Source of the DNA: Bacteroidota Order II. bacterium
Lineage (GTDB): Bacteria; Bacteroidota; Rhodothermia; Rhodothermales; UBA2364
Reading direction: 5' to 3'
DNA: 64,000 nt
Assembly (NCBI GenBank): GCA_016788705.1
Contig: JAEUSQ010000038.1
Location: forward strand, 2,194 to 66,193
The position numbers and the translations under genes are program-made. The notes below the pieces were generated by a model. That model saw only the letters and a list, made by a program, of their open reading frames with translations. It ran no database searches and was not told where the DNA came from. This document shows, in pieces, positions 1-64,000 of this stretch. Each line of letters begins with the position of its first letter. Position 1 is the stretch's first letter.

Positions 1-401
1 CGCAGGAAGACTATAACCGGATATTCTTTGAGGCCAATAAGTATTGGTCAGATTTTCTAAGCCGGATTAAACGGGGACGTATTGCCGTATTTGGTATGCT
101 GAACCAAACACGGTTAGACCGCGCCGAACGTGCTACCTTAATGATTGCGGCGCCCGATGCCATGCATGCAGACTTATTGACCCAACAACGAGACTGGCTG
201 GCTTCGGAGTTGGCAGATGTTGCAGGGCTAAGCCGCCCCCCAAGTTTGACCTTCTACATACAACCCACCCAACAGACCGAAACCGCACAAAAGGCCGAAG
301 CCGAAGCAAACGATCCCTACCAACAACTGCAACGCCTCAGTCAAACCAACGCCACCGTTCGCGCACTGATAGACCACTTCGGTGCAGAAATCGTTTGGTG
401 A
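1..401 (+). CDS. 3' end of a gene entering from the left edge; possibly the C-terminus of DNA polymerase III gamma/tau (DnaX)
   Basis: Frame 3 is open from nt 3 to the TGA at 399-401, so the ATG at 96 in the ORF track is internal. The tail ...NDPYQQLQRLSQTNATVRALIDHFGAEIVW resembles DnaX C-termini only loosely. Confidence 0.4.
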   Translation, partial: QEDYNRIFFEANKYWSDFLSRIKRGRIAVFGMLNQTRLDRAERATLMIAAPDAMHADLLTQQRDWLASELADVAGLSRPPSLTFYIQPTQQTETAQKAEAEANDPYQQLQRLSQTNATVRALIDHFGAEIVW

Positions 402-429
402 TCCTTCACAACCTTCTATAACGACCCTT

Positions 430-1068
430 TTGAACTTTTTGGCACACCTTTTTCTGGCCGAGAACACGCCGGAATCTCGGTTGGGTAACCTGCTTGGGGA
501 TTTTGTAAAAGGCGGTTTGGCCACGTTGCCATATCCGCCGGATGTGGTTAAGGGCATTGCAGAACACCGTCAGATAGATGCTTATACCGACCATCATCCC
601 ATTGTTAAGCAAAGTCAGGCTTTCATCGGTAGTCACAACCGACGCTTTGCGGGTATTGCCATAGACGTCATCTATGATCATTTTTTGGCACGTGATTGGT
701 CCTCGTTCCATCCCATGCCACTTCAGGAGTTTACAACCCAATGTTATCTCGAAGTCAAGAGTCGGTGGGATCTACTACCACCACGGCTTCGATTTGTTTT
801 GCCCTATATGGAAAAAGACGACTGGTTGGCCGGATATGCCCACCGTATAGGGATCGAAAACGCCTTGACTGGGCTGGGGAAGCGAATGCAGCGTCAATTT
901 GGCGTCCCCAACCAATTTGCCGACACCTATTTAGATTTCACAACCCACTATGAACCATTGGGAGAACACTTCACGGCCTTTTTTCCGCAGCTACGCGCAT
1001 TTGTTGCTACCTTACGGGACGACGCTGTTACTCCCATAGCCGAATTTCCGGCTACTGTTCAGAAATAA
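430..1068 (+). CDS. acpH: Acyl carrier protein phosphodiesterase (AcpH)
   Basis: The N-terminus (L)NFLAHLFLAE...LGNLLGDFVKG...HRQIDAYTDHHP matches the AcpH signature (E. coli AcpH starts MNFLAHLHLA). The TTG at 430 gives that N-terminus. The ATG at 382 would overlap the upstream gene by 20 nt. Confidence 0.8.
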   Translation: MNFLAHLFLAENTPESRLGNLLGDFVKGGLATLPYPPDVVKGIAEHRQIDAYTDHHPIVKQSQAFIGSHNRRFAGIAIDVIYDHFLARDWSSFHPMPLQEFTTQCYLEVKSRWDLLPPRLRFVLPYMEKDDWLAGYAHRIGIENALTGLGKRMQRQFGVPNQFADTYLDFTTHYEPLGEHFTAFFPQLRAFVATLRDDAVTPIAEFPATVQK

Positions 1069-1084
1069 TCATAGCCCTACTTTT

Positions 1085-1864
1085 ATGCAAAGCAGAATCC
1101 TTCGTTCTTTTCTCGTACTTTCCCTAAGTGCTCTCTTTTTTGGCGGTTGCGACATCTTCAACAAAGCTGAAGTACAAATAGAAGATCTGGTGGTGGGTAC
1201 GGGCGAGGTTGGTAGTTTGTACAATTCATGGCAGGTACAATACACTGCAACCATTCTCGGACAAACAACCCCTTTTGAGCAATCTACTGCTGAAAAACCG
1301 CTTACGTTTGTCAATGACTTTTCAATCTCCCCCACAGGCTTTAGTGACGGTATTCAAGGGATGCGTGTGGGTGGTAAGCGGAAGATCACCGTCCCACCGA
1401 GTTTGGCTTGGGGACGAAACGGTATCAAAGACCGCAACGGTAAAGTGATTGTTCCTAAAAATGCGACCATCGTTTTTGAAGTAGAATTATTAGGACAACC
1501 CTTGGTCACTAAGACAGAAACCACGGCTGGGTCTGGAGAAGGGGCAGACGAAAATGACCTGCTCGAAGTGAAATACAAAGGTTATTTTGTGGATGCGCGT
1601 GGCTACTTCACCGATGGGACGGTTTTTGACCAATCTACGGGTGATGCCACGTTTAAGTTTACCCTCGGGGTGAGCAATGTAATTCCTGGATGGCATGTGG
1701 GCATGGTGGGTGCCCGAAAAGGGAGCAAGCGGACGCTAATCATCCCGCCACACCTTGGCTACGGCTCTTATGGCGTCCCCAATTACCAGTCCGGCGGATA
1801 TTCTATTCCTCCTCATGCCACGCTGGGCTTCGAGGTGGAAGTCATTAATATCACGAAAGGATAG
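1085..1864 (+). CDS. FKBP-type peptidyl-prolyl cis-trans isomerase, two FKBP domains, lipoprotein signal
   Basis: Signal/lipobox LSALFFGGC. There are two FKBP_C-like modules (GMRVGGKRKITVPPSLAWG and GMVGARKGSKRTLIIPPHLGYG...LGFEVEV). Confidence 0.85.
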   Translation: MQSRILRSFLVLSLSALFFGGCDIFNKAEVQIEDLVVGTGEVGSLYNSWQVQYTATILGQTTPFEQSTAEKPLTFVNDFSISPTGFSDGIQGMRVGGKRKITVPPSLAWGRNGIKDRNGKVIVPKNATIVFEVELLGQPLVTKTETTAGSGEGADENDLLEVKYKGYFVDARGYFTDGTVFDQSTGDATFKFTLGVSNVIPGWHVGMVGARKGSKRTLIIPPHLGYGSYGVPNYQSGGYSIPPHATLGFEVEVINITKG

Positions 1865-1887
1865 CGCAAACGTATTACACACGATTA

Positions 1888-2456
1888 ATGGATATATTTT
1901 CTATCTCTTTGTTTATTAAGCATTTGACTGCTTCTGATAAACAAGTTTTAGACAACCTAATCGTACATCGAACGTTGAAAAAAGGGAATACACTCTTGGC
2001 CACAAACGCCTTCGACGACAAAGCTTATTATGTGTTTTGCGTAAATATTGCGAACGAGAAGAAAAAGAAGTGACGCAAGATTTTTTCATTAGAGATGAGA
2101 TATGTTTTCTAAATTCTCCTACTTATGGTGATCGAGCCACTTATCAGGTATCTGTATTAGCGAAATCTGTCGTATTTCAGATCAATTTAGTTGCTTTCGA
2201 ACGGTTAAAAAAAGAGACCCCATCCTTAGCGGAGTTGGAATATCAAATTTTAGAACAAGCGTATCACCAGTCGCAAAAGCGGCTGGAGACTTTCCAGATG
2301 ATGAGTGCCACCGAGCGTTACCAGAACCTGATGGACCGATCGCCACATATTCTTCAGCAAATTCCACTAATCTACATCGCCTCTTATCTGGGTATAAACA
2401 ACGCATCGCTTAGTAAAATCCGCAAGACCCTTTCCCGTAAATCCTCAACCCACTGA
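1888..2456 (+). pseudogene. Crp/Fnr-family transcriptional regulator split by a single frame break (needs one extra base) in a T4 run
   Basis: ORF 1888..2073 is the cNMP-binding N-half (...KKGNTLLATNAFDDKAYYVF). ORF 2037..2456 continues the family pattern (LRKYCEREEKEVTQDFF...) and ends in an HTH (IYIASYLGINNASLSKIRK). The frames join if one T is added at TTTT 2035-2038, giving 190 codons. Confidence 0.6.
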
Positions 2457-2537
2457 TCATTTTGGTATTTGCCAAAAAAAACATCTTAATAATGGAAGTA
2501 CTTTTACATTATTTGGTAACCGGAATCTTCTAATGCC

Positions 2538-3105
2538 ATGCCTAAGTTTGTCCATTTTATTTGTCTCGCCCTCTATATATCATGAGTAGTCCTACCTTCG
2601 GACAATCTCATAAAACTACGCTTAAAACAGATTTATTCGACCCATTGGCCAAGGGTGGAAGTCTTTGGATCAATGCCGATAAAGGCAACCATCGGATATT
2701 TTTAGCCAGTGGCTTTAATGAACTCCCCGACTTCTTAAACCCGGATAAGGCATTTTTTACCGAAAAAAGAGATTTCTTTCAACAGATGGGGTATGGTCAC
2801 CGGATTGGAAAACACAAAAAAGGGATTTTGGGGGTACAACTTATTTATCAGGATATGACCATCAGGGCCAAGGGCAAAAACGAGCAAGAAGACCTAAGGC
2901 GCCAAGGGTCTGCCCGATAGCATTCTATGAAGTTCGTCTGGGGCATAAAGGGAGTGCTTTTTCCTTAGCACCTTGGGCCAGCTATCGCTTTGATCTATTG
3001 CGAAACGAGGCCGTATTTAATGCGGTGGGAAAGTCCTATAAAACCCAGTTTGCAAACGTTGCGATGGGGCTTAACTTAGGTTATTCCTTCTCTAAGAGTC
3101 CTTAG
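2538..3105 (+). pseudogene. Possible outer-membrane beta-barrel-like gene broken into three frames
   Basis: ATG 2538 gives a signal-like MPKFVHFICLALYIS then a stop. ORF 2561..2920 follows in the next frame. A third frame, open from 2749 to the TAG at 3103-3105, reads ...AFYEVRLGHKGSAFSLAPWASYRFDLLRNEAVFNAVGKSYKTQFANVAMGLNLGYSFSKSP, with alternating-hydrophobic strands and a near-C-terminal GYSF. The exact break points are not resolved. Confidence 0.3.
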
Positions 3106-3142
3106 ATTTTTGAGAGATGTCTTAACCTGATTTCAAGACACA

Positions 3143-3820
3143 ATGCAGCATTTATCGTCCCTTTTGCCAGAAACTGCGCCCAAAACAGTTTCACAGGTGT
3201 TGCCAGCGGCTTTTTTCGACCGTCACCCGCTGGAAGTAGCACGAAGCCTTATTGGCAAAAGAGTGGTTTTGGATTCTAATACGGGAACTGTCCTATCTGG
3301 AAAAATTGTAGAAACCGAAGCCTACCGCTGGGACGAGGCGGGGTGTCATGCTTGGAAAAACGCACTTCCGGATGGGCAAGTACGTGACAAAAATCTTATC
3401 TCTGCGGGACTCTTCGACGCGCCCGGAACCAGTTACGTCTATATCAGCTACGGTTTACACCGAATGTTGAATGTGGTTTGCGAGCCTAAAGGGGTAGGTG
3501 CGGGCGTATTAATTAGGGCCGTGGAACCCATTACAGGCTTGCACGCAATGCAGGTCAATCGGCCTGGGATCAGACGCCTAACCGATCTGACAAATGGGCC
3601 AGGAAAACTTTGTCGGGCGTTCGGGATTGATATTATACATCATCGTAAATCATTACAAAACGGCACTTTGCGCTTGATGGAAGGAACAGTAAACACCGAG
3701 TACACGATCGGCTGCTCCACCCGGATCGGTTTGGCCAAAGGCATGGGCGACGAGTTGCCGTGGCGTTTTTTTGAGGTACAAAACCCCTATGTTGGCAAGG
3801 GTAAAGTGGTCTTTTTTTAA
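3143..3820 (+). CDS. mpg: DNA-3-methyladenine glycosylase (Mpg/AAG family)
   Basis: FFDRHPLEVARSLIGKRVV...GKIVETEAY...GTSYVYISYGLHRMLNVV...GVLIRAVEP is the typical Mpg pattern. Confidence 0.85.
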   Translation: MQHLSSLLPETAPKTVSQVLPAAFFDRHPLEVARSLIGKRVVLDSNTGTVLSGKIVETEAYRWDEAGCHAWKNALPDGQVRDKNLISAGLFDAPGTSYVYISYGLHRMLNVVCEPKGVGAGVLIRAVEPITGLHAMQVNRPGIRRLTDLTNGPGKLCRAFGIDIIHHRKSLQNGTLRLMEGTVNTEYTIGCSTRIGLAKGMGDELPWRFFEVQNPYVGKGKVVFF

Positions 3821-4071
3821 CGTAACAAGACCAAGTATAAGGGCTATTCCTATTTAAACAAATCCAATTGTCGTTTCTCCATTGACCAAAGCCCTTTATT
3901 ACCAAGCCGTTTTTTTGCATCGGGTAAAAAAAACAATCCATGTGCATCCCAGTTACACAAAAGAGGCTGTTCTACCCGTACAAAACCATTGTTTTTTCGT
4001 GGTGCATTAAATTTTTTACGCCCCAAAAGTGGTTATCTTACATACTTCATCTGTAACCAAGCCATGCTATC

Positions 4072-6750
4072 ATGCCTGTTTCTCCGAAGACTTCCGAGCA
4101 AATCCGACAAGATTTTTTAGATTTTTTTGCTTCCAAAGATCACTTTATTGTTCCCAGTGCGCCGTTGGTTCCAAAGGATGACAACACGCTCATGTTCATT
4201 AATTCTGGTATGGCGCCCTTCAAAAAGAGTTTTTTGGGAACCGAGAACCCGCCTTCGCCAAGGGTGGCTGATACCCAAAAATGCCTCCGTGTCTCTGGAA
4301 AGCACAACGATTTGGAGGAGGTGGGGGTGGATACATATCACCATACCTTGTTCGAGATGTTGGGAAATTGGTCGTTTGGTGATTATTTCAAGGAAGAGGC
4401 CATCGCATGGTCTTGGGAATTGTTAACAGAGGTTTGGGGGTTAGACCCCGATCGTCTCTATGTGACGATCCATGAAGGAGAATCCAAGTGGCATCTCGAA
4501 GAAGACTTGGAAGCACGGGAAATTTGGAAAAAACAAAAAGGCTTAAACCCCTCTCATATCTTACTGGGCACTACCAAAGATAATTTTTGGATGATGGGGG
4601 ATACGGGGCCTTGCGGGCCTTGCTCTGAAATCCACTACGATGGCCGGACGGATGCCGAACGCGCCGAAGTACCGGGCAGTGCCTTGGTGAACAACGATGA
4701 TCCGCGTGTCGTAGAAATCTGGAACAATGTTTTTATCCAATACAATGCCCTTCCAGATGGCAACCTCGAAAAGCTAAAAAACCGCTTTGTGGACACAGGA
4801 ATGGGCTTTGAACGTATTGTCCGGACGATACAGGGAAAAGACTCTAACTACGATACCGATATCTTTGCGCCGTTATTTGAAAAACTGGCAGCACTCGCGC
4901 CACGAAAAGAAATTGTGGGATACGACCAGATTCAAGACGTTGCGGAGGGAGAACAAGAACGAATCCGGATTGCGATGCGGGTGATTGTGGATCACATCCG
5001 TACCATTTCGTTTGCTATTGCCGACGGAGCAACACCTGGTAATGACGGACGCGGCTATGTTATCCGACGCATCTTGCGGCGGGCGGTTAGGTATGGCTAC
5101 CAAACCTTGGGATTCCGAACGGCCTTCATGTGGCAATTGGTGGCGGCTTTGGAACAAAAAATGGGGCCTGCTTTCCCCGAAATTGTTCAGCAACGAGATT
5201 TTATTGAGCGCATCATTCGGGCAGAAGAAGAATCGTTTCTACGGACGCTCAAAACAGGCATTGAGTTGTTCCAACAAACGGCTGAACGCGACGGAACCAT
5301 CACGGGCGAAGCGGCTTTTCTTTTGCATGACACCTACGGCTTTCCGATTGATCTTACCGAATTGATGGCCCGCGAAGCTGGTATTCGGGTGGATAAAGCT
5401 GGGTTCGATACCGAAATGCAACAGCAAAAAAGTCGGGCACGCGCCGCCGCCAAATTTAAAGTAGATCAATCGAAGGTGGATATTTGGCAAATCATAGGCG
5501 AGGATACCCCGGAGAATTTTGTGGGGTATGACCAACTCTCGGTCCCCGAAACGCATATCAAGGCCATTAAGACCACAAAAGATACAAATGGTAATCCCTT
5601 GTATTATATTGCCTTAGCCCAAACCCCATTTTATGCAGAATCGGGCGGGCAGATGGGAGATACGGGGACACTGACCTTGGGCGGAGAGACGGTACATGTC
5701 TTGGAGACGATCAAATTAGATGGCCGAATTGCCCACAGGGTGGATCGCTTGCCTGCGCATACCGACACATCTGTTTCGGCAAAAGTGGATACCGAGCGGC
5801 GAAAGCGGATTACCGGGCACCACTCGGCCACCCATTTATTGCACCTGGCCTTGCGCGATCAATTGGGAACACACGTACAGCAGAAAGGCTCTTTGGTGGC
5901 GCCAGACCGTTTGCGGTTTGACTTTAGCCACTTCGAGAAAGTAACGGATGCCCAACTTCGGCGCCTCGAAGCCCAAGTGAATGGCTTGATTCGGGAAAAC
6001 CTTCCCTTGCAGGAAGAACGCCATGTTCCGATTGCAGCGGCACAGGCAAAGGGGGCAATGGCTCTTTTTGGCGAAAAATATGGTGACGAAGTACGGGTGA
6101 TCACGTTCGGAAGATCGGTAGAACTCTGTGGAGGAACACATGTGGCTGCCACCGGAGAAATTGGCCTGTTCCGGTTTGTCTCGGAAGGATCGGTGGCTTC
6201 GGGCATTCGCCGCATAGAGGCGTTGGTGGGCGAGGCGGCCCTTGCACACATCCAGTCGGAATTGGCGGAGTTGGAGGCCATTCGCGGGCTGCTGAAGTCC
6301 AAAGGCTCTGCTGCCGAAGACGTGGCTGTTCTGCAAGAAAACCTCAGAATTGCCGAAAAAGCCACGGCGATGTTAAAAATGCAAGGCTTGACCACTCAAT
6401 TAGCGGGTCTCTTGGCCAACGCGACCGAAGTGCAGGGTATTCGCTTGGTGACTGGTATAATAGAAGGAGCAGACGGAAAAGCCCTTGGTGAACTGGCCCA
6501 AATCTTGCGGGATAAAGTTGGCGAAAACGCTGTTTCTGTATTGGGCGCACACGATGGCGAAAAAGTCTTTTTGGCTGCCACTGTTTCCGACGACCTAAAC
6601 AAAAAGGGTCTTCAGGCGGGCAAGCTCATTGGCCAGGTCGCAAAAATCGTAGGCGGAGGCGGGGGCGGACGGCCTCAGTTAGCTACGGCTGGGGGGAAAC
6701 AGCCCGATAAGTTGACAGAAGCCCTTGCAGCGGTAAGCGGTTTGCTCTAA
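4072..6750 (+). CDS. alaS: Alanine--tRNA ligase
   Basis: 892 aa. FLDFFASKDH, HHTLFEMLGNWSFGDYFK, the editing-domain HSATHLLH and the C-terminal GGGGGRPQLATAGG (DHHA1) motifs are present. Confidence 0.97.
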   Translation: MPVSPKTSEQIRQDFLDFFASKDHFIVPSAPLVPKDDNTLMFINSGMAPFKKSFLGTENPPSPRVADTQKCLRVSGKHNDLEEVGVDTYHHTLFEMLGNWSFGDYFKEEAIAWSWELLTEVWGLDPDRLYVTIHEGESKWHLEEDLEAREIWKKQKGLNPSHILLGTTKDNFWMMGDTGPCGPCSEIHYDGRTDAERAEVPGSALVNNDDPRVVEIWNNVFIQYNALPDGNLEKLKNRFVDTGMGFERIVRTIQGKDSNYDTDIFAPLFEKLAALAPRKEIVGYDQIQDVAEGEQERIRIAMRVIVDHIRTISFAIADGATPGNDGRGYVIRRILRRAVRYGYQTLGFRTAFMWQLVAALEQKMGPAFPEIVQQRDFIERIIRAEEESFLRTLKTGIELFQQTAERDGTITGEAAFLLHDTYGFPIDLTELMAREAGIRVDKAGFDTEMQQQKSRARAAAKFKVDQSKVDIWQIIGEDTPENFVGYDQLSVPETHIKAIKTTKDTNGNPLYYIALAQTPFYAESGGQMGDTGTLTLGGETVHVLETIKLDGRIAHRVDRLPAHTDTSVSAKVDTERRKRITGHHSATHLLHLALRDQLGTHVQQKGSLVAPDRLRFDFSHFEKVTDAQLRRLEAQVNGLIRENLPLQEERHVPIAAAQAKGAMALFGEKYGDEVRVITFGRSVELCGGTHVAATGEIGLFRFVSEGSVASGIRRIEALVGEAALAHIQSELAELEAIRGLLKSKGSAAEDVAVLQENLRIAEKATAMLKMQGLTTQLAGLLANATEVQGIRLVTGIIEGADGKALGELAQILRDKVGENAVSVLGAHDGEKVFLAATVSDDLNKKGLQAGKLIGQVAKIVGGGGGGRPQLATAGGKQPDKLTEALAAVSGLL

Positions 6751-6852
6751 AGGGTTGGCTGATGCACCTGTTTTTTGTCTTTGGTTGCATAAATGGCTTT
6801 TTTGCGGTTTCGGACAACAAAGTATGCTTATTTATTCTAAAGCCTCCTTATT

Positions 6853-7629
6853 GTGAATACATCCATTTATCATACACTTCTCGAAATAGCTGCGGCAAAA
6901 GGTGCTGGATTTATCGTCTTGATTGATCCGGATGCCTTGTCTCCGGAGAATATGTCCCAATTCTTGGGCGATTGCGAGGCCGCTGGCACCGATGCTTTTT
7001 TTCTTGGCGGAAGCCTGATGCATGTCCCATGGATGGATCGGTATGTGCAAATGCTCAAGCAACACACGACCTTGCCCATTATTGGTTTTCCGGGATCACT
7101 CACCCAAATTTCGGGGCATTTGGATGCCATGCTGTATTTATCGGTCATTAGTGGCCGCAACCCCGATTACCTTTTTGGGCAGCACGTTTATGCCGCGCCC
7201 ATCCTCCGAAAATTAGGCTTAGAGGCCATCTCTACGGGATATATGCTGATTGAAAGCGGCGCTTTGACCTCGGCACAATACATGAGTAATTCTATGCCTA
7301 TGCCCCGTAAAAAGAACAATATTGCCGTTGCAACCGCCCTTGCCGCCGAGATGATGGGCATGAAACTCTTGATGACCGATGCCGGATCCGGGGCCGATTT
7401 TCCCGTACCTGTGGAAATGGTTGCCGGTATTACGGCAGCGGTTTCGATTCCGCTTATGGTGGGTGGCGGCCTGCGTACCCCCGAAATGGCTGCCGCACGG
7501 GCACAAGCGGGGGCCTCTTTTATTGTTGTAGGCAATGCCTTTGAAGACCGTCCAGACAAATCGTTCATTGCCGAAATGGCAACTGCCACACATGCAGGTG
7601 GCCAAAAACGGCGCTTTGCGGCCCCATAA
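6853..7629 (+). CDS. Geranylgeranylglyceryl/heptaprenylglyceryl phosphate synthase family protein (GGGPS/PcrB)
   Basis: LIDPD...FFLGGS...GFPG...SGRNPDYLFGQHVYAAP...TDAGSGA...VGGGLRT...IVVGNAFE matches the GGGPS/PcrB TIM-barrel pattern. GTG start. Confidence 0.8.
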   Translation: MNTSIYHTLLEIAAAKGAGFIVLIDPDALSPENMSQFLGDCEAAGTDAFFLGGSLMHVPWMDRYVQMLKQHTTLPIIGFPGSLTQISGHLDAMLYLSVISGRNPDYLFGQHVYAAPILRKLGLEAISTGYMLIESGALTSAQYMSNSMPMPRKKNNIAVATALAAEMMGMKLLMTDAGSGADFPVPVEMVAGITAAVSIPLMVGGGLRTPEMAAARAQAGASFIVVGNAFEDRPDKSFIAEMATATHAGGQKRRFAAP

Positions 7630-7630
7630 G

Positions 7631-9193
7631 ATGCCTGCTCGCCGCCTATGTACCACCACCAACCTACTCTTGTTTGGGATTTGGTTCTCCATTGGTTTGG
7701 TCATTGTTCTTCGTTCCGTATTAAGTACGGATGGCATGGCCGCCGGAGATGGAGCCTATTATTTAGAAGCCGCCCAAAACCTGCTCATTCATCATCAGTT
7801 TCACATAACCACTCTCGGCCTCGGAGCCTCTTTGCCGCTGGATGGGTATGACCCGTTTACCCTGTGGCCCATTGGTTATCCGGTTTTAATTGCAGGTCTT
7901 TCATTTATAACCGGATTACCCGTTTTTTGGGCGTCGAAACTCCTCGGATGGCTGTTGGCTGGTCTCTCTATTGCGGGGTTCCGGCGTTTGGCTTCCGAAG
8001 AAGCGCCTATGTTGACCGCCATGATGCTCTTTTCTGCACCCTTGCTTTTATTTTCATCCACCTTTAGCGAGGCTGCATTTCTTACGGCGTTGGTTTGGTT
8101 TGTTTATTGGATATATCAATTCCGGCAAACGGGCAATTATGGCGCATTACGGGGTATTTTAATTTGTGCCCTCTTTTTATTTTTATTACGCTATGTAGGC
8201 ATTTTTTCGGGTGTGGTTTTACTCTGGCTGGCTTGGAAAACCATGCGTGAAAACCGCCCCAAAATAGCACCATTGGTGATGGTCATTTTCTTGTGGACAA
8301 GCGTTGTACTTGGGTATGCGTGCTGGAACTATGCCCGATCGGGCGCATTTTCCGGTATGAACCGATATTCAGGCGCAACACCGGAAGTGGCACAGATAAT
8401 GGGTTCATGGCTGAAAGGGTTTATGGTAGGATTTTTCCCCTTGGCTATTGATCGAATCTCCGGTTTTTTACTGTTCTTAATATTATGTATTCAGATCGCC
8501 ATTTTTTTATGGGCCTGGATTGCTAAAAACAAACAGACAGACGTAGCCCAAGCCTCCTCCAACAACTGGCAAGAACGGTTGCACCTCGTCGAGGTACTAT
8601 TTGTTGTTGGCTTGTGCTACTTGGTGGTTATGACGGTTTCGCGTTGGCAACACGTCTTGTGGTTGCAAAAAAGCAGTTTTTATATGGAGTTGTTTGCTCC
8701 TGTCTTTTGGCTCTGGATTCCGGCAGCCATCCTTTGGGCTCGCCACCAGTTGGGTTGGCAAGCGCCACTCAAAAAAGTAGTCTGGCTCACTGCGGGTACG
8801 TCATTTATGCTGTATGGTCCACTGTGGGCCATCAAACAGGTTTATGAACAACGGATGCCATATCATCAGGCAGTAGCCAAGGCCATAGATGCCGCAAAAG
8901 ACATTCCACCGGGTGGCATCGTTTTGTTTGGAGATCCGCATTTAAACTACCTGAGACCAGACTTAATTCGATTGGAGCCTCCATCAAAGCCCTTATTCGC
9001 CCATCCGCCCACGTTCGATGAGACCCTAACATGGTTACATCAGGCATATCCTAAAAGGCCCCTGTATATATTTATGAATACAAGGTTTAATGATATGAAT
9101 CCAGATGGTTTGGTTACCGAAGAATGGTTTCATCCCTCTTTTATCCACCGGAGCAAAGCCATCCCACCGGATACCCGTATCCGTATTCATTAA
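7631..9193 (+). CDS. Large polytopic membrane protein, ArnT/PMT_2-like glycosyltransferase fold suspected
   Basis: The ATG at 7631 lies 1 nt after the GGGPS stop (TAA 7627-7629), and the ORF-track start at 7535 overlaps that gene. There are about 12 hydrophobic segments. The N-terminal DGAYYLEAAQNLL loop resembles the GT-C (PMT_2/ArnT) acidic motif. A soluble C-terminal domain follows. Confidence 0.5.
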   Translation: MPARRLCTTTNLLLFGIWFSIGLVIVLRSVLSTDGMAAGDGAYYLEAAQNLLIHHQFHITTLGLGASLPLDGYDPFTLWPIGYPVLIAGLSFITGLPVFWASKLLGWLLAGLSIAGFRRLASEEAPMLTAMMLFSAPLLLFSSTFSEAAFLTALVWFVYWIYQFRQTGNYGALRGILICALFLFLLRYVGIFSGVVLLWLAWKTMRENRPKIAPLVMVIFLWTSVVLGYACWNYARSGAFSGMNRYSGATPEVAQIMGSWLKGFMVGFFPLAIDRISGFLLFLILCIQIAIFLWAWIAKNKQTDVAQASSNNWQERLHLVEVLFVVGLCYLVVMTVSRWQHVLWLQKSSFYMELFAPVFWLWIPAAILWARHQLGWQAPLKKVVWLTAGTSFMLYGPLWAIKQVYEQRMPYHQAVAKAIDAAKDIPPGGIVLFGDPHLNYLRPDLIRLEPPSKPLFAHPPTFDETLTWLHQAYPKRPLYIFMNTRFNDMNPDGLVTEEWFHPSFIHRSKAIPPDTRIRIH

Positions 9194-9268
9194 TGCACAC
9201 ATTGCCCCGCCGATACGAAAACGGTATCTTTATTCCTGCCTCCTAACTCACCTTCTATACCAAACGAA

Positions 9269-12055
9269 ATGGAACGTCTTTTTTTACTTGATGGCATGGC
9301 CTTGGCCTATCGTGCACATTTTGCCTTTGCTACACGCCCTTTGATTAATAAAAAAGGCATGGATACCAGTGCTTGTTATGGTTTTGTAGGGACGATGTTG
9401 AGTTTAATTGAGCGCGAAAGGCCCGAACATATTGCCGTGGTGATGGATGCTCCGGGGCCGAATTTTCGTGACGAGATCTACGAAAAATACAAAGGGCATC
9501 GCCCACCCATGCCCGATCCATTGCGTGTAGCCCTGCCTTTTATCAAAGACTTGGTGAAGGCCTTCGATATTCCGATGCTGGAAATTCCAGGGTTCGAGGC
9601 CGATGATGTGATCGGGACGTTGGCCAAACGCGCCGAGGCAGAAGGCCAACATGCCGTAATTGTCTCGCCAGACAAGGATTTTCGGCAACTCTTGGGCCCA
9701 GGTGTTTCCATTCTACGCCCCACCCGAAAAGACGAAGAGTTTGATTGGGTGACGGAGGAAAAATTCCGAGAAGACTATGGCTTGCCGCCCGTAAAATTCA
9801 TAGACGTTTTGGCATTATTGGGCGATACCGCCGACAACGTACCCGGCGTACCGGGTATTGGCGAAAAAACCGCACCAAGCCTGATCCAGCAATATGGATC
9901 GGTAGAAAACCTATTAGAACATGCCGGAGAAATCACCGCAAAACGGGTACGAGAAGGCTTACTCAACAACCGCGATCAAGCCATTATGTCTAAACTACTG
10001 GTCACCATTCATACCGAAGTGACCTTAGATTTAAACTGGCAAAGTCTTGTGCGTACCAAGCCGGATATGGCGGAAATCGGACGTTTATTTGATGAATTGG
10101 AATTTGGAAAAACACTACGAGGCCGCATTCATCGCTATGCCCAATCCTTTCAAGCAGTACCCCAAGCACCGGCAGGAAGCCAAGTAAACCTTTTTGGTGG
10201 ATTTGAACTGCCTACCTCCGGATTGACCGACATTTTGGTACACCCCGATGAGCATAGCTTCGACGCCGAAAAGGTGCAGTACCACTTACTGACCGATCCT
10301 GCGATGCAACAAGCCCTTGGCGACCAGTTGAATCGGGCGACAGAAATCTGTTTTGATACGGAAACAACTGGAACGGATGCGATGATTGCAGAGTTGGTGG
10401 GCTGTTCTACCTCTACCCAAGAAGCCGAAGCCTACTATTTACCCACCTTAGACGCTGCCACCACCCAAACGGTATTGTCGGTATTGAAACCAGCATTGGA
10501 AAATCCTGCCATAACCAAATGTGGTCAGAATGTGAAATACGACTTGCTGATGATGAAACGCTATGGTATCCATTTTAAAGGTCCCATTTTTGATACTATG
10601 GTGGCCCATTTTTTGTTGAATCCGGATGGGCAGCATGGCTTGGACGCCATGAGTATGGAGGTGTTGAACTACAAAAAGATCCCTACTTCGGCGCTTCTTG
10701 GGGAAGGTAAAAAAAACCAAAAAACCATGCGCGAGGTTCCGGTAGAAGTGGTCTCGGACTATGCCTGCGAAGACGCCGACATTACGCTCCGGCTTGCCCA
10801 ACACCTTCGGAAAAGACTGGCAGATGAGGGCCTTTTGTCACTCGCCGAGGAAGTCGAAATGCCTTTGGTTCCGGTTTTAGCACAAGTAGAAGCCAATGGC
10901 ATTTTGGTGGATGTGGCTGCACTCAAGGAATACTCGGTTCAATTGGCCGCCAAACTGATCGAGATGGAACAACAAATTTATGAATCGGCAGGTGGAGTGT
11001 TTAATATTGGTTCTCCCAAACAATTGGGCGAGGTCTTATTTGAACGGCTTAAGTTGCCAAGTGGTAAAAAAACGGCCACCGGACAATACTCTACCGATGA
11101 ACGGGTCTTGCAGGAATTGGCCGTAGAGCATGATTTGCCCGCCCTCATCTTAGATTGGCGCAAATTTTCCAAACTCAAAAGTACGTATGTGGATGCCCTG
11201 CCCACCTTTGCCAATCCTAATACAGGCCGGGTTCATACCAGCTTCCACCAAACCATTGCTGCCACAGGCCGCTTGGCATCCTCTAATCCAAACTTGCAAA
11301 ACATCCCCATCCGGTCTGGTGAAGGGCGTGAAATCCGTCGTGCGTTTATTGCCGCACCAAGGCACGTATTGCTTTCGGCAGACTATTCCCAAATAGAATT
11401 ACGAATCATTGCGCACATGTCTAACGATGATGGATTGATGGAAACCTTTCAGCGTAATGAGGACATTCATACCGATGCCGCCGCACGTATCTTTAAAGTT
11501 GCCCCCGAAGCCGTCACACGCCTACAACGAAACCGGGCCAAAGAGGTGAATTATGGGATTCCTTATGGCATTTCCTCGTTTGGTCTTTCGCAGCGTATGA
11601 GGATTCCCAGAAGCGAAGCCCAATTTTTGATTGACGGTTACCATGCCAGTTATCCCGGTGTTGCCCGATTGATCCTGACCCTCATCGAGGAAGCCCGTAA
11701 AAAAGGATATGCAGAAACCCTGTACGGCCGCCGCCGATACCTGAAAGACATCCACTCGCCAAACCGACAACTCCGGCAAGCGGCTGAACGAGTAGCAGTC
11801 AATATGCCCATCCAAGGCTCTCAGGCTGATATGATTAAAATCGCCATGATCCGTCTCCAGCGGCGATTGGAGCAAGAAAACCTGAAAAGCCGTATGATCT
11901 TACAGGTCCACGATGAATTGCTTTTTGAGGTTCCCGAAGATGAAGTACAGCACATGAAAGCGATCGTCCATAAAGAGATGCAGGAAGCGCTTCCATTATC
12001 AGTACCCATCGAAATCGGGATGGGCGTTGGCCCCAACTGGTTAGATGCACATTAA
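9269..12055 (+). CDS. polA: DNA polymerase I
   Basis: 928 aa. It has a 5'-nuclease N-terminus (LLDGMALAYRAHFA), a 3'-5' exo region (CFDTETTG) and Pol A motifs (DYSQIELRI, RRAKEVNYGIPYG, QVHDELLFE). Confidence 0.97.
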   Translation: MERLFLLDGMALAYRAHFAFATRPLINKKGMDTSACYGFVGTMLSLIERERPEHIAVVMDAPGPNFRDEIYEKYKGHRPPMPDPLRVALPFIKDLVKAFDIPMLEIPGFEADDVIGTLAKRAEAEGQHAVIVSPDKDFRQLLGPGVSILRPTRKDEEFDWVTEEKFREDYGLPPVKFIDVLALLGDTADNVPGVPGIGEKTAPSLIQQYGSVENLLEHAGEITAKRVREGLLNNRDQAIMSKLLVTIHTEVTLDLNWQSLVRTKPDMAEIGRLFDELEFGKTLRGRIHRYAQSFQAVPQAPAGSQVNLFGGFELPTSGLTDILVHPDEHSFDAEKVQYHLLTDPAMQQALGDQLNRATEICFDTETTGTDAMIAELVGCSTSTQEAEAYYLPTLDAATTQTVLSVLKPALENPAITKCGQNVKYDLLMMKRYGIHFKGPIFDTMVAHFLLNPDGQHGLDAMSMEVLNYKKIPTSALLGEGKKNQKTMREVPVEVVSDYACEDADITLRLAQHLRKRLADEGLLSLAEEVEMPLVPVLAQVEANGILVDVAALKEYSVQLAAKLIEMEQQIYESAGGVFNIGSPKQLGEVLFERLKLPSGKKTATGQYSTDERVLQELAVEHDLPALILDWRKFSKLKSTYVDALPTFANPNTGRVHTSFHQTIAATGRLASSNPNLQNIPIRSGEGREIRRAFIAAPRHVLLSADYSQIELRIIAHMSNDDGLMETFQRNEDIHTDAAARIFKVAPEAVTRLQRNRAKEVNYGIPYGISSFGLSQRMRIPRSEAQFLIDGYHASYPGVARLILTLIEEARKKGYAETLYGRRRYLKDIHSPNRQLRQAAERVAVNMPIQGSQADMIKIAMIRLQRRLEQENLKSRMILQVHDELLFEVPEDEVQHMKAIVHKEMQEALPLSVPIEIGMGVGPNWLDAH

Positions 12056-12394
12056 TTCGGATGAATGGCTGTGGGCAGAGCTTTAACTGCTAAGTATTTG
12101 TGATACAAAGATTTATTAGGTATTGTGGAGCTAATTTATCATCCGAGCATTGATAGATAACCACCTTTTGCATCTGTATTCACACGCGCTTCAAGCAAAA
12201 GTGCTGGAGGTTCCATATTTTGTGAAGCCTTAACACAAGAATGCCACCATTTCTTGAATCAGGTATTAAATCATGCATCCTTGAATGCCTTTTTAGGTGA
12301 AGCACTTTTTGTTGCCAGTTCAAAGATGTAGATTGCAACCTGCAATATTTGTATTTACAGCCCTTAACCCGTTCTGGACATAAACGCTTTTTAT

Positions 12395-13744
12395 ATGCCT
12401 TCTAACGGAACGATAAACCTCCGACGTGGATTTGATATTAAGTTGGAGGGAGCAGCATCCAAAACCCTGACCGATCTGGCCATCTCGGCTATTGTGGCCG
12501 TTCAACCGCCCGACTTTCCGCACATAATCCCCAAATTGGTGGTGAAACCCGGAGACGAAGTCCAAGCTGGTGCACCACTTTTCCACGACAAAGACCATCC
12601 GGAATTATTTTTTACCGCACCCGTGAGTGGCGAAGTGGTAGAAATAGTACGGGGAGAAAAACGGCGGATTTTGGAAGTGCGCATTCTTGCGGATAAAAAA
12701 GCGGCCTCCCGTGCCTTTCAACCCATTAACCCCTCTACCCTCTCGCGAGATCAGGTGGTGAACCGCTTGTTAGACAGTGGTGCATGGGTCTTTATTCGTC
12801 AACGGCCCTATTCGCTGATTGCCCGCCCGCATGAAAGTCCGAAGGCCATTTTTGTTTCGGGATTTGATTCTGCACCGCTTGCCCCAGACCTTGGCTTCAT
12901 CTTGGAGCAGTCCGGAAGCCTCTTTCAAACAGGGTTGGACGCACTCGCCAAACTGACGGATGGTAAGGTTCATCTGGGTCTTCCCGTCAATGCCTCTTCT
13001 GTTCTACAGCAAGCACAAGGAGTTACAAAAACCGTATTTAATGGCCCCCATCCTGCTGGTAATGTAGGGGTGCAAATCCATCATGTAGATCCGATCAACC
13101 CGCAAGAAGTGGTTTGGTATGTCCATGCGCAAGATGTGGTAAATATGGGTAGGCTCTTTGCCGAAGGGGTGTATCGTCCGGAGCGAATAGTGGCTCTTAC
13201 GGGTTCTGAGGCCACCGAGCGCGGTTACTTCCGTACCGTACAAGGGGTTCATCTGAAAGACTTACTGGCCAATCGGGTAAAAACGGATCAAGTCCGTTTG
13301 ATTCAAGGCCATGTACTGACGGGGCAAAAGACGTCGCAAGATGCTTTTCTCTCGGCATATACCCATCAAATAACCGCAATTCCGGAAGGCGACCACTATG
13401 AATTCCTCGGTTGGCTTACGCCTGGCTTCGACAAACTAAGTCTATCCCGAACCTTCTTTTCTTGGCTGAATAAGAACAAATCCTATCGGTTAGATACCAA
13501 TTTACATGGTGAAGAACGCGCCTTTGTGGTAACGGGGCAATATGAACAAGTGTTGCCGATGGATATCCTTCCCACCTACTTACTCAAGGCCATCTTGGCC
13601 AACGATTTGGAAAAAATGGAGCAACTGGGCATTTATGAAGTCTCGGAAGAAGACTTTGCTCTTTGCGAATTTGTTTGTACCTCCAAAATAAACGTTCAGA
13701 AAATCATCTCGGACGGCTTGGAAATGATTCGCAAAGAAGGCTAA
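12395..13744 (+). CDS. nqrA: Na+-translocating NADH-quinone reductase subunit A
   Basis: It is the first gene of a six-gene nqr string. The 449-aa size and RGFDIKLEGAA N-terminus are typical of NqrA. Confidence 0.9.
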   Translation: MPSNGTINLRRGFDIKLEGAASKTLTDLAISAIVAVQPPDFPHIIPKLVVKPGDEVQAGAPLFHDKDHPELFFTAPVSGEVVEIVRGEKRRILEVRILADKKAASRAFQPINPSTLSRDQVVNRLLDSGAWVFIRQRPYSLIARPHESPKAIFVSGFDSAPLAPDLGFILEQSGSLFQTGLDALAKLTDGKVHLGLPVNASSVLQQAQGVTKTVFNGPHPAGNVGVQIHHVDPINPQEVVWYVHAQDVVNMGRLFAEGVYRPERIVALTGSEATERGYFRTVQGVHLKDLLANRVKTDQVRLIQGHVLTGQKTSQDAFLSAYTHQITAIPEGDHYEFLGWLTPGFDKLSLSRTFFSWLNKNKSYRLDTNLHGEERAFVVTGQYEQVLPMDILPTYLLKAILANDLEKMEQLGIYEVSEEDFALCEFVCTSKINVQKIISDGLEMIRKEG

Positions 13745-13777
13745 GCCCGGCATATTCAACCCACAACGTAAAGAAAC

Positions 13778-14941
13778 GTGAAAGCACTCCGAAATCTGTT
13801 AGACAAAGTTCAGCCCAACTTTGAAAAAGGTGGCAAACTGGAAAAATTCCATGCCGCTTACAATGCCATCGAGACTTTTTTATTTGTGCCCAACCATACC
13901 ACACAGGGCGGTGTACATATTCGGGACGCAGTGGACTTAAAACGCACCATGTTTACGGTGATTATTGCCCTCTTGCCCACCCTCCTCTTTGGCATGTGGA
14001 ATATCGGCTACCAGCACTATCTTGCCTTTGGTGTAGAAAGTAGCCATACTGAAAACCTATTGTTTGGCCTAATCAAAATAGCCCCCCTGCTGATTGTGTC
14101 TTATGGTGCTGGCTTAGGGGTTGAGATTTTGTTTGCACAAATGCGGGGCCATGCAGTGAATGAAGGTTATTTGGTCACAGGTATGCTCATCCCTTTAACG
14201 CTTCCAGTTACAACGCCACTTTGGATGGTCGCTTTGGCTTCCATTTTTTGTGTGGTGTTGGGAAAAGAGGTTTTTGGCGGAACAGGGATGAACTTCATGA
14301 ATCCAGCCCTTCTCGCCCGTGCATTCTTGTTCTTCGCCTTTCCAGCTTATCTGAGTGGTGAGGTCTGGGTGGACTTAACGCCCGAAGCAGGCCGTGCGCT
14401 CGTAGATGGGTATTCCGGTGCAACATCTTTGGCGGTAGTGGATGCGAATTTCACGGCAACCCCTTCGCCGTGGGATATGTTTATGGGCTTTGAGAAAGGT
14501 TCCATCGGTGAAACCAGTACGCTAATGGCCCTCATAGGTGCTGCATATCTGATTTACACAGGCGTAGGTAGTTGGCGGATCATTCTTTCGGTGTTTTTGG
14601 GTGGTTATCTGATGGGTCTTTTTATGAATGTACTGGCACCCGCCGATGCCCCTACCCACATTATGCACGCACCCGCGTACTATCACCTCATTATGGGCGG
14701 GTTTGCCTTTGGTGCGGTGTATATGGCCACCGATCCCGTTTCTGCGGCACAAACCGAATCTGGAAAATGGATTTATGGTTTCCTCATCGGAGCCTTTACG
14801 GTAATGCTTCGGGTGTTCAACCCTGCGTACCCAGAAGGAATGATGCTCAGTATTTTGTTCTTTAACGTGTTTGCTCCATTGATTGACCATTTTGTGGTTC
14901 AACGGAACATCAATAAACGACTAAAACGTGCACTCCAATAA
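13778..14941 (+). CDS. nqrB: Na+-NQR subunit B
   Basis: Polytopic protein with GKEVFGGTGMNFMNPAL and an FMN-attachment-like region GYSGATSLA. GTG start. Confidence 0.9.
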   Translation: MKALRNLLDKVQPNFEKGGKLEKFHAAYNAIETFLFVPNHTTQGGVHIRDAVDLKRTMFTVIIALLPTLLFGMWNIGYQHYLAFGVESSHTENLLFGLIKIAPLLIVSYGAGLGVEILFAQMRGHAVNEGYLVTGMLIPLTLPVTTPLWMVALASIFCVVLGKEVFGGTGMNFMNPALLARAFLFFAFPAYLSGEVWVDLTPEAGRALVDGYSGATSLAVVDANFTATPSPWDMFMGFEKGSIGETSTLMALIGAAYLIYTGVGSWRIILSVFLGGYLMGLFMNVLAPADAPTHIMHAPAYYHLIMGGFAFGAVYMATDPVSAAQTESGKWIYGFLIGAFTVMLRVFNPAYPEGMMLSILFFNVFAPLIDHFVVQRNINKRLKRALQ

Positions 14942-15644
14942 TTACACCTTCGCCTTTGCGGCCATACTCACCGTAATTGCCGCCGTGCTTCTTGCTTTTG
15001 CCTCGGAAGGTTTACGTCCGCAGCAAGAAGCCAATGTTGCCCTTGAGAAACGATCCGACATTCTCCGGGCCGTACACGCCAAACCAACCAATCCGAACGA
15101 AGTGGTGACGTATTACACCCAAAACGTAGCGGAATTGGTGATTAATGCAAAAGGAGAAACGATTTCGGGATTAAAAGCCTTTGATTTGGCGTTGAAAGAC
15201 GAATACGAAAAACCTGAAAACGAACGCCAACTTCCTTTGTATGTTTATACAGGTAAAGACGGGAAAAAATATTATGTCGTTCCTCTTCATGGGGTGGGGC
15301 TTTGGGGTCCTATTTGGGGCTATGTCTCGGTGAAAGATGATTTCAAGACCGTTTATGGTGCTGTTTTTGACCACAAAGGGGAAACTCCTGGTCTTGGTGC
15401 AGAAATCTCTACCGATATGTTCCAAAAGCCCTTCGAAGGAAAAACCATCGTAGATGAGCAAAACAATTTTGTCTCGGTACGTGTCGTCAAGAAAGGCCAA
15501 AAAGTGGAAGCCGGACCAGCCCACATGGTAGATGCAATCTCCGGCGGAACGATTACGTCGAATGGGGTGGATGCCATGTTATCAAAGTGTTTGAAGCCCT
15601 ATCTACCCTATTTCGAGAAATTAACATCTAACGCTAAACCATAA
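14928..15644 (+). CDS. nqrC: Na+-NQR subunit C
   Basis: Single N-terminal TM and the FMN-binding motif DAISGGTITS. It overlaps nqrB by 14 nt. Confidence 0.9.
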   Translation: MHSNNYTFAFAAILTVIAAVLLAFASEGLRPQQEANVALEKRSDILRAVHAKPTNPNEVVTYYTQNVAELVINAKGETISGLKAFDLALKDEYEKPENERQLPLYVYTGKDGKKYYVVPLHGVGLWGPIWGYVSVKDDFKTVYGAVFDHKGETPGLGAEISTDMFQKPFEGKTIVDEQNNFVSVRVVKKGQKVEAGPAHMVDAISGGTITSNGVDAMLSKCLKPYLPYFEKLTSNAKP

Positions 15645-15650
15645 ACCCTT

Positions 15651-16328
15651 ATGAGTGCAGAAGTAAATGCGCCGGTAAAGCAAGCAGCACCGAAAGAGGC
15701 CCTGTTTTCCAAAAAAAACCGAAAAGCCCTTTTTGATCCGTTAGATGACAACAATCCAGTCTCGGTTCAGGTATTGGGAATTTGTTCTGCCTTGGCGGTT
15801 ACGGTTCAGGTAAAACCTGCCATTATCATGACCTTAGGTGTGGTCTTTGTAACGGCTTTTTCAAATCTTATCATCGCAAGCATTCGCGACCGCATTCCGG
15901 GACGTATCCGCATTATTGTCCAATTGGTAGTGGTAGCAACGTTGGTAACGTTGGTGGATCAGGTTTTGAAGGCGTATATGTATGATGTCTCCAAAAAACT
16001 TTCGGTCTTCGTTGGACTGATTATCACCAACTGTATTGTGATGGGACGTTTAGAAGCCTATGCCATGAGCCAAAAACCTTGGCCTTCATTTTTGGATGGT
16101 ATAGGTAATGGATTGGGGTATGGACTCATTCTGATAGCAGTAAGCATCGTGCGCGAAATCTTTGGATCTGGAACCCTGTTGGGCTTCAAAGTCATCCCGC
16201 AATTTCTATATGACATGGGGTATGTGAACAATGGCTTGATGATGCTTCCGCCTGCCGCCTTATTTATTATCGGTTGCATCATTTGGTGGCAGCGAAGCCG
16301 AAACCCCAAACTTATCAATGTGTCTTAA
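15651..16328 (+). CDS. nqrD: Na+-NQR subunit D
   Basis: 225-aa polytopic protein; NPVSVQVLGICSALAVT is typical of NqrD/RnfE. Confidence 0.9.
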   Translation: MSAEVNAPVKQAAPKEALFSKKNRKALFDPLDDNNPVSVQVLGICSALAVTVQVKPAIIMTLGVVFVTAFSNLIIASIRDRIPGRIRIIVQLVVVATLVTLVDQVLKAYMYDVSKKLSVFVGLIITNCIVMGRLEAYAMSQKPWPSFLDGIGNGLGYGLILIAVSIVREIFGSGTLLGFKVIPQFLYDMGYVNNGLMMLPPAALFIIGCIIWWQRSRNPKLINVS

Positions 16329-16347
16329 AGTTTTAAACAATTAATAT

Positions 16348-16962
16348 ATGGAACATCTTGCAGGCATATTGGTCAAGTCCATCTTTGTGGAAAATGCCAT
16401 TTTTGCATTTTTCTTGGGGATGTGTTCATTCTTGGCTGTGTCAAAATCCATTAAAACGGCCTTTGGGCTGGGCATTGCGGTCATCTTTGTGATGGTACTT
16501 ACAACCCCGGCCAACTATCTGATTCTCACGTATCTGCTTAAAGAAGATGCCTTGGCTTGGATTCACCCCAGTTTGGCGGGTGTGGACCTTACGTTCCTGG
16601 CTTTTATTCTTTTTATCTCGGTGATTGCTGGAATGGTGCAACTGGTAGAAATGATTATCGAGAAGTTTTTGCCCGCCTTGTACAATTCGCTCGGTATTTT
16701 CTTACCCCTGATCACCGTGAACTGCTCCATTTTGGGCGCAGCCTTGTTTATGCAGGAGCGAGAGTATAATTTTGCTGAAACGACTGTTTTCTCGCTGGGT
16801 ATGGGTATAGGATTCTTCCTTGCCATTGTGGCCTTGGCCGCTGTCCGAGAAAAATTGCGTTATTCTCACATTCCAGACCCTCTGAAAGGGCTGGGCATTG
16901 CCATGATCATCACCGGACTTATGGCTTTGGCATTCCTTAGTTTTGCCGGTATTCAACTGTAA
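16348..16962 (+). CDS. nqrE: Na+-NQR subunit E
   Basis: 204-aa polytopic protein; [18 protein letters not shown] and [13 protein letters not shown] are typical of NqrE/RnfA. Confidence 0.9.
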
Positions 16963-16980
16963 AATAAAGTCGCTAAAATC

Positions 16981-18231
16981 ATGTTTACGATACTTGCAGG
17001 TAGCATTGCGGTCTTTTTATTGGTCATCCTGATTTTGGTTTTCCTGATCCTTACGGCAAAGGAAAAATTACTTCCGAGTAAAGATGTCAAGATTATCATC
17101 AACGGTAAAGCCGACGAAGCCATTACAGTTAAACCAGGTAGTACCCTTTTAACAACCTTGGCCGAGCAAAAACTTTTTTTGGCCTCGGCTTGTGGCGGCG
17201 GCGGAACCTGCGCCATGTGTAAGTGCAAAGTGCTCTCTGGCGGCGGTGACGTACTCCCCACGGAGACGAACCACCTCAACCGTCGTCAAGTAGCCGAAAA
17301 AGAACGCTTGGCGTGTCAGGTAAAGGTGAAAGAAGACATGGAAATCGTGATTCCGGACGAGGTGTTCGGGGTCAAAAAGTGGGAATGCACGGTTACATCC
17401 AACGACAATGTTTCTACGTATATCAAGGAGTTTGTGGTGAAGTTGCCGGAAGGTGAAACCCTTGATTTTGATTCGGGCGGATATATCCAGCTGGATGTGC
17501 CGGAGTTGGATCTGGAATTTAAGCAAGACCTGTACAATATTCCGGATCGTTTTCGGGATGACTACGACAAGTACAAAATTTGGGACTTGAAGTTGAAGAC
17601 GGACGAGCCGATTTTCCGGGCTTACTCTATGGCCAACCATCCAGCAGAAGGCAATGTGATTATGTTGAATATCCGTTTGGCCACACCGCCTTGGGATCGT
17701 GCAAAGAATGGCTGGAAAGACGTGCCGCCAGGAATTTGTTCTTCCTATGTATTTTCCCGCAAACCGGGCGATAAAGTAACCATTAGCGGTCCTTACGGCG
17801 AATTCCACATCAAGGACACTGGAAACGAAATGGTGTATATTGGTGGTGGCGCAGGCATGGCCCCACTACGCTCGCAAATTTTCCATTTATTTCATACCCT
17901 TAAGACCGGACGGAAAGTATCGTATTGGTATGGAGCACGGAGCAAACGGGAGATATTCTACGAAGAACACTTCCGGGCCATCGAGCGCGAATTCCCAAAT
18001 TTCCAGTTTAATATTGCCCTTTCCGAACCTTTACCGGAAGACAATTGGACGGGGTATGTGGGCTTCATCCACCAAGTAGTCTTAGACAATTATCTTGGTA
18101 AACACGAAGCGCCGGAAGACATTGAGTATTACCTTTGTGGACCACCCATGATGCTCTCTGCCGTTGATAAGATGTTAGACAGTTTGGGCGTCCCGAAAGA
18201 GAAAATCGCATTCGACGACTTCGGTAGTTAG
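16981..18231 (+). CDS. nqrF: Na+-NQR subunit F (2Fe-2S ferredoxin plus FAD/NADH domain)
   Basis: N-terminal TM, 2Fe-2S motif [15 protein letters not shown] motif RAYSMAN and NAD motif [10 protein letters not shown]. Confidence 0.93.
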
Positions 18232-18249
18232 CCAAAACCAAACCAGCCA

Positions 18250-18286
18250 AGCCTGTGTAGAATGTTTTCCGCACAGGCTTTTTTTG
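18250..18286 (+). terminator. Rho-independent terminator after nqrF
   Basis: GCCTGTG (18251-57) pairs with CACAGGC (18272-78) and is followed by TTTTTTT. Confidence 0.7.
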
Positions 18287-18302
18287 TGAAACACGTACAC
18301 AA

Positions 18303-19304
18303 ATGAAACATCTTCTATTCATCTTGTTTGCTATTGGGTTGGCCGGCTGCCAATCCAATAAGGTTTCTGGTGATCATTTGGTAGAGTTGAGTGGGGAGGC
18401 ACAAGGAACCACGTTCTCCATTCGCTACACAGATTCTGCACAACGGGACTTTTCCAAGCCGTTAGATAGCCTCTTTACGGCGGTCAACAAAAGCATGTCC
18501 ACCTGGGATACGACTTCTACCATTTCTAAAATTAACCGAGATGCGGTACACGTACTCGACCCTATGTTCGAGCAGGTTTTCCGGAAGAGTATGGAAGTTT
18601 CGGAAGCCACCGATGGGGCCTTTGATGTCTCGGTGGGGCCTTTGGTAGGCGCCTGGGGATTTGGCTTTAAGAAGGGTGAAACAACCATGCCCCCTCGCAA
18701 AGTGGATAGCTTGCGGGCGTTGATTGGCTATAAAGACCTGAAACTTTCCGGCAATCAGGCGGTGGTCAAACGTAAAGGGATGCAAATTGATTTTAATGCT
18801 ATTGCCCAAGGATATACGGTTGACCTAGTGGGGCAGTTTTTGGAAAGCAAAGGCATAGAGCATTATATGGTAGAGTTAGGCGGTGAGGTTTTTACAAAAG
18901 GAAAAAAACCTGATGGCACGTTATGGCGTATTGGAATAGACAAACCTACCGATCAAGAGACCGAAGGCCGTCCCTTACAAGCGATTGTGAACCTAAGCAA
19001 CAAAGCATTGTCCACTTCGGGAAGTTACCGGAAGTTCTACATCCGGAATGGTGTAAAATATTCCCACACCATTGATCCAAAAACCGGATATCCTGTAAAA
19101 CACAACCTCTTGAGTGTATCGGTTATCGCCAATGATTGCGCCACTTCGGATGCCTATGCCACCGCCTTTATGGTGATGGGTGTTGAAAAAACCTTATCCT
19201 TCATCAAAGGGAAGCCCTTAGAAGTATTCATGATATTTGGCGACGAAAAGGGAGGCTTACAAGTAAAAATGTCGGAAGGGTTTAAAAAATATTTAGCCGA
19301 ATAA
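18303..19304 (+). CDS. apbE: FAD:protein FMN transferase (ApbE), lipoprotein
   Basis: Lipobox FAIGLAGC. MSTWD, FDVSVGPLV..WGF, DFNAIAQGYTVD and GSYRKF...YSHTIDPKTG are ApbE motifs. Its position after nqrF is canonical. Confidence 0.9.
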   Translation: MKHLLFILFAIGLAGCQSNKVSGDHLVELSGEAQGTTFSIRYTDSAQRDFSKPLDSLFTAVNKSMSTWDTTSTISKINRDAVHVLDPMFEQVFRKSMEVSEATDGAFDVSVGPLVGAWGFGFKKGETTMPPRKVDSLRALIGYKDLKLSGNQAVVKRKGMQIDFNAIAQGYTVDLVGQFLESKGIEHYMVELGGEVFTKGKKPDGTLWRIGIDKPTDQETEGRPLQAIVNLSNKALSTSGSYRKFYIRNGVKYSHTIDPKTGYPVKHNLLSVSVIANDCATSDAYATAFMVMGVEKTLSFIKGKPLEVFMIFGDEKGGLQVKMSEGFKKYLAE

Positions 19305-19353
19305 GCCACTTCAAAGGTACGCACCTAAAGGATGTTGGAAAAATGATTGCAAC

Positions 19354-20031
19354 CTATGGTGTCTGCACTGGAAAACCTTTCAGGTACGATAAGGCTTCGG
19401 GGCCATAGTTAAACAATAGATCCAACATACTCAGGTCTGGGTAAAATCCGGCATACACCTGGCGATAAACCACGGGCTTCCAATCCACAAAATGCACGTT
19501 GAGACCAGCCTTTACAGCAAACATGGCTGCTTCCTTGGTGGTCAGAAGAGGTTTTAGCCATGCCATACTCAATTCATTTAGGTTCGTCGGTGGATTGTTG
19601 CCCCAGTCCGACATGCACTCGATGGTTACTTCGTATGCCAAAGCCTTGCACAACCAGCGCAAAGAAGCGGCACTGAGTTGCCCAAGTGTGGTGTAAGGCT
19701 CGGCATAAAATGATGCCAAAGAAGATTCATAATAGTCATACATCGCAGATGACCGATAGTGGTTCTGTAAGGTTTTGAGGTGCGATTCACGCCATTTTAG
19801 TTGGGCATCTTCAAAAGTAACCGCATGAATCGGATCACCAAACCGATACCGCACCGGTACTGAAAGCCAAGCAACTCCCGTATCGGTGCGAATAGAAGTT
19901 CTGTTCTGGTAAGATTGTCGGCTGTACTGGAACGTATCTGCCAAAATCACCCGATCTGCTTGTAGAATGGTAGAAAAGACCGAAATACGCGGAAAAAAAT
20001 CGGGGATACAAATGGCTGTGAAGGTCTTCAT
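19354..20031 (-). CDS. WbqC-like family protein
   Basis: From the ATG at 20031: MKTFTAICIPDFFPRISVFSTILQADRVILADTFQYSRQSYQNRTSIRT..GVAWLSVPV matches the WbqC-like N-terminal pattern. The 33-aa extension in the ORF track is unsupported. Confidence 0.7.
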   Translation of the reverse strand: MKTFTAICIPDFFPRISVFSTILQADRVILADTFQYSRQSYQNRTSIRTDTGVAWLSVPVRYRFGDPIHAVTFEDAQLKWRESHLKTLQNHYRSSAMYDYYESSLASFYAEPYTTLGQLSAASLRWLCKALAYEVTIECMSDWGNNPPTNLNELSMAWLKPLLTTKEAAMFAVKAGLNVHFVDWKPVVYRQVYAGFYPDLSMLDLLFNYGPEALSYLKGFPVQTP

Positions 20032-20122
20032 TAGAATGCGATCAATGGTTGGTAAAAAGCGTTCAGGTGTTTGGCAACGTGTTTTTATAGCGCCTACCAA
20101 ATAAGTATTTTGGTAAAAAAAG

Positions 20123-20932
20123 ATGATCAAAAACCCCTACATTCAAGATCGTTATTTTCGATGGTCGGTTTTGGTTTTTTTGGGAACCATTGCCTTCAGT
20201 TTGATAGGCATGTTGCTCCTCTACATCCCGCCTGTTACGGCTTTTTTTGCACCTATACTATCTTGGCTCATCAAAATTCCTACGTGGATCTACATGTTGT
20301 TAATGCCCGTTACGGTTTGGCTGCTCTATTATCCACATTTGGGGCTTCATAAATCCCTCTTCTTTTTAAGTTGGGCGGTTTTTGTAGGAACCGTGATGGA
20401 ACTTTTGGGGACCGCCACCGGATTTCCATTTGGAAAATACTTTTATACCGATCTGTTAGGTCCTAAGATTTTGGATCTTGTCCCGTATTTCATCCCACCA
20501 GCATGGTACGCTATGGGTCTTTTATCTTTCGATTTGGCCACTCGCCTATCGCTTAAAGGCATGCAGCGTGTATTGGCGGCTTCTTTGTTTATGGTTTTGT
20601 GGGATTTCAGCTTAGACCCGGCGATGAGTTATGCCCAGACCTTTTGGGTGTTTCCTGATGGCGGTTTTTTCTTTGGAATGCCTCCGGAGAACTGGCTGGG
20701 GTGGTTTGTATCGGCCCTGATTATTATGGTAGGGTTTGAGTATCTGGGGCATGGCATCCGCCCCACCCTCACCCCATGGGTGCCCCGGCTTTGGTTTCTA
20801 AATGCTGCTTTTCCATTTTTGGTCTCGTTGGTTTCCTTAAAAGTAGCGGCCTTCGGGTTTGGCCTCTTTGCTTCCATTATCCCACTTTTGGCCGTTTGGG
20901 CTTATGAACACCAAGTAACAGCAGAGGAATAG
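20123..20932 (+). CDS. Carotenoid biosynthesis membrane protein (Caroten_synth/DUF422, CruF-like hydratase family)
   Basis: Polytopic protein with LGTATGFPFGKYFYTDLLGPKI, the hallmark G-x-x-TG-x-PFG-x-Y-x-Y of this family. It is adjacent to crtB. Confidence 0.65.
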   Translation: MIKNPYIQDRYFRWSVLVFLGTIAFSLIGMLLLYIPPVTAFFAPILSWLIKIPTWIYMLLMPVTVWLLYYPHLGLHKSLFFLSWAVFVGTVMELLGTATGFPFGKYFYTDLLGPKILDLVPYFIPPAWYAMGLLSFDLATRLSLKGMQRVLAASLFMVLWDFSLDPAMSYAQTFWVFPDGGFFFGMPPENWLGWFVSALIIMVGFEYLGHGIRPTLTPWVPRLWFLNAAFPFLVSLVSLKVAAFGFGLFASIIPLLAVWAYEHQVTAEE

Positions 20933-20936
20933 CTCT

Positions 20937-21875
20937 ATGCTCCAGATGCCCCTCTCTGAAACTGCCATTTGGCAAGACTTTAGGCGTCACTCGCGCACGT
21001 TTTCAATGGCCACGCATCTTTTGCCCTCCGAAATTCGGATGCCCGTTGCTACCTTATACAGGTATTGTCGGATAATAGACAATATTGCGGATGAAATGGC
21101 CCTACGAGCAGGAAAAAAACAGGCGTTATCAGAATTGGCGCAGGTGGAAGACCATCTATTGGGTGTGTTTGCTGGAAAGCCTCCTACGGAACCCTTTTGG
21201 CGACGACTTTCGGTCATTCATGAGCAGTTTACCTTGTCACATAAGCCCATGCAAGAACTTATCGAAGGCGCGAGATGGGATCTGACAGATCAGAAAGTCT
21301 ATTCTGAAGACGACTTGCTTTCATACGCCAATTTGGTGGCTGGTTGTGTGGGTGCGATGATGTTGCCTTTTTTGGTACGGTCACAAGATGATCGGATGGT
21401 ATTAGAACCAACCGCACGCGCACTGGGCAACGCAATGCAAGTCACCAACATTATTCGCGATGTAGGGGAAGACATCCGTACCTTAGACCGCATCTACATT
21501 CCAGAAAGTTGGCTAAGCGAGTCTGGCTTTTCGCGCCAAACGTTATGCCAAGACCTGCCACCTGCTGGATATGCCCACCTCATGGAACGGATGATGCAGT
21601 TGGCCGAGCAACTTTACATAGAGGGATTTAAGGGGATTCATCGGCTTCCTGCACGTGTTCGGGGTGGTATTCGGGCTGCCGCAAGGTTGTACCGAGAAAT
21701 ATTGAACGAAGTGCGGCAAAACGAGTACAACAACCTAACCCGAAGGGCATACGTCCCCACAACCCGGAAAATACGCTTGGTATTGGACAATGATTATTAT
21801 CGTCGCAGAGATGCTTTGCTTCCCCATAATCATCCAAAAAGAATTTACCCTCCTTTGTTTTCTACGCCATCATGA
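20937..21875 (+). CDS. crtB: Phytoene/squalene synthase family protein
   Basis: YRYCRIIDNIADE (first Asp-rich motif), VTNIIRDVGEDI (second) and the typical SQS_PSY layout. Confidence 0.8.
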   Translation: MLQMPLSETAIWQDFRRHSRTFSMATHLLPSEIRMPVATLYRYCRIIDNIADEMALRAGKKQALSELAQVEDHLLGVFAGKPPTEPFWRRLSVIHEQFTLSHKPMQELIEGARWDLTDQKVYSEDDLLSYANLVAGCVGAMMLPFLVRSQDDRMVLEPTARALGNAMQVTNIIRDVGEDIRTLDRIYIPESWLSESGFSRQTLCQDLPPAGYAHLMERMMQLAEQLYIEGFKGIHRLPARVRGGIRAAARLYREILNEVRQNEYNNLTRRAYVPTTRKIRLVLDNDYYRRRDALLPHNHPKRIYPPLFSTPS

Positions 21876-22549
21876 GGTTATCCCTTTTTAGCCGGTTTTG
21901 GAGTGCCGCCATGCGAAGAGGACTTCTGGATGGGATCGAACAAGTGGCACTATTTGGAGCAGAGCACCTAATCAATCAACCCACCCTCTTTTACCTTAAC
22001 CATCATACCCACTTTGATGGACACCTTGTCTGGCTGATGATTTATGAGATACGCCAACGACGCGGTGTTGTTTGGATGGAACGTTGGGAAGACTTCCCCT
22101 TTTTAGGACTTTTAGGCGGATTACCTTTTCCTCGGAACCAACCCAAGGCCCAAATCGAAACCATGAACCGAACAGTCGAACTCTTGGACAAACATCCTGA
22201 TTGGGATTTTTACATTTTTCCAGAAGCTCGCCAACATCCGCCAGAAGAGGGGGTGTTGCCTTTTTCTCCCAAAATCTTACAGCGCCTTTCCCGTAAAATG
22301 CCTCATTTGCTGCTTTGCCCTGTTGCCATTCATGTTACTTGGTGGACGGGTGAACGTCCAACCTTGTTGCTAAAGGTTGGCGAGGCCCATAACCAACCCG
22401 ATGGAAGGGAGGCCGAACGGCTACAAGAATTATTACATCAACTTACACAGCCCCAAACCGCCTCCCCGCGTATTGTATTGTCACATCCGATAAAACCAAA
22501 CAGGAACTTTCGGTGGATGCGGTACTTTTTTCGTCATTACCCCAAGTAG
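21872..22549 (+). CDS. PlsC-type (lysophospholipid) acyltransferase family protein
   Basis: H-x4-D motif in LNHHTHFDGH and the FPEARQ motif (block III-like). It has an ATGA 4-nt overlap with crtB. Confidence 0.65.
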   Translation: MRLSLFSRFWSAAMRRGLLDGIEQVALFGAEHLINQPTLFYLNHHTHFDGHLVWLMIYEIRQRRGVVWMERWEDFPFLGLLGGLPFPRNQPKAQIETMNRTVELLDKHPDWDFYIFPEARQHPPEEGVLPFSPKILQRLSRKMPHLLLCPVAIHVTWWTGERPTLLLKVGEAHNQPDGREAERLQELLHQLTQPQTASPRIVLSHPIKPNRNFRWMRYFFRHYPK

Positions 22550-22739
22550 TTTGCGTTCGTCCGCTGTTGAATCGTTCTAAAGCCCCTTTCGAGCATATTT
22601 TTAGACGAATCATTTTTTTACTCGCTTAGGTAAAAGTATATTCGGGTCTCCGAGCAGTTACCAAGGGTAATTGACTTTTTATAACCGGGGCAGGTTCGGC
22701 AATATTTGGTCTTGCACATTCTCCGTAACTCATCATCCT

Positions 22740-23702
22740 ATGCTAAAGTATTTTCTTTTATGTGTACTGTTCGCGAGCAGCGTACAAGCACAAACCCAGT
22801 GGATCGTGATCGGCTCGAACATTCGGGTTCGTCAGGCTTCTGATGTTTCGGCTACCGAATTAGGTAAATTGGGACTGGGCGTTATTGTGGTACAGAAAGG
22901 AAAATCGGTTACCAAAACAACCATTGGTGGAAAAACCGATTTTTGGTATCAGATCTCTACACCCACGCTAACGGGCTGGGTTTTTGGTGCCTTTCTTAAG
23001 CCCTATGTGGCTTCCCAAAAACAAGTCATTTATATGGAATTGGTGCGGTCTCGGCTTGCAACAGAGGCGACCAATTTTTTAGATGAAGCTGATTTGGTGG
23101 TGTTTACCGAGCGGGCTATTCGCGAGATAAAAAGTCCACCTTTGGTTGGTGAATTGGAAATGAGCCGCTTGCTTGCCCTTAAACGTGCAGCACCTTTGAT
23201 GCTCATGGATACCAACACCGGAACTTATCCGGAGCCTTATAAATCATGGGCCCAGCGCCATGAAGCCAAGTCCCTCTTCTATGACGAGATTTCGGCACAG
23301 TATTTATTAAAACCGGAAGTATTTTGGAATTTAGCCACCAAATACAAAAATGCTGCCATCGGAGAACGTATCGCTTGGGAGGCTTCTCAAGTACCATTAG
23401 GAGGTGAATGCGAAGGGGACCTTTCGTGTAACTTGGGTTATTTTAACGTCACTATTGGCGAATATCTACGCCGATATCCGAAGGGGGTTCATGTAAAGGA
23501 AGCCCTCAACCAAGTTTCAGAATGGCTATCGAGCATTTTACAATTGGAAGAACCATACATCAATGAGGTCTTTTATCCAGGGCAAAGAAAAGACTTTCAA
23601 TCCACCTACGATGCGTTTCGGCGAGCAGTAAATGGGACGGTGAACCCCATTAAAGCAGAGGTTTTGGATCTTCTTTCACAAATAGACCAGAAGGTGAACT
23701 AA
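22740..23702 (+). CDS. Secreted hypothetical protein with N-terminal SH3b-like domain
   Basis: The ATG at 22740 gives signal MLKYFLLCVLFASSVQAQ. IRVRQASDVSATELGKLGLGVIVV...FWYQIS...GWVFGAFL is SH3b-like. The rest is unrecognised. Confidence 0.5.
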   Translation: MLKYFLLCVLFASSVQAQTQWIVIGSNIRVRQASDVSATELGKLGLGVIVVQKGKSVTKTTIGGKTDFWYQISTPTLTGWVFGAFLKPYVASQKQVIYMELVRSRLATEATNFLDEADLVVFTERAIREIKSPPLVGELEMSRLLALKRAAPLMLMDTNTGTYPEPYKSWAQRHEAKSLFYDEISAQYLLKPEVFWNLATKYKNAAIGERIAWEASQVPLGGECEGDLSCNLGYFNVTIGEYLRRYPKGVHVKEALNQVSEWLSSILQLEEPYINEVFYPGQRKDFQSTYDAFRRAVNGTVNPIKAEVLDLLSQIDQKVN

Positions 23703-23730
23703 GGGCACTCGTTCCCATTTCATGATTCCG

Positions 23731-23758
23731 GAGTCTGCCCAGTGCAGGCTCTTTTTTT
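23731..23758 (+). terminator. Rho-independent terminator
   Basis: GAGTCTGC (23731-38) pairs with GCAGGCTC (23744-51, one G-U pair) and is followed by TTTTTTT. Confidence 0.7.
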
Positions 23759-23782
23759 GATACGCAGGCATACGCATAAAGC

Positions 23783-26242
23783 ATGAAGCTATATCCACAA
23801 AACATTGAACAAAAACTGGGGTTTGATGTACTCCGACAAAAATTAGATGCCTATACGCTCAGTCGGATGGGCCAAGAACGGGTAGAGGAGATGCTACCAA
23901 GTACCTCCATTCGGGTTGTTCAGCATAGCCTCCGTCAGGTTTCGGAGGCCCAGGCCCTCCTCACCTTCGACGATGCGTTGCCACTCACCGCCTTGCCAGA
24001 CATCCGCGAAGTGGTTCGTTTCATTTTACCGGAAGGTGCGTTTATGCAGCCAGAAGCCCTTTTGGGTGTTGGGCATATCGTGGGAAATACCCGTCGCCTG
24101 AAGTCATATCTGGAGGCACGAAGAACCAAATACCCTGCCTTACAAGAAGTTGCATTGGGACTCTACCCACAAAAAACGTTAGAGCGACGCATTGGTGAAA
24201 CAGTGGACGATACCGGACAAATCAAGGACGATGCCTCCCCGGAATTGCGGCGCATTCGTCGGAATCTCTTGCGTATTCAAGGTGAACTCAGGTCGCGTGT
24301 GATGGCCGAACTCCGACGGGCAGAAAAAGAGGGCTTTGCTGCGGATGACCAGCCCACGATCCGAAATGGCCGCTTGGTTATTCCGGTAAAGGCAGAGGCC
24401 AAACGAAAAGTGACCGGATTCCTTCATGATGTCTCGGCAACGGGGCATACGGCATACATCGAGCCTGCCGCCGTCATGGAACTAAACAACGATCTTCGCG
24501 AACTTGAAACCGAGGAAAGGCGTGAAATTGAACGGATTCTACGCGATGTCTGTACCGAACTAAGAAGTGTGGCCCCAGCCCTCTTAAACAGTGTGGAAAC
24601 ATTAGGCGAATTCGACTTTGTCTTGGCGAAGGCGCGGCTGGCGAATGCCTTGGGCGGAACGGTTCCACAACTGAATGAACAAGGGATTTTTAAGCTCAAA
24701 AAAGCCAAAAACCCAATGCTGGTTTTGCGGTATGCGCAGGAGAAAAAAAACATTATACCATTAGACCTCACTTTGGGCGAAGATTTCCGTTCCCTCATCA
24801 TTACCGGGCCTAATGCAGGCGGCAAATCGGTAGCCATGAAGACCGTAGGATTATTGGCGCTGATGGTGGCCTACGGTCTGCCTATTCCATGCCATGGCGA
24901 TGCCTCGGATGTATGTTTATTTCAGGCTGTTTTTGCCGATATAGGCGACGAACAAAGCATTGAAAATGACCTTTCCACGTTTAGCTCACACCTTACCCAT
25001 TTGCGCCACATGTTGACCGAGGCAAATGCCCGCACCTTGATTATGATTGATGAAGCGGGAACCGGAACCGATCCCTCCGAGGGAGTGGCTTTATCGCAAT
25101 CCATGCTCGAACATTTTCATCGCCTTGGGGCAACGGTCATCGTCACCACCCATCACGGGGCACTAAAGGTTTTTGCCCACGAAACGCCTGGTGTAGAAAA
25201 TGGGGCCATGAGCTTCGATGAAGCCAATATCACGCCCACTTATCGCCTCCAAACAGGTATTCCGGGGTCGTCTTATGCCTTTGAAATGGCCGAACGCCTT
25301 CACATACCCACCGCCATTATCGAGCGGGCGCGTGGATTAATGGGAACTCAGCAGGCCTCTTTTGAAAACCTTTTACATGATTTTGCGCGTAAGAACGAAG
25401 ACTTATCGGCACAACTAAAAAAACTTTCGGAAGAAAAAGCTGCATTAGAAGCCAGCCGTAACCAATACGAAACACGCCGTCTTCATCTCGAGCAAGTGAA
25501 AGACCAAATTCGTAAAGACGCCCTCAACGAAGCACAAAAGGTTTTGGATCAGGCGAATGCCGAAGTAGAACGCACCATCCGGGAAATTCGGGAAGCCCAG
25601 GCCGAAGCGGAACGAACCAAAATGGCCCGTCAACAACTTGAAGCAACCAAAGACCTTGTAAAACGGTATCAAACCAACTTGGAAAAGCGCGTACAGGCCC
25701 GTGAAGTCTTGCAAGAAGCCCAACGCCAAAAATCTCCGCCAGCCAACGAACCCAAAAAGGCACCCAAAAAACCAGAGGCCCTGTCAACCACCATTCGGGT
25801 AGGAGATCAAGTGGTTGTCGGAGAAGGAACCACCCCAGCCGAAGTATTGGAAATTGTGGGCAATAATGCCTTGGTGGCCCAAGGCTCGATGAAAATAAAA
25901 GCCAAATTGAACCAATTACGCAAAGTGGCAGGACGGCAAAAACAAACCGTAACCGTCCGACACCAATATGCCAGTACCGACGCTTTATCCACGGGCCGTG
26001 CCCGCATCCATTTAGACATTCGTGGCCAACGTGTGGAAGACGCCAAAATGATCGTAACACAATTTTTAGACGATGCTGTGGCTGCCAACCTGAACCGATT
26101 GGAAATTCTACATGGAACAGGTACAGGTGCGCTCCGATTGGCGCTCAAAGACTTGCTGTCCCACTACAATGGTGTTTCGCGGTTCGAGGAAGCCCCCTGG
26201 GATTTGGGGGGGCCTGGTGTCACCTATGTCTGGCTGGATTAG
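23783..26242 (+). CDS. mutS2: Endonuclease MutS2 (MutS ATPase plus C-terminal Smr)
   Basis: 819 aa. Walker A GPNAGGKS, Walker B MIDEAGTGTDP, a long coiled-coil and an Smr tail (LDIRGQRVEDA...ILHGTGTGALR). Confidence 0.93.
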   Translation: MKLYPQNIEQKLGFDVLRQKLDAYTLSRMGQERVEEMLPSTSIRVVQHSLRQVSEAQALLTFDDALPLTALPDIREVVRFILPEGAFMQPEALLGVGHIVGNTRRLKSYLEARRTKYPALQEVALGLYPQKTLERRIGETVDDTGQIKDDASPELRRIRRNLLRIQGELRSRVMAELRRAEKEGFAADDQPTIRNGRLVIPVKAEAKRKVTGFLHDVSATGHTAYIEPAAVMELNNDLRELETEERREIERILRDVCTELRSVAPALLNSVETLGEFDFVLAKARLANALGGTVPQLNEQGIFKLKKAKNPMLVLRYAQEKKNIIPLDLTLGEDFRSLIITGPNAGGKSVAMKTVGLLALMVAYGLPIPCHGDASDVCLFQAVFADIGDEQSIENDLSTFSSHLTHLRHMLTEANARTLIMIDEAGTGTDPSEGVALSQSMLEHFHRLGATVIVTTHHGALKVFAHETPGVENGAMSFDEANITPTYRLQTGIPGSSYAFEMAERLHIPTAIIERARGLMGTQQASFENLLHDFARKNEDLSAQLKKLSEEKAALEASRNQYETRRLHLEQVKDQIRKDALNEAQKVLDQANAEVERTIREIREAQAEAERTKMARQQLEATKDLVKRYQTNLEKRVQAREVLQEAQRQKSPPANEPKKAPKKPEALSTTIRVGDQVVVGEGTTPAEVLEIVGNNALVAQGSMKIKAKLNQLRKVAGRQKQTVTVRHQYASTDALSTGRARIHLDIRGQRVEDAKMIVTQFLDDAVAANLNRLEILHGTGTGALRLALKDLLSHYNGVSRFEEAPWDLGGPGVTYVWLD

Positions 26243-27203
26243 GTTCGTTCTTGACCTGAATGATTTCAGCGGCGATGCTCACAGCAATCTCCATCGGAGT
26301 TTTTGAGTGTATTGGAAGGCCAATGGGTGTATGTACTAACGCCAATGCCTGTTCAGAAAACCCTTCTTTTCGGAGTTTATGAAGGAGTGTTTTCATTTTA
26401 GCAACACTTCCTAGAACACCCAAATACGCAAATGTCTTCCCCAGTAGCTGCCGCATCACAACCTCATCGGTATGGAAACCCAGCGTCATCACCACCACAT
26501 AGTGCTGAGCGCCTTCGGGAATGTATGAGGAGATGGTGGTATAATCCAAAATCGTGACCTCTTCGGTAAAATGATTTGCGGCTATTGTGTTCAAGTGGGG
26601 GCGGTTATCAAACAAGCGGACACAAAATCCCAGTTTTGCCATCAGTTCCGACAAGGCAAGACCACAATGCCCACCACCAATTAGAAATAACTGCGGTCGC
26701 TGATCCAATCTCTCGGTGTACGTAAAACCATCTGCCGAGCGGTCAAATTCCGAGGTTAAGACCGACGTTTTTGCTACCAAGTGCAAACCTGTGGGAGTGA
26801 TTCTAAGCCCTGTATTTTGGTATTGAAAGCAGTTTAATATTTTATTAACCACCAATAAGTCTTTATGAAACAAAGACATAAACACTATCATCTGTTCGCC
26901 AGAGCAAATCATCCCACTGGCTTCGGGGGCATTTTTTCGATGTACTTGTTTGCGTAAAATGGTTGTCACTTCGGCAGCATCAAGCCGCTTCCGGGCTTCT
27001 GCGACCATATTCATCTCCATTATCCCACCGCCAATGCTTCCCCAGAGCGTTTCTTTGGTGACTGCCATTTTAAAGCCTGCCCTCCCCGGACTACTTCCGC
27101 TGCTTTGCACTACCACCATTAGCTGAACCACTTGTCTGCGCGAGAGTTCTTCAGCAACTTTTTTCCAGAAATCGGTGGTTTCATAACGAGGTGAGGGCTT
27201 CAT
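26220..27203 (-). CDS. XdhC/CoxI-family molybdoenzyme maturation accessory protein
   Basis: The N-terminal XdhC_CoxI pattern (VVQSSGSSPGRAGFKMAV...WGSIGGG) and C-terminal Rossmann domain (LFLIGGGHCGLALSELMAKLGF) are present. Confidence 0.8.
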   Translation of the reverse strand: MKPSPRYETTDFWKKVAEELSRRQVVQLMVVVQSSGSSPGRAGFKMAVTKETLWGSIGGGIMEMNMVAEARKRLDAAEVTTILRKQVHRKNAPEASGMICSGEQMIVFMSLFHKDLLVVNKILNCFQYQNTGLRITPTGLHLVAKTSVLTSEFDRSADGFTYTERLDQRPQLFLIGGGHCGLALSELMAKLGFCVRLFDNRPHLNTIAANHFTEEVTILDYTTISSYIPEGAQHYVVVMTLGFHTDEVVMRQLLGKTFAYLGVLGSVAKMKTLLHKLRKEGFSEQALALVHTPIGLPIHSKTPMEIAVSIAAEIIQVKNEPNPARHR

Positions 27204-27823
27204 AACGGATTATTATTTTCAGGATTATGCACATACGTGTATATCCAGTGGTGGAGGTCGGAGGTGAGAAGGGTTTTGTCTAACCGAAACGCACCGCCGG
27301 CCATGATCGCCTCGTGGCACGTTGGGTTGTAATAGAGAATGGTTAAAGGGCGGTCATTACGTAACAACGAAGCCATAACATGGCGCATCACACACGACAT
27401 CACCGACTCTGGGAACGGATTAAAAAAGTATAGGTGCGAAAATCGGTCAAAGTCGGTAAAGGTTTTGGCATCCGCATGATGAATAAAGATGTCTTGGCGA
27501 AGAATTTGCATGTTTCTACGGGCAATATCCACCAATCGTTCAGACAATTCCACCCCCTCTACCGTTCCAAATCCTGCCTTTTGGAATAAGAGGAGGGCCG
27601 CCCCTTTTCCGCAACCCACGTCAAGGAGGGCATCGTTTTTACGTGGCTTCAGTTCCTTCAGCAAGCGCTTCAGTTCCGGAAGTTCGGCAGACGACGCATA
27701 CCAATATCCTTGTTCAAGTGGTACGCCTGTCTCATCGTTATACATATTCACCATCAAATCTAAACCCCGCCATGTGTGCAGCATGTGCCGAATTTTTCGC
27801 TTTAGGCGTTGGAAATCATTCAT
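27200..27823 (-). CDS. Class I SAM-dependent methyltransferase
   Basis: Motif I LLDVGCGKGAALL, then GVELS and a post-II acidic residue. Its stop overlaps the XdhC start (ATGA). Confidence 0.75.
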   Translation of the reverse strand: MNDFQRLKRKIRHMLHTWRGLDLMVNMYNDETGVPLEQGYWYASSAELPELKRLLKELKPRKNDALLDVGCGKGAALLLFQKAGFGTVEGVELSERLVDIARRNMQILRQDIFIHHADAKTFTDFDRFSHLYFFNPFPESVMSCVMRHVMASLLRNDRPLTILYYNPTCHEAIMAGGAFRLDKTLLTSDLHHWIYTYVHNPENNNPL

Positions 27824-27869
27824 CAGACAACTTACCTTGTTGGTTGTTTAAAGTAGGAACCCGGAAGAT

Positions 27870-28376
27870 ATGACAAATCACTTCTTTTTTTATTTAGATG
27901 CCCCCATCGGACCACTTGAAATTCGGGCAAATGACCAATTTGTCACAGCCCTTTATTTTGAGGGCGGAAAGGGGGCCTCGCCCATTCGCCAACCATCAAG
28001 CCCCGATCTGCCACCTCACCTCCAGACAGCCATAGAGGAACTTAATGCCTATTTTTCCGGACGGCTACGCACGTTTTCTTTCCCCATGCAGCAAACCGGA
28101 ACCAATTTCCAACTGCGGGTTTGGCAGGAACTGATGCATATTCCCTACGGGGAAACCCTTTCATACCTTGAACTATCACAGCGCATCGGAGACACCAAAG
28201 CCATACGGGCTGTTGGCACAGCGAATGGTCGAAACAACCTCAGTATTGTTGTTCCATGCCACCGCGTGATCGGAAAGAATGGCCAACTTACTGGATATGG
28301 TGGGGGAATTTGGCGCAAAGACTGGCTTTTAAATCACGAAGCCAAATGGGCGAAAGGGGTACTTACCTTGTTTTAA
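27870..28376 (+). CDS. ogt: Methylated-DNA--protein-cysteine methyltransferase
   Basis: Active site IVVPCHRVIG, preceded by IPYGETLSYLELSQRIG...AVGTANGRN. Confidence 0.9.
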   Translation: MTNHFFFYLDAPIGPLEIRANDQFVTALYFEGGKGASPIRQPSSPDLPPHLQTAIEELNAYFSGRLRTFSFPMQQTGTNFQLRVWQELMHIPYGETLSYLELSQRIGDTKAIRAVGTANGRNNLSIVVPCHRVIGKNGQLTGYGGGIWRKDWLLNHEAKWAKGVLTLF

Positions 28377-28695
28377 AAGCGGGGAAATGCATTACTGTTA
28401 TCGCTAGAGAGCGGTCTCAAAAAAAAAACGAGTATAAAGCCGAGGCAAGATGGGCCATGCCACGCTTTTGGATGCTTTGCGACGTTCATCAATCCATTTG
28501 CCTTAAATTTTGTTTTTACAAACTTAAAAGGTGATCTAAGACACTATGGGAGAGAACTGTCCGAAGAAAAAGAGTGGTTGTGGTTTTGGCGTATAGGGAC
28601 AACTTCCACTGTTTTTTTTAGAAACCATCGTTTCATCGTAAAATCAATACCGTATATTTTTGTCAAGGACACCTTTTAATCAATCGTAAAAAACT

Positions 28696-29715
28696 ATGAA
28701 ACAAGGACAGGTTCTCTTGCTCACCTCGATACTGGCCGCCATGCTGGTAATGGGCTATTTTGCAGGCATTTTCGGTGGGCAGGAGTCAACTGTTAAGCTT
28801 CCTAATTGGGGCATCAAGCCCGAAGAAATTGACGCCATCGAAATTCGTGTGACGGGTCAAGACACGTTAAAACTGCTAAAAGGTGCAGCAGGATGGCACA
28901 TAACCAGCCCCCAACAAAGTCCAGCGGACTCACTCGCCATTGTCAGGCTATTAGACCAAATTGTGGCCCTTAAACCAGAAAGTATTGTGGCCAATTCGCC
29001 CGACAGATACGCCGCTTATGGGGTCGCATCCTCTGCCCGAACCATCGTACTCACGCTTGGAAAAAATACCAGAACCCTCATTTTAGGGAACACCACCGTA
29101 GATGGCGCCTCATTTTTCCTACGGATAGGCAATGATCCACAAGTCATTCAGGCAAGAGGCAACCTTTCTACCAATGCCAATGTGTCGGATTGGCGTTCTA
29201 CAACGGTCCTCCGGTTACCCATCTCGACCATTCAGCGGATTTCGGTCTCTATACCCGATGAAAAATATGAAGTGGTCAACAGCAATGGTCGTTGGCAATT
29301 GATCCGGAATGGCATTGGAACCACTGCCGACACCCTTAGCACCGTTAAATGGCTCCGCCGATTAGGCGCATTAAAGGCTGATGCCTTTGTGACGGAAGTT
29401 CAAGCGAACGCCCTGAAAACAGAAGGCACCCATTTGTTACGCATTCAAACAACCACCGGACAAACGCGCGAGCTTGTCTTAAAAGAATCTGCAAGTGGAG
29501 ACGTGCTCGGAACATTAGATGGAATCAAGGATGTTTTCCGGCTTTCCCCTACACAGTTACCGCTCATTGCCCCAGAATCCGGCCAGCTTTCTCGCGAAAC
29601 AACTACTACTTCGGGAACCACTACCTCTCCACCTATGCACGGCCCTACCCAAACCCAGCCGCTAAAAAAATCGCGAAGAGGAGAGGAGGGCGAAGAAGGC
29701 TTGCTTTTACCCTAA
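28696..29715 (+). CDS. DUF4340-like membrane-anchored protein
   Basis: N-terminal TM. The repeated pattern I..IEI....DTLKL.K...GW.ITSP...PADS..V..LLD.I..LK....V...P..YA.YGV is typical of DUF4340. Low-complexity acidic tail. Confidence 0.55.
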   Translation: MKQGQVLLLTSILAAMLVMGYFAGIFGGQESTVKLPNWGIKPEEIDAIEIRVTGQDTLKLLKGAAGWHITSPQQSPADSLAIVRLLDQIVALKPESIVANSPDRYAAYGVASSARTIVLTLGKNTRTLILGNTTVDGASFFLRIGNDPQVIQARGNLSTNANVSDWRSTTVLRLPISTIQRISVSIPDEKYEVVNSNGRWQLIRNGIGTTADTLSTVKWLRRLGALKADAFVTEVQANALKTEGTHLLRIQTTTGQTRELVLKESASGDVLGTLDGIKDVFRLSPTQLPLIAPESGQLSRETTTTSGTTTSPPMHGPTQTQPLKKSRRGEEGEEGLLLP

Positions 29716-29752
29716 TTCCTAAGAAAACACTTCACAAAGCAAGGGCTTGATT

Positions 29753-29774
29753 TATACATTATAATATTTGTATA
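29753..29774. promoter_or_regulatory. AT-rich imperfect palindrome, candidate ArsR-type operator/promoter
   Basis: TATACATTATAATATTTGTATA has outer arms TATACA/TGTATA and lies 24 nt upstream of the arsR-like ATG. Confidence 0.3.
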
Positions 29775-29797
29775 TTTCGATTAATCAATAAAATAAG

Positions 29798-30142
29798 ATG
29801 GGTGCAATCAATACCGAATCATTTAGCGTTCCACAAAACGAGTTGGCCAGTTTTGCACGTATTCTGGCCCACCCAGCGCGGATTGCCATATTGGAACAAC
29901 TGATGGAGCGTGGCGCCACACATTGCGGCAAATTAGACTTGCCCTTAGCACAGCCCACCATTTCTGCACACTTAAAGGAACTGCGCCAAATAGGACTGGT
30001 CTATGGAAAAGTGGAAGGCACTTCGGTCTGTTATTGTATCAATCTGGAAGCATGGGAGCGGATGCGCGAGGATTTCGAGGTCTTCTTTGCCAAATTGCGC
30101 TATGTAGAGACCCTCCATGCGCCCTCCAAACTTAATCATTAA
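29798..30142 (+). CDS. ArsR/SmtB-family winged-helix transcriptional regulator
   Basis: FARILAHPARIAILEQL...C.KLDLPLAQPTISAHLKELRQIGLV is the ArsR HTH_5 pattern. Confidence 0.8.
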   Translation: MGAINTESFSVPQNELASFARILAHPARIAILEQLMERGATHCGKLDLPLAQPTISAHLKELRQIGLVYGKVEGTSVCYCINLEAWERMREDFEVFFAKLRYVETLHAPSKLNH

Positions 30143-30169
30143 CATACATCAACCTAAACATATAAAAAA

Positions 30170-30508
30170 ATGGCACTTGCAGTAACCGACAAAACCTTTC
30201 AGGCCGAAGTTTTAAACAGTAATGTTCCTGTATTGGTGGATTTTTGGGCCGCTTGGTGTGGTCCTTGTTTGATGATTGCTCCGGCCGTTGAGCAGTTGGC
30301 CAATGAATATGCGGGCAAAGCGAAAGTTGTGAAACTAAATGTGGATGAAAACCAGTATGTAGCCAGCCAATACGGCATTCGTTCCATCCCCACCTTGTTG
30401 GTCTTCCATAAAGGCAAAGTGGTGGACCAGATCATTGGCGCCGTACCTAAGAAGAAGTTGGCTGCACATTTAGACCAGGCGATCGAAAAGGCAGGATCTG
30501 TTGTCTGA
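30170..30508 (+). CDS. trxA: Thioredoxin
   Basis: [13 protein letters not shown] active site; 112 aa; [10 protein letters not shown]. Confidence 0.93.
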
Positions 30509-30526
30509 TAAACCTATATATAATAA

Positions 30527-30559
30527 AGAGTTGCCCGGGTGATACCGGGTTCTCTTTTT
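30527..30559 (+). terminator. Hairpin plus T-run between trxA and trxB (partial terminator/attenuator candidate)
   Basis: In AGAGTTGCCCGG-GTGATA-CCGGGTTCTCT, CCCGG pairs with CCGGG and AGAG with CTCT, with an internal loop. TTTTT follows. Confidence 0.4.
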
Positions 30560-30572
30560 GGATAAAACAGAT

Positions 30573-31529
30573 ATGATCAACGAACTAAATTTTGTGACTG
30601 CCGAGCGACTAAAGGTTGTCATTATTGGTACAGGACCAGCCGGACTAACAGCGGCATTGTATGCGGCGCGTGCAAACTTAAGCCCTGTGGTTTTTGAAGG
30701 ACCTGAGCCGGGAGGACAACTCATGACCACAACGGATGTAGAAAACTTTCCGGGTTTTCCGGAAGGGATTATGGGGCCAGAGATGATGCAGCGGTTCCGT
30801 GATCAGGCTACACGATTTGGCGCGGATCTTCGTTGGGGCATGGTGACGGAAGTGGATTTCTCGGAAAGACCCTTTAAATTGGTGGTGGATGAGGAAATTC
30901 CGGTTCTTGCGGATGCGGTTATTGTTTCCACAGGAGCTTCGGCCATGTACCTTGGTCTTGAAAACGAATTGCGGTTGCGCGGATATGGTGTTTCGGCCTG
31001 TGCCACCTGCGATGGGGCATTCTTTAAAAACCAAGAAATTGCGATTGTCGGTGGGGGCGATACCGCGATGGAAGAGGCCCACTACCTTACCCGCCATGCT
31101 TCGAAGGTGTATCTAATTCATCGGAGAGATTCCTTCCGTGCTTCCAAAATCATGCAGGAGCGGGTTTTAAACAATCCAAAGATTGAAGTCATCTGGAACA
31201 CGGTGGTAACGGATGTTTTGGGAGAAAAGGAAGTTACTGGGCTTGCCCTCGAAAATACACAAACCGGAACCGCACAAACCTTGCCTGTTTCCGGATTTTT
31301 TGTTGCGATTGGACACAAGCCCAACACGGATGTTTTTAAAGGGCAGTTGGATATGGACGCGACCGGATATTTAAAAACAGGTTCGGGCAATACTTATACC
31401 AATATTCCAGGGGTTTTTGCCTGCGGTGATGCCCAAGACCATGTCTATCGGCAAGCCATCACGGCGGCGGGAACAGGTTGTATGGCCGCCATAGATGCCG
31501 AGCGCTGGCTATCCGAGCAAGAAGCATAG
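30573..31529 (+). CDS. trxB: Thioredoxin-disulfide reductase
   Basis: VVIIGTGPAG (FAD), redox centre CATCDG, GGGDTAMEEA (NADPH) and GVFACGD. I prefer the ATG at 30573 over the TTG at 30558, which lies inside the hairpin's T-run. Confidence 0.93.
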   Translation: MINELNFVTAERLKVVIIGTGPAGLTAALYAARANLSPVVFEGPEPGGQLMTTTDVENFPGFPEGIMGPEMMQRFRDQATRFGADLRWGMVTEVDFSERPFKLVVDEEIPVLADAVIVSTGASAMYLGLENELRLRGYGVSACATCDGAFFKNQEIAIVGGGDTAMEEAHYLTRHASKVYLIHRRDSFRASKIMQERVLNNPKIEVIWNTVVTDVLGEKEVTGLALENTQTGTAQTLPVSGFFVAIGHKPNTDVFKGQLDMDATGYLKTGSGNTYTNIPGVFACGDAQDHVYRQAITAAGTGCMAAIDAERWLSEQEA

Positions 31530-31556
31530 TGCTCAAACACGTTCTACGAACGTCAT

Positions 31557-31591
31557 AAAAGAGGTTACCTCGTTATGAGATAACCTCTTTT
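31557..31591. terminator. Bidirectional terminator between convergent trxB and gyrA
   Basis: A perfect 11-bp inverted repeat, AAAAGAGGTTA (31557-67) / TAACCTCTTTT (31581-91), has A/T runs on both sides. Confidence 0.8.
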
Positions 31592-31622
31592 ATGAATGAA
31601 TAGCGTGTATGTGACAGAGGCT

Positions 31623-34271
31623 TTAGGCAATTTCCGGCGCATCATTCGATGGCGCTGGCCCGTTTTCGTTCGTAGCCACCTCTTCGCCCCCAAGCCCATT
31701 TTCTTCCTCCTCGTCCTTCACCACCCGCGAAACATCCGCAATAGCATCGCCTTCTTTCAGGGTAAGCAGTTTTACCCCTCCTGCGGTTCTTCCCGTTTCA
31801 CGAATGGTAGCTGCCGAAATTCGGATTAACAAGCCATTAATCGTAGCAATTACCAAGTCATCTTCATCGGTCACTCCACGAACGGCGACCAATGGCCCCG
31901 TCCGTTCAGTGGCTTTGAGGGTTGTAACCCCTTTCCCACCCCGGTTGGTCAAGCGATATTCCTCTACAAGGCTCCGTTTTCCATACCCATGCGCACTGAC
32001 GGTCAGGATCATCATACTGGGGTCTGTTACAGCAATCATCCCGACCACTACTTCGCCTTCGGCAAGAGAAATCCCCCTTACACCCGTCGCAGTACGCCCC
32101 ATCGGACGCACCCGGTGTTCCTCGAAGCGCACGGCATATCCGGCAGAAGAAGCCAAGATAATATCCACATTGCCATCGGTCATACGCACATCCAACAATT
32201 GGTCCCCTTCTTCGATGTTTTGGGCACGAATTCCATCCATACGTGGACGGCTATAATCCATCAGAGGGGTCTTTTTAACCGTACCATTTTTGGTTACCGA
32301 GAAAATGAAGTGTGTATTTTTGAATTCGGTACTGGCGAAATCGTTTTTATCCACCGAAAGCACTGCACGAACCTTGTCATCTTGATCAATTTGGATGAGG
32401 TTTCGGATAGAGCGACCTTTTGCGGTTCGGGAGCCTTCCGGAATTTCATATACCCGAAGCCAATAACATTTCCCAAAATCAGTAAAGAATAAAAGCCAGT
32501 CGTGGGTTCCGCAAACAAAAAGCTGTTCAATGTAGTCTTCATCGCGGGTTCCTGCTCCTTTCAGCCCTTTTCCGCCGCGCCCTTGCGCTTTATACTCGGA
32601 GGCCGAAGTCCGCTTAATCAAGCCCTGATGGGTCATCGTTACAACGGTCGTTACGTCTTCGATCAGGTCTTCCATGATGAATTCATCACCGCCCGAAGGG
32701 TCAATTTGGGTACGGCGTGGATCGGCATATTTCGTCCGAATCTCCACCAACTCCTGCTTAATAATTTCCATGCGCAGGGCTTCCGAAGCCAAAATTGCCC
32801 GCAATCGCTCAATTTCTTGAATCAATGCACGATACTCATCCTCAATTTTCTGCCGTTCCAAGCCTGTAAGCCGTTGTAAACGCAGTTCCAGAATGGCTTT
32901 GGCCTGAAGTTCAGACAGGGTAAACAGAGACTCATTGTGGGTGGGTAATCCGAGAATCGCACGGTCTTCGGGCGAAAGGCTGTTGGGGAACTTCCCAGCC
33001 ATCAGGTTTTGTTGGGCCTCATCCACATTAGGAGAATGCCGGATGATGGAAATGACGGCATCCAAAAAGTCTAAGGCTATCCGGAGTCCTTCCAAAATAT
33101 GTGCCCGTGCTTCGGCCTTCCGCAGTTCATATTCGGTACGCCGCGTAACCACTTCGTGGCGGTGTTCCACATAATATTGGATACATTCTTTGAGATTCAG
33201 GGTACGTGGGCGACCTTTCACCAACGCCACCGTATTCACCCCAAAGGTGGACTGAAGTGCCGTAAATTTATACAACTGGTTTTGGATTACCATCGGAATG
33301 GCGTCTTTTTTCAGTTCGATCACAATGCGCATCCCTTCGCGGTCGGATTCGTCGCGCAAGTCATGGATGCCTTCAATGCGTTTATCACGTACCAATTGGG
33401 CAATTTTTTCGATAATCCCAGACTTCAATACCTGATAAGGAATTTCGGTCACAACCAAGGCTGAGCGGCCATGCACGGTTTCCTCGTGCATTTTGGCACG
33501 GACCACCACACGGCCCCTGCCCGTAAGGTAGGCTTCCTTTACCCCGGCAGTTCCGTAAATAATGGCCCCGGTCGGAAAATCAGGCGCCGGGATATAGCCC
33601 ATTAGATCTGCAATGGAAATCTCACGGTCGGCAATATAGGCAATGATGCCATCTATTAATTCCCCCAAATTGTGGGGCGGAATATTGGTGGCCATCCCAA
33701 CAGCAATACCAGAAGAACCATTCAGCAACAGGTTCGGAATGGCTGCAGGCAATACTTCGGGTTCGTCTAAGGAGCCATCGAAGTTCGGTACAAAGTCCAC
33801 GGTTTCCTTGCCCAAGTCGCGTAACATTTCCTCGGCCAAACGCGTCATTCGCACCTCGGTATAACGCATGGCCGCAGCCGAGTCGCCATCTATGGAACCA
33901 AAATTCCCTTGCCCATCCACCAAGGGGTAGCGCATGGCAAAATCCTGCGCCATCCTCACCATTGTCTGATAGACGGCAGAATCGCCATGTGGGTGATATT
34001 TTCCCAACACATCCCCTACAATCCGGGCACTTTTTTTATAGGCTTTGCCCGCGCCCATACTGAGTTCATCCATGCCATACAAGACGCGACGATGGACGGG
34101 CTTCAGGCCATCACGCACATCCGGCAACGCACGGCTGACAATGACCGACATCGAGTAATCAATGTAGGCCGCCTTCATTTCTTCTTCTATATTGATTGGG
34201 ACGATGCGGGGGGTATCAGAACTTAGGGTTTCGTCGGAAGGGAGGTCGTTTTCGTTCAATTCGTCTGCCAT
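31623..34271 (-). CDS. gyrA: DNA gyrase subunit A
   Basis: 882 aa. It has AAMRYTE (catalytic Tyr), the [13 protein letters not shown], a GyrA-box-like QGRGGKG and an acidic C-terminal tail. Confidence 0.97.
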
Positions 34272-34481
34272 AAACAGGACCTTGTTTGGGGGTATGAATC
34301 ATTTTTGGGTTAGCTCATTAATATACGAAATACGATTACGCAGCGGCATGAAGAACGTTATAGGAATCATAACGTTTTCAGGTGAAAGAAGTTGATACCC
34401 AACGGGATGTTCTTCTTCGAGACTCCGTTGCGGCTGAGAAAAAAAGTAATGTACTTTAGATCTAAATTGAACATATAGAAC

Positions 34482-36689
34482 ATGATGCGTTCTGTCAGAT
34501 TCTTCGGTGTAATCGGACTCTTTCTCTGGTTGACCAGCACTTACGAAGGCCCTAATGCACAATCTTTTTCCGCCAAGCCTTTGTCCGTATGGGACGAGGC
34601 TGGAAAGCCTTATCGTTCTTGGCCCGTTGGCGGACTGAACACCCCCCAACTCCAGTGGTTAGACGTAACGGGTGATAATCACCCAGACCTTTTTTTGCAG
34701 AACCAGCAAGATCAGATTTTTTTCTTCCGGAATGACCCCACAGAAGGATTGATTTTAGAGCATCTACAAGCCTTCCCGGAGGTTTTTTCCGGAAACTGGT
34801 TTCAACTCTGGCCCGAACAAGCGGACTCCTTTCTGCTTTTTGCCGCCAATAATTTCGACAACATTCAGGTCTGGCGGGTGCAACGAACAGCAACTCGCTT
34901 TATTACCACGAAATTAACGGAGGTATTATTGGATACCGAAGGAAAAGCCGTATTTGCAGAAATAGGTTCTATTCCGCAATTCACCGACATAGATTGTGAT
35001 GCAGACTTAGATTATTTCACCACCAATCAATCCGGAACCATTACGTTTTACGAGCAGGTAGGCCAAACAGCAATAGGACTTCCTCGATATACCAAGCGGT
35101 CGGACCGATTTGCGGACATTTCGTTACTTGGGACTTATTGCGACGGACAAGCCCTTTCCAAATCGCTACAACATGGGGCGGCCAGTATCACATTTTATGA
35201 CGTAAGTGGAAGTGGAAAACCCGATATACTGTGGACCGATACCTTTATTGCAGGTTTGTTACAACTCCAAAATACCGGAACCTGTTCGCAACCCGCCTTT
35301 GCATTTCCGAAAGCCGAATCACAATATGCCAATTTCCTTGTTCAGGGCCTTAACCTGCAAACTTCCGGATTTAACCTCACCACTTTTGGAGATGCCGATG
35401 GCGATGGCGACCAAGACCTTTTTATTGGTGTGCAGGGCGGCTTTTGTCCAGATAAACAAGGAGACGCCATCCAGAATCTTTTCTTCTACCGAAACACCGG
35501 AACCGCCCAAAAACCCATTTATACCCAGGAAACCAAACGCTTTCTATACCTGCCCGATCTTGGCCGGAAAAGTAGCCCCGCTTTTTTTGATTATGACCAA
35601 GATGGCGACTTAGACCTTGTTGTGGGTAACGAAGACCATGCTGGCTCTCCAAACTTTGGACGACTCACCCTCTTCGAGTCCATAGGCAGCAAACAAGAAC
35701 CCGGATACGTGCTAAAAGACCCCAATTTCCTCAATATTACGGGGGCCTATAATGTAGCGCCCGCTTTTGGAGACATAGATGCAGACGGAGACATGGACTT
35801 ATTGCTGGGTATGCAAAACGGCAGAATACGGTATTACCGCAATGAAGGGAACAATAGCTTTCGGGAAATCAGCCGAACATATGCCAATATCTTTGTAGGC
35901 ACCTACAGTGCACCTGCCTTGGCGGATATAGACGGCGACGGAGATTTAGACCTACTGGTGGGCGATGCTTCAGGAATGCTTACCCTATACCGGAATGTTG
36001 GTTCACCGCAAGTGCCCGACTTTTCAAAAGAATCCGACCAATATGCGGGTATTTCGGTTAATGGGTTTAGCAAGCCCTCCTTTTTGTTACAACCTCGGAA
36101 CAACCAATTGTGGCCCGCTTATTTGGTCGTAGGAAGCGAGTCCGACGGTGTCTTCGTCTATAAAAACATCTCTACCGGAGCCGTAGATGCCATTTGGATG
36201 CAGGATGGCATGGGCAGCCCCAATAAGCCTTTTAGGGGGATTGGACAGGAAAGCTACGTTCTCCGTCACTTGGCTCCTGCCACCATTGTGTGGACACCTT
36301 CCAATACCTTGCCCAGCATGATATTTGGCTCGGAGGGCGGCGGATTTATGGCAGCCACTCCGCGCTTCCTCCCGGTTTCCGTCTCTTCAACAACCGAACT
36401 ACCTGCTCTTGGGTCATACCATTTGTCCCTTTTTCCGAACCCCATCACAGACCAGTTTTCCATCCATCTGCCCAAAGCCCTCACAGGCCCGTTTACGGTA
36501 TCGGTTTACGATTTATTGGGGAGGGAACGCTATGCGAAAACATGGAAAACCTCTTCTGGCAATCCATTGATTTTGATAGAAGTTCCCGATTTGGCGCAAG
36601 GGGCCTATGTTGTTCGCCTTTCAACAACCAGAACAGCTTGGTCATCCATCGTTTTTAAGCGAAAGAACCCTTCTGGATCAAAAAATTGA
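34482..36689 (+). CDS. FG-GAP/VCBS-repeat protein with T9SS C-terminal sorting domain
   Basis: Signal peptide. Repeated Ca-binding loops (FGDADGDGDQDLF, FFDYDQDGDLDLVVG, FGDIDADGDMDLLLG, LADIDGDGDLDLLVG). The C-terminus LSLFPNPITDQFSIHL...VSVYDLLGRE...GAYVVRL is a T9SS type-A CTD. Confidence 0.8.
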   Translation: MMRSVRFFGVIGLFLWLTSTYEGPNAQSFSAKPLSVWDEAGKPYRSWPVGGLNTPQLQWLDVTGDNHPDLFLQNQQDQIFFFRNDPTEGLILEHLQAFPEVFSGNWFQLWPEQADSFLLFAANNFDNIQVWRVQRTATRFITTKLTEVLLDTEGKAVFAEIGSIPQFTDIDCDADLDYFTTNQSGTITFYEQVGQTAIGLPRYTKRSDRFADISLLGTYCDGQALSKSLQHGAASITFYDVSGSGKPDILWTDTFIAGLLQLQNTGTCSQPAFAFPKAESQYANFLVQGLNLQTSGFNLTTFGDADGDGDQDLFIGVQGGFCPDKQGDAIQNLFFYRNTGTAQKPIYTQETKRFLYLPDLGRKSSPAFFDYDQDGDLDLVVGNEDHAGSPNFGRLTLFESIGSKQEPGYVLKDPNFLNITGAYNVAPAFGDIDADGDMDLLLGMQNGRIRYYRNEGNNSFREISRTYANIFVGTYSAPALADIDGDGDLDLLVGDASGMLTLYRNVGSPQVPDFSKESDQYAGISVNGFSKPSFLLQPRNNQLWPAYLVVGSESDGVFVYKNISTGAVDAIWMQDGMGSPNKPFRGIGQESYVLRHLAPATIVWTPSNTLPSMIFGSEGGGFMAATPRFLPVSVSSTTELPALGSYHLSLFPNPITDQFSIHLPKALTGPFTVSVYDLLGRERYAKTWKTSSGNPLILIEVPDLAQGAYVVRLSTTRTAWSSIVFKRKNPSGSKN

Positions 36690-36767
36690 CAAATCCTTAT
36701 TAGGTTTTTATTCATGTTTTGGTTAACCTCTTGTTTTACCGTTCCATCCATTAAGCACTATAAGGTT

Positions 36768-37886
36768 ATGGCTACCGTAAAAGTACGTTTTGACAACACC
36801 CTCGCCCGGGCATTCACCAAAGAAGTGAGACAACGGGTCCATGAGTACTTTGAACAAAACAACTTATCTAAACACGCCAATACAGAGATGATCCTCAAAA
36901 CCATCATCATATTGGGCGCATTTGTGTCTTGTTACTTACTGATCCTCTTGGGTGGATTTAACGTCTGGCAGATGTGGGGGCTGAGTGTATTGCTTGGCAT
37001 CTCTATGGCGGGAATTGGGTTTTCCATCTCGCACGATGCCCTACATGGTGCTTATTCCTCCAACGAACGCCTAAATTGGATATTGGGACTATCGTTCGAC
37101 ATGCTGGGTGCGAATGGGTATATGTGGAAAATAACCCATAACGTCATTCATCATACCTATACCAATGTGCATGGACACGACGAAGACTTAGAAGTGGCAG
37201 CATTTGTACGACTTTCTCCACACACGCCCCATAAGACCATCCATCGCTTTCAACATATTCTGGCTTTTCCAGCCTATTCTTTTGCCACCGTATTTTGGTT
37301 GGTGATCAAAGACTTTAAATACTTTTTTGCTAAAAAATTGGGGCCCTATATCAATAAAAAGCACCCCATAAAAGAATGGATAACGCTTTGGGTGATGAAA
37401 ACCATCACTATTGCCTACCAGATTGTTCTGCCGCTGATGCTTTTGGACATCACTTGGTGGCAATTCCTGATTGGTTTTCTAACGGCACACCTTACCGCAG
37501 GCCTCATTTTAGGCGTTGTTTTCCAGTTGGCACACGTTGTTGAAGAAACCGATCACCCCGAATATGACGATACGGGGCTTATCCACAACCATTGGTTGGT
37601 ACACGAAATGGAAACTACTTCCAACTTTGCACGCCGAAATAAACTACTTTCGTGGTATATCGGTGGTTTGAATTACCAAATCGAGCATCATCTCTTTCCT
37701 AAAGTATGTAGTGTACATTACCCCAACATCAGCCCGATTGTTAAGGAGGTGGCCCAAAAATATGGGGTTCCGTATCATGAGCACGACACCTTCGCTATTG
37801 CGGTCGGCTCTCATTATCGCACCCTAATTAAATTCGGACAAAATCCTGTGGTGGAGTTACCGGATCAAACCGTGTATGTAAACTGA
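36768..37886 (+). CDS. Membrane fatty-acid desaturase (front-end/acyl-lipid type)
   Basis: Three His boxes: HDALHG, HNVIHHTYTN and QIEHHLFP. The ATG at 36768 (MATVKVRF) is preferred over the ORF-track start. Confidence 0.85.
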   Translation: MATVKVRFDNTLARAFTKEVRQRVHEYFEQNNLSKHANTEMILKTIIILGAFVSCYLLILLGGFNVWQMWGLSVLLGISMAGIGFSISHDALHGAYSSNERLNWILGLSFDMLGANGYMWKITHNVIHHTYTNVHGHDEDLEVAAFVRLSPHTPHKTIHRFQHILAFPAYSFATVFWLVIKDFKYFFAKKLGPYINKKHPIKEWITLWVMKTITIAYQIVLPLMLLDITWWQFLIGFLTAHLTAGLILGVVFQLAHVVEETDHPEYDDTGLIHNHWLVHEMETTSNFARRNKLLSWYIGGLNYQIEHHLFPKVCSVHYPNISPIVKEVAQKYGVPYHEHDTFAIAVGSHYRTLIKFGQNPVVELPDQTVYVN

Positions 37887-37908
37887 GGGATATGGCTTCA
37901 GTTGAGAA

Positions 37909-37934
37909 AAGCGTCCAATTAGGGCGCTTTTTTT
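37909..37934 (+). terminator. Rho-independent terminator after the desaturase gene
   Basis: AAGCGTCC / GGGCGCTT forms an 8-bp stem (one G-U pair) with loop AATTA, followed by TTTTT. Confidence 0.7.
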
Positions 37935-38049
37935 ACGGTCGGTACCCATTTTTTGCGCCTTCGGGTCTATACTGCAAATGTCATGGAATACATCAGGCCA
38001 TTTCTAAGCATCAAATGCCCATGATCTCCACCCCTCTTGGCTTTGTGCC

Positions 38050-40290
38050 CTATTTCACTTCGACCTTCATGCCCACTGTTGGGAAAAAGCCAAATTGATC
38101 TACCCGTTTATCCGCATAAAGATCATAGTAGAACAGGTTATTGCGTCCTGAAAGATTTTGGCCGCCAGCCATTAGGCTAAATTTAAGCCACTTATTTTCC
38201 ACTATCCACTCCAACGAGGCATCCATGCGGCTATACACAGGCAACCTTTGAGCGTATGGATCGCCGAAAACAGGTCTTTGGACGGCTGCTTCATTTACAA
38301 AACTTGGATCATCTCCTTGAATAGGTAACGTAGCTGCAAATCCGAAGAAGGGGGTATAAGGAAAACCACTCCCCAATTGCCATTTTGCACCGAGCCTTAG
38401 CCGTCCCATTTGCCAGTTACCAGCAAGACTGAGGTTGTGGCGCCGATCGTGGCCGGGGTAAAACGTTGCGTTGGCCGTATAATACACCACACGGGCTAAA
38501 CTATATGCCACCGAGATACCACCAGACAACCTTGAGGCCCTGAATTGTACATCCATTCCAGACGCTTTTCCCGTTGCAGCTTGTAGGCCGTCATTGCCAG
38601 CCAAAGCCGTAAGAGAGGACAAGCTTTTATGATAGAGTTCTGTCTGTAACCAAAGCCATTTGGCCAAACGATGTCGTTGCCCACCCATAAAATGCCAAGC
38701 CGTAGGCACTTCAAAAATTGCAGGCGCCCAAACCGTAAACACTTCACCCACATCATGTTCATCCTGTAACCCAATAATCTGTTGGTGATACTGCCCCACC
38801 GCGATATGCCATTGTCGTCCGTCTTCTTTCCCTTTAGGAAACCAAGTTGCACGGAAACGTGGCTCCAAAGTATTAACTCCTTGACTCGGAAAGTTGTGCA
38901 TACGGATTCCGGGCTCTACCGTCAGACGGTCACTCAGAAAAATAGCCGCATCAAAATATCCTCCACCTTCGATGGTGTAATTTTCCTGATCCGCTTTTCG
39001 ATCAATACGATAATCGAACTGATTGATGCGGGCAAACATCCCAAAGCGGGCTTCCCAATGCTGAAGCAAGTAATCAAAATTAAACCCCCCTTGAAATCCT
39101 TTTACTTTCCCGAACCTACGTGGGGCCTTTTCTGGTCCAAAAGCCGAGTCGAAGCGGGTACTCGTGAGGGTTATATCCAATAATGCCGGAAAGGAAGGCG
39201 GGAGGTATAAAAAGCGACCACCTATTCCCTGATTTCTCCAAGATATGCGGTCATCCGGATTCCCCAAACCGCCTAAGTCGCCCACATCATGCGCACGTAG
39301 CCCCACCAAAGACACGCTGCTGGTGGGCGTCAGCCAAGCATGAATTTTCGCAAACTCGTCCCCAAAATCAAATGGGCGCTTCCATCTTCCCGGCAAACGT
39401 TCCAACAACGAATGGCGATAGGAGGCCAGAAACGAGACCGCACCGGGATACAAAGGCCCTTCTACCCGGACCGCTCCGAGAAAAGGATCTACCGAAGCCG
39501 CGCCTGCAAATCGTCTTTTATGACCATGCCGCGTGCCAATGTCCACGACCGACGCCAATCGCCCGCCATACCGTGCCCCCCAGCCACCCGTATAAACATC
39601 GGCTTGGGCAATCAACTCTTCTGGTAATACCGAAAAGCCACTCACCATATGAAAAGGTTGGTAAACAGCCATCCCATCTATCAATACTTGGTTTTGGGTG
39701 GGCGTTCCACCACGTACATATAATTGCCCCCCCCGATCCGCAGGGGAGACAAAACCGGGAATGGTTTCGAGAAAGGAGGCCAAATCGCGCGACATGCTGG
39801 TAGATGGAATGGCCTCCAGATCGCCCGAACGAATGGTGGTTAACCCCGAACCTGCCTCGATGCCCGCTTGATACTTTTTACGAGACGAAACCGTGACATT
39901 GCCCGCTTTGGCGGTTGTGCTAACCATGCGCAAACTTAGCCGTTCTAAACCACCTGCATACAGATCTATGATTTCTGTGAGCGATTCGTACCCTACTAAA
40001 CTAAACCGTACAAAGTACCGATCTGGACTTAGGGAACCAAACGCAAAATATCCGTTCACGTCACTAAAAATTCCTTGTAGGGTAAGGCCATCGTCTTTCT
40101 GTAAACGAATGGTCACTCCAGAAAGAGGTTGCCCCGTTTCCTCGTCCACCACCACACCACGAATACTACCCGATTGGGCATATAAACCCACCACGCTTAG
40201 TACCCATACGCCAACGCCCAAGGTAAAAACCTGCCAGATGCAGTTTTGCGTAAAAAAACGTTTGCCAAAAAGGAAGACCAAATCTGTCAT
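38050..40290 (-). CDS. TonB-dependent receptor with N-terminal carboxypeptidase-regulatory-like domain
   Basis: GSIRGVVVDEETGQPLSGVTIRL...NGYFAFGSL (CarboxypepD_reg), a plug region (TTIRSGDLEAIP...LETIPGF...GGQLYVRGG...NQVLIDGM) and a long beta-barrel. ATG at 40290. Confidence 0.8.
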   Translation of the reverse strand: MTDLVFLFGKRFFTQNCIWQVFTLGVGVWVLSVVGLYAQSGSIRGVVVDEETGQPLSGVTIRLQKDDGLTLQGIFSDVNGYFAFGSLSPDRYFVRFSLVGYESLTEIIDLYAGGLERLSLRMVSTTAKAGNVTVSSRKKYQAGIEAGSGLTTIRSGDLEAIPSTSMSRDLASFLETIPGFVSPADRGGQLYVRGGTPTQNQVLIDGMAVYQPFHMVSGFSVLPEELIAQADVYTGGWGARYGGRLASVVDIGTRHGHKRRFAGAASVDPFLGAVRVEGPLYPGAVSFLASYRHSLLERLPGRWKRPFDFGDEFAKIHAWLTPTSSVSLVGLRAHDVGDLGGLGNPDDRISWRNQGIGGRFLYLPPSFPALLDITLTSTRFDSAFGPEKAPRRFGKVKGFQGGFNFDYLLQHWEARFGMFARINQFDYRIDRKADQENYTIEGGGYFDAAIFLSDRLTVEPGIRMHNFPSQGVNTLEPRFRATWFPKGKEDGRQWHIAVGQYHQQIIGLQDEHDVGEVFTVWAPAIFEVPTAWHFMGGQRHRLAKWLWLQTELYHKSLSSLTALAGNDGLQAATGKASGMDVQFRASRLSGGISVAYSLARVVYYTANATFYPGHDRRHNLSLAGNWQMGRLRLGAKWQLGSGFPYTPFFGFAATLPIQGDDPSFVNEAAVQRPVFGDPYAQRLPVYSRMDASLEWIVENKWLKFSLMAGGQNLSGRNNLFYYDLYADKRVDQFGFFPTVGMKVEVK

Positions 40291-40469
40291 ACACAATAGT
40301 TAATCCAAAATGCAATGTGATAGCCTTAAGAAGATACGCATCAGAAAGGACATCGCCCGATTTTTTACGGCGAACCGTCGGTTTAAAAGCTTAATGGCAT
40401 TATTGGTAAATTTAGGGACAACCCGAAACCCGATTCACGCAAAATGGTTGAAGTTCCTCAAATCCTTAA

Positions 40470-40895
40470 ATGCCTAACATGATGAATCAGAACCCCGCCG
40501 TTGCCTTGCAACCTCCAATCCAAAAACCCCTGATCAAAAGACTTATTCCAGTCATTCTGATACTTTTTGTCCTGATTGCATTTGGGCGGGCAATGGGGTG
40601 TTGGGACAATAGTACATACTCGGCCATTAATCACGGCAACCACAAGCATTATATGCCCAATGAACGCGACGCAGGAATTGGAATGGGTAATTGCCCTACA
40701 CGACCACCCGCCGCCGATGAATTCTTCTCGCGGCAATGCCAGATCATTCGGCAAGTGGCGCAAAACGGCAAAACCTACTATATTCCCGACGATGCACAAG
40801 AAGGCTTACCCATTACCACCTTTCCCACGCAAGCCCCTGGCCCCGGTGAACGCATCTCGCCACAAGGTCAAGTGGTGAAAGTGACGGTGGAATAA
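40470..40895 (+). CDS. Small membrane-anchored hypothetical protein with His cluster
   Basis: One TM (LIPVILILFVLIAF) is followed by INHGNHKHYMPNE and three Cys. No family recognised. It is divergent from the TBDR gene. Confidence 0.4.
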   Translation: MPNMMNQNPAVALQPPIQKPLIKRLIPVILILFVLIAFGRAMGCWDNSTYSAINHGNHKHYMPNERDAGIGMGNCPTRPPAADEFFSRQCQIIRQVAQNGKTYYIPDDAQEGLPITTFPTQAPGPGERISPQGQVVKVTVE

Positions 40896-41014
40896 CAAAA
40901 TAGATGCTCTGTTGTGTATGTCCCTCTCGTAATGCCAAAATATGAGAAATAGGTTTTGCATATTAGGGTGCTCAGCCTAACAAAAAAAAGTAAAAAAAGT
41001 GGGGATGATTAATA

Positions 41015-41791
41015 ATGCGAATAAAAAACTTAATTATAGCACTACTTCTTATCTCAAATAAAGTATTTGCAACACATCAAATACCAGATTATTTAATTAT
41101 CGGAAAGGATACCTTGCAAATTTATAGCAACCCTTTAGAGTTGTATTTCAAAAACAAGAAAAGACCTAAAATTTTTAACGATTCATGCTTTCTGACTTCT
41201 TGTTGGAGAGGTTACATAGCATATTTTAAGGTTCAAAATGACAGTCTGTTTTTAGTTGATGTTTATGATTGTTGTCAAAATGATAAAAAAATTGAATTGA
41301 GTAAAATCTTGACGGACAGGGACGTAAAGAAGCCAATATATGCAGACTGGTTTACAGGAATAATTATGAGTCCTTCGGGTAAATTACTAAATTATATTCA
41401 CATGGGTTACGGTTCTATTTATGAAAAAGAAATAGATTATTTTTTCAAAAAAGGTATATTGAAATATAAGAAAAAACATATAAATAGAATAGTAAAATCT
41501 GATTTTAGAGATCTGAATAATTTGAAACAATTTTTTGAAGACAGAGTCAATTGGGATAGTGTTCCTAAAATAGATACACTTACAAGAGTCTTCATAAGAG
41601 TAAAAGCAGATAGAAGAGGAAAAATTATACAAAAAAATATCCTAAAATCAGACAATGAGTTATTTAACAAAGAAGCATTAAGATTAATTGAAGAGATTGA
41701 CACGATGCCAGTACTTATAGTAAGAGAAAATATGTTGATTAATAGCTGGACATTAGCTGTTTCATTTGATCCAAGAAAAAGGAAAAAATGA
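41015..41791 (+). CDS. Orphan secreted protein in an AT-rich islet, C-terminal TonB_C-like domain
   Basis: Signal MRIKNLIIALLLISNKVFA. It is rich in K, N, I and F. The tail RVFIRVKADRRGKIIQKNILKSDNELFNKEALRLIEEIDTMPVLI....INSWTLAVSF follows the TonB_C pattern (G.v.v.f.vd..G.v....l.s....l..EAlR.i..m). Confidence 0.5.
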   Translation: MRIKNLIIALLLISNKVFATHQIPDYLIIGKDTLQIYSNPLELYFKNKKRPKIFNDSCFLTSCWRGYIAYFKVQNDSLFLVDVYDCCQNDKKIELSKILTDRDVKKPIYADWFTGIIMSPSGKLLNYIHMGYGSIYEKEIDYFFKKGILKYKKKHINRIVKSDFRDLNNLKQFFEDRVNWDSVPKIDTLTRVFIRVKADRRGKIIQKNILKSDNELFNKEALRLIEEIDTMPVLIVRENMLINSWTLAVSFDPRKRKK

Positions 41792-42152
41792 TATTTATAA
41801 TAAACAAAAACCAAAACCTCTTCTAAATTGCAAATGAAAATACGTAATTAATTTAAAAGAATAAAATCTATGTAAAAATTATCTTGATGTTATAAACTAC
41901 AAAAAATAGTAAGATTTTCATAAAAAATCCCTCTACACTTTCCACAGACTATTTAAAAACAAATAAATAAGTCATCTTCGAATCATTCTTAAAGAAAGTT
42001 TCCGTCATCCACTGTTGTAGGAATTTGTTTGCTTTTGATTTTGGGTTGATTTAGCAGAAGGAGAAATTGAAATAGCGTAAATATAAATCCGCTCGACGAG
42101 CAATTGATCGGGTGAATGGTGCAGTTGCGGGGCAAGCGACGACTAACGATTA

Positions 42153-42644
42153 TCACGGGGCGCATTTCAACTGACCAAAGCAATTTTCCATGTCTTTTTT
42201 AGTGCGGAGGTGCTGAATGATTTGCGCCATCTCGTCCGGACGCAAGCGAGGTCTTTGAGAAGAGTCCCCCGACTGCTGTGCCACCAGACGCGGGTACCAA
42301 TCGCCTGCCTTTGGCAAATCTCCGGTATAACGCGGAATAAGGTGTAGGTGTAGGTGCTCCACGGTTTGTCCGGCAGAGCGGCCATCCTGAATGGTCCAAT
42401 CGCAGCCATCGGCATGGAAGCAAGTCATAATAAAAGTGGCCATTTGGCGTGCAAAATCCCAGAATCCCACCCATTCATCCGCGCTTAATTCCGCAATACG
42501 TACCACGTGCCGTTTGGGAATTACCAAAGTATGGCCCGGTAAGATCGGCGACAAGTTATAAATAGCCCTGCAAGTTGCATCTTCTGCAAAAACAACGTTC
42601 TCCACTATTGGTGAACAAAACGGGCAAGGGACTGTTTCGGCCAT
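42153..42644 (-). CDS. HIT-family (Hint-like) nucleotide hydrolase
   Basis: From the ATG at 42644: MAETVPCPFC...PILPGHTLVIPKRHV...HLHLHLIPR (histidine triad). The ORF-track start at 42875 would overlap the upstream gene by 146 nt. Confidence 0.85.
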   Translation of the reverse strand: MAETVPCPFCSPIVENVVFAEDATCRAIYNLSPILPGHTLVIPKRHVVRIAELSADEWVGFWDFARQMATFIMTCFHADGCDWTIQDGRSAGQTVEHLHLHLIPRYTGDLPKAGDWYPRLVAQQSGDSSQRPRLRPDEMAQIIQHLRTKKDMENCFGQLKCAP

Positions 42645-42729
42645 ACGATTCGGTCTTTTGTGGGATTGATCATAACCAAAACGGAGACCTTGTGAGCCTC
42701 CGTATAAACCATCATATTTTTTGGTCCGA

Positions 42730-45615
42730 TTACTGTTGCAAGGTATCGGGCAGGCTTCGTAAGGTATCGTCGGTGGCACGTTCTTGCTCTTCTTGATACC
42801 GCTTGGATTCCTCGAACAAGTCTTTGAGTTGTTTGGCGTCCATACGGTATTCCTCGTTTTGCAAGCCAAGTTCACGCATCAATCGTTGTCCATATTGTGC
42901 AGCTTTGTCGAATTGCCCACCAATCATATAGGTCCGCCAGATTTGTTCAGCATAGAGTTGGGCTCTTTCTACGTCTGTACCTGTTTTGTATTGCCGGATG
43001 GCCATGTTCTCTGCGGTATGCATCATTTCATCGGCGCGCTTGGTTTCTCCCAGTTTGCGGTACGTTTCCGAAAACAGGTAGGTGGAATAGAAGTCTGGAG
43101 GGATCACTTTTGGATCTACCTGCTTCGCCAGTCGCTCTACCACTTGTTTTGCCTCAGCTGTTTTACCGGAGCGAATCAATTGGTCTGCCAACTGTAGGAA
43201 AAGCGTCCGGTAGTTATCCGTCATGCCCCGAATATTTTCGTCGAAGTAGATATTGGGGTCGTTTAGACCCGTAAAACGGAACTGTGCTGTCCGCCGGAGC
43301 ATGACATCTGGTACCACCCGTCCTTGGGATTCATTGTGCTGAATAGGGACGACCCTTGTAGCCAACCCTTCTAACTGAAGGTAATCTTCCAAATTAACCA
43401 AGCCATCTGGTGCAACAGTGACCGCAAAATAGATGGGGCGTTTCCAACCTTGCTCGGCATTGGTTTTGATCACATCTAATACCGCCTGATCATTTGGATA
43501 CAAGAGGCTGATTTCTTCGGAGTATGGATGTCCTTTTACGGTCCATTCCATCTTTGCAGGTGCCTGTAGCGAGTCTGCCATGGCATGATAGAAAACCCCG
43601 CCAGATTGGAAAAGGCTTGGATTTACTGGAAGAGATACCTTCTGCCCCCCCCCTTCAATGGGCTGGATGTCTATGGCGTCTATGGCTGCATCGGTCATAG
43701 AAATGGGCAAAGGCGCCGCATGATGAGACTTTTGGTTTTTTAATTGTCGGATGTACCACGGTGTTTGTAGCAACGAGAGGTTGACAACGCGGACATCGCG
43801 TCGGACCCCTTCCACTTCTTGCAGATACCAAAGCGGGAAGGTGTCGTTATCGCCATTGGTAAAAATAATGGCATCTTTTTCAAGAGAATTCAACATATTC
43901 CAGGCATAATCCCATGCCACACGTTCGCCTTTTCGGTTGTGGTCGGCATAGTTTTCCATGAGCATATGGCCCGGTACGGCAACAAAACAAACCGCCAGAA
44001 TGGCCCCTGCTACGCCAGTTTTGGCAGAGGAGGCAAAATTTCTAAGGGCCTGCCCGGCCAATTCGATCAATCCCGTCGCACCAATTCCGATCCAGAAGGC
44101 AAAAGCCCAAAAACTGGCTACATAGGCATAGTCGCGCTCCCGTGGCTGCATTGGGGTTTGGTTCAGGTAGAGGATAATGCCAATTCCGGTAACGAAAAAT
44201 AAAATCCCCAACGCAAAAGCCCGTCGCCAGTCTTGTTTAATGTGCCAGCCCAGCCCGATTAATCCCAACAAAAGCGGCAGCCCATAAAGAGCATTGTGCG
44301 ATTTTTTCTCGCTGGGGGTTTGCATGTTGGCTTCGATATTTGCATCCGGAAAAGCAATCCAAGGAGCGCCTTGGAAGTCTCCGGCTTTCCCCGCAAAATT
44401 CCAGAGGAAATAACGGATATACATATGATTTACCTGATACCGCCAGAAAAAGTCCCAATCTGAGTCGAACTGTGCATAAAACCGGATATGTTCTTGGCTT
44501 TGATCTGACCACCGACGTGGGAAAAGTTTGTTCTTTTCTGGGTCTATGGTTCCCGTGTTGTTGTCGTAAGAAGCGCCCGTAAGCAATGGCGTTCTGCCAT
44601 ATTGTTCGCGTTTCAGATACGAGACGATGGCATCCACCGTTTCGGGGTCATTTTCATCAATTGGTGGATTCGCGGCACTGCGAATGAATATCAGGGCATA
44701 GGTGGAGTATCCAATAATCACCAACAACAAACCAATACTAAATAAATTAAGCAATTGTTTTTTATTGATATGAGAGTAGTAAACCAATGCAGCTACCGCA
44801 AAAGGTACAACCAACATCACAAGCCCTGGTGCGCCCGAATTGCCCGCAAAAGAGGGCAGGCTTTGGATGATTCCCGGATAAATGATAAAGAAAATGATCG
44901 AAGACAAAAGTCCTGTGATAAGAATGCCTTTGAATCGCCTCCCATTGGTAAACTCCGGCTTGTCGAATTTTTCGTAGTACACCAACAGGCCCGTAAAAAA
45001 GATAGCCAATAAATTCAGCAAGTGGACCCCGGTGGCCAGTCCAAATAAGTATGCAATCAGCAAAAGCCATCGGGAAGAAACCCCACCGAGTTGCCCACCT
45101 AATTTTTGTTCATCGCGGCGTACTTGGTCCACCCATTTAAAGGTTAACCAAACCACCAAAGCGGTGAAAAACATAGAAATGGCATATACCTCGGCTTCCA
45201 CCGAGTTGAACCAGTGCGAGTCGGTGACGGTAAAGGTAAGGGCTGCTATAAGACCGCCACCCAATCCTGCCACCAAGTCCAGACCTTCCCAATCTTCAAG
45301 ACGTCCTTTCCACTCTTCGATCATCCGGGTGACAATCAGATACGTAAGCAAGGCAGTTCCGGCAGAAGAGAGAACCGAGATCAAGTTGACGCTCCATGCA
45401 ATTTGGGAAGCCGGCATAAACATGGAGAAGAGCCGTCCGATAAGCATATAAAAAGGTGCACCGGGCGGGTGTGAGACCTGTAAACCATGACCAATGGCAA
45501 TAAACTCGCCACAGTCCCAGAAGGACACAGTATCGGCCATCGTTAGAAAATAGACCACAAATGCGTATAAGAAGGAAAATCCGGCGGCAATCCGATGCAT
45601 TAAACGGGCATTCAT
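42730..45615 (-). CDS. DUF2723-domain polytopic protein (GT-C-like) with C-terminal TPR-like region
   Basis: The N-terminus TVSFWDCGEFIAIGHGLQVSHPPGAPFYMLIGR is the DUF2723 signature. It has many TMs and a helical-repeat C-terminus. Confidence 0.8.
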   Translation of the reverse strand: MNARLMHRIAAGFSFLYAFVVYFLTMADTVSFWDCGEFIAIGHGLQVSHPPGAPFYMLIGRLFSMFMPASQIAWSVNLISVLSSAGTALLTYLIVTRMIEEWKGRLEDWEGLDLVAGLGGGLIAALTFTVTDSHWFNSVEAEVYAISMFFTALVVWLTFKWVDQVRRDEQKLGGQLGGVSSRWLLLIAYLFGLATGVHLLNLLAIFFTGLLVYYEKFDKPEFTNGRRFKGILITGLLSSIIFFIIYPGIIQSLPSFAGNSGAPGLVMLVVPFAVAALVYYSHINKKQLLNLFSIGLLLVIIGYSTYALIFIRSAANPPIDENDPETVDAIVSYLKREQYGRTPLLTGASYDNNTGTIDPEKNKLFPRRWSDQSQEHIRFYAQFDSDWDFFWRYQVNHMYIRYFLWNFAGKAGDFQGAPWIAFPDANIEANMQTPSEKKSHNALYGLPLLLGLIGLGWHIKQDWRRAFALGILFFVTGIGIILYLNQTPMQPRERDYAYVASFWAFAFWIGIGATGLIELAGQALRNFASSAKTGVAGAILAVCFVAVPGHMLMENYADHNRKGERVAWDYAWNMLNSLEKDAIIFTNGDNDTFPLWYLQEVEGVRRDVRVVNLSLLQTPWYIRQLKNQKSHHAAPLPISMTDAAIDAIDIQPIEGGGQKVSLPVNPSLFQSGGVFYHAMADSLQAPAKMEWTVKGHPYSEEISLLYPNDQAVLDVIKTNAEQGWKRPIYFAVTVAPDGLVNLEDYLQLEGLATRVVPIQHNESQGRVVPDVMLRRTAQFRFTGLNDPNIYFDENIRGMTDNYRTLFLQLADQLIRSGKTAEAKQVVERLAKQVDPKVIPPDFYSTYLFSETYRKLGETKRADEMMHTAENMAIRQYKTGTDVERAQLYAEQIWRTYMIGGQFDKAAQYGQRLMRELGLQNEEYRMDAKQLKDLFEESKRYQEEQERATDDTLRSLPDTLQQ

Positions 45616-45684
45616 TCGGCTGGGGTTTCGGTTAGGGGATACAGGTTAATGGATTAAATTCGGTATGCTGGGCGTTAACGTCGC

Positions 45685-46239
45685 TTAATCGTGGTGCCAC
45701 GATGCACGAGCGCCTTCGATGGCATTTTTGAGTATTTCGGGCGTCGTTTCGCCATAATTGAACGCATAGGCCAATTGCCCAGACTTATGGAAGACCCAGG
45801 TAGTGGGCGTCCAAGTTACAGGCAATCCCAAAAAAATACGACGACGATGGATGTATTCATCCGAGTTTTCTAAGTCTGGTTGTACTTGTTCGGATACGGT
45901 TTCGGGAATCAGGTATCGGTTCATCACATCACGGGCACTTTTACCCTGATTCCAGAGGGTCACAAAGGTAAATGTCACGCTTTCGTCTGCTGCATACGTC
46001 CCAATGGCTTCATACCAACCAGATTTTAACTCGTTGATGGAATTTCCACACCACGGCGCCCAGAAGTGTACTACATGAATACCCTCTTTTTGGATTCGGT
46101 CTTTAACAAAAGACTCGGCAGGGGTGAGTCCTTCGGTAGGCATCACAAAACGTTTAACAGGCGCCTTATCTGGGATGGCTTTGGGTACACAACCGGCCAC
46201 CCCAATAAAGAACAGGCAGAACAAAAAAATCCGGTGCAT
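45685..46239 (-). CDS. Thioredoxin-fold lipoprotein (TlpA/redoxin-like) with atypical active site
   Basis: The ATG at 46239 gives lipobox FFIGVAGC. VVHFWAPWCGNS has only one Cys in the CxxC position (WCGNS). Confidence 0.7.
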   Translation of the reverse strand: MHRIFLFCLFFIGVAGCVPKAIPDKAPVKRFVMPTEGLTPAESFVKDRIQKEGIHVVHFWAPWCGNSINELKSGWYEAIGTYAADESVTFTFVTLWNQGKSARDVMNRYLIPETVSEQVQPDLENSDEYIHRRRIFLGLPVTWTPTTWVFHKSGQLAYAFNYGETTPEILKNAIEGARASWHHD

Positions 46240-46326
46240 TGATGCTTGTTTTGGGCGCAAAGTGTAAAAGATAAGGGAAAATCGGTCACTTTTTTGCAAA
46301 GGTAGGATAAAGTTCAAGTTAGACGC

Positions 46327-47490
46327 CTAAAACGCAGATCCCGGCGCTTCAAACGTACATTGAAAGTATGCGGCCACCGTCTGCGCATGGTCTGCAAAGG
46401 TGCCACGGGTTCCGATGTCGCGGATGACAGGGCTACCAAAGAGCAACAGAGGGACGTATTCTCGGCTGTGATCGGTGCTGGGGGTGGATGGATCGTTGCC
46501 ATGATCGGCGGTGATACACAAGCGTGCCTCTTCGGGCAATACAGCCCGAATTTCCGGAAGAGCCGCATCAAACGCCTGCAAGGCCGCTGAAAATCCGGAT
46601 ACGTCGTTCCTGTGACCATATTCCTGATCGAAGTCCACGAGATTGGTCCAAATGAAGGCCCGTTCGCCCGTTTTCTGCATGTCCTGTATGGCTTCGATGG
46701 TACGGTTGATGCCTTCGGCATTGGACTTGGTTTTTCGGATTTCATCAAAGCCCACATTTCCAAAGAGGTCGCCAATTTTCCCGATGGCGATCGTCCGAAC
46801 GCCTTGTTTCTGGAGCGCTTCCTGCAAGGTGGTATGGGTAGGTAAATAAGAAAAATCTTTTCGCTGACCGGAAAGCCGCCGAAATGCACCCGGTTCACCG
46901 GTAAAGGGTCTTGCAATAACACGGCCTACGGCATGAGGTCCTACACACACTTCGTTGCGGGCAATTTCGCAGATGTGATAGAGGGTTTCAATGGGCACAC
47001 AGTCGGTATGGACAGCCACTTGAAAAACGCTGTCTGCCGAGGTATAAACAATTGGTTTGCCTGTTTTGAGGTGCTCGGCTCCGTACTTTTCGATGACGGC
47101 GGTTCCGGAGGCCACGCAATTTGCCAGCGCACCCGGAAGTTTGCAAAGTGATACCCACTTCGCCACAAGGTCTTCTGGAAAACCATCCGCATACGTTGGG
47201 AAAGGCGCATCCAACGGTAATCCGGCCAGTTCCCAATGCCCCGTCGTACTGTCTTTGCCTGCGGAGGCTTCCTGCATTTTCCCAAAAACAGCTTGCGGAT
47301 GTGGAACAGCCGGAACACCCGTCAGTGAAGCAATATTGCCTAAACCTGCCGCCGTGAGATTGGGCAAGGCGGGACGTGCCAACGTACAAATATGGCCTAA
47401 TGTGTTGGAGCCTTCATCTCCATATTCATGGGCGTCGGGTGCTTCGCCGATGCCCACACCGTCCAAAACGATTGTGATCCAGATAGACAT
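46327..47490 (-). CDS. deoB: Phosphopentomutase
   Basis: IVLDGVGIGEAPDA...GSNTLGH, DFDQEYGHRND and ITADHGNDP are DeoB metal-site motifs. Confidence 0.93.
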   Translation of the reverse strand: MSIWITIVLDGVGIGEAPDAHEYGDEGSNTLGHICTLARPALPNLTAAGLGNIASLTGVPAVPHPQAVFGKMQEASAGKDSTTGHWELAGLPLDAPFPTYADGFPEDLVAKWVSLCKLPGALANCVASGTAVIEKYGAEHLKTGKPIVYTSADSVFQVAVHTDCVPIETLYHICEIARNEVCVGPHAVGRVIARPFTGEPGAFRRLSGQRKDFSYLPTHTTLQEALQKQGVRTIAIGKIGDLFGNVGFDEIRKTKSNAEGINRTIEAIQDMQKTGERAFIWTNLVDFDQEYGHRNDVSGFSAALQAFDAALPEIRAVLPEEARLCITADHGNDPSTPSTDHSREYVPLLLFGSPVIRDIGTRGTFADHAQTVAAYFQCTFEAPGSAF

Positions 47491-47593
47491 GGTTGGTCCG
47501 TAATTCGTTTAGGGTATAAAATGGGGTTGGATAAGATACGCAAAAAAAGTTTCTGGGAACGCATGACTTCTCCAAAACCTACCTACAGGAAGA

Positions 47594-47625
47594 TCAAAAA
47601 GAAGCGGCGAGGTTTAAAACGCCGC
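47594..47625 (-). terminator. Rho-independent terminator after birA (minus strand)
   Basis: GCGGCG (47604-09) pairs with CGCCGC (47620-25). On the minus strand TTCTTTTTG follows. Confidence 0.65.
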
Positions 47626-47655
47626 AAATACTTATGGAATGGGCCAGATGCCTTT

Positions 47656-48435
47656 TTATGTTGGGGGCTGGAGTGGATTTTCTGCGGTTGTATAAAAATC
47701 CGACAAACTCACTTCACCCGCCACAAAAACCCGAATTCCCCCTTTTTCCATCACCATTAGATGCCCTCTTTCATTTACACCTGCCAAAATGCCCTGATGT
47801 ATGACTTCTTGGCCCTCGCGAAGGGTGATTCGCTCTCCCAATCCCGCCAAGGTTGCCAAATAGCGCCGCCGTACATCCGAAACGCCTTGTTGATACAAAT
47901 GGTGCAGATGGGTTTCTAAAGAGTTCAGTATGGAACCCAACAGCACTTCTCGATCGAAGATTTTGCCGGAAAATATGGCCAGTGAGGTTGCTTTTTGGTG
48001 CAATGCCTCGGAGAATGAAGATTGGTTCACATTCAAGCCAATCCCTAAAATAAGGGCATCGGTTCCACTGATGGTTTCTATAATCATACCGCAAACCTTT
48101 TTTCTGGCCAATAACACATCGTTTGGCCACTTGATTTGTACAACGTCTGGAGGCAAAATCTCCGAGAGGGCTTCCGAAACGGCCACTGCCGCCACCAGTA
48201 CCACTTGTCCATAGTCTTCTGGCTTCATTACGGGTCTTAGAACCAGTGAAAACATAAGATTATGCGACAAATCAGAATCCCATGCACGCCCCAAACGGCC
48301 TCTTCCGGCGGTCTGGAAATCCGTAGAAACCACGGCACCCTCCGGCGCACCAGTCTTTGCCCACTCTGCGGCCAGCAGGTTGGTGGACGTGCAAATTTCA
48401 ATGTGTTTCCGATGGGTTCCAAAGGGGTTTGGCAT
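47656..48435 (-). CDS. birA: Biotin--[acetyl-CoA-carboxylase] ligase (no N-terminal HTH)
   Basis: STNLLA..., QTAGRGRLGRAWDS, KWPNDVLL..KKVCGMI. I chose the ATG at 48435; the ORF-track start at 48462 is a TTG. Confidence 0.85.
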   Translation of the reverse strand: MPNPFGTHRKHIEICTSTNLLAAEWAKTGAPEGAVVSTDFQTAGRGRLGRAWDSDLSHNLMFSLVLRPVMKPEDYGQVVLVAAVAVSEALSEILPPDVVQIKWPNDVLLARKKVCGMIIETISGTDALILGIGLNVNQSSFSEALHQKATSLAIFSGKIFDREVLLGSILNSLETHLHHLYQQGVSDVRRRYLATLAGLGERITLREGQEVIHQGILAGVNERGHLMVMEKGGIRVFVAGEVSLSDFYTTAENPLQPPT

Positions 48436-48572
48436 GGGAAAATGGAGGATTCGGTGATCCAATACTTGAACAGCAGGCTTTATTTAGTAGAATATACCCA
48501 GTGAAGTTGGTGAGGGTGCTTGCATTACGTTATCTTCATACGATTTATTCATCCCTTGATCCCCGCAAACAC

Positions 48573-50030
48573 ATGTCTCAAGAGTTTAAAAAAAGCCTTA
48601 CGCTCTTTAGCCTCACCATGATCGCCATTGGTGCGGCCATTGGGAGCGGTATTTTTCGTGCTGCCGGAACCAAAGTAGGGGCTTTCTTGCCCGATCATAC
48701 CCTGATTATTGGGGTTTGGTTGCTTGGCGGCCTCGTTACTCTTACGGGTGCCCTCACCTTTGCCGAGTTAGGAACACTCTTCACCAAGCGCGGCGGCATG
48801 TACGTGTATATCCGAGAAGCTTTTGGAGACCTTGCCGGATTTTTGTACGGTTGGTCTCTACTTGTGGTGACAAATACGGGTTCCATTGCCGGATTGGTTG
48901 TTGTGTTTACGGATTTTTTGAAATATGTGGTACCCATTCCGCAAGAGGTCTTGTTTTCACTCGGCCCGATCCAGGTGACGGTGCCCCTGATCATCCAGAT
49001 CGGAACCCTGATTGTCCTTACCCTGATTAATGTCTTTGGTGTAGATTTATCCAAGCTCTTTACCAATGTCTTTACCACGACCAAATTGGTGGGTATTGCG
49101 GCCGTGATTGTCATTGGCCTATTTTTTATTCCAGATCCCAACCTTACCGGAGCCATGTTGGATCAGGTAAGATCTGCTGGCGCAGTCCAACCTTCTATGC
49201 CTGTCGGCTTTGGCATCGTAACGGCCATGCTTACAGGCTTGGTTGGGGTGTTGTGGTCTTATGGCGGTTGGCAACATACCACGTTTGTGGTGGGCGAAGC
49301 CAAAGATCCCTCTCGAACCGTACCGCGTGCCATGATCATCGGGGCCATTGTGATCACCACCGTTTATTTATTAATTAATGTGGCCTATCTCAAAGTGCTG
49401 CCCATGGAAATCGTAACGCAGTCTAAACAAATTGCTGCCGATATGGTCTCGGTGGTATTTCCGGGGGCGGCCAAGTGGATTTCTTTGTTGATCTGTATTT
49501 CGGTTTTAGGGACAACGGGGATTTATATTTTGTCTTGCCCGCGTATCTATTTTGCAATGGCGGACGATGGGTTGTTCTTCAAAAAACTTGCCGAGATCCA
49601 TCCTTCTTACAAAACGCCTGCCAATGCCATCGTCATTCAATCCATCTGGGCCATTGTCCTCCTCCTTTTCTGGGGTGCATTCGAGAACCTGATAGATTAT
49701 GTGACGTTTGTGGACTGGATTTTCTATGGCCTTACGGGTCTCTCGGTTTTTGTCTTCAGGAAAAGATTGGCCGATGCCGCCCGCCCTTATAAAGTACCGC
49801 TATACCCACTTATTCCGGCCTTTTTCTGCATCGTCGCATTTGCTTTTGTCCTTAATTCCCTAATTGTGAATCCAGCCAAGAAATTTGCCGAAGCGGGTAC
49901 ATATTTTGGCAATGGCGAATGGGGAAGCGCGCTCTTTAGCCTCTTAAATACCGAACCTGTGGCGGGGCTTATCCTGCTTTCCATCGGAACGTTGGTGTAC
50001 TTTAAGGCTTGGCGCAAAACGAATGCATAA
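48573..50030 (+). CDS. APC-family amino acid permease
   Basis: The ATG at 48573 gives MSQEFKKSLTLFSLTMIAIGAAIGSGIF (APC N-terminal motif). About 12 TMs. The ORF-track extension overlaps birA. Confidence 0.85.
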   Translation: MSQEFKKSLTLFSLTMIAIGAAIGSGIFRAAGTKVGAFLPDHTLIIGVWLLGGLVTLTGALTFAELGTLFTKRGGMYVYIREAFGDLAGFLYGWSLLVVTNTGSIAGLVVVFTDFLKYVVPIPQEVLFSLGPIQVTVPLIIQIGTLIVLTLINVFGVDLSKLFTNVFTTTKLVGIAAVIVIGLFFIPDPNLTGAMLDQVRSAGAVQPSMPVGFGIVTAMLTGLVGVLWSYGGWQHTTFVVGEAKDPSRTVPRAMIIGAIVITTVYLLINVAYLKVLPMEIVTQSKQIAADMVSVVFPGAAKWISLLICISVLGTTGIYILSCPRIYFAMADDGLFFKKLAEIHPSYKTPANAIVIQSIWAIVLLLFWGAFENLIDYVTFVDWIFYGLTGLSVFVFRKRLADAARPYKVPLYPLIPAFFCIVAFAFVLNSLIVNPAKKFAEAGTYFGNGEWGSALFSLLNTEPVAGLILLSIGTLVYFKAWRKTNA

Positions 50031-50035
50031 CAAAA

Positions 50036-50899
50036 ATGAATGTACAACCCAAAATAGGATTGGCTCTTGGTGGGGGTGGGATGAAAGGTCTTGCTCATTT
50101 GGGCGCCCTTTCGGTATTGGAAAAGCGAGGAATAAAGCCAGACTTGGTGGCAGGGTGTAGCATCGGGGCATTGGTGGGGGTGTTTTATGCCGCTGGAATG
50201 CCCGTAGAAGAAATCCGGCAGGTTTTTATGACCCAAGACCTGCTGGAACTGATGAGCATTCGTTTAGACGGAAAAGGCTTGATTGATGTGGATGGTTTGG
50301 GAGATTTTTTACGGTTTACGCTCCCTTATGGCCGCTTCGAGGACTTGCCTACGCCGTTCTTTGCCATGTGTACAGACATCGAGAAGGGCGAGGAGGTAGT
50401 GATCAGTTCCGGACAACTGGCGCCGGCGGTGTTGGCATCTACTGCTGTCCCCGGTATCTTTGCCCCAGTACAACTTGAAGATCGTTGGCTGATTGATGGC
50501 GGCTTGTTTAATAACCTACCCGTTCAAGTCTTGCTCGATAACGGGGCCACCCAAACCATTGCTGTTCGGCTGTTTAACCGCAATGATTGGCGTGTATTAG
50601 GCCCACAAGATACAGACGACGACCGAGACGGAGAGGTTTCATGGAAAGAAGCCATCAAACACCGCCTCGTGCGCCGAACCCCACTGGGTTTACGTGTTTT
50701 GGAACGTTCCTTAGATTTAATGATTCAGCAAGTGGAGCATTTGTATTTACAACTCGCACCACCCGATTTATTGATCGAGCCAGATGTACATGATATCAGC
50801 ATTCTGGGGTTTACCGAAGACCGTGACCCTATTTTTGAGCGGGGCGTTCTTGCTGCCGAACGCTGTTTTGTGGATGATCAGCCAAAGTGGTTAAGTTGA
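50036..50899 (+). CDS. Patatin-like phospholipase
   Basis: GLALGGGGMKGLAHLGAL (oxyanion), GCSIGA (G-x-S-x-G) and DGGLFNNLP (catalytic Asp). Confidence 0.85.
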   Translation: MNVQPKIGLALGGGGMKGLAHLGALSVLEKRGIKPDLVAGCSIGALVGVFYAAGMPVEEIRQVFMTQDLLELMSIRLDGKGLIDVDGLGDFLRFTLPYGRFEDLPTPFFAMCTDIEKGEEVVISSGQLAPAVLASTAVPGIFAPVQLEDRWLIDGGLFNNLPVQVLLDNGATQTIAVRLFNRNDWRVLGPQDTDDDRDGEVSWKEAIKHRLVRRTPLGLRVLERSLDLMIQQVEHLYLQLAPPDLLIEPDVHDISILGFTEDRDPIFERGVLAAERCFVDDQPKWLS

Positions 50900-51099
50900 G
50901 CGGGGGAATGGTTTTTTTTGTCATTGTTTAGACCATTGGTCTCTATGTGCATCCAAGACCAATAGCAGCTTGGGGATATGAGACATTGGCTTTTCGACAA
51001 AGTAGTGCCACGTCTGTCCTATGCGGCCCTTATAGACGGTTTCCGAAATCGTATAAGTTGCGCACCATCATCCGATACAACCTAATGGAATTATTGAAT

Positions 51100-52035
51100 A
51101 TGCACAAAACGGTATGGTTTATGTTATGGGCTTTATTTGGCCTTTCAGCTTGTAACCCGCCTCAGCCACCGCCCACCTCTTCATCATCCCCGCCAGTTCG
51201 TACCGAAAAGCCCGCCACTGGTTTTACGCGCATCAAAAAGACCATCATTCGCGGAAATCGTAGCCAAAAAAAAATGGCTCTTATCATTTCGGCAGATCAG
51301 TTTGCAGAAGGCGGAGGTATTGTCCGCGAGATCCTTGCAAAACACCGCGTAAAAGCCTCTTTTTTCCTGACGGGGCGCTTTTATCGCGATTCCACACGAC
51401 ATGCGTTGATCTTGGGGCTTAAGGAAGACGGACATTACTTGGGTGCACACTCCGACCAGCACTTGGAATATGGTTTTGGCGATAGCCTGATTATTGGAAA
51501 ACAAGAAATGACGTTGGACTTGTTGGAAAACTATAAAGCCATGGAGAAATTTGGGATTCAGAAAGCGACGGCTCCCTACTTTCTCCCCCCTTATGAATGG
51601 TATGATGCTTCTGTTGCCCAGTGGACGCAAGAACTTGGGCTGACACTCATTGGCATGACGCCTGGAAGTCGCTCAAATGCCGATTATACAACGCCGGAAA
51701 TGCCCAATTACAAAAGCAGTGACGCCATTTTTGAAAGCATTAAGGCGTATGAACAATCGGATTCGGATGGCTTTAATGGCTTTATCATGCTGGTACACAT
51801 GGGTACTGCTCCAGCAAGAACCGACAAATTTTATAAACGACTGGGCGAATTGGTGACGTGGCTCAAGAAAAAAGAATATCAATTGGTACGGATTGATGAG
51901 CTACTGGGGGCGAAATCGCCTTTGCCCAAGCCCATTAGTACCACCGAAATTCCCGCAGATATTCCATTGGAGGCCAATGGAAAAGTTCCAGCCGATTATT
52001 GCCCCATTTGTCGGAAATTACACCGCTCCAGTTGA
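51100..52035 (+). CDS. Polysaccharide deacetylase-family lipoprotein
   Basis: The ATG at 51100 gives lipobox LFGLSAC. KASFFLTGRFY and GHYLGAHSDQH fit the NodB-homology pattern loosely. Confidence 0.65.
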   Translation: MHKTVWFMLWALFGLSACNPPQPPPTSSSSPPVRTEKPATGFTRIKKTIIRGNRSQKKMALIISADQFAEGGGIVREILAKHRVKASFFLTGRFYRDSTRHALILGLKEDGHYLGAHSDQHLEYGFGDSLIIGKQEMTLDLLENYKAMEKFGIQKATAPYFLPPYEWYDASVAQWTQELGLTLIGMTPGSRSNADYTTPEMPNYKSSDAIFESIKAYEQSDSDGFNGFIMLVHMGTAPARTDKFYKRLGELVTWLKKKEYQLVRIDELLGAKSPLPKPISTTEIPADIPLEANGKVPADYCPICRKLHRSS

Positions 52036-52037
52036 TC

Positions 52038-52400
52038 TTAGACCATTTTTTGCTCGCCCTCGGCACGGAGCAGGTCTATGGTCTCATACGCATGACGGAG
52101 ATGGGGGATCACAATCGTCCCACCTACCACAAGCGCCACATTCATGGCATCTTCCAGTTCTTCATTGGTAAAACCCGTTTCTACACACTGTATCAGATGG
52201 TAGTCAATACAATCATTGCAACGGAGGACCATCGAGGCGACCAAACCCAGTAACTCTTTGGTCTGACTGGGTAACGCACCGTCCCGATAAGCATTGGTGT
52301 CTAAATTATAAACACGCTTGATGCCCAAATGCGAGCCTTGCTCCAAAATACGTTTATTCATCCGATCTCTGTACAATCGAAACTGTTCTATTCTATTCAT
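52038..52400 (-). CDS. Carboxymuconolactone decarboxylase/AhpD-like family protein
   Basis: LRCNDCIDYH (CxxC...H of AhpD-like proteins); 120 aa. Confidence 0.8.
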   Translation of the reverse strand: MNRIEQFRLYRDRMNKRILEQGSHLGIKRVYNLDTNAYRDGALPSQTKELLGLVASMVLRCNDCIDYHLIQCVETGFTNEELEDAMNVALVVGGTIVIPHLRHAYETIDLLRAEGEQKMV

Positions 52401-52755
52401 CGGTTTTATTTGATAAATGAGTGAGGGTAGGTGGATCCAAGTGCATGGTTGGATCCCAAAGGTGTCGCGCCATTAAAACCAATCCTTCTGCTGTAAAATG
52501 TATGCCTTCTGACCTGAGGCGATCTTCCATAACAAAAGGGCCGCCAAAATGAAGCGCGCCAGACAAACCGCCAAAACGGTTCACCACCCGGTGTGCCGGA
52601 ACATCAGGCGGACATTGGTTTAAGGCCCACCCTACCGCCCTTGCGGATTGTCCCGTACCCAAATACCGGGCGATGTGGCCATAGGTGGTAACATTGCCAA
52701 AGGGCACTTGGCGTGCCACGGCATAAACCCGTTCGTAAAAATCGGAAGTGGGCAT
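52393..52755 (-). CDS. MGMT-fold protein lacking the acceptor cysteine (alkyltransferase-like, ATL)
   Basis: VPFGNVTTYGHIARYLG...ARAVGWAL...DVPAHRVVN shows PAHRV in place of PCHRV. There is no N-terminal MGMT domain. It overlaps the downstream AhpD-like gene by 8 nt. Confidence 0.8.
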   Translation of the reverse strand: MPTSDFYERVYAVARQVPFGNVTTYGHIARYLGTGQSARAVGWALNQCPPDVPAHRVVNRFGGLSGALHFGGPFVMEDRLRSEGIHFTAEGLVLMARHLWDPTMHLDPPTLTHLSNKTDE

Positions 52756-53015
52756 CAGTTGTGTGCTGGATGTTATTGTTTTAAGACAAAGAAGTTACGT
52801 CAGACCTGGACCACAAACAAGACTAATCCGCCAGAGTGTACAAGGTTGCAAGACAGTCAGAAGCCATGTAAGACATAAAAACGATGGCGACCCCAGAACG
52901 GATGCCGCCACGTTTAACCCACGAGAGATGCGTTTGAGAGGTGATTATTGCCCATCCATAACGGATTGGAATGGATAATAGTGCCTTTGCGGAGGAGAAT
53001 AAACCCTCTATTCAT

Positions 53016-53088
53016 GATTGTCGCAAATTGTCGCAGGCATGTCGCAAATTGTCGCAGGCATGTCGCAAATTGTCGCAGGCATGTCGCA
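53016..53088. repeat. Tandem 21-bp repeat carrying seven phased TGTCGCA heptamers
   Basis: Exact TGTCGCA copies start at 53019, 53029, 53040, 53050, 53061, 53071 and 53082. Spacers alternate AAT and GGCA. The unit is TGTCGCAAATTGTCGCAGGCA, present 3 times plus one extra heptamer. Confidence 0.95.
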
Positions 53089-53305
53089 TTTGTTGGGGTG
53101 TAGAAGCACGTTTTGAAGCAAAAAAACCGGTGCCAATCGTTTTGTGGTACATTCAAGTGCCACATTTTGTGCGCAGTTTCGCGGTTCATTGGCATGTTCA
53201 GGACAAGGGGAGTCTTGCGCCGCGTAGCCAGATTTGCTTATAGTCTTCGTCTTGTATGGTCAATCATCAGAGCTAAGTTAGAAAAAGTAGCGTTCTTCAA
53301 ACTTG

Positions 53306-53512
53306 TCATGTCAGGGCAAAGATACCCCAGTGCCGAATGCCTCCCTTAGGGTTGTACAACACCTGTTCGCTGACGCCGAGCAGTTCGGCCACTTCTTTTG
53401 CGCCCTTACCGTTTTTTTGCATCCTCACTGCCTCTTTTGTGTGAACACGCTGTCATACTTGCGCCGCAAGCGGTTCACACCTACAGGACTTACTTGTTGT
53501 TGTTGTTTTCAT
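53306..53512 (-). mobile_element. Decayed IS3-family OrfA-like (HTH_Tnp_1) fragment
   Basis: Three minus-strand frames read MKTTTTSKS..., ...NRLRRKYDSVFTQK and EAVRMQKNGKGAKEVAELLGVSEQVLYNPKG. Joined, they follow the rrkYs.eFK.eAV.l...G.s..eVAeelGvs...LynW pattern. At least two frame breaks are present, and no OrfB or inverted repeats were seen. Confidence 0.4.
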
Positions 53513-53562
53513 CACACAATATTAAGTTAGATTTGTGCCCGGCTAAATCAGACCACCTCACC

Positions 53563-53606
53563 AAAAAGACCCATTGTGCTTTACAACGGGTCTTTCTGAT
53601 TTTTTC
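53563..53606 (-). terminator. Rho-independent terminator after the large T9SS cargo gene
   Basis: A 13-bp stem AAAGACCCATTGT (53565-77) / ACAACGGGTCTTT (53583-95) has one G-U pair on the minus-strand RNA. A U-run follows on the minus strand, and a T-run also sits on the plus side. Confidence 0.8.
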
Positions 53607-53619
53607 AGCATAACTATTT

Positions 53620-56600
53620 TTACCGCATCAACACCATTTTACCGGTTTGGGCCATACGTCCGGTTTCGATACGGAAGAAGTACATGCCATTAGGAAGATT
53701 GGCATCAGGTTGCCATTGCACTTCATGGTGGCCTGCTGACCGGAATTCATCCGATACCAGTTGTAAACGCCGTCCTGTAAGGTCAAACACCGAGACTTGT
53801 ACTTTTTCTGGCGTACTGACCGAGAACCGAAGGGTTGTGGTATTGCTAAACGGATTGGGATAAACTTGCTGGATGGCCAGTCCATTGGGTAAAGAGGTTT
53901 CCTCTTCCCTGTCCACGCTTGCATCGGAAGGGGTGAGCACAAAATCAAATTGGCTGGTTCCATTTGCCAGTTGGATAGGTTGGTTCAGTGTCAGTGCCGC
54001 AGTTCCATCTTGGTATTGCCCCTTGTATCCCACCTTACTGGCATAGATCCGGAGTTGGGCACCCGCAGAGAGGTCGGTGATCTGGAAGGCGCCATCTTTT
54101 TCGGTGGTAGCAACGGTGACCGGATTTCCCGCTTCATCCATCGCATATACCGAGGCACCAGAAATCGGTTGCCCTTTATCCGATTTCACGACGCCTTTTA
54201 TCCGTGCCGAAGCATTGGCTTCTGTCGGCGTTTTATTTACATTCCCACCCATATCCAGCCAGCGATAGTACACCGGATTCAATCTAAGTACTAAGCCCTC
54301 CCAAGTGGGTTGATTGCTGTCAATCCGAAGCATCTCCGCCTGTGCAGGATCCCAAGTATCTTTGAAATACATGGGCATATGATAGGGTGCCTGTCCTTTT
54401 AAGACATAAGCACCATCCGGCACACCAGCCAAACGAAAACTGCCATCCTTTTGCGGAAGTGCGGTAAACACTTCTTCGGTATCCACATGCGTGAGTGTAA
54501 CCACACTGTTCTCAATGGGGGTACGGCTATCGTTCAGCACCCATCCAGCCACCACCCCATTTCCAGTTAGGCGCTGGGGTAGGGCCACCAATTCAATGGA
54601 CGTTTTGGCTCCACCCTCCACCTCTACCGCAACCGCCTCTTCTGGCTGGTTTACGTTACCGCTATATACCCGCAAGCCATCCGCAAAAGCCGCCACCTCG
54701 TATGCACCCCGAAAAACCTGATCGAATGCAAAACGGCCGTTCGCATCCGTTCGCGTGGTTTTTTGGAAAGAAGCCATCTTAAAGAACATCCAATCCATTC
54801 CATCCCCACCAGATCCCGCAGGTTTTAGCTCTACCAATGCGTTTTCAATGGCTTTTCCGTCTTTGGTTGTCAGTATTCCGACCACCGCACCAAAGATCGG
54901 CTTTGGGTCGAGTTGCACCTTCAGGTTTGAAAGGACTTCACCTTGTGACAACTGAATGACAGTGGCCTCGGCCATGTCTTTTTTGCCATCATACCAAGCA
55001 TCGTCCATCATATCCCCTTCGCCATACCAAGAGGTAAACAGGTTATATGCTCCTTCAGGGATGTCTTTGATGACGAAGGCGCCATTTTCATCGGCCATCG
55101 CAAAACCACCAAAGGTAGCCCTTCCATTTGCATTTCCTACAGGATCCAGAATGGCCCTTGAAAACAAGGAGAGATTGGCATGGGGCAAGGGCATTCCTGT
55201 TTTATCCGTTACAACGCCACTAATGACCCCCGTTCCTTTTTGAATGGGCATGTCAAACTGAATGTCTTCTGGATTACTTTTCCCGTTTTCAATGCTGATT
55301 AGGGTTGCTTCTTCGGGTGTTTCGGCTTGTTTATACCAGATATAGGCACAAGAAAACGAGATACAAGCACTAGCACTCAGCAGATAGTCGCCATCTGGTA
55401 GGTTATTGATGACAAACCTGCCTTCTGGATCGGTTTGGGTATAGAGACGGGTTGTAGCAACGGGGTCTAACGATTCCACAATCACCCCTGCTTGTGCGAT
55501 GGGGTTTCCATTTTTGTCTTTCACGACGCCAGAAATCCGTCCATTCATAAGCGGGACTACAAAATCGAGCCCGCTTCTTTCTGCATTTTCATTAATCGTC
55601 ACCATTTGGGGATAGGTTAACTGATACAGTTGTCCCCCATTGGATGTAAAGACCTGCACACTTAATTGATATGTTCCGGCCAGCACACGATCAAACCTAA
55701 ACCTGCCATCGGCTTCTAATTTTGTGTTATAGAACCCACGTCCAGAGGCACTCACTTCTGTGGAGGCAAGAAGCACATATCCAGCCGTCACGGGTGTCCC
55801 GTCTTTTGTGGTCACTTTTCCTGTAGCGCTCCCATACGTAAAGCGTACTTCCAATTTAAAATCTATCCCTTTCACTAGTTCGCCTTCTTTTACAGGAATT
55901 GATCTGGACTCGGTCATTTCTTTGGCGTTCGGATACCACACCGAAACGTCTAGTTCTGGGATGACCACCTGCACATAGTAGTCTTCTGGGTCGAGTTTTT
56001 CAAGGAGGTATTGGCCATTTTCATCGGTTTGGGTGGCATACCCACCCCAATTCCAATTGACACGATTGCTCGGAATGGCCATTACTTCTACATCAGCTAA
56101 GGGCCTCCCTTGCCCATCGGTAACCACACCCATGATTTGCCCTGGTAATCGCATTGAAATGTCTATACCGGAAACCGTCCCATCTTTTGTCAAGGTGACA
56201 GGGGTATAACCGCGAGGGTCATTCTCTTTTACATAAAACGAGGAACCGTAGCCATCGGCCCAGGCTTGCACCACATAAGTTCCCTCGGGCAGATCGGTGA
56301 TCACATAGTCACCGTTTTCATCGGTCGGTGCGCTGTTTCCTACACCGGATTGTGGATCTTGTGCCACAACTTTTGCATATGCAACGGGGTTTCTGGTTTT
56401 AGCATTGATAATACGACCCTTGATCACGCCACTTCCGGCAGGCGGCGGCGGATTAATGACACCGCCCAGATCAAAATTCACAAACTGGGTTATACTACCA
56501 TCTTTGACTTCAATGGGTTTGGAATCGGACTCAGACGTCCCGCCTCCATAGAATTGCTGGAAGCCCGATGCGGTAACGGCATATACATAATAAAGGCCCT

Positions 56601-56832
56601 CCGGCAGTTCTTTTAGTTCATACGTACCATCCGCAGCAACTTCGGCACGGGTCTTAAACACCGTAGGCGGCAGGCTATAGGCCACAACGGTGGCCGAGGG
56701 CATGTTACCCGTTGGGTCTAAAGGTAGGTTTACGGTTCCCCGTATGCTCCCGCCCACACGACCGGATGTCGCAAAAACGGGCAAAATGGCCATCCACATC
56801 AAAGCAATGGACAGATAATAGCGGACTTTCAT
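53620..56832 (-). CDS. Large secreted protein of tandem carboxypeptidase-regulatory-like (beta-sandwich) modules with T9SS C-terminal sorting domain
   Basis: The ATG at 56832 gives signal MKVRYYLSIALMWMAILPVFA. There are nine copies of the D-x-x-G-x-[FY]-x-[ILF]-x-x-[LV]-x-x-G-x-Y motif (e.g. DENGDYVITDLPEGTYVV, DPEGRFVINNLPDGDYLL). The C-terminus QVYPNPFSNTTTLRFSV...VSVFDLTGRRL...NGMYFFRIETG is a T9SS CTD. Confidence 0.8.
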   Translation of the reverse strand: MKVRYYLSIALMWMAILPVFATSGRVGGSIRGTVNLPLDPTGNMPSATVVAYSLPPTVFKTRAEVAADGTYELKELPEGLYYVYAVTASGFQQFYGGGTSESDSKPIEVKDGSITQFVNFDLGGVINPPPPAGSGVIKGRIINAKTRNPVAYAKVVAQDPQSGVGNSAPTDENGDYVITDLPEGTYVVQAWADGYGSSFYVKENDPRGYTPVTLTKDGTVSGIDISMRLPGQIMGVVTDGQGRPLADVEVMAIPSNRVNWNWGGYATQTDENGQYLLEKLDPEDYYVQVVIPELDVSVWYPNAKEMTESRSIPVKEGELVKGIDFKLEVRFTYGSATGKVTTKDGTPVTAGYVLLASTEVSASGRGFYNTKLEADGRFRFDRVLAGTYQLSVQVFTSNGGQLYQLTYPQMVTINENAERSGLDFVVPLMNGRISGVVKDKNGNPIAQAGVIVESLDPVATTRLYTQTDPEGRFVINNLPDGDYLLSASACISFSCAYIWYKQAETPEEATLISIENGKSNPEDIQFDMPIQKGTGVISGVVTDKTGMPLPHANLSLFSRAILDPVGNANGRATFGGFAMADENGAFVIKDIPEGAYNLFTSWYGEGDMMDDAWYDGKKDMAEATVIQLSQGEVLSNLKVQLDPKPIFGAVVGILTTKDGKAIENALVELKPAGSGGDGMDWMFFKMASFQKTTRTDANGRFAFDQVFRGAYEVAAFADGLRVYSGNVNQPEEAVAVEVEGGAKTSIELVALPQRLTGNGVVAGWVLNDSRTPIENSVVTLTHVDTEEVFTALPQKDGSFRLAGVPDGAYVLKGQAPYHMPMYFKDTWDPAQAEMLRIDSNQPTWEGLVLRLNPVYYRWLDMGGNVNKTPTEANASARIKGVVKSDKGQPISGASVYAMDEAGNPVTVATTEKDGAFQITDLSAGAQLRIYASKVGYKGQYQDGTAALTLNQPIQLANGTSQFDFVLTPSDASVDREEETSLPNGLAIQQVYPNPFSNTTTLRFSVSTPEKVQVSVFDLTGRRLQLVSDEFRSAGHHEVQWQPDANLPNGMYFFRIETGRMAQTGKMVLMR

Positions 56833-56903
56833 GTCTGTTAGGATTTGGGTCAAAGGTTATTTATTCTGATTACCCCACAGAATCCCCGAACACCCAACCC
56901 CAG

Positions 56904-57269
56904 TTAGGCGGAGTCTCGGTGAACCGTGTCGGGGTGAAAAGCAGGTGCACAAATGGCCCAGTATTCGGTTTCTTCCGAGCCAGGTGTGCTGTACCGGATT
57001 CGTGTTCCGGCAGCGACATAGGTTACTTCGCCAGCATGTACATCTGTGGTTCCTTCAGGGTACTCCACCCGTAAACAGCCACGCACCACCAAGGTGGCCT
57101 CGTCAAATGCAGGCGTTTGGAAAGGCTCGGTCCAGTGGGCTGTTGCGACCATATGTGCAACACTCATCCGACCAGTGCCCGTGCGAACATGTCCGATAAA
57201 TTCCTCAATGCGCTTCTCGCCAATGCCGGGGGCCACAATGCGGGTTGGTTCAGAAATATGGTGAATCAT
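56904..57269 (-). CDS. Cupin-domain protein
   Basis: 121 aa. The beta-strand pattern ...DEATLVVRGCLRVEY..G..DVHAGEVTYVAAGTRIRY is typical of small cupins. The metal ligands are not clear. Confidence 0.6.
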   Translation of the reverse strand: MIHHISEPTRIVAPGIGEKRIEEFIGHVRTGTGRMSVAHMVATAHWTEPFQTPAFDEATLVVRGCLRVEYPEGTTDVHAGEVTYVAAGTRIRYSTPGSEETEYWAICAPAFHPDTVHRDSA

Positions 57270-57474
57270 AGGGTAGTTTCGGTTACATGGATTACAATGA
57301 AAAAACTATGGTTAATTCAACTTTATTAACCCCTTCGTTTTCATCAATAAAATCCTCTTGGGTCGAATACTTTGTTATTATAAGAAGGGGGTACTTTACT
57401 CACTCTGCCTTCACAAACTGACGACGCTCCATGGTTTGGGGGTGGCCGCAGGTTCAAAAACTTACGTTTTTTCT

Positions 57475-59295
57475 TTAATCCAATCCATACACCTCGGCAA
57501 TTTCATCGGGCGAGAAAGCTTTTTGCAGGCTAAGTGGGAGCATTTGCTTCGTAATGAGGAATGGACCCAAAACCAGGACGTCTAAATGGGTTCGGACAAA
57601 GCACGTAAACGCCTCTTTCGGACTGCATACAATGGGTTCGCCACGCACATTAAAACTGGTATTCACCAACACCGGACAATCCGTCAACGCTTCAAAAGCG
57701 GTCAACAGACGATGATAGAGAGGGTTAAGCTCTGGATGTACGGTTTGAATGCGTGCCGACCCGTCCACATGGGTGACAGCCGGAATGGTGGAATGCGCTT
57801 GGCGCTCTTCTAAACGGGTCTGTATGTTTTCTGAGCCTGCCTCATCCGGAGCCTTCCACCCTTTAACAGGGGCAACCAGCAACATATATGGGCTATCAGC
57901 CTCCAAATCAAACCAGTCTTGTACGCGGTGCCGCAGTACCGAAGGAGCAAATGGCCGAAAACTTTCTCTGAATTTAATCTTCAGATTGACGTTTTTTTGT
58001 ACATCCGTGCCTCTTGGATCGGCCAAAATGGAACGATTTCCTAGTGCCCTCGGACCAAACTCCATCCGTCCTTGAAACCATCCGACTGTTTGTTGCTGGG
58101 CAAGTAGCGTTGCCGTTCTTTCCGGAAGGGCTTCATAGCCCACTTCTTCACATGGAATTTTTTCGGATTCGAGAAATGCCCGAATGTCATCATCGGCAAA
58201 GGAGGGCCCCAGGTAAGGATCAAAAAAAGCCCTCTCAGAGGCGCTTCTGTCTTGTTTGGCATAATCATGCCAAACCAATAGGGCAGCCCCAAGCGCTCCA
58301 CCTGCATCTCCGGAAGCGGGCTGCACCCATATTTTCCGAAATCCAGCCTCTCGTAACAACCGACCATTAGCCACACAATTCAAGGCAACACCACCGGCCA
58401 AGCACAGGTTTTCGGCGTGGGTTTCTTTCCGAATGTGGCGGGCGGTTTTTAGCATAATTTCCTCCGTCACCACCTGCACCGAGCGTGCTAAGTCCATTTC
58501 TCGCTGAGTGATGGGCGACTCTGGCGTTCGGGCCGGACCTCCAAACAAAGATTCAAACCGCTTCCCGGTCATCCTTAACCCTGTCATATACGTGAAATAA
58601 TCGAGGTTCAGGCGATAAGACCCGTCTTCTTTTACGGAAATCAGATGGTCATAAATTTTTTGGACATACCGAGGTTCGCCATAGGGCGCAAGACCCATCA
58701 ACTTGTACTCGCCAGAGTTTACCCGAAAGCCCGTGAAGTAGGTAAAAGCCGAGTAGAGCAGCCCCAAAGAGTGTGGAAAATTCAACGCGGCCTGAATCCG
58801 AAGTTTATTCCCACTTCCAACCCCCCAACTGGAGGTCGCCCACTCACCCACGCCATCCATAGTCAGGAAAGCGGCTTCCTGAAAGGGTGAGGGATAAAAC
58901 GCACTGGCTGCATGGCTCTCGTGGTGTTCGGTAAATAGGACTTTTCCTTCCCAGTTCAATTCTTTTTGGATCAGGTCGGGAATCCACAGTTTCTGTTTTA
59001 GCCAAATGGGCATGGCTTTCAAAAAAGAAGGCCAGCCAAAAGGTGCATTGGCTACATACGTTTCCAACAGGCGTTCGAACTTCAGAAACGGTTTTTCATA
59101 AAAAACCACATGGTCCACATCGCCTATGGTAATATTGGCCTGTCTAAGGCAAAAGGCCACAGCGTGTCGTGGGAAGTCGGGGTCATGCTTTTTGCGTGTA
59201 AAGGCTTCTTCTTGGACGGCAGCCACCACCCGTCCGTCTTGTACCAAACAAGCCGCAGCATCGTGATAGTAACAGGATAAACCAAGAATATTCAA
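57475..59295 (-). CDS. NodU/CmcH-family carbamoyltransferase
   Basis: (M)NILGLSCYYHDAAACLVQDGRVVAAVQEEAFTRKKHDPDFP is the canonical family N-terminus, and VNTSFNVRGEPIV sits near the C-terminus. The TTG at 59295 lies 4 nt after the upstream stop. The ATG at 59364 would overlap that gene by 65 nt. Confidence 0.85.
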   Translation of the reverse strand: MNILGLSCYYHDAAACLVQDGRVVAAVQEEAFTRKKHDPDFPRHAVAFCLRQANITIGDVDHVVFYEKPFLKFERLLETYVANAPFGWPSFLKAMPIWLKQKLWIPDLIQKELNWEGKVLFTEHHESHAASAFYPSPFQEAAFLTMDGVGEWATSSWGVGSGNKLRIQAALNFPHSLGLLYSAFTYFTGFRVNSGEYKLMGLAPYGEPRYVQKIYDHLISVKEDGSYRLNLDYFTYMTGLRMTGKRFESLFGGPARTPESPITQREMDLARSVQVVTEEIMLKTARHIRKETHAENLCLAGGVALNCVANGRLLREAGFRKIWVQPASGDAGGALGAALLVWHDYAKQDRSASERAFFDPYLGPSFADDDIRAFLESEKIPCEEVGYEALPERTATLLAQQQTVGWFQGRMEFGPRALGNRSILADPRGTDVQKNVNLKIKFRESFRPFAPSVLRHRVQDWFDLEADSPYMLLVAPVKGWKAPDEAGSENIQTRLEERQAHSTIPAVTHVDGSARIQTVHPELNPLYHRLLTAFEALTDCPVLVNTSFNVRGEPIVCSPKEAFTCFVRTHLDVLVLGPFLITKQMLPLSLQKAFSPDEIAEVYGLD

Positions 59296-59299
59296 GGTG

Positions 59300-60331
59300 T
59301 TAAGGATTTGATATAGCGTTCGTTTCGGCAAGGAAGGCCGCTCCCCGTCCTTTAACTTGCTCATCCCATTGTTTCATCCAACCCTTCGACCGTTTCCCCA
59401 ACACGTGCCAATCAATGGTCATTGCAGAAATGGGGTACTGCCGGATCCATGCTGGCAGTCGTTCTACGGGAATGTCTTTCCGGACAGGAATGCGGTACAT
59501 TTCTTCAGCTTGGTCTCGCATGGCCTCTCGCGATGTCACAAACTCATAGAAGCGAATGGCTTCTTTTTGGTTTCGTCCTCCTTTCACCAAGGCAATAGCA
59601 TCAATGAGGACAGGTGTCTCATTGGTAGGAAAGGCAATACCAAATGGGTTGCCTTTTTTCTGCTGCAAAAGAATATCCGGCAGGTTCCAGAGGGTAAGGT
59701 CTCCTTCCTGACGGGCCAGTTTGATATAGAGTTGCGTAGGATCGGCGGTATAGGTTTTGGTTTGCTGGTCTAATTTAGCCAACCAGCGCAACCCTTCCAT
59801 TTCGTTCTTTTGGCGCATCACAAGCGCCCCAAAAAGGGCTACCATTGTCCCAGACTCCAGAGGATATCGAACCAAAATGCGCCCTTTCCATTTGGGATCT
59901 AATAATTCATCCCATTTTTGAGGGGGTTCTTTAACCGTTTCGGCATTAAAGGCGATACCAACTGGCGTCAGGAAATTCCCATACCAACGGTTACGTTCAT
60001 CTCGGAATGTCCCCTCCACCTGATTTGCCCACGTAGGACGATAAGCGGCCAACAACCCCTCTTCGGCAGCCTGCTGAAAGAGAATATTGGGCGCTCCCCA
60101 CCAAAGATCGGCTTGCGGATTGGCCGCTTCGGTTCGGATGCGCTCATAGACGGCCTGCGCCCCCATATCTAACCACACCACATCCACATGTGGATTTTGG
60201 GCCTCAAAAGCTTGTTCATAGGCTTTAAGCAGGTCTTTACCGTGTGGTGAATATACCACCACTTTTTTACGGCTATCCTCTACACAGCCCATCATCAGCA
60301 AAACCAATAGCCCGATTCCAAAACGCTTCAT
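59300..60331 (-). CDS. ABC transporter periplasmic solute-binding lipoprotein (Fe3+/thiamine/phosphonate-type cluster)
   Basis: The ATG at 60331 gives lipobox LVLLMMGC. KKVVVYSPHG...DVVWLDMGAQAVYERI...ADLWWGAP is typical of FbpA/AfuA-like SBPs. Confidence 0.75.
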   Translation of the reverse strand: MKRFGIGLLVLLMMGCVEDSRKKVVVYSPHGKDLLKAYEQAFEAQNPHVDVVWLDMGAQAVYERIRTEAANPQADLWWGAPNILFQQAAEEGLLAAYRPTWANQVEGTFRDERNRWYGNFLTPVGIAFNAETVKEPPQKWDELLDPKWKGRILVRYPLESGTMVALFGALVMRQKNEMEGLRWLAKLDQQTKTYTADPTQLYIKLARQEGDLTLWNLPDILLQQKKGNPFGIAFPTNETPVLIDAIALVKGGRNQKEAIRFYEFVTSREAMRDQAEEMYRIPVRKDIPVERLPAWIRQYPISAMTIDWHVLGKRSKGWMKQWDEQVKGRGAAFLAETNAISNP

Positions 60332-60517
60332 GGTATTCTCCGTTTGGTGGATGTTCGGGTAAATATGCACGGATGGTAGCACATCACACACCACTTGCAC
60401 AAACATTTATCGTGATAAATCAACGGGAAAGCAGGCCAAAAAGGGATGGTTTCCTACTATAATCCGACTCGTAGCGTGTACAAAAAAATAGCACCAAAAG
60501 CCACCCAGTCCTTTATC

Positions 60518-61090
60518 CTACGCTTCGTGCGGCCACTCGAAGCAATGACGACATCTTGGCTCATAAGCATCTTTTTCGCCCAAGAGAAGTCGTTCGTTGC
60601 TCGCCACAATCCGTTGACTATTATTGGCTGGCGCACCACAAACCACACAAATGGCGTGTAACTTGGTCACATACTCGGCAACGGCCATCAGTTGGGCCAT
60701 TTGTTCAAACGGTTGTGCGCGGTAATCCTGATCCAGCCCTGCAATGATCACCCGACGCCCTTTTCGGGCCAATTCTTGGCAAACACGCGGCAAATCGGTA
60801 TCAAAAAAATGTGCTTCATCAATTCCGATAACCTGTGCATTTCCAGCATTTTGCAGAATTTCGGCAGCATGTTGTACAACGATAGAAGGGATACTGGTTC
60901 GGTTGTGTGAAACCACTTCGGTATCGGCATACCGCACATCAAACGCAGGTTTAAAGATTTCCACCCGCTGTTTTGCAATCTCCGCCCGACGCATCCGCCT
61001 GATCAATTCCTCGGTTTTTCCGGAGAACATGGAGCCACACACCACTTCTATCCAACCGGTTTCTTCCCGTTTTATAACAAAAGGTTCCAT
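60518..61090 (-). CDS. tdk: Thymidine kinase
   Basis: GSMFSGKTEELIRR (P-loop), IDEAHFF and a Zn ribbon C..CG...CRHC. ATG at 61090. Confidence 0.93.
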   Translation of the reverse strand: MEPFVIKREETGWIEVVCGSMFSGKTEELIRRMRRAEIAKQRVEIFKPAFDVRYADTEVVSHNRTSIPSIVVQHAAEILQNAGNAQVIGIDEAHFFDTDLPRVCQELARKGRRVIIAGLDQDYRAQPFEQMAQLMAVAEYVTKLHAICVVCGAPANNSQRIVASNERLLLGEKDAYEPRCRHCFEWPHEA

Positions 61091-61155
61091 TTTGCAGTTG
61101 CTGTTTGGACATGATCTCGTGATCTGCCCCAAAATAAGATATTCTAAAGGGAAAT

Positions 61156-62331
61156 TCAGGAAAAAGCCTGGTTCACATCCTGAAAGCCTTCAAACCATGT
61201 CACTTCCGGCACAACGCCATAGCTGGCGAGGTCTTCCAAATATAAATCTGGCGGCAGCACAAATTCGGGAGTCAAGACCCCCGCCCCTTGTACCGCTCCA
61301 CGCCCCAGAAAGGTGGCAACCGCCGCTACCGAAGCCCCTATACAACGCTTCACCGCCGACCCGCCCCTGTTCTCGTCGTGTTCTTCGCGAAGTTGATACA
61401 CCAAGGACCGTTCTTTGCCCTCTTTAATCCCATTGATCACCACCCGTAACAGTACCGCATCCTTCACATCTCCCCCCATGCGCTTACGAATCCGGCGCGT
61501 TAGTACATCCCGATACGTCAGGTGCGTACCTACATCTATCATCCGCTTTTCCGCAAAACCTAAAGCCAAAAGAAAACTCATCTGACTGGCATGATTTGGA
61601 TACCGGATCGCTTTGAAGTCCATATTTTGAATACGACCAACCAACTTGGGCGCCATCTGCGCCAATACACCGGATACATAGAAGCTTTCTAACGTACCTA
61701 AAGGGGCCGAAAAATGGATGGGTTCTACACCCGTTAGCGGTGTTTGCTGTACCACTTCTCCGGCATGGAGGGAAAGTGCCTGCTCGGTATATTCTTCCAA
61801 AAGTTTCTCTGCCGAAAAAAAGGAAGCAAAGTTAAGCGGTGGATTTTGCTGGAGCGGAATGGTTCCAGCCCTTAGGTAGGCACCGTGTACCGTGTCGAAC
61901 TGTTGAACCCCTTGCATACACAAGATATTGACCAAGCCGGGCGCAAGACCACAATTGGGAACCACCCATACACCCGCCTTCTTCGCTGTCTCATTCAATT
62001 CTAAGACTTTCTCGATGGCGTCGCGGTATCCACCCAAATCGCAAAAATGCACCCCCTCTTCAATGGCTAATTGTGCCAAAACCGGGCTCATTTCCGAGGC
62101 AATACAGTTGACGACCACGCGACTGGTGTGCATCAGGGGTTTTAACTGAGACAAATTGCGGGCATCCAGTTCATGTGCCCGCACTTTATGGGCTTGTATC
62201 TGTTCGTGTAACCCTTGCAACGCACCCGGCCGGGCATCACAAACATGAATCTGAGAAACTTCAGAGTTTTGTGCAAGTGCAGATACAACGGCGGAACCCA
62301 TCGTACCCGCACCAATTACGGTAATGACCAT
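61156..62331 (-). CDS. Saccharopine dehydrogenase-family NAD(P)-binding protein
   Basis: The ATG at 62331 gives MVITVIGAGTMGSAV (Rossmann). VVNCIASEMSPVLAQLAIEEGVHFCDLGG is typical of Sacchrp_dh_NADP. Confidence 0.75.
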   Translation of the reverse strand: MVITVIGAGTMGSAVVSALAQNSEVSQIHVCDARPGALQGLHEQIQAHKVRAHELDARNLSQLKPLMHTSRVVVNCIASEMSPVLAQLAIEEGVHFCDLGGYRDAIEKVLELNETAKKAGVWVVPNCGLAPGLVNILCMQGVQQFDTVHGAYLRAGTIPLQQNPPLNFASFFSAEKLLEEYTEQALSLHAGEVVQQTPLTGVEPIHFSAPLGTLESFYVSGVLAQMAPKLVGRIQNMDFKAIRYPNHASQMSFLLALGFAEKRMIDVGTHLTYRDVLTRRIRKRMGGDVKDAVLLRVVINGIKEGKERSLVYQLREEHDENRGGSAVKRCIGASVAAVATFLGRGAVQGAGVLTPEFVLPPDLYLEDLASYGVVPEVTWFEGFQDVNQAFS

Positions 62332-62615
62332 AAGAAAACAAATTGATTGACAGCGGAGACAAACCAAAATAACGCCAAAATTGTTGAACAGAAAAGGAAG
62401 ATTCAACCCATACCAAACAAAAGCGCTTCCATTAATCTAACTTTGGAAAATGAATAAATTCGGAAGCAAGGCCTGTTCCTGTCTTCCCTCCCCCAAACAT
62501 CCCCCTGCGAACAAATGCCTATCCCCCTTGTTTTAGGTTAAACAGACACGGAAGTGATCCATTTTTTCCTTCCAGCACCTCACCTTTTACCCAACGATGC
62601 TTCCTTTATTTTGAA

Positions 62616-64000
62616 ATGGCTTCTGCCCGCCTTAGCTTCACCCGTTCAAAAACAAAGCCCATGCTCTCCCGAAAAACCTCGTATTTTCTTCTTTTTCCCG
62701 TATTCGCGATCTTAATCGGATACGTCGTGTGGCCATTTATGCGGACGGTAGAAACGGGCCTACAGGGCGAAGCATGGCAGACCATTTTCAAAAGTACGGA
62801 CGCCCCAAACGTTCGGGCACTCCTACAATCAGTCGCACTGGGGTTGCTGAGTGTGGTGGGTGCAGGCGTTTTGGGAACGGGATTGGCTTGGCTATTTCAC
62901 CGCTTCGACTTCCCGCTGCGGCGATTGTTGCAGGCGATGGCCGCCTTGCCGTTGGCCTTACCTCCTTTGGTTGGAGTGATGGCTTTTTTGTACCTGTATG
63001 GGCCTTCTGGCATGTTGCCCCGAACGTTGCAGGTGCTCTTAGGCTGGGACGAGGTACCATTTTCATTTGAAGGCTTTCCGGCGGTCTGGTTGGTACATGT
63101 CTATACGCAATTTGTGTATTTCTACCTCTTTGTTTCGGCTGCGCTGCGGAATATGGACGGCAGTTTGCTGGAAGCCACTTCGGATTTGGGCGCGGGCGAA
63201 GGTTATACGTTCTTCAGGGTGGTTCTTCCCATCCTCCGGCCTGCACTAGTGGGGGCAGGGCTATTGGTCTTTATGGTCTCGATGGCCAGTTTCACCGCAC
63301 CTTTATTATTTGATGGAAGTGGCCGTTACCTAACCTTGCAGATTTTTAATTACAAAACCAATGGCGAACGTGAACTGGCCGCTGTGGTCTCTACGGTTTT
63401 AACGTTGATCTGCCTGGTTTTGTTGGTGGTAGCAGAGTGGAAACCAAGAATTACATCGCAGCAACGTGCAAAAGGAACGGCCTCGGCCACCCGCCCGATC
63501 ACCCAATCTTGGAAGCGTGGGCTTGCATTGGGCGTAGCGCTGCTCATCCTGCTCTTTTTAGGACTTCCCATCTTGACCATTGTTTTGCTTTCTTTTGCGG
63601 CGGAAGGCAGTTGGACAACGCAAATCTTGCCATCCACTTATACTTTTTCGCATTATCGGATGTTATTCAACGACCCTTCTTTTGCAGAGCCCATCCAAAA
63701 TAGTTTGCAAATGGCGGCCCTTGCCACCCTTGGCAACTTCATTTTTGGTATCACGGCTTCGCTCCTTATGGTCAAATCACGTCTTCCTGGTCGTACCCTC
63801 CTACGGGTGATGACCGCATTGCCCTTTGCCATTCCGGGAACCGTCATTGCCCTCAACCTGATTCTCAGTTTTAACACCCCATCCGCCTTCTCTTTCGGTC
63901 AAATTCTGGTTGGTTCCTATGCCATTCTTCCGCTGGCGTATTTTATCAGGCATATTCCACTGGTGGTGCGTGCCACCACAGCCGCATTAGAAAATTACGA
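62616..64000 (+). CDS. ABC transporter permease, fused two-domain type (FbpB/ThiP-like), 3'-truncated by the window edge
   Basis: It is not in the ORF track because it has no stop. My translation from the ATG at 62616 is open to nt 64000: MASARLSF...FLLFPVFAILIGYVVWPF...EATSDLGAGEGYTFFRVVLPILRPAL (EAA loop)...second module...LPFAIPGTVIAL. An alternative start is the ATG at 62661. Confidence 0.8.
   Translation, partial: MASARLSFTRSKTKPMLSRKTSYFLLFPVFAILIGYVVWPFMRTVETGLQGEAWQTIFKSTDAPNVRALLQSVALGLLSVVGAGVLGTGLAWLFHRFDFPLRRLLQAMAALPLALPPLVGVMAFLYLYGPSGMLPRTLQVLLGWDEVPFSFEGFPAVWLVHVYTQFVYFYLFVSAALRNMDGSLLEATSDLGAGEGYTFFRVVLPILRPALVGAGLLVFMVSMASFTAPLLFDGSGRYLTLQIFNYKTNGERELAAVVSTVLTLICLVLLVVAEWKPRITSQQRAKGTASATRPITQSWKRGLALGVALLILLFLGLPILTIVLLSFAAEGSWTTQILPSTYTFSHYRMLFNDPSFAEPIQNSLQMAALATLGNFIFGITASLLMVKSRLPGRTLLRVMTALPFAIPGTVIALNLILSFNTPSAFSFGQILVGSYAILPLAYFIRHIPLVVRATTAALENY

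Follow-up and report, generated by a model that had tools for sequence, protein, structure and literature searches.

What is the role of a row of seven identical heptamers that follow each other at about one turn of the DNA helix in a gap between genes of a Rhodothermales-type bacterium? The row occupies part of an 864-bp gap (52756-53619) in the window, i.e., the whole 64,000-nucleotide stretch of DNA that was analysed, and it lies 264-333 bp from the start (52755, minus strand) of a gene for an alkyltransferase-like (ATL) protein. A sequence-only reading had described it and offered two explanations, a regulator landing pad for the ATL operon or a relic of a mobile or plasmid-derived element. 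The features needed first are the following.

53019..53088, minus strand (the ATL strand): heptamer array, seven exact copies, TGTCGCA on the plus strand and TGCGACA on the ATL strand.
52393..52755, minus strand: ATL-like gene, Cys-less MGMT fold (PF01035) in which PAHRV replaces PCHRV.
52038..52400, minus strand: CMD/AhpD-like gene, with an 8-nt overlap at the ATL stop.
53620..56853, minus strand: T9SS cargo gene, 1077 aa.
220-400 bp from the array: helix-turn-helix (HTH) relic, the N-terminus of an IS3-family OrfA, broken by a frameshift and stops.

Direct reading of the plus strand placed the TGTCGCA starts at 53019, 53029, 53040, 53050, 53061, 53071 and 53082, with AAT and GGCA spacers in alternation and a heptamer spacing that alternates between 10 and 11 bp. 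Tandem Repeats Finder reported a period of 21, 3.3 copies, 100% matches and a score of 140, so that the starts, the alternating spacers, the 21-bp unit and the helical phasing described earlier were all exactly confirmed. The array is by a wide margin the top tandem repeat of the window, standing out among 18 weak ones. Outside the array TGTCGCA is present just three times in 64 kb, and a shuffled window contains 6.5 copies on average; seven heptamers within 70 bp are thus no effect of composition, and the repeat-finder result together with the shuffle counts rules out a chance origin. Elsewhere in the 64-kb window no second heptamer pair (with up to 3 mismatches) rises above chance, so there is no sign of a regulon within it.

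Several other identities of the array were considered. CRISPR arrays have repeats of at least 23 nt and unique spacers of similar length; here the spacers are 3-4 nt long and themselves repeated, and the earlier exclusion of CRISPR holds. The ORFs crossing the array are generated by the repeat, as had been noted, and have no Pfam match, while the ORFs that cross the array of a related species (see below) end elsewhere, which rules out a coding repeat. A resemblance to the Ada box (AAAGCGCA), whose spacing is AAT-N6-GCAA, was dropped because by eye this spacing is absent. A literature search for TGTCGCA returned primer sequences and unrelated matches only. As to an assembly artefact, which the sequence-only reading had named as a possible refutation, contigs of two other sequencing runs (SRR13860396 and SRR10555724) carry an identical ATL gene and upstream flank, and both stop inside the array after ~1.5 units, as is usual for k-mer assemblers at repeats. 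A single-assembly artefact is thereby ruled out for the first 1.5 units. The array exists as a real genomic feature, its exact copy number being that of one assembly.

The neighbours were as previously read. The ATL-like product consists of the MGMT DNA-binding domain only, and the 8-nt overlap indicates that the CMD/AhpD-like gene forms one operon with it here. The T9SS cargo gene owns a separate terminator hairpin (53562-53598). The HTH relic proved to be of the IS3 type, as had been proposed; its OrfA start faces away from the array, and the end of the IS would fall near 53500-53560. The gene content of the 64-kb window is chromosomal housekeeping, and GC stays flat at ~0.48 (range 0.44-0.53 over 52.3-53.9 kb), no AT-rich dip interrupting it. 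No rep, par, integrase or transposase genes flank the array (for par genes, 5 kb on either side), and neither a response regulator nor a relative of the C-terminal winged-helix (wHTH) domain of the Fic/AlbA_2 type discussed below was found in the window (ORF list inspected, ~19 ORFs Pfam-scanned). A putative sigma-54 −24/−12 element before the ATL gene was rejected by eye for its wrong spacing.

In a protein search the closest ATL homologue showed 78% identity and the next one 69% or less. The 78% relative (L311-L314, L322-L326) has an array of its own at the corresponding position before its ATL gene. There, the gene upstream of ATL belongs to a divergent TetR-efflux operon, and downstream lie a 42-aa ORF and a TRAM methyltransferase gene; neither a CMD gene beside ATL nor an IS3 relic is present, and on comparison the 42-aa ORF proved to be no CMD remnant. 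Of all the genes, ATL alone accompanies the array in both species. The relative's array begins with two TGCGACA heptamers 11 bp apart, followed by ~8.5 copies of the 21-bp unit TTGCGTCATCGAGCGGYAAAA (Tandem Repeats Finder: period 21, 8.5 copies, 89% matches). This unit holds the GCGnCA core twice, 10 nt apart, and the (T/A)GCGnCA sites recur at 10, 11, 21 or 22 bp, i.e., in the same helical phase. A second sample of the relative, represented by one short contig, has 4.5 units vs. 8.5, a difference that reflects either copy-number variation or a collapse during assembly.

When the two intergenic regions of 600-860 bp were compared by sensitive blastn, just two conserved islands emerged. The 31-nt island (window 53100->53070 vs. 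L311 6563-6593, 90% identity, E 1.6e-6) reads CACCCCAA(C/G)AAATGCGACAT(G/T)C(C/T)TGCGACAA and comprises a distal flank together with heptamers one and two, which on the ATL strand read TGCGACA-N4-TGCGACA. The heptamers farthest from ATL (53071-53088) are thus orthologous to the conserved pair of the relative. The flank is

53089..53100, minus strand: conserved distal flank CACCCCAACAAA, immediately before the first heptamer.

The 57-nt island (window 52933->52877 vs. L311 6855-6911, 91% identity, E 3e-17) lies between the array and ATL. All the rest of the gap is unalignable, the DNA from the array to this block and most of the stretch from the block to the ATL start included. The flanks beyond the array and ATL are wholly different between the species, so the array travels with ATL and the conserved block. 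That the first heptamer pair and its flank are kept in an otherwise diverged gap argues for purifying selection on the heptamers. As the pair is shared and the amplified units differ, the ancestral element was the direct pair TGCGACA-N4-TGCGACA, from which each lineage amplified its own 21-bp unit. The alignment of orthologous gaps proposed in the sequence-only reading thus gave a divided answer: position, first heptamer pair and flank are conserved, whereas the amplified unit and the copy number differ. Beyond these two species, ATL homologues of 59-69% identity have another gene directly upstream and no gap for such an element, no arrays were found upstream of five more distant ATL homologues, and none of the 240 array loci listed from the scans described below adjoins an ATL gene, save for one MGMT-like gene 3 kb away. 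As far as seen among the ATL homologues examined, the element appears confined to two species.

The earlier reading had missed two elements between the array and ATL:

52975..53003, minus strand: promoter-like element TTTATT-N17-TATTAT, as read from the sequence.
52877..52949, minus strand: conserved non-coding, terminator-like block, containing the 57 nt of 91% identity to L311.

The −35-like hexamer begins 15 nt past the last heptamer in both species. In the relative, the element (TTTACT-N17-TATACT, L311 6798-6826) was found by a consensus scanner; the −35 of the window matches the consensus at 3/6 positions and falls under the scanner threshold, and this consensus may not be that of the lineage. 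In the block, a 5′ part that looks single-stranded (TCACCTCTCAAACGCATCTCTCGTGGGTTAAAC) precedes a GC-rich hairpin (~52884-52911), and a T-run (52877-52881) follows; the block core is TCTCGTGGGTTAAACGTGGCG. The hairpin is predicted in both species as a 9-10-bp stem followed by AUCGUUUUU on the ATL strand, and all three stem substitutions between the species (GC/GU, GU/AU and UG/UA) keep the pairing, which, coming from two sequences, is only a weak hint of covariation. With a GC-rich hairpin and an immediate U-run, the block resembles an intrinsic terminator for transcripts of the ATL strand, and it is unique within the window. A covariance-model scan against Rfam (cmscan, 52600-53700, both strands, E<=1) assigned no family to the block or the array; its sole match was a sub-threshold Thr_leader on the terminator of the T9SS gene. 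The block is not the terminator of the upstream T9SS gene, for that gene has its own hairpin and the relative's upstream gene points away, and a leader peptide within it was ruled out because a 1-nt indel shifts the frame between the species.

If the promoter is used, the predicted transcript would be ~85-92 nt long in both species, and 85-125 nt would separate its end from the start of ATL. Its 5′ end would not be conserved; a conserved segment of 30 nt that looks single-stranded would come next, and then the terminator, an anatomy that would fit a small RNA or a terminator-controlled leader. The terminator block and the promoter-like element suggest as the immediate target of the array this short RNA or leader and not the ATL start codon 260-330 bp away. 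The proposal of a landing pad for the ATL operon is in this way refined, and it gains comparative support from the 31-nt island and from the array of 21-bp period in the relative.

The search for phased TGTCGCA arrays elsewhere that the sequence-only reading had called for was productive beyond the relative with its array at the same site. A scan of one genome per species (185,579 genomes) for three TGTCGCA at 10-11-bp spacing yielded at least 120 loci, with ~1 expected from base composition by our own estimate. The viral collection yielded 118 loci, ~40 of them from one Collinsella prophage family; since three composition-matched control heptamers gave 38, 14 and 16 loci there, the enrichment of TGTCGCA is modest. 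Among metagenomes, the AAT-spacer variant turned up in two unrelated contigs only. These counts only partly uphold a TGTCGCA-specific universal element: phased heptamer arrays are common in mobile DNA, and TGTCGCA is moderately over-represented. Multi-copy arrays in Dehalococcoidia were considered as transposon ends, but their neighbours look housekeeping by eye, and they were classed as dispersed intergenic repeats.

Clustering of the neighbouring ORFs revealed, among the matches listed, two protein families whose genes end 4-25 bp from an array. One consists of Fic proteins of ~345 aa at seven of the listed loci, including MAGs of Chlamydiota, Chloroflexota, Bdellovibrionales, Planctomycetota and Bacteroidota; the other, likewise among the listed matches, combines SLFN_AlbA_2 and HATPase_c_4 domains in ~490 aa and occurs in Collinsella, Clostridia and Mycoavidus. 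A C-terminal winged helix, RRT(L/A)QR(D/V)L...G(L/I)...G....Y, is common to both. In phage contigs, arrays follow primase-helicase genes with a C-terminal HTH, and one array lies beside a VirE-like gene and dnaB. As a control for ascertainment bias, viral contigs were searched for relatives of both families with the protein sequences only. The three complete Fic loci so retrieved all carry phased heptamers directly after the stop codon (TACGACA x3; TGTGACA/TACGACA/TGCGACA x5; TAGGACA x5), and 6 of the 7 AlbA_2 relatives checked (at least 40% identity) have arrays of 10-11-bp repeats at or near the stop (GGTCCTAGTA x3, TTTATAGYRG x10-11, TTTATTGTAG x15 and others). Such a constant architecture with a changing motif is as expected for co-evolving protein-site pairs.

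The array studied here shares with these modules its TnnGACA-type phased heptamers. Neither tblastn nor HMM search with the wHTH of the Fic and AlbA_2 families against all stop-to-stop translations of the window gave a match with E<1, no stop codon immediately precedes the first heptamer when the ATL strand is read, and no wHTH gene ends within ~25 bp. As the window has no such wHTH gene or pseudogene, the array is not a member of a gene-array module. By analogy, the module may show what kind of protein typically uses such arrays: the occurrence of phased arrays next to wHTH genes in many phyla and phages suggests that repeats of this type are typical cognate sites of winged-helix proteins.

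The array itself, the conservation of its core and place, a hairpin of terminator type and the link to ATL are observed. From them we infer a cis-acting protein-binding site, namely a phased direct-repeat operator for a putative, probably winged-helix, protein that would control a short RNA or leader, possibly together with the ATL operon; we rate this as about an even bet. The half-site core would be TGnCGC(A/T) on the plus strand, i.e., (T/A)GCGnCA on the ATL strand. The ancestral pair would have grown to seven sites through recent slippage or unequal exchange of a 21-bp two-site unit, and in the sister lineage a different 21-bp unit would have been amplified to ~8.5 copies. Each unit, two sites on two helical turns, could hold a head-to-tail dimer, and successive units would set all dimers on one face of the DNA, thus allowing cooperative, filament-like binding. 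From the promoter-like element beside the array, an RNA would run to the conserved terminator, and the bound protein may either activate or repress it, whether it is a small RNA or, for the ATL-AhpD-like operon, a terminator-controlled leader. By our own arithmetic the site centres would lie at ~−55, −65, −76 etc. from the predicted transcription start (near 52968), positions compatible with activation of the class-I type and also with a filament that represses. That the first pair is conserved along with its flank argues for this pair as the functional core. The 100% identity of the extra copies shows that the amplification is very recent; it may be adaptive, with more sites giving tighter or graded control, or it may be selectively neutral.

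This last point leads to the reading of the array as a neutral minisatellite, a slippage-prone 21-bp unit that expanded with no function of its own, so that any role would be limited to the two ancestral sites and the added copies would be passengers. Identical copies, and hence a recent expansion, are what it predicts, as are different expanded units in the two lineages and the possible copy-number polymorphism of the relative; moreover, the 14-38 viral loci obtained for the control heptamers show phased arrays to be no rarity even for arbitrary heptamers. It accounts less well for two independent expansions at one site, both with a 21-bp (two-turn) period, for a relative's unit with GCGnCA at a 10-nt internal offset (a probability of ~0.002 for a random 21-mer, by our own estimate) and for the conservation of the first pair and flank against a fully diverged background, so we regard it as doubtful but deserving serious weight. 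Under the second suggestion of the sequence-only reading, a mobile or plasmid relic, the array would represent iterons left behind by a replicon since lost, a centromere of the parC kind or sub-terminal transposase sites related to the IS3 fragment. The nearby OrfA relic, the frequency of TGTCGCA arrays in phage contigs, often beside primase/helicase replication genes, and the different neighbours of the ATL segment in the two species, which imply that it has moved or been rearranged, could all be cited for it. Nevertheless, the relative has the array and no IS relic, so the repeats do not move with the IS. No Rep or primase-helicase gene, partition operon (parMR, parAB), integrase or transposase gene adjoins the array, GC is flat with no AT-rich unwinding region, the gap has no blastn match in 72,556 plasmids or 50,697 phages, and the window is ordinary chromosome. 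We therefore abandoned the suggestion as most improbable: the array is linked to ATL and not to the IS3 relic.

An action at the RNA level is hardly more credible. The array would then be part of a 220-350-nt ATL-strand RNA ending at the conserved terminator and acting as a CsrB/RsmZ-like protein sponge; the terminator is indeed downstream on the same strand, and the repeat number varies between the species, as it does among CsrB-type RNAs. But the array RNAs of the two species fold no better than shuffles (z −1.1 and −1.0), in neither is the motif placed in regular hairpin loops, no promoter-like element is seen upstream of the array, Rfam has no match, and the 10/11-bp phasing is meaningful for B-DNA and not for RNA, so this reading is very unlikely. 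An orphan landing pad for a wHTH protein of the Fic or Schlafen/AlbA_2-HATPase type, encoded elsewhere or lost, is a sub-case of the phased operator and, in our judgement, an improbable one. In its favour, TGCGACA on the gene strand follows the Fic-wHTH stop codons at seven loci of several phyla among the matches listed, and also the AlbA_2-HATPase-wHTH genes of Collinsella, Clostridia and Mycoavidus, and the protein-only retrieval confirmed the architecture, with TnnGACA motifs after the Fic genes. Against it, no such gene or pseudogene is found beside the array or in the window, the module arrays abut a stop codon while the array here has no upstream gene in either species, and the relative's amplified sites (GTCA/GGCA) break the GACA core. 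A wider generalisation would make phased TnnGACA arrays an undescribed, widespread class of docking sites of a wHTH common to Fic AMPylases, Schlafen/AlbA_2-HATPase proteins and phage replication proteins. One such array would have been captured here and turned into an operator that can be amplified, acting on a small RNA or leader that controls ATL, an alkylation-damage sensor; we consider this generalisation unlikely, if somewhat less so than the orphan pad. In a still bolder variant the binder would be ATL, which is an HTH DNA-binding protein and the sole neighbour to be conserved.

Should a protein bind the array, the phased operator would exemplify how an operator grows when its sites are amplified in tandem, two of them becoming at least seven. 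Its independent growth in two sister lineages, in whole two-turn units, would amount to a natural experiment on the evolution of cooperative sites, and the locus would give a first handle on the regulation of an ATL gene or an adjoining small RNA in a Rhodothermales-type lineage. Apart from this locus, the arrays that follow the stop codons of Fic and Schlafen-like ATPase genes across phyla and phages may hint that these little-understood proteins are tethered to DNA or regulated in cis.

How does the proposed operator compare with known systems? The Pho boxes of E. coli and Streptomyces can consist of several direct-repeat units upstream of a promoter. In general, OmpR/PhoB-family operators are bound by a head-to-tail dimer over ~21-22 bp, and several of their units can be strung upstream of the promoter. 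The array has the layout of such operators, that is, 6-7-bp direct repeats with a centre-to-centre distance of 10-11 bp. The PhoP protein of M. tuberculosis recognises direct repeats of 7 bp that lie 4 bp apart (PMC4832192), and 7-bp direct repeats with 3-4-bp spacers and one site per turn are shared by the family and the array (PMC4832192). The motifs differ, however (CTGTCAT, GTTCACC and others vs. TGTCGCA), and the family's operators have 2-4 degenerate copies vs. seven perfect ones here; furthermore, the putative site described here has no response-regulator gene nearby, and the downstream ATL is not a known regulon member.

Plasmid iterons and ParR/parC centromeres are likewise tandem, helically phased direct repeats cooperatively bound by one protein, and the ~10-11-bp phasing of the array is of the centromere type. 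The parC of pSK41, for instance, consists of 20-bp units, each of two 10-bp half-repeats. In contrast, the array here is accompanied by neither rep/par genes nor an AT-rich region, is chromosomal and is conserved beside a repair gene in a second species. The small wHTH proteins of the BldC/Xis type bind variable direct repeats cooperatively on one DNA face; BldC forms head-to-tail multimers on variable numbers of direct repeats, and the number of sites differs between promoters (PMC5859096). Oligomers of RDF wHTH proteins such as RdfS are reported to behave similarly (PMC11963761). The BldC consensus AATTXXXX(C) is of low information; its single occurrence in each 21 bp here (AATTGTCGC) may be due to chance, and no BldC-like gene was seen in the window. 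In the Vibrio cholerae ctxAB promoter, TTTTGAT heptads in 3-8 copies reportedly vary in number between strains and modulate regulator recruitment (bioRxiv 10.1101/2021.05.14.444153). Both there and here a tandem heptamer array lies upstream of a promoter or promoter-like element, but the ctxAB heptads are contiguous, with a 7-bp period, and AT-rich, whereas the array here has a 10.5-bp period and GC-rich cores.

In sequence and geometry the array also resembles those at Fic, AlbA_2 and phage primase-helicase genes, which consist of the same heptamer or its TnnGACA relatives in 3-15 near-perfect copies with 10-11-bp phasing and alternating spacers; those arrays start 0-25 bp (in one phage group up to ~110 bp) after the stop codon of the presumed binder, and the array here has no such gene. 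The operator type, phased direct repeats, is thus already known. What is unusual about this one is its perfection, its lineage-specific amplification, the short terminator-ended transcript predicted beside it and its link to ATL.

Between the alkyltransferase-like (ATL) gene and the T9SS cargo gene, the neighbourhood of the TGTCGCA array holds the following features (window coordinates unless stated):

52877-52949, minus strand (6843-6918 in L311, a contig of the relative whose ATL protein is 78% identical): conserved non-coding block
53143-53170, plus strand: terminator-like hairpin TGTGGTAC...GTGCCACA followed by TTTTG, 55 nt past the array
~53330-53490, minus strand: relic of an IS3-family OrfA N-terminus (RRKYDSVFTQ / KEAVRMQKNGKGAKEVAELLGVSEQVLYNPKGG), frameshifted and interrupted by stop codons
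53562-53598, minus strand: hairpin and T-run directly 3′ of the T9SS cargo gene

The block of about 70 nt, which comprises a terminator-like hairpin and a T-run and is conserved in the two species 85-125 nt upstream of ATL, matches no Rfam family and could represent a small RNA or a leader/attenuator. The plus-strand hairpin is not conserved in the relative, and the OrfA relic is missing at the relative's locus. The hairpin with a T-run behind the T9SS cargo gene is likely its terminator, and it accounts for a sub-threshold Rfam match to Thr_leader. The relative's array itself counts 4.5 units in contig L326 vs. 8.5 in L311, the two contigs coming from different samples; this may reflect either a real copy-number polymorphism or a k-mer assembly collapse.

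The window also encodes, at 27870-28376 (plus strand), a canonical two-domain Ogt/MGMT with a PCHRV active site, 25 kb away from the Cys-less ATL, so that the genome has kept a true alkyltransferase as well as an ATL.

Similar arrays follow the genes of two protein families, Fic and SLFN_AlbA_2+HATPase_c_4, which have a C-terminal winged helix in common. Here, direct repeats in 3-15 copies, phased at 10-11 bp, begin 0-25 bp past the stop codon. This architecture is present in many phyla and in viral contigs, and the motif varies by locus (TGCGACA, TACGACA, TAGGACA, GGTCCTAGTA, TTTATAGYRG and others). In the literature searched, we found no account of arrays behind such winged-helix-bearing genes. 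The loci are:

Fic with array: L014, L020, L029, L032, L061, L100, L104
AlbA_2-HATPase with array: L008, L012, L016, L047, L054, L067, L071, L072, L075, L093, L094, L097, L098
Retrieved by protein, these families: L327, L328, L330, L332, L335, L336, L338, L339

In Collinsella (L047, L098), the final ~110 bp of the AlbA_2-HATPase gene, the array and further ATGTCCGGAA repeats form a tandem duplicate, the second copy lying ~683-740 bp downstream with 81-90% identity (3224-3385 and 3907-4068 in L047).

The Dehalococcoidia MAG OY282365.1 carries at least 14 scattered intergenic copies of one element of roughly 150 bp (L011, L013, L021, L022, L038, L042-L044, L049, L062, L080, L110, L111), each with conserved flanks and 3-10 TGTCGCA-TA(A/G)G repeats, the number varying among copies. 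The adjacent genes, judged by eye, seem to be of an ordinary housekeeping type.

In phage contigs, TGTCGCA arrays stand behind large replication genes of the primase-helicase or VirE-like kind whose products carry a C-terminal HTH, either immediately past the stop codon or about 110-150 bp beyond it (L133, L179, L193, L197, L227; L129, L141, L155, L172, L185, L205, L209; L178). These arrays are probably origin iterons.
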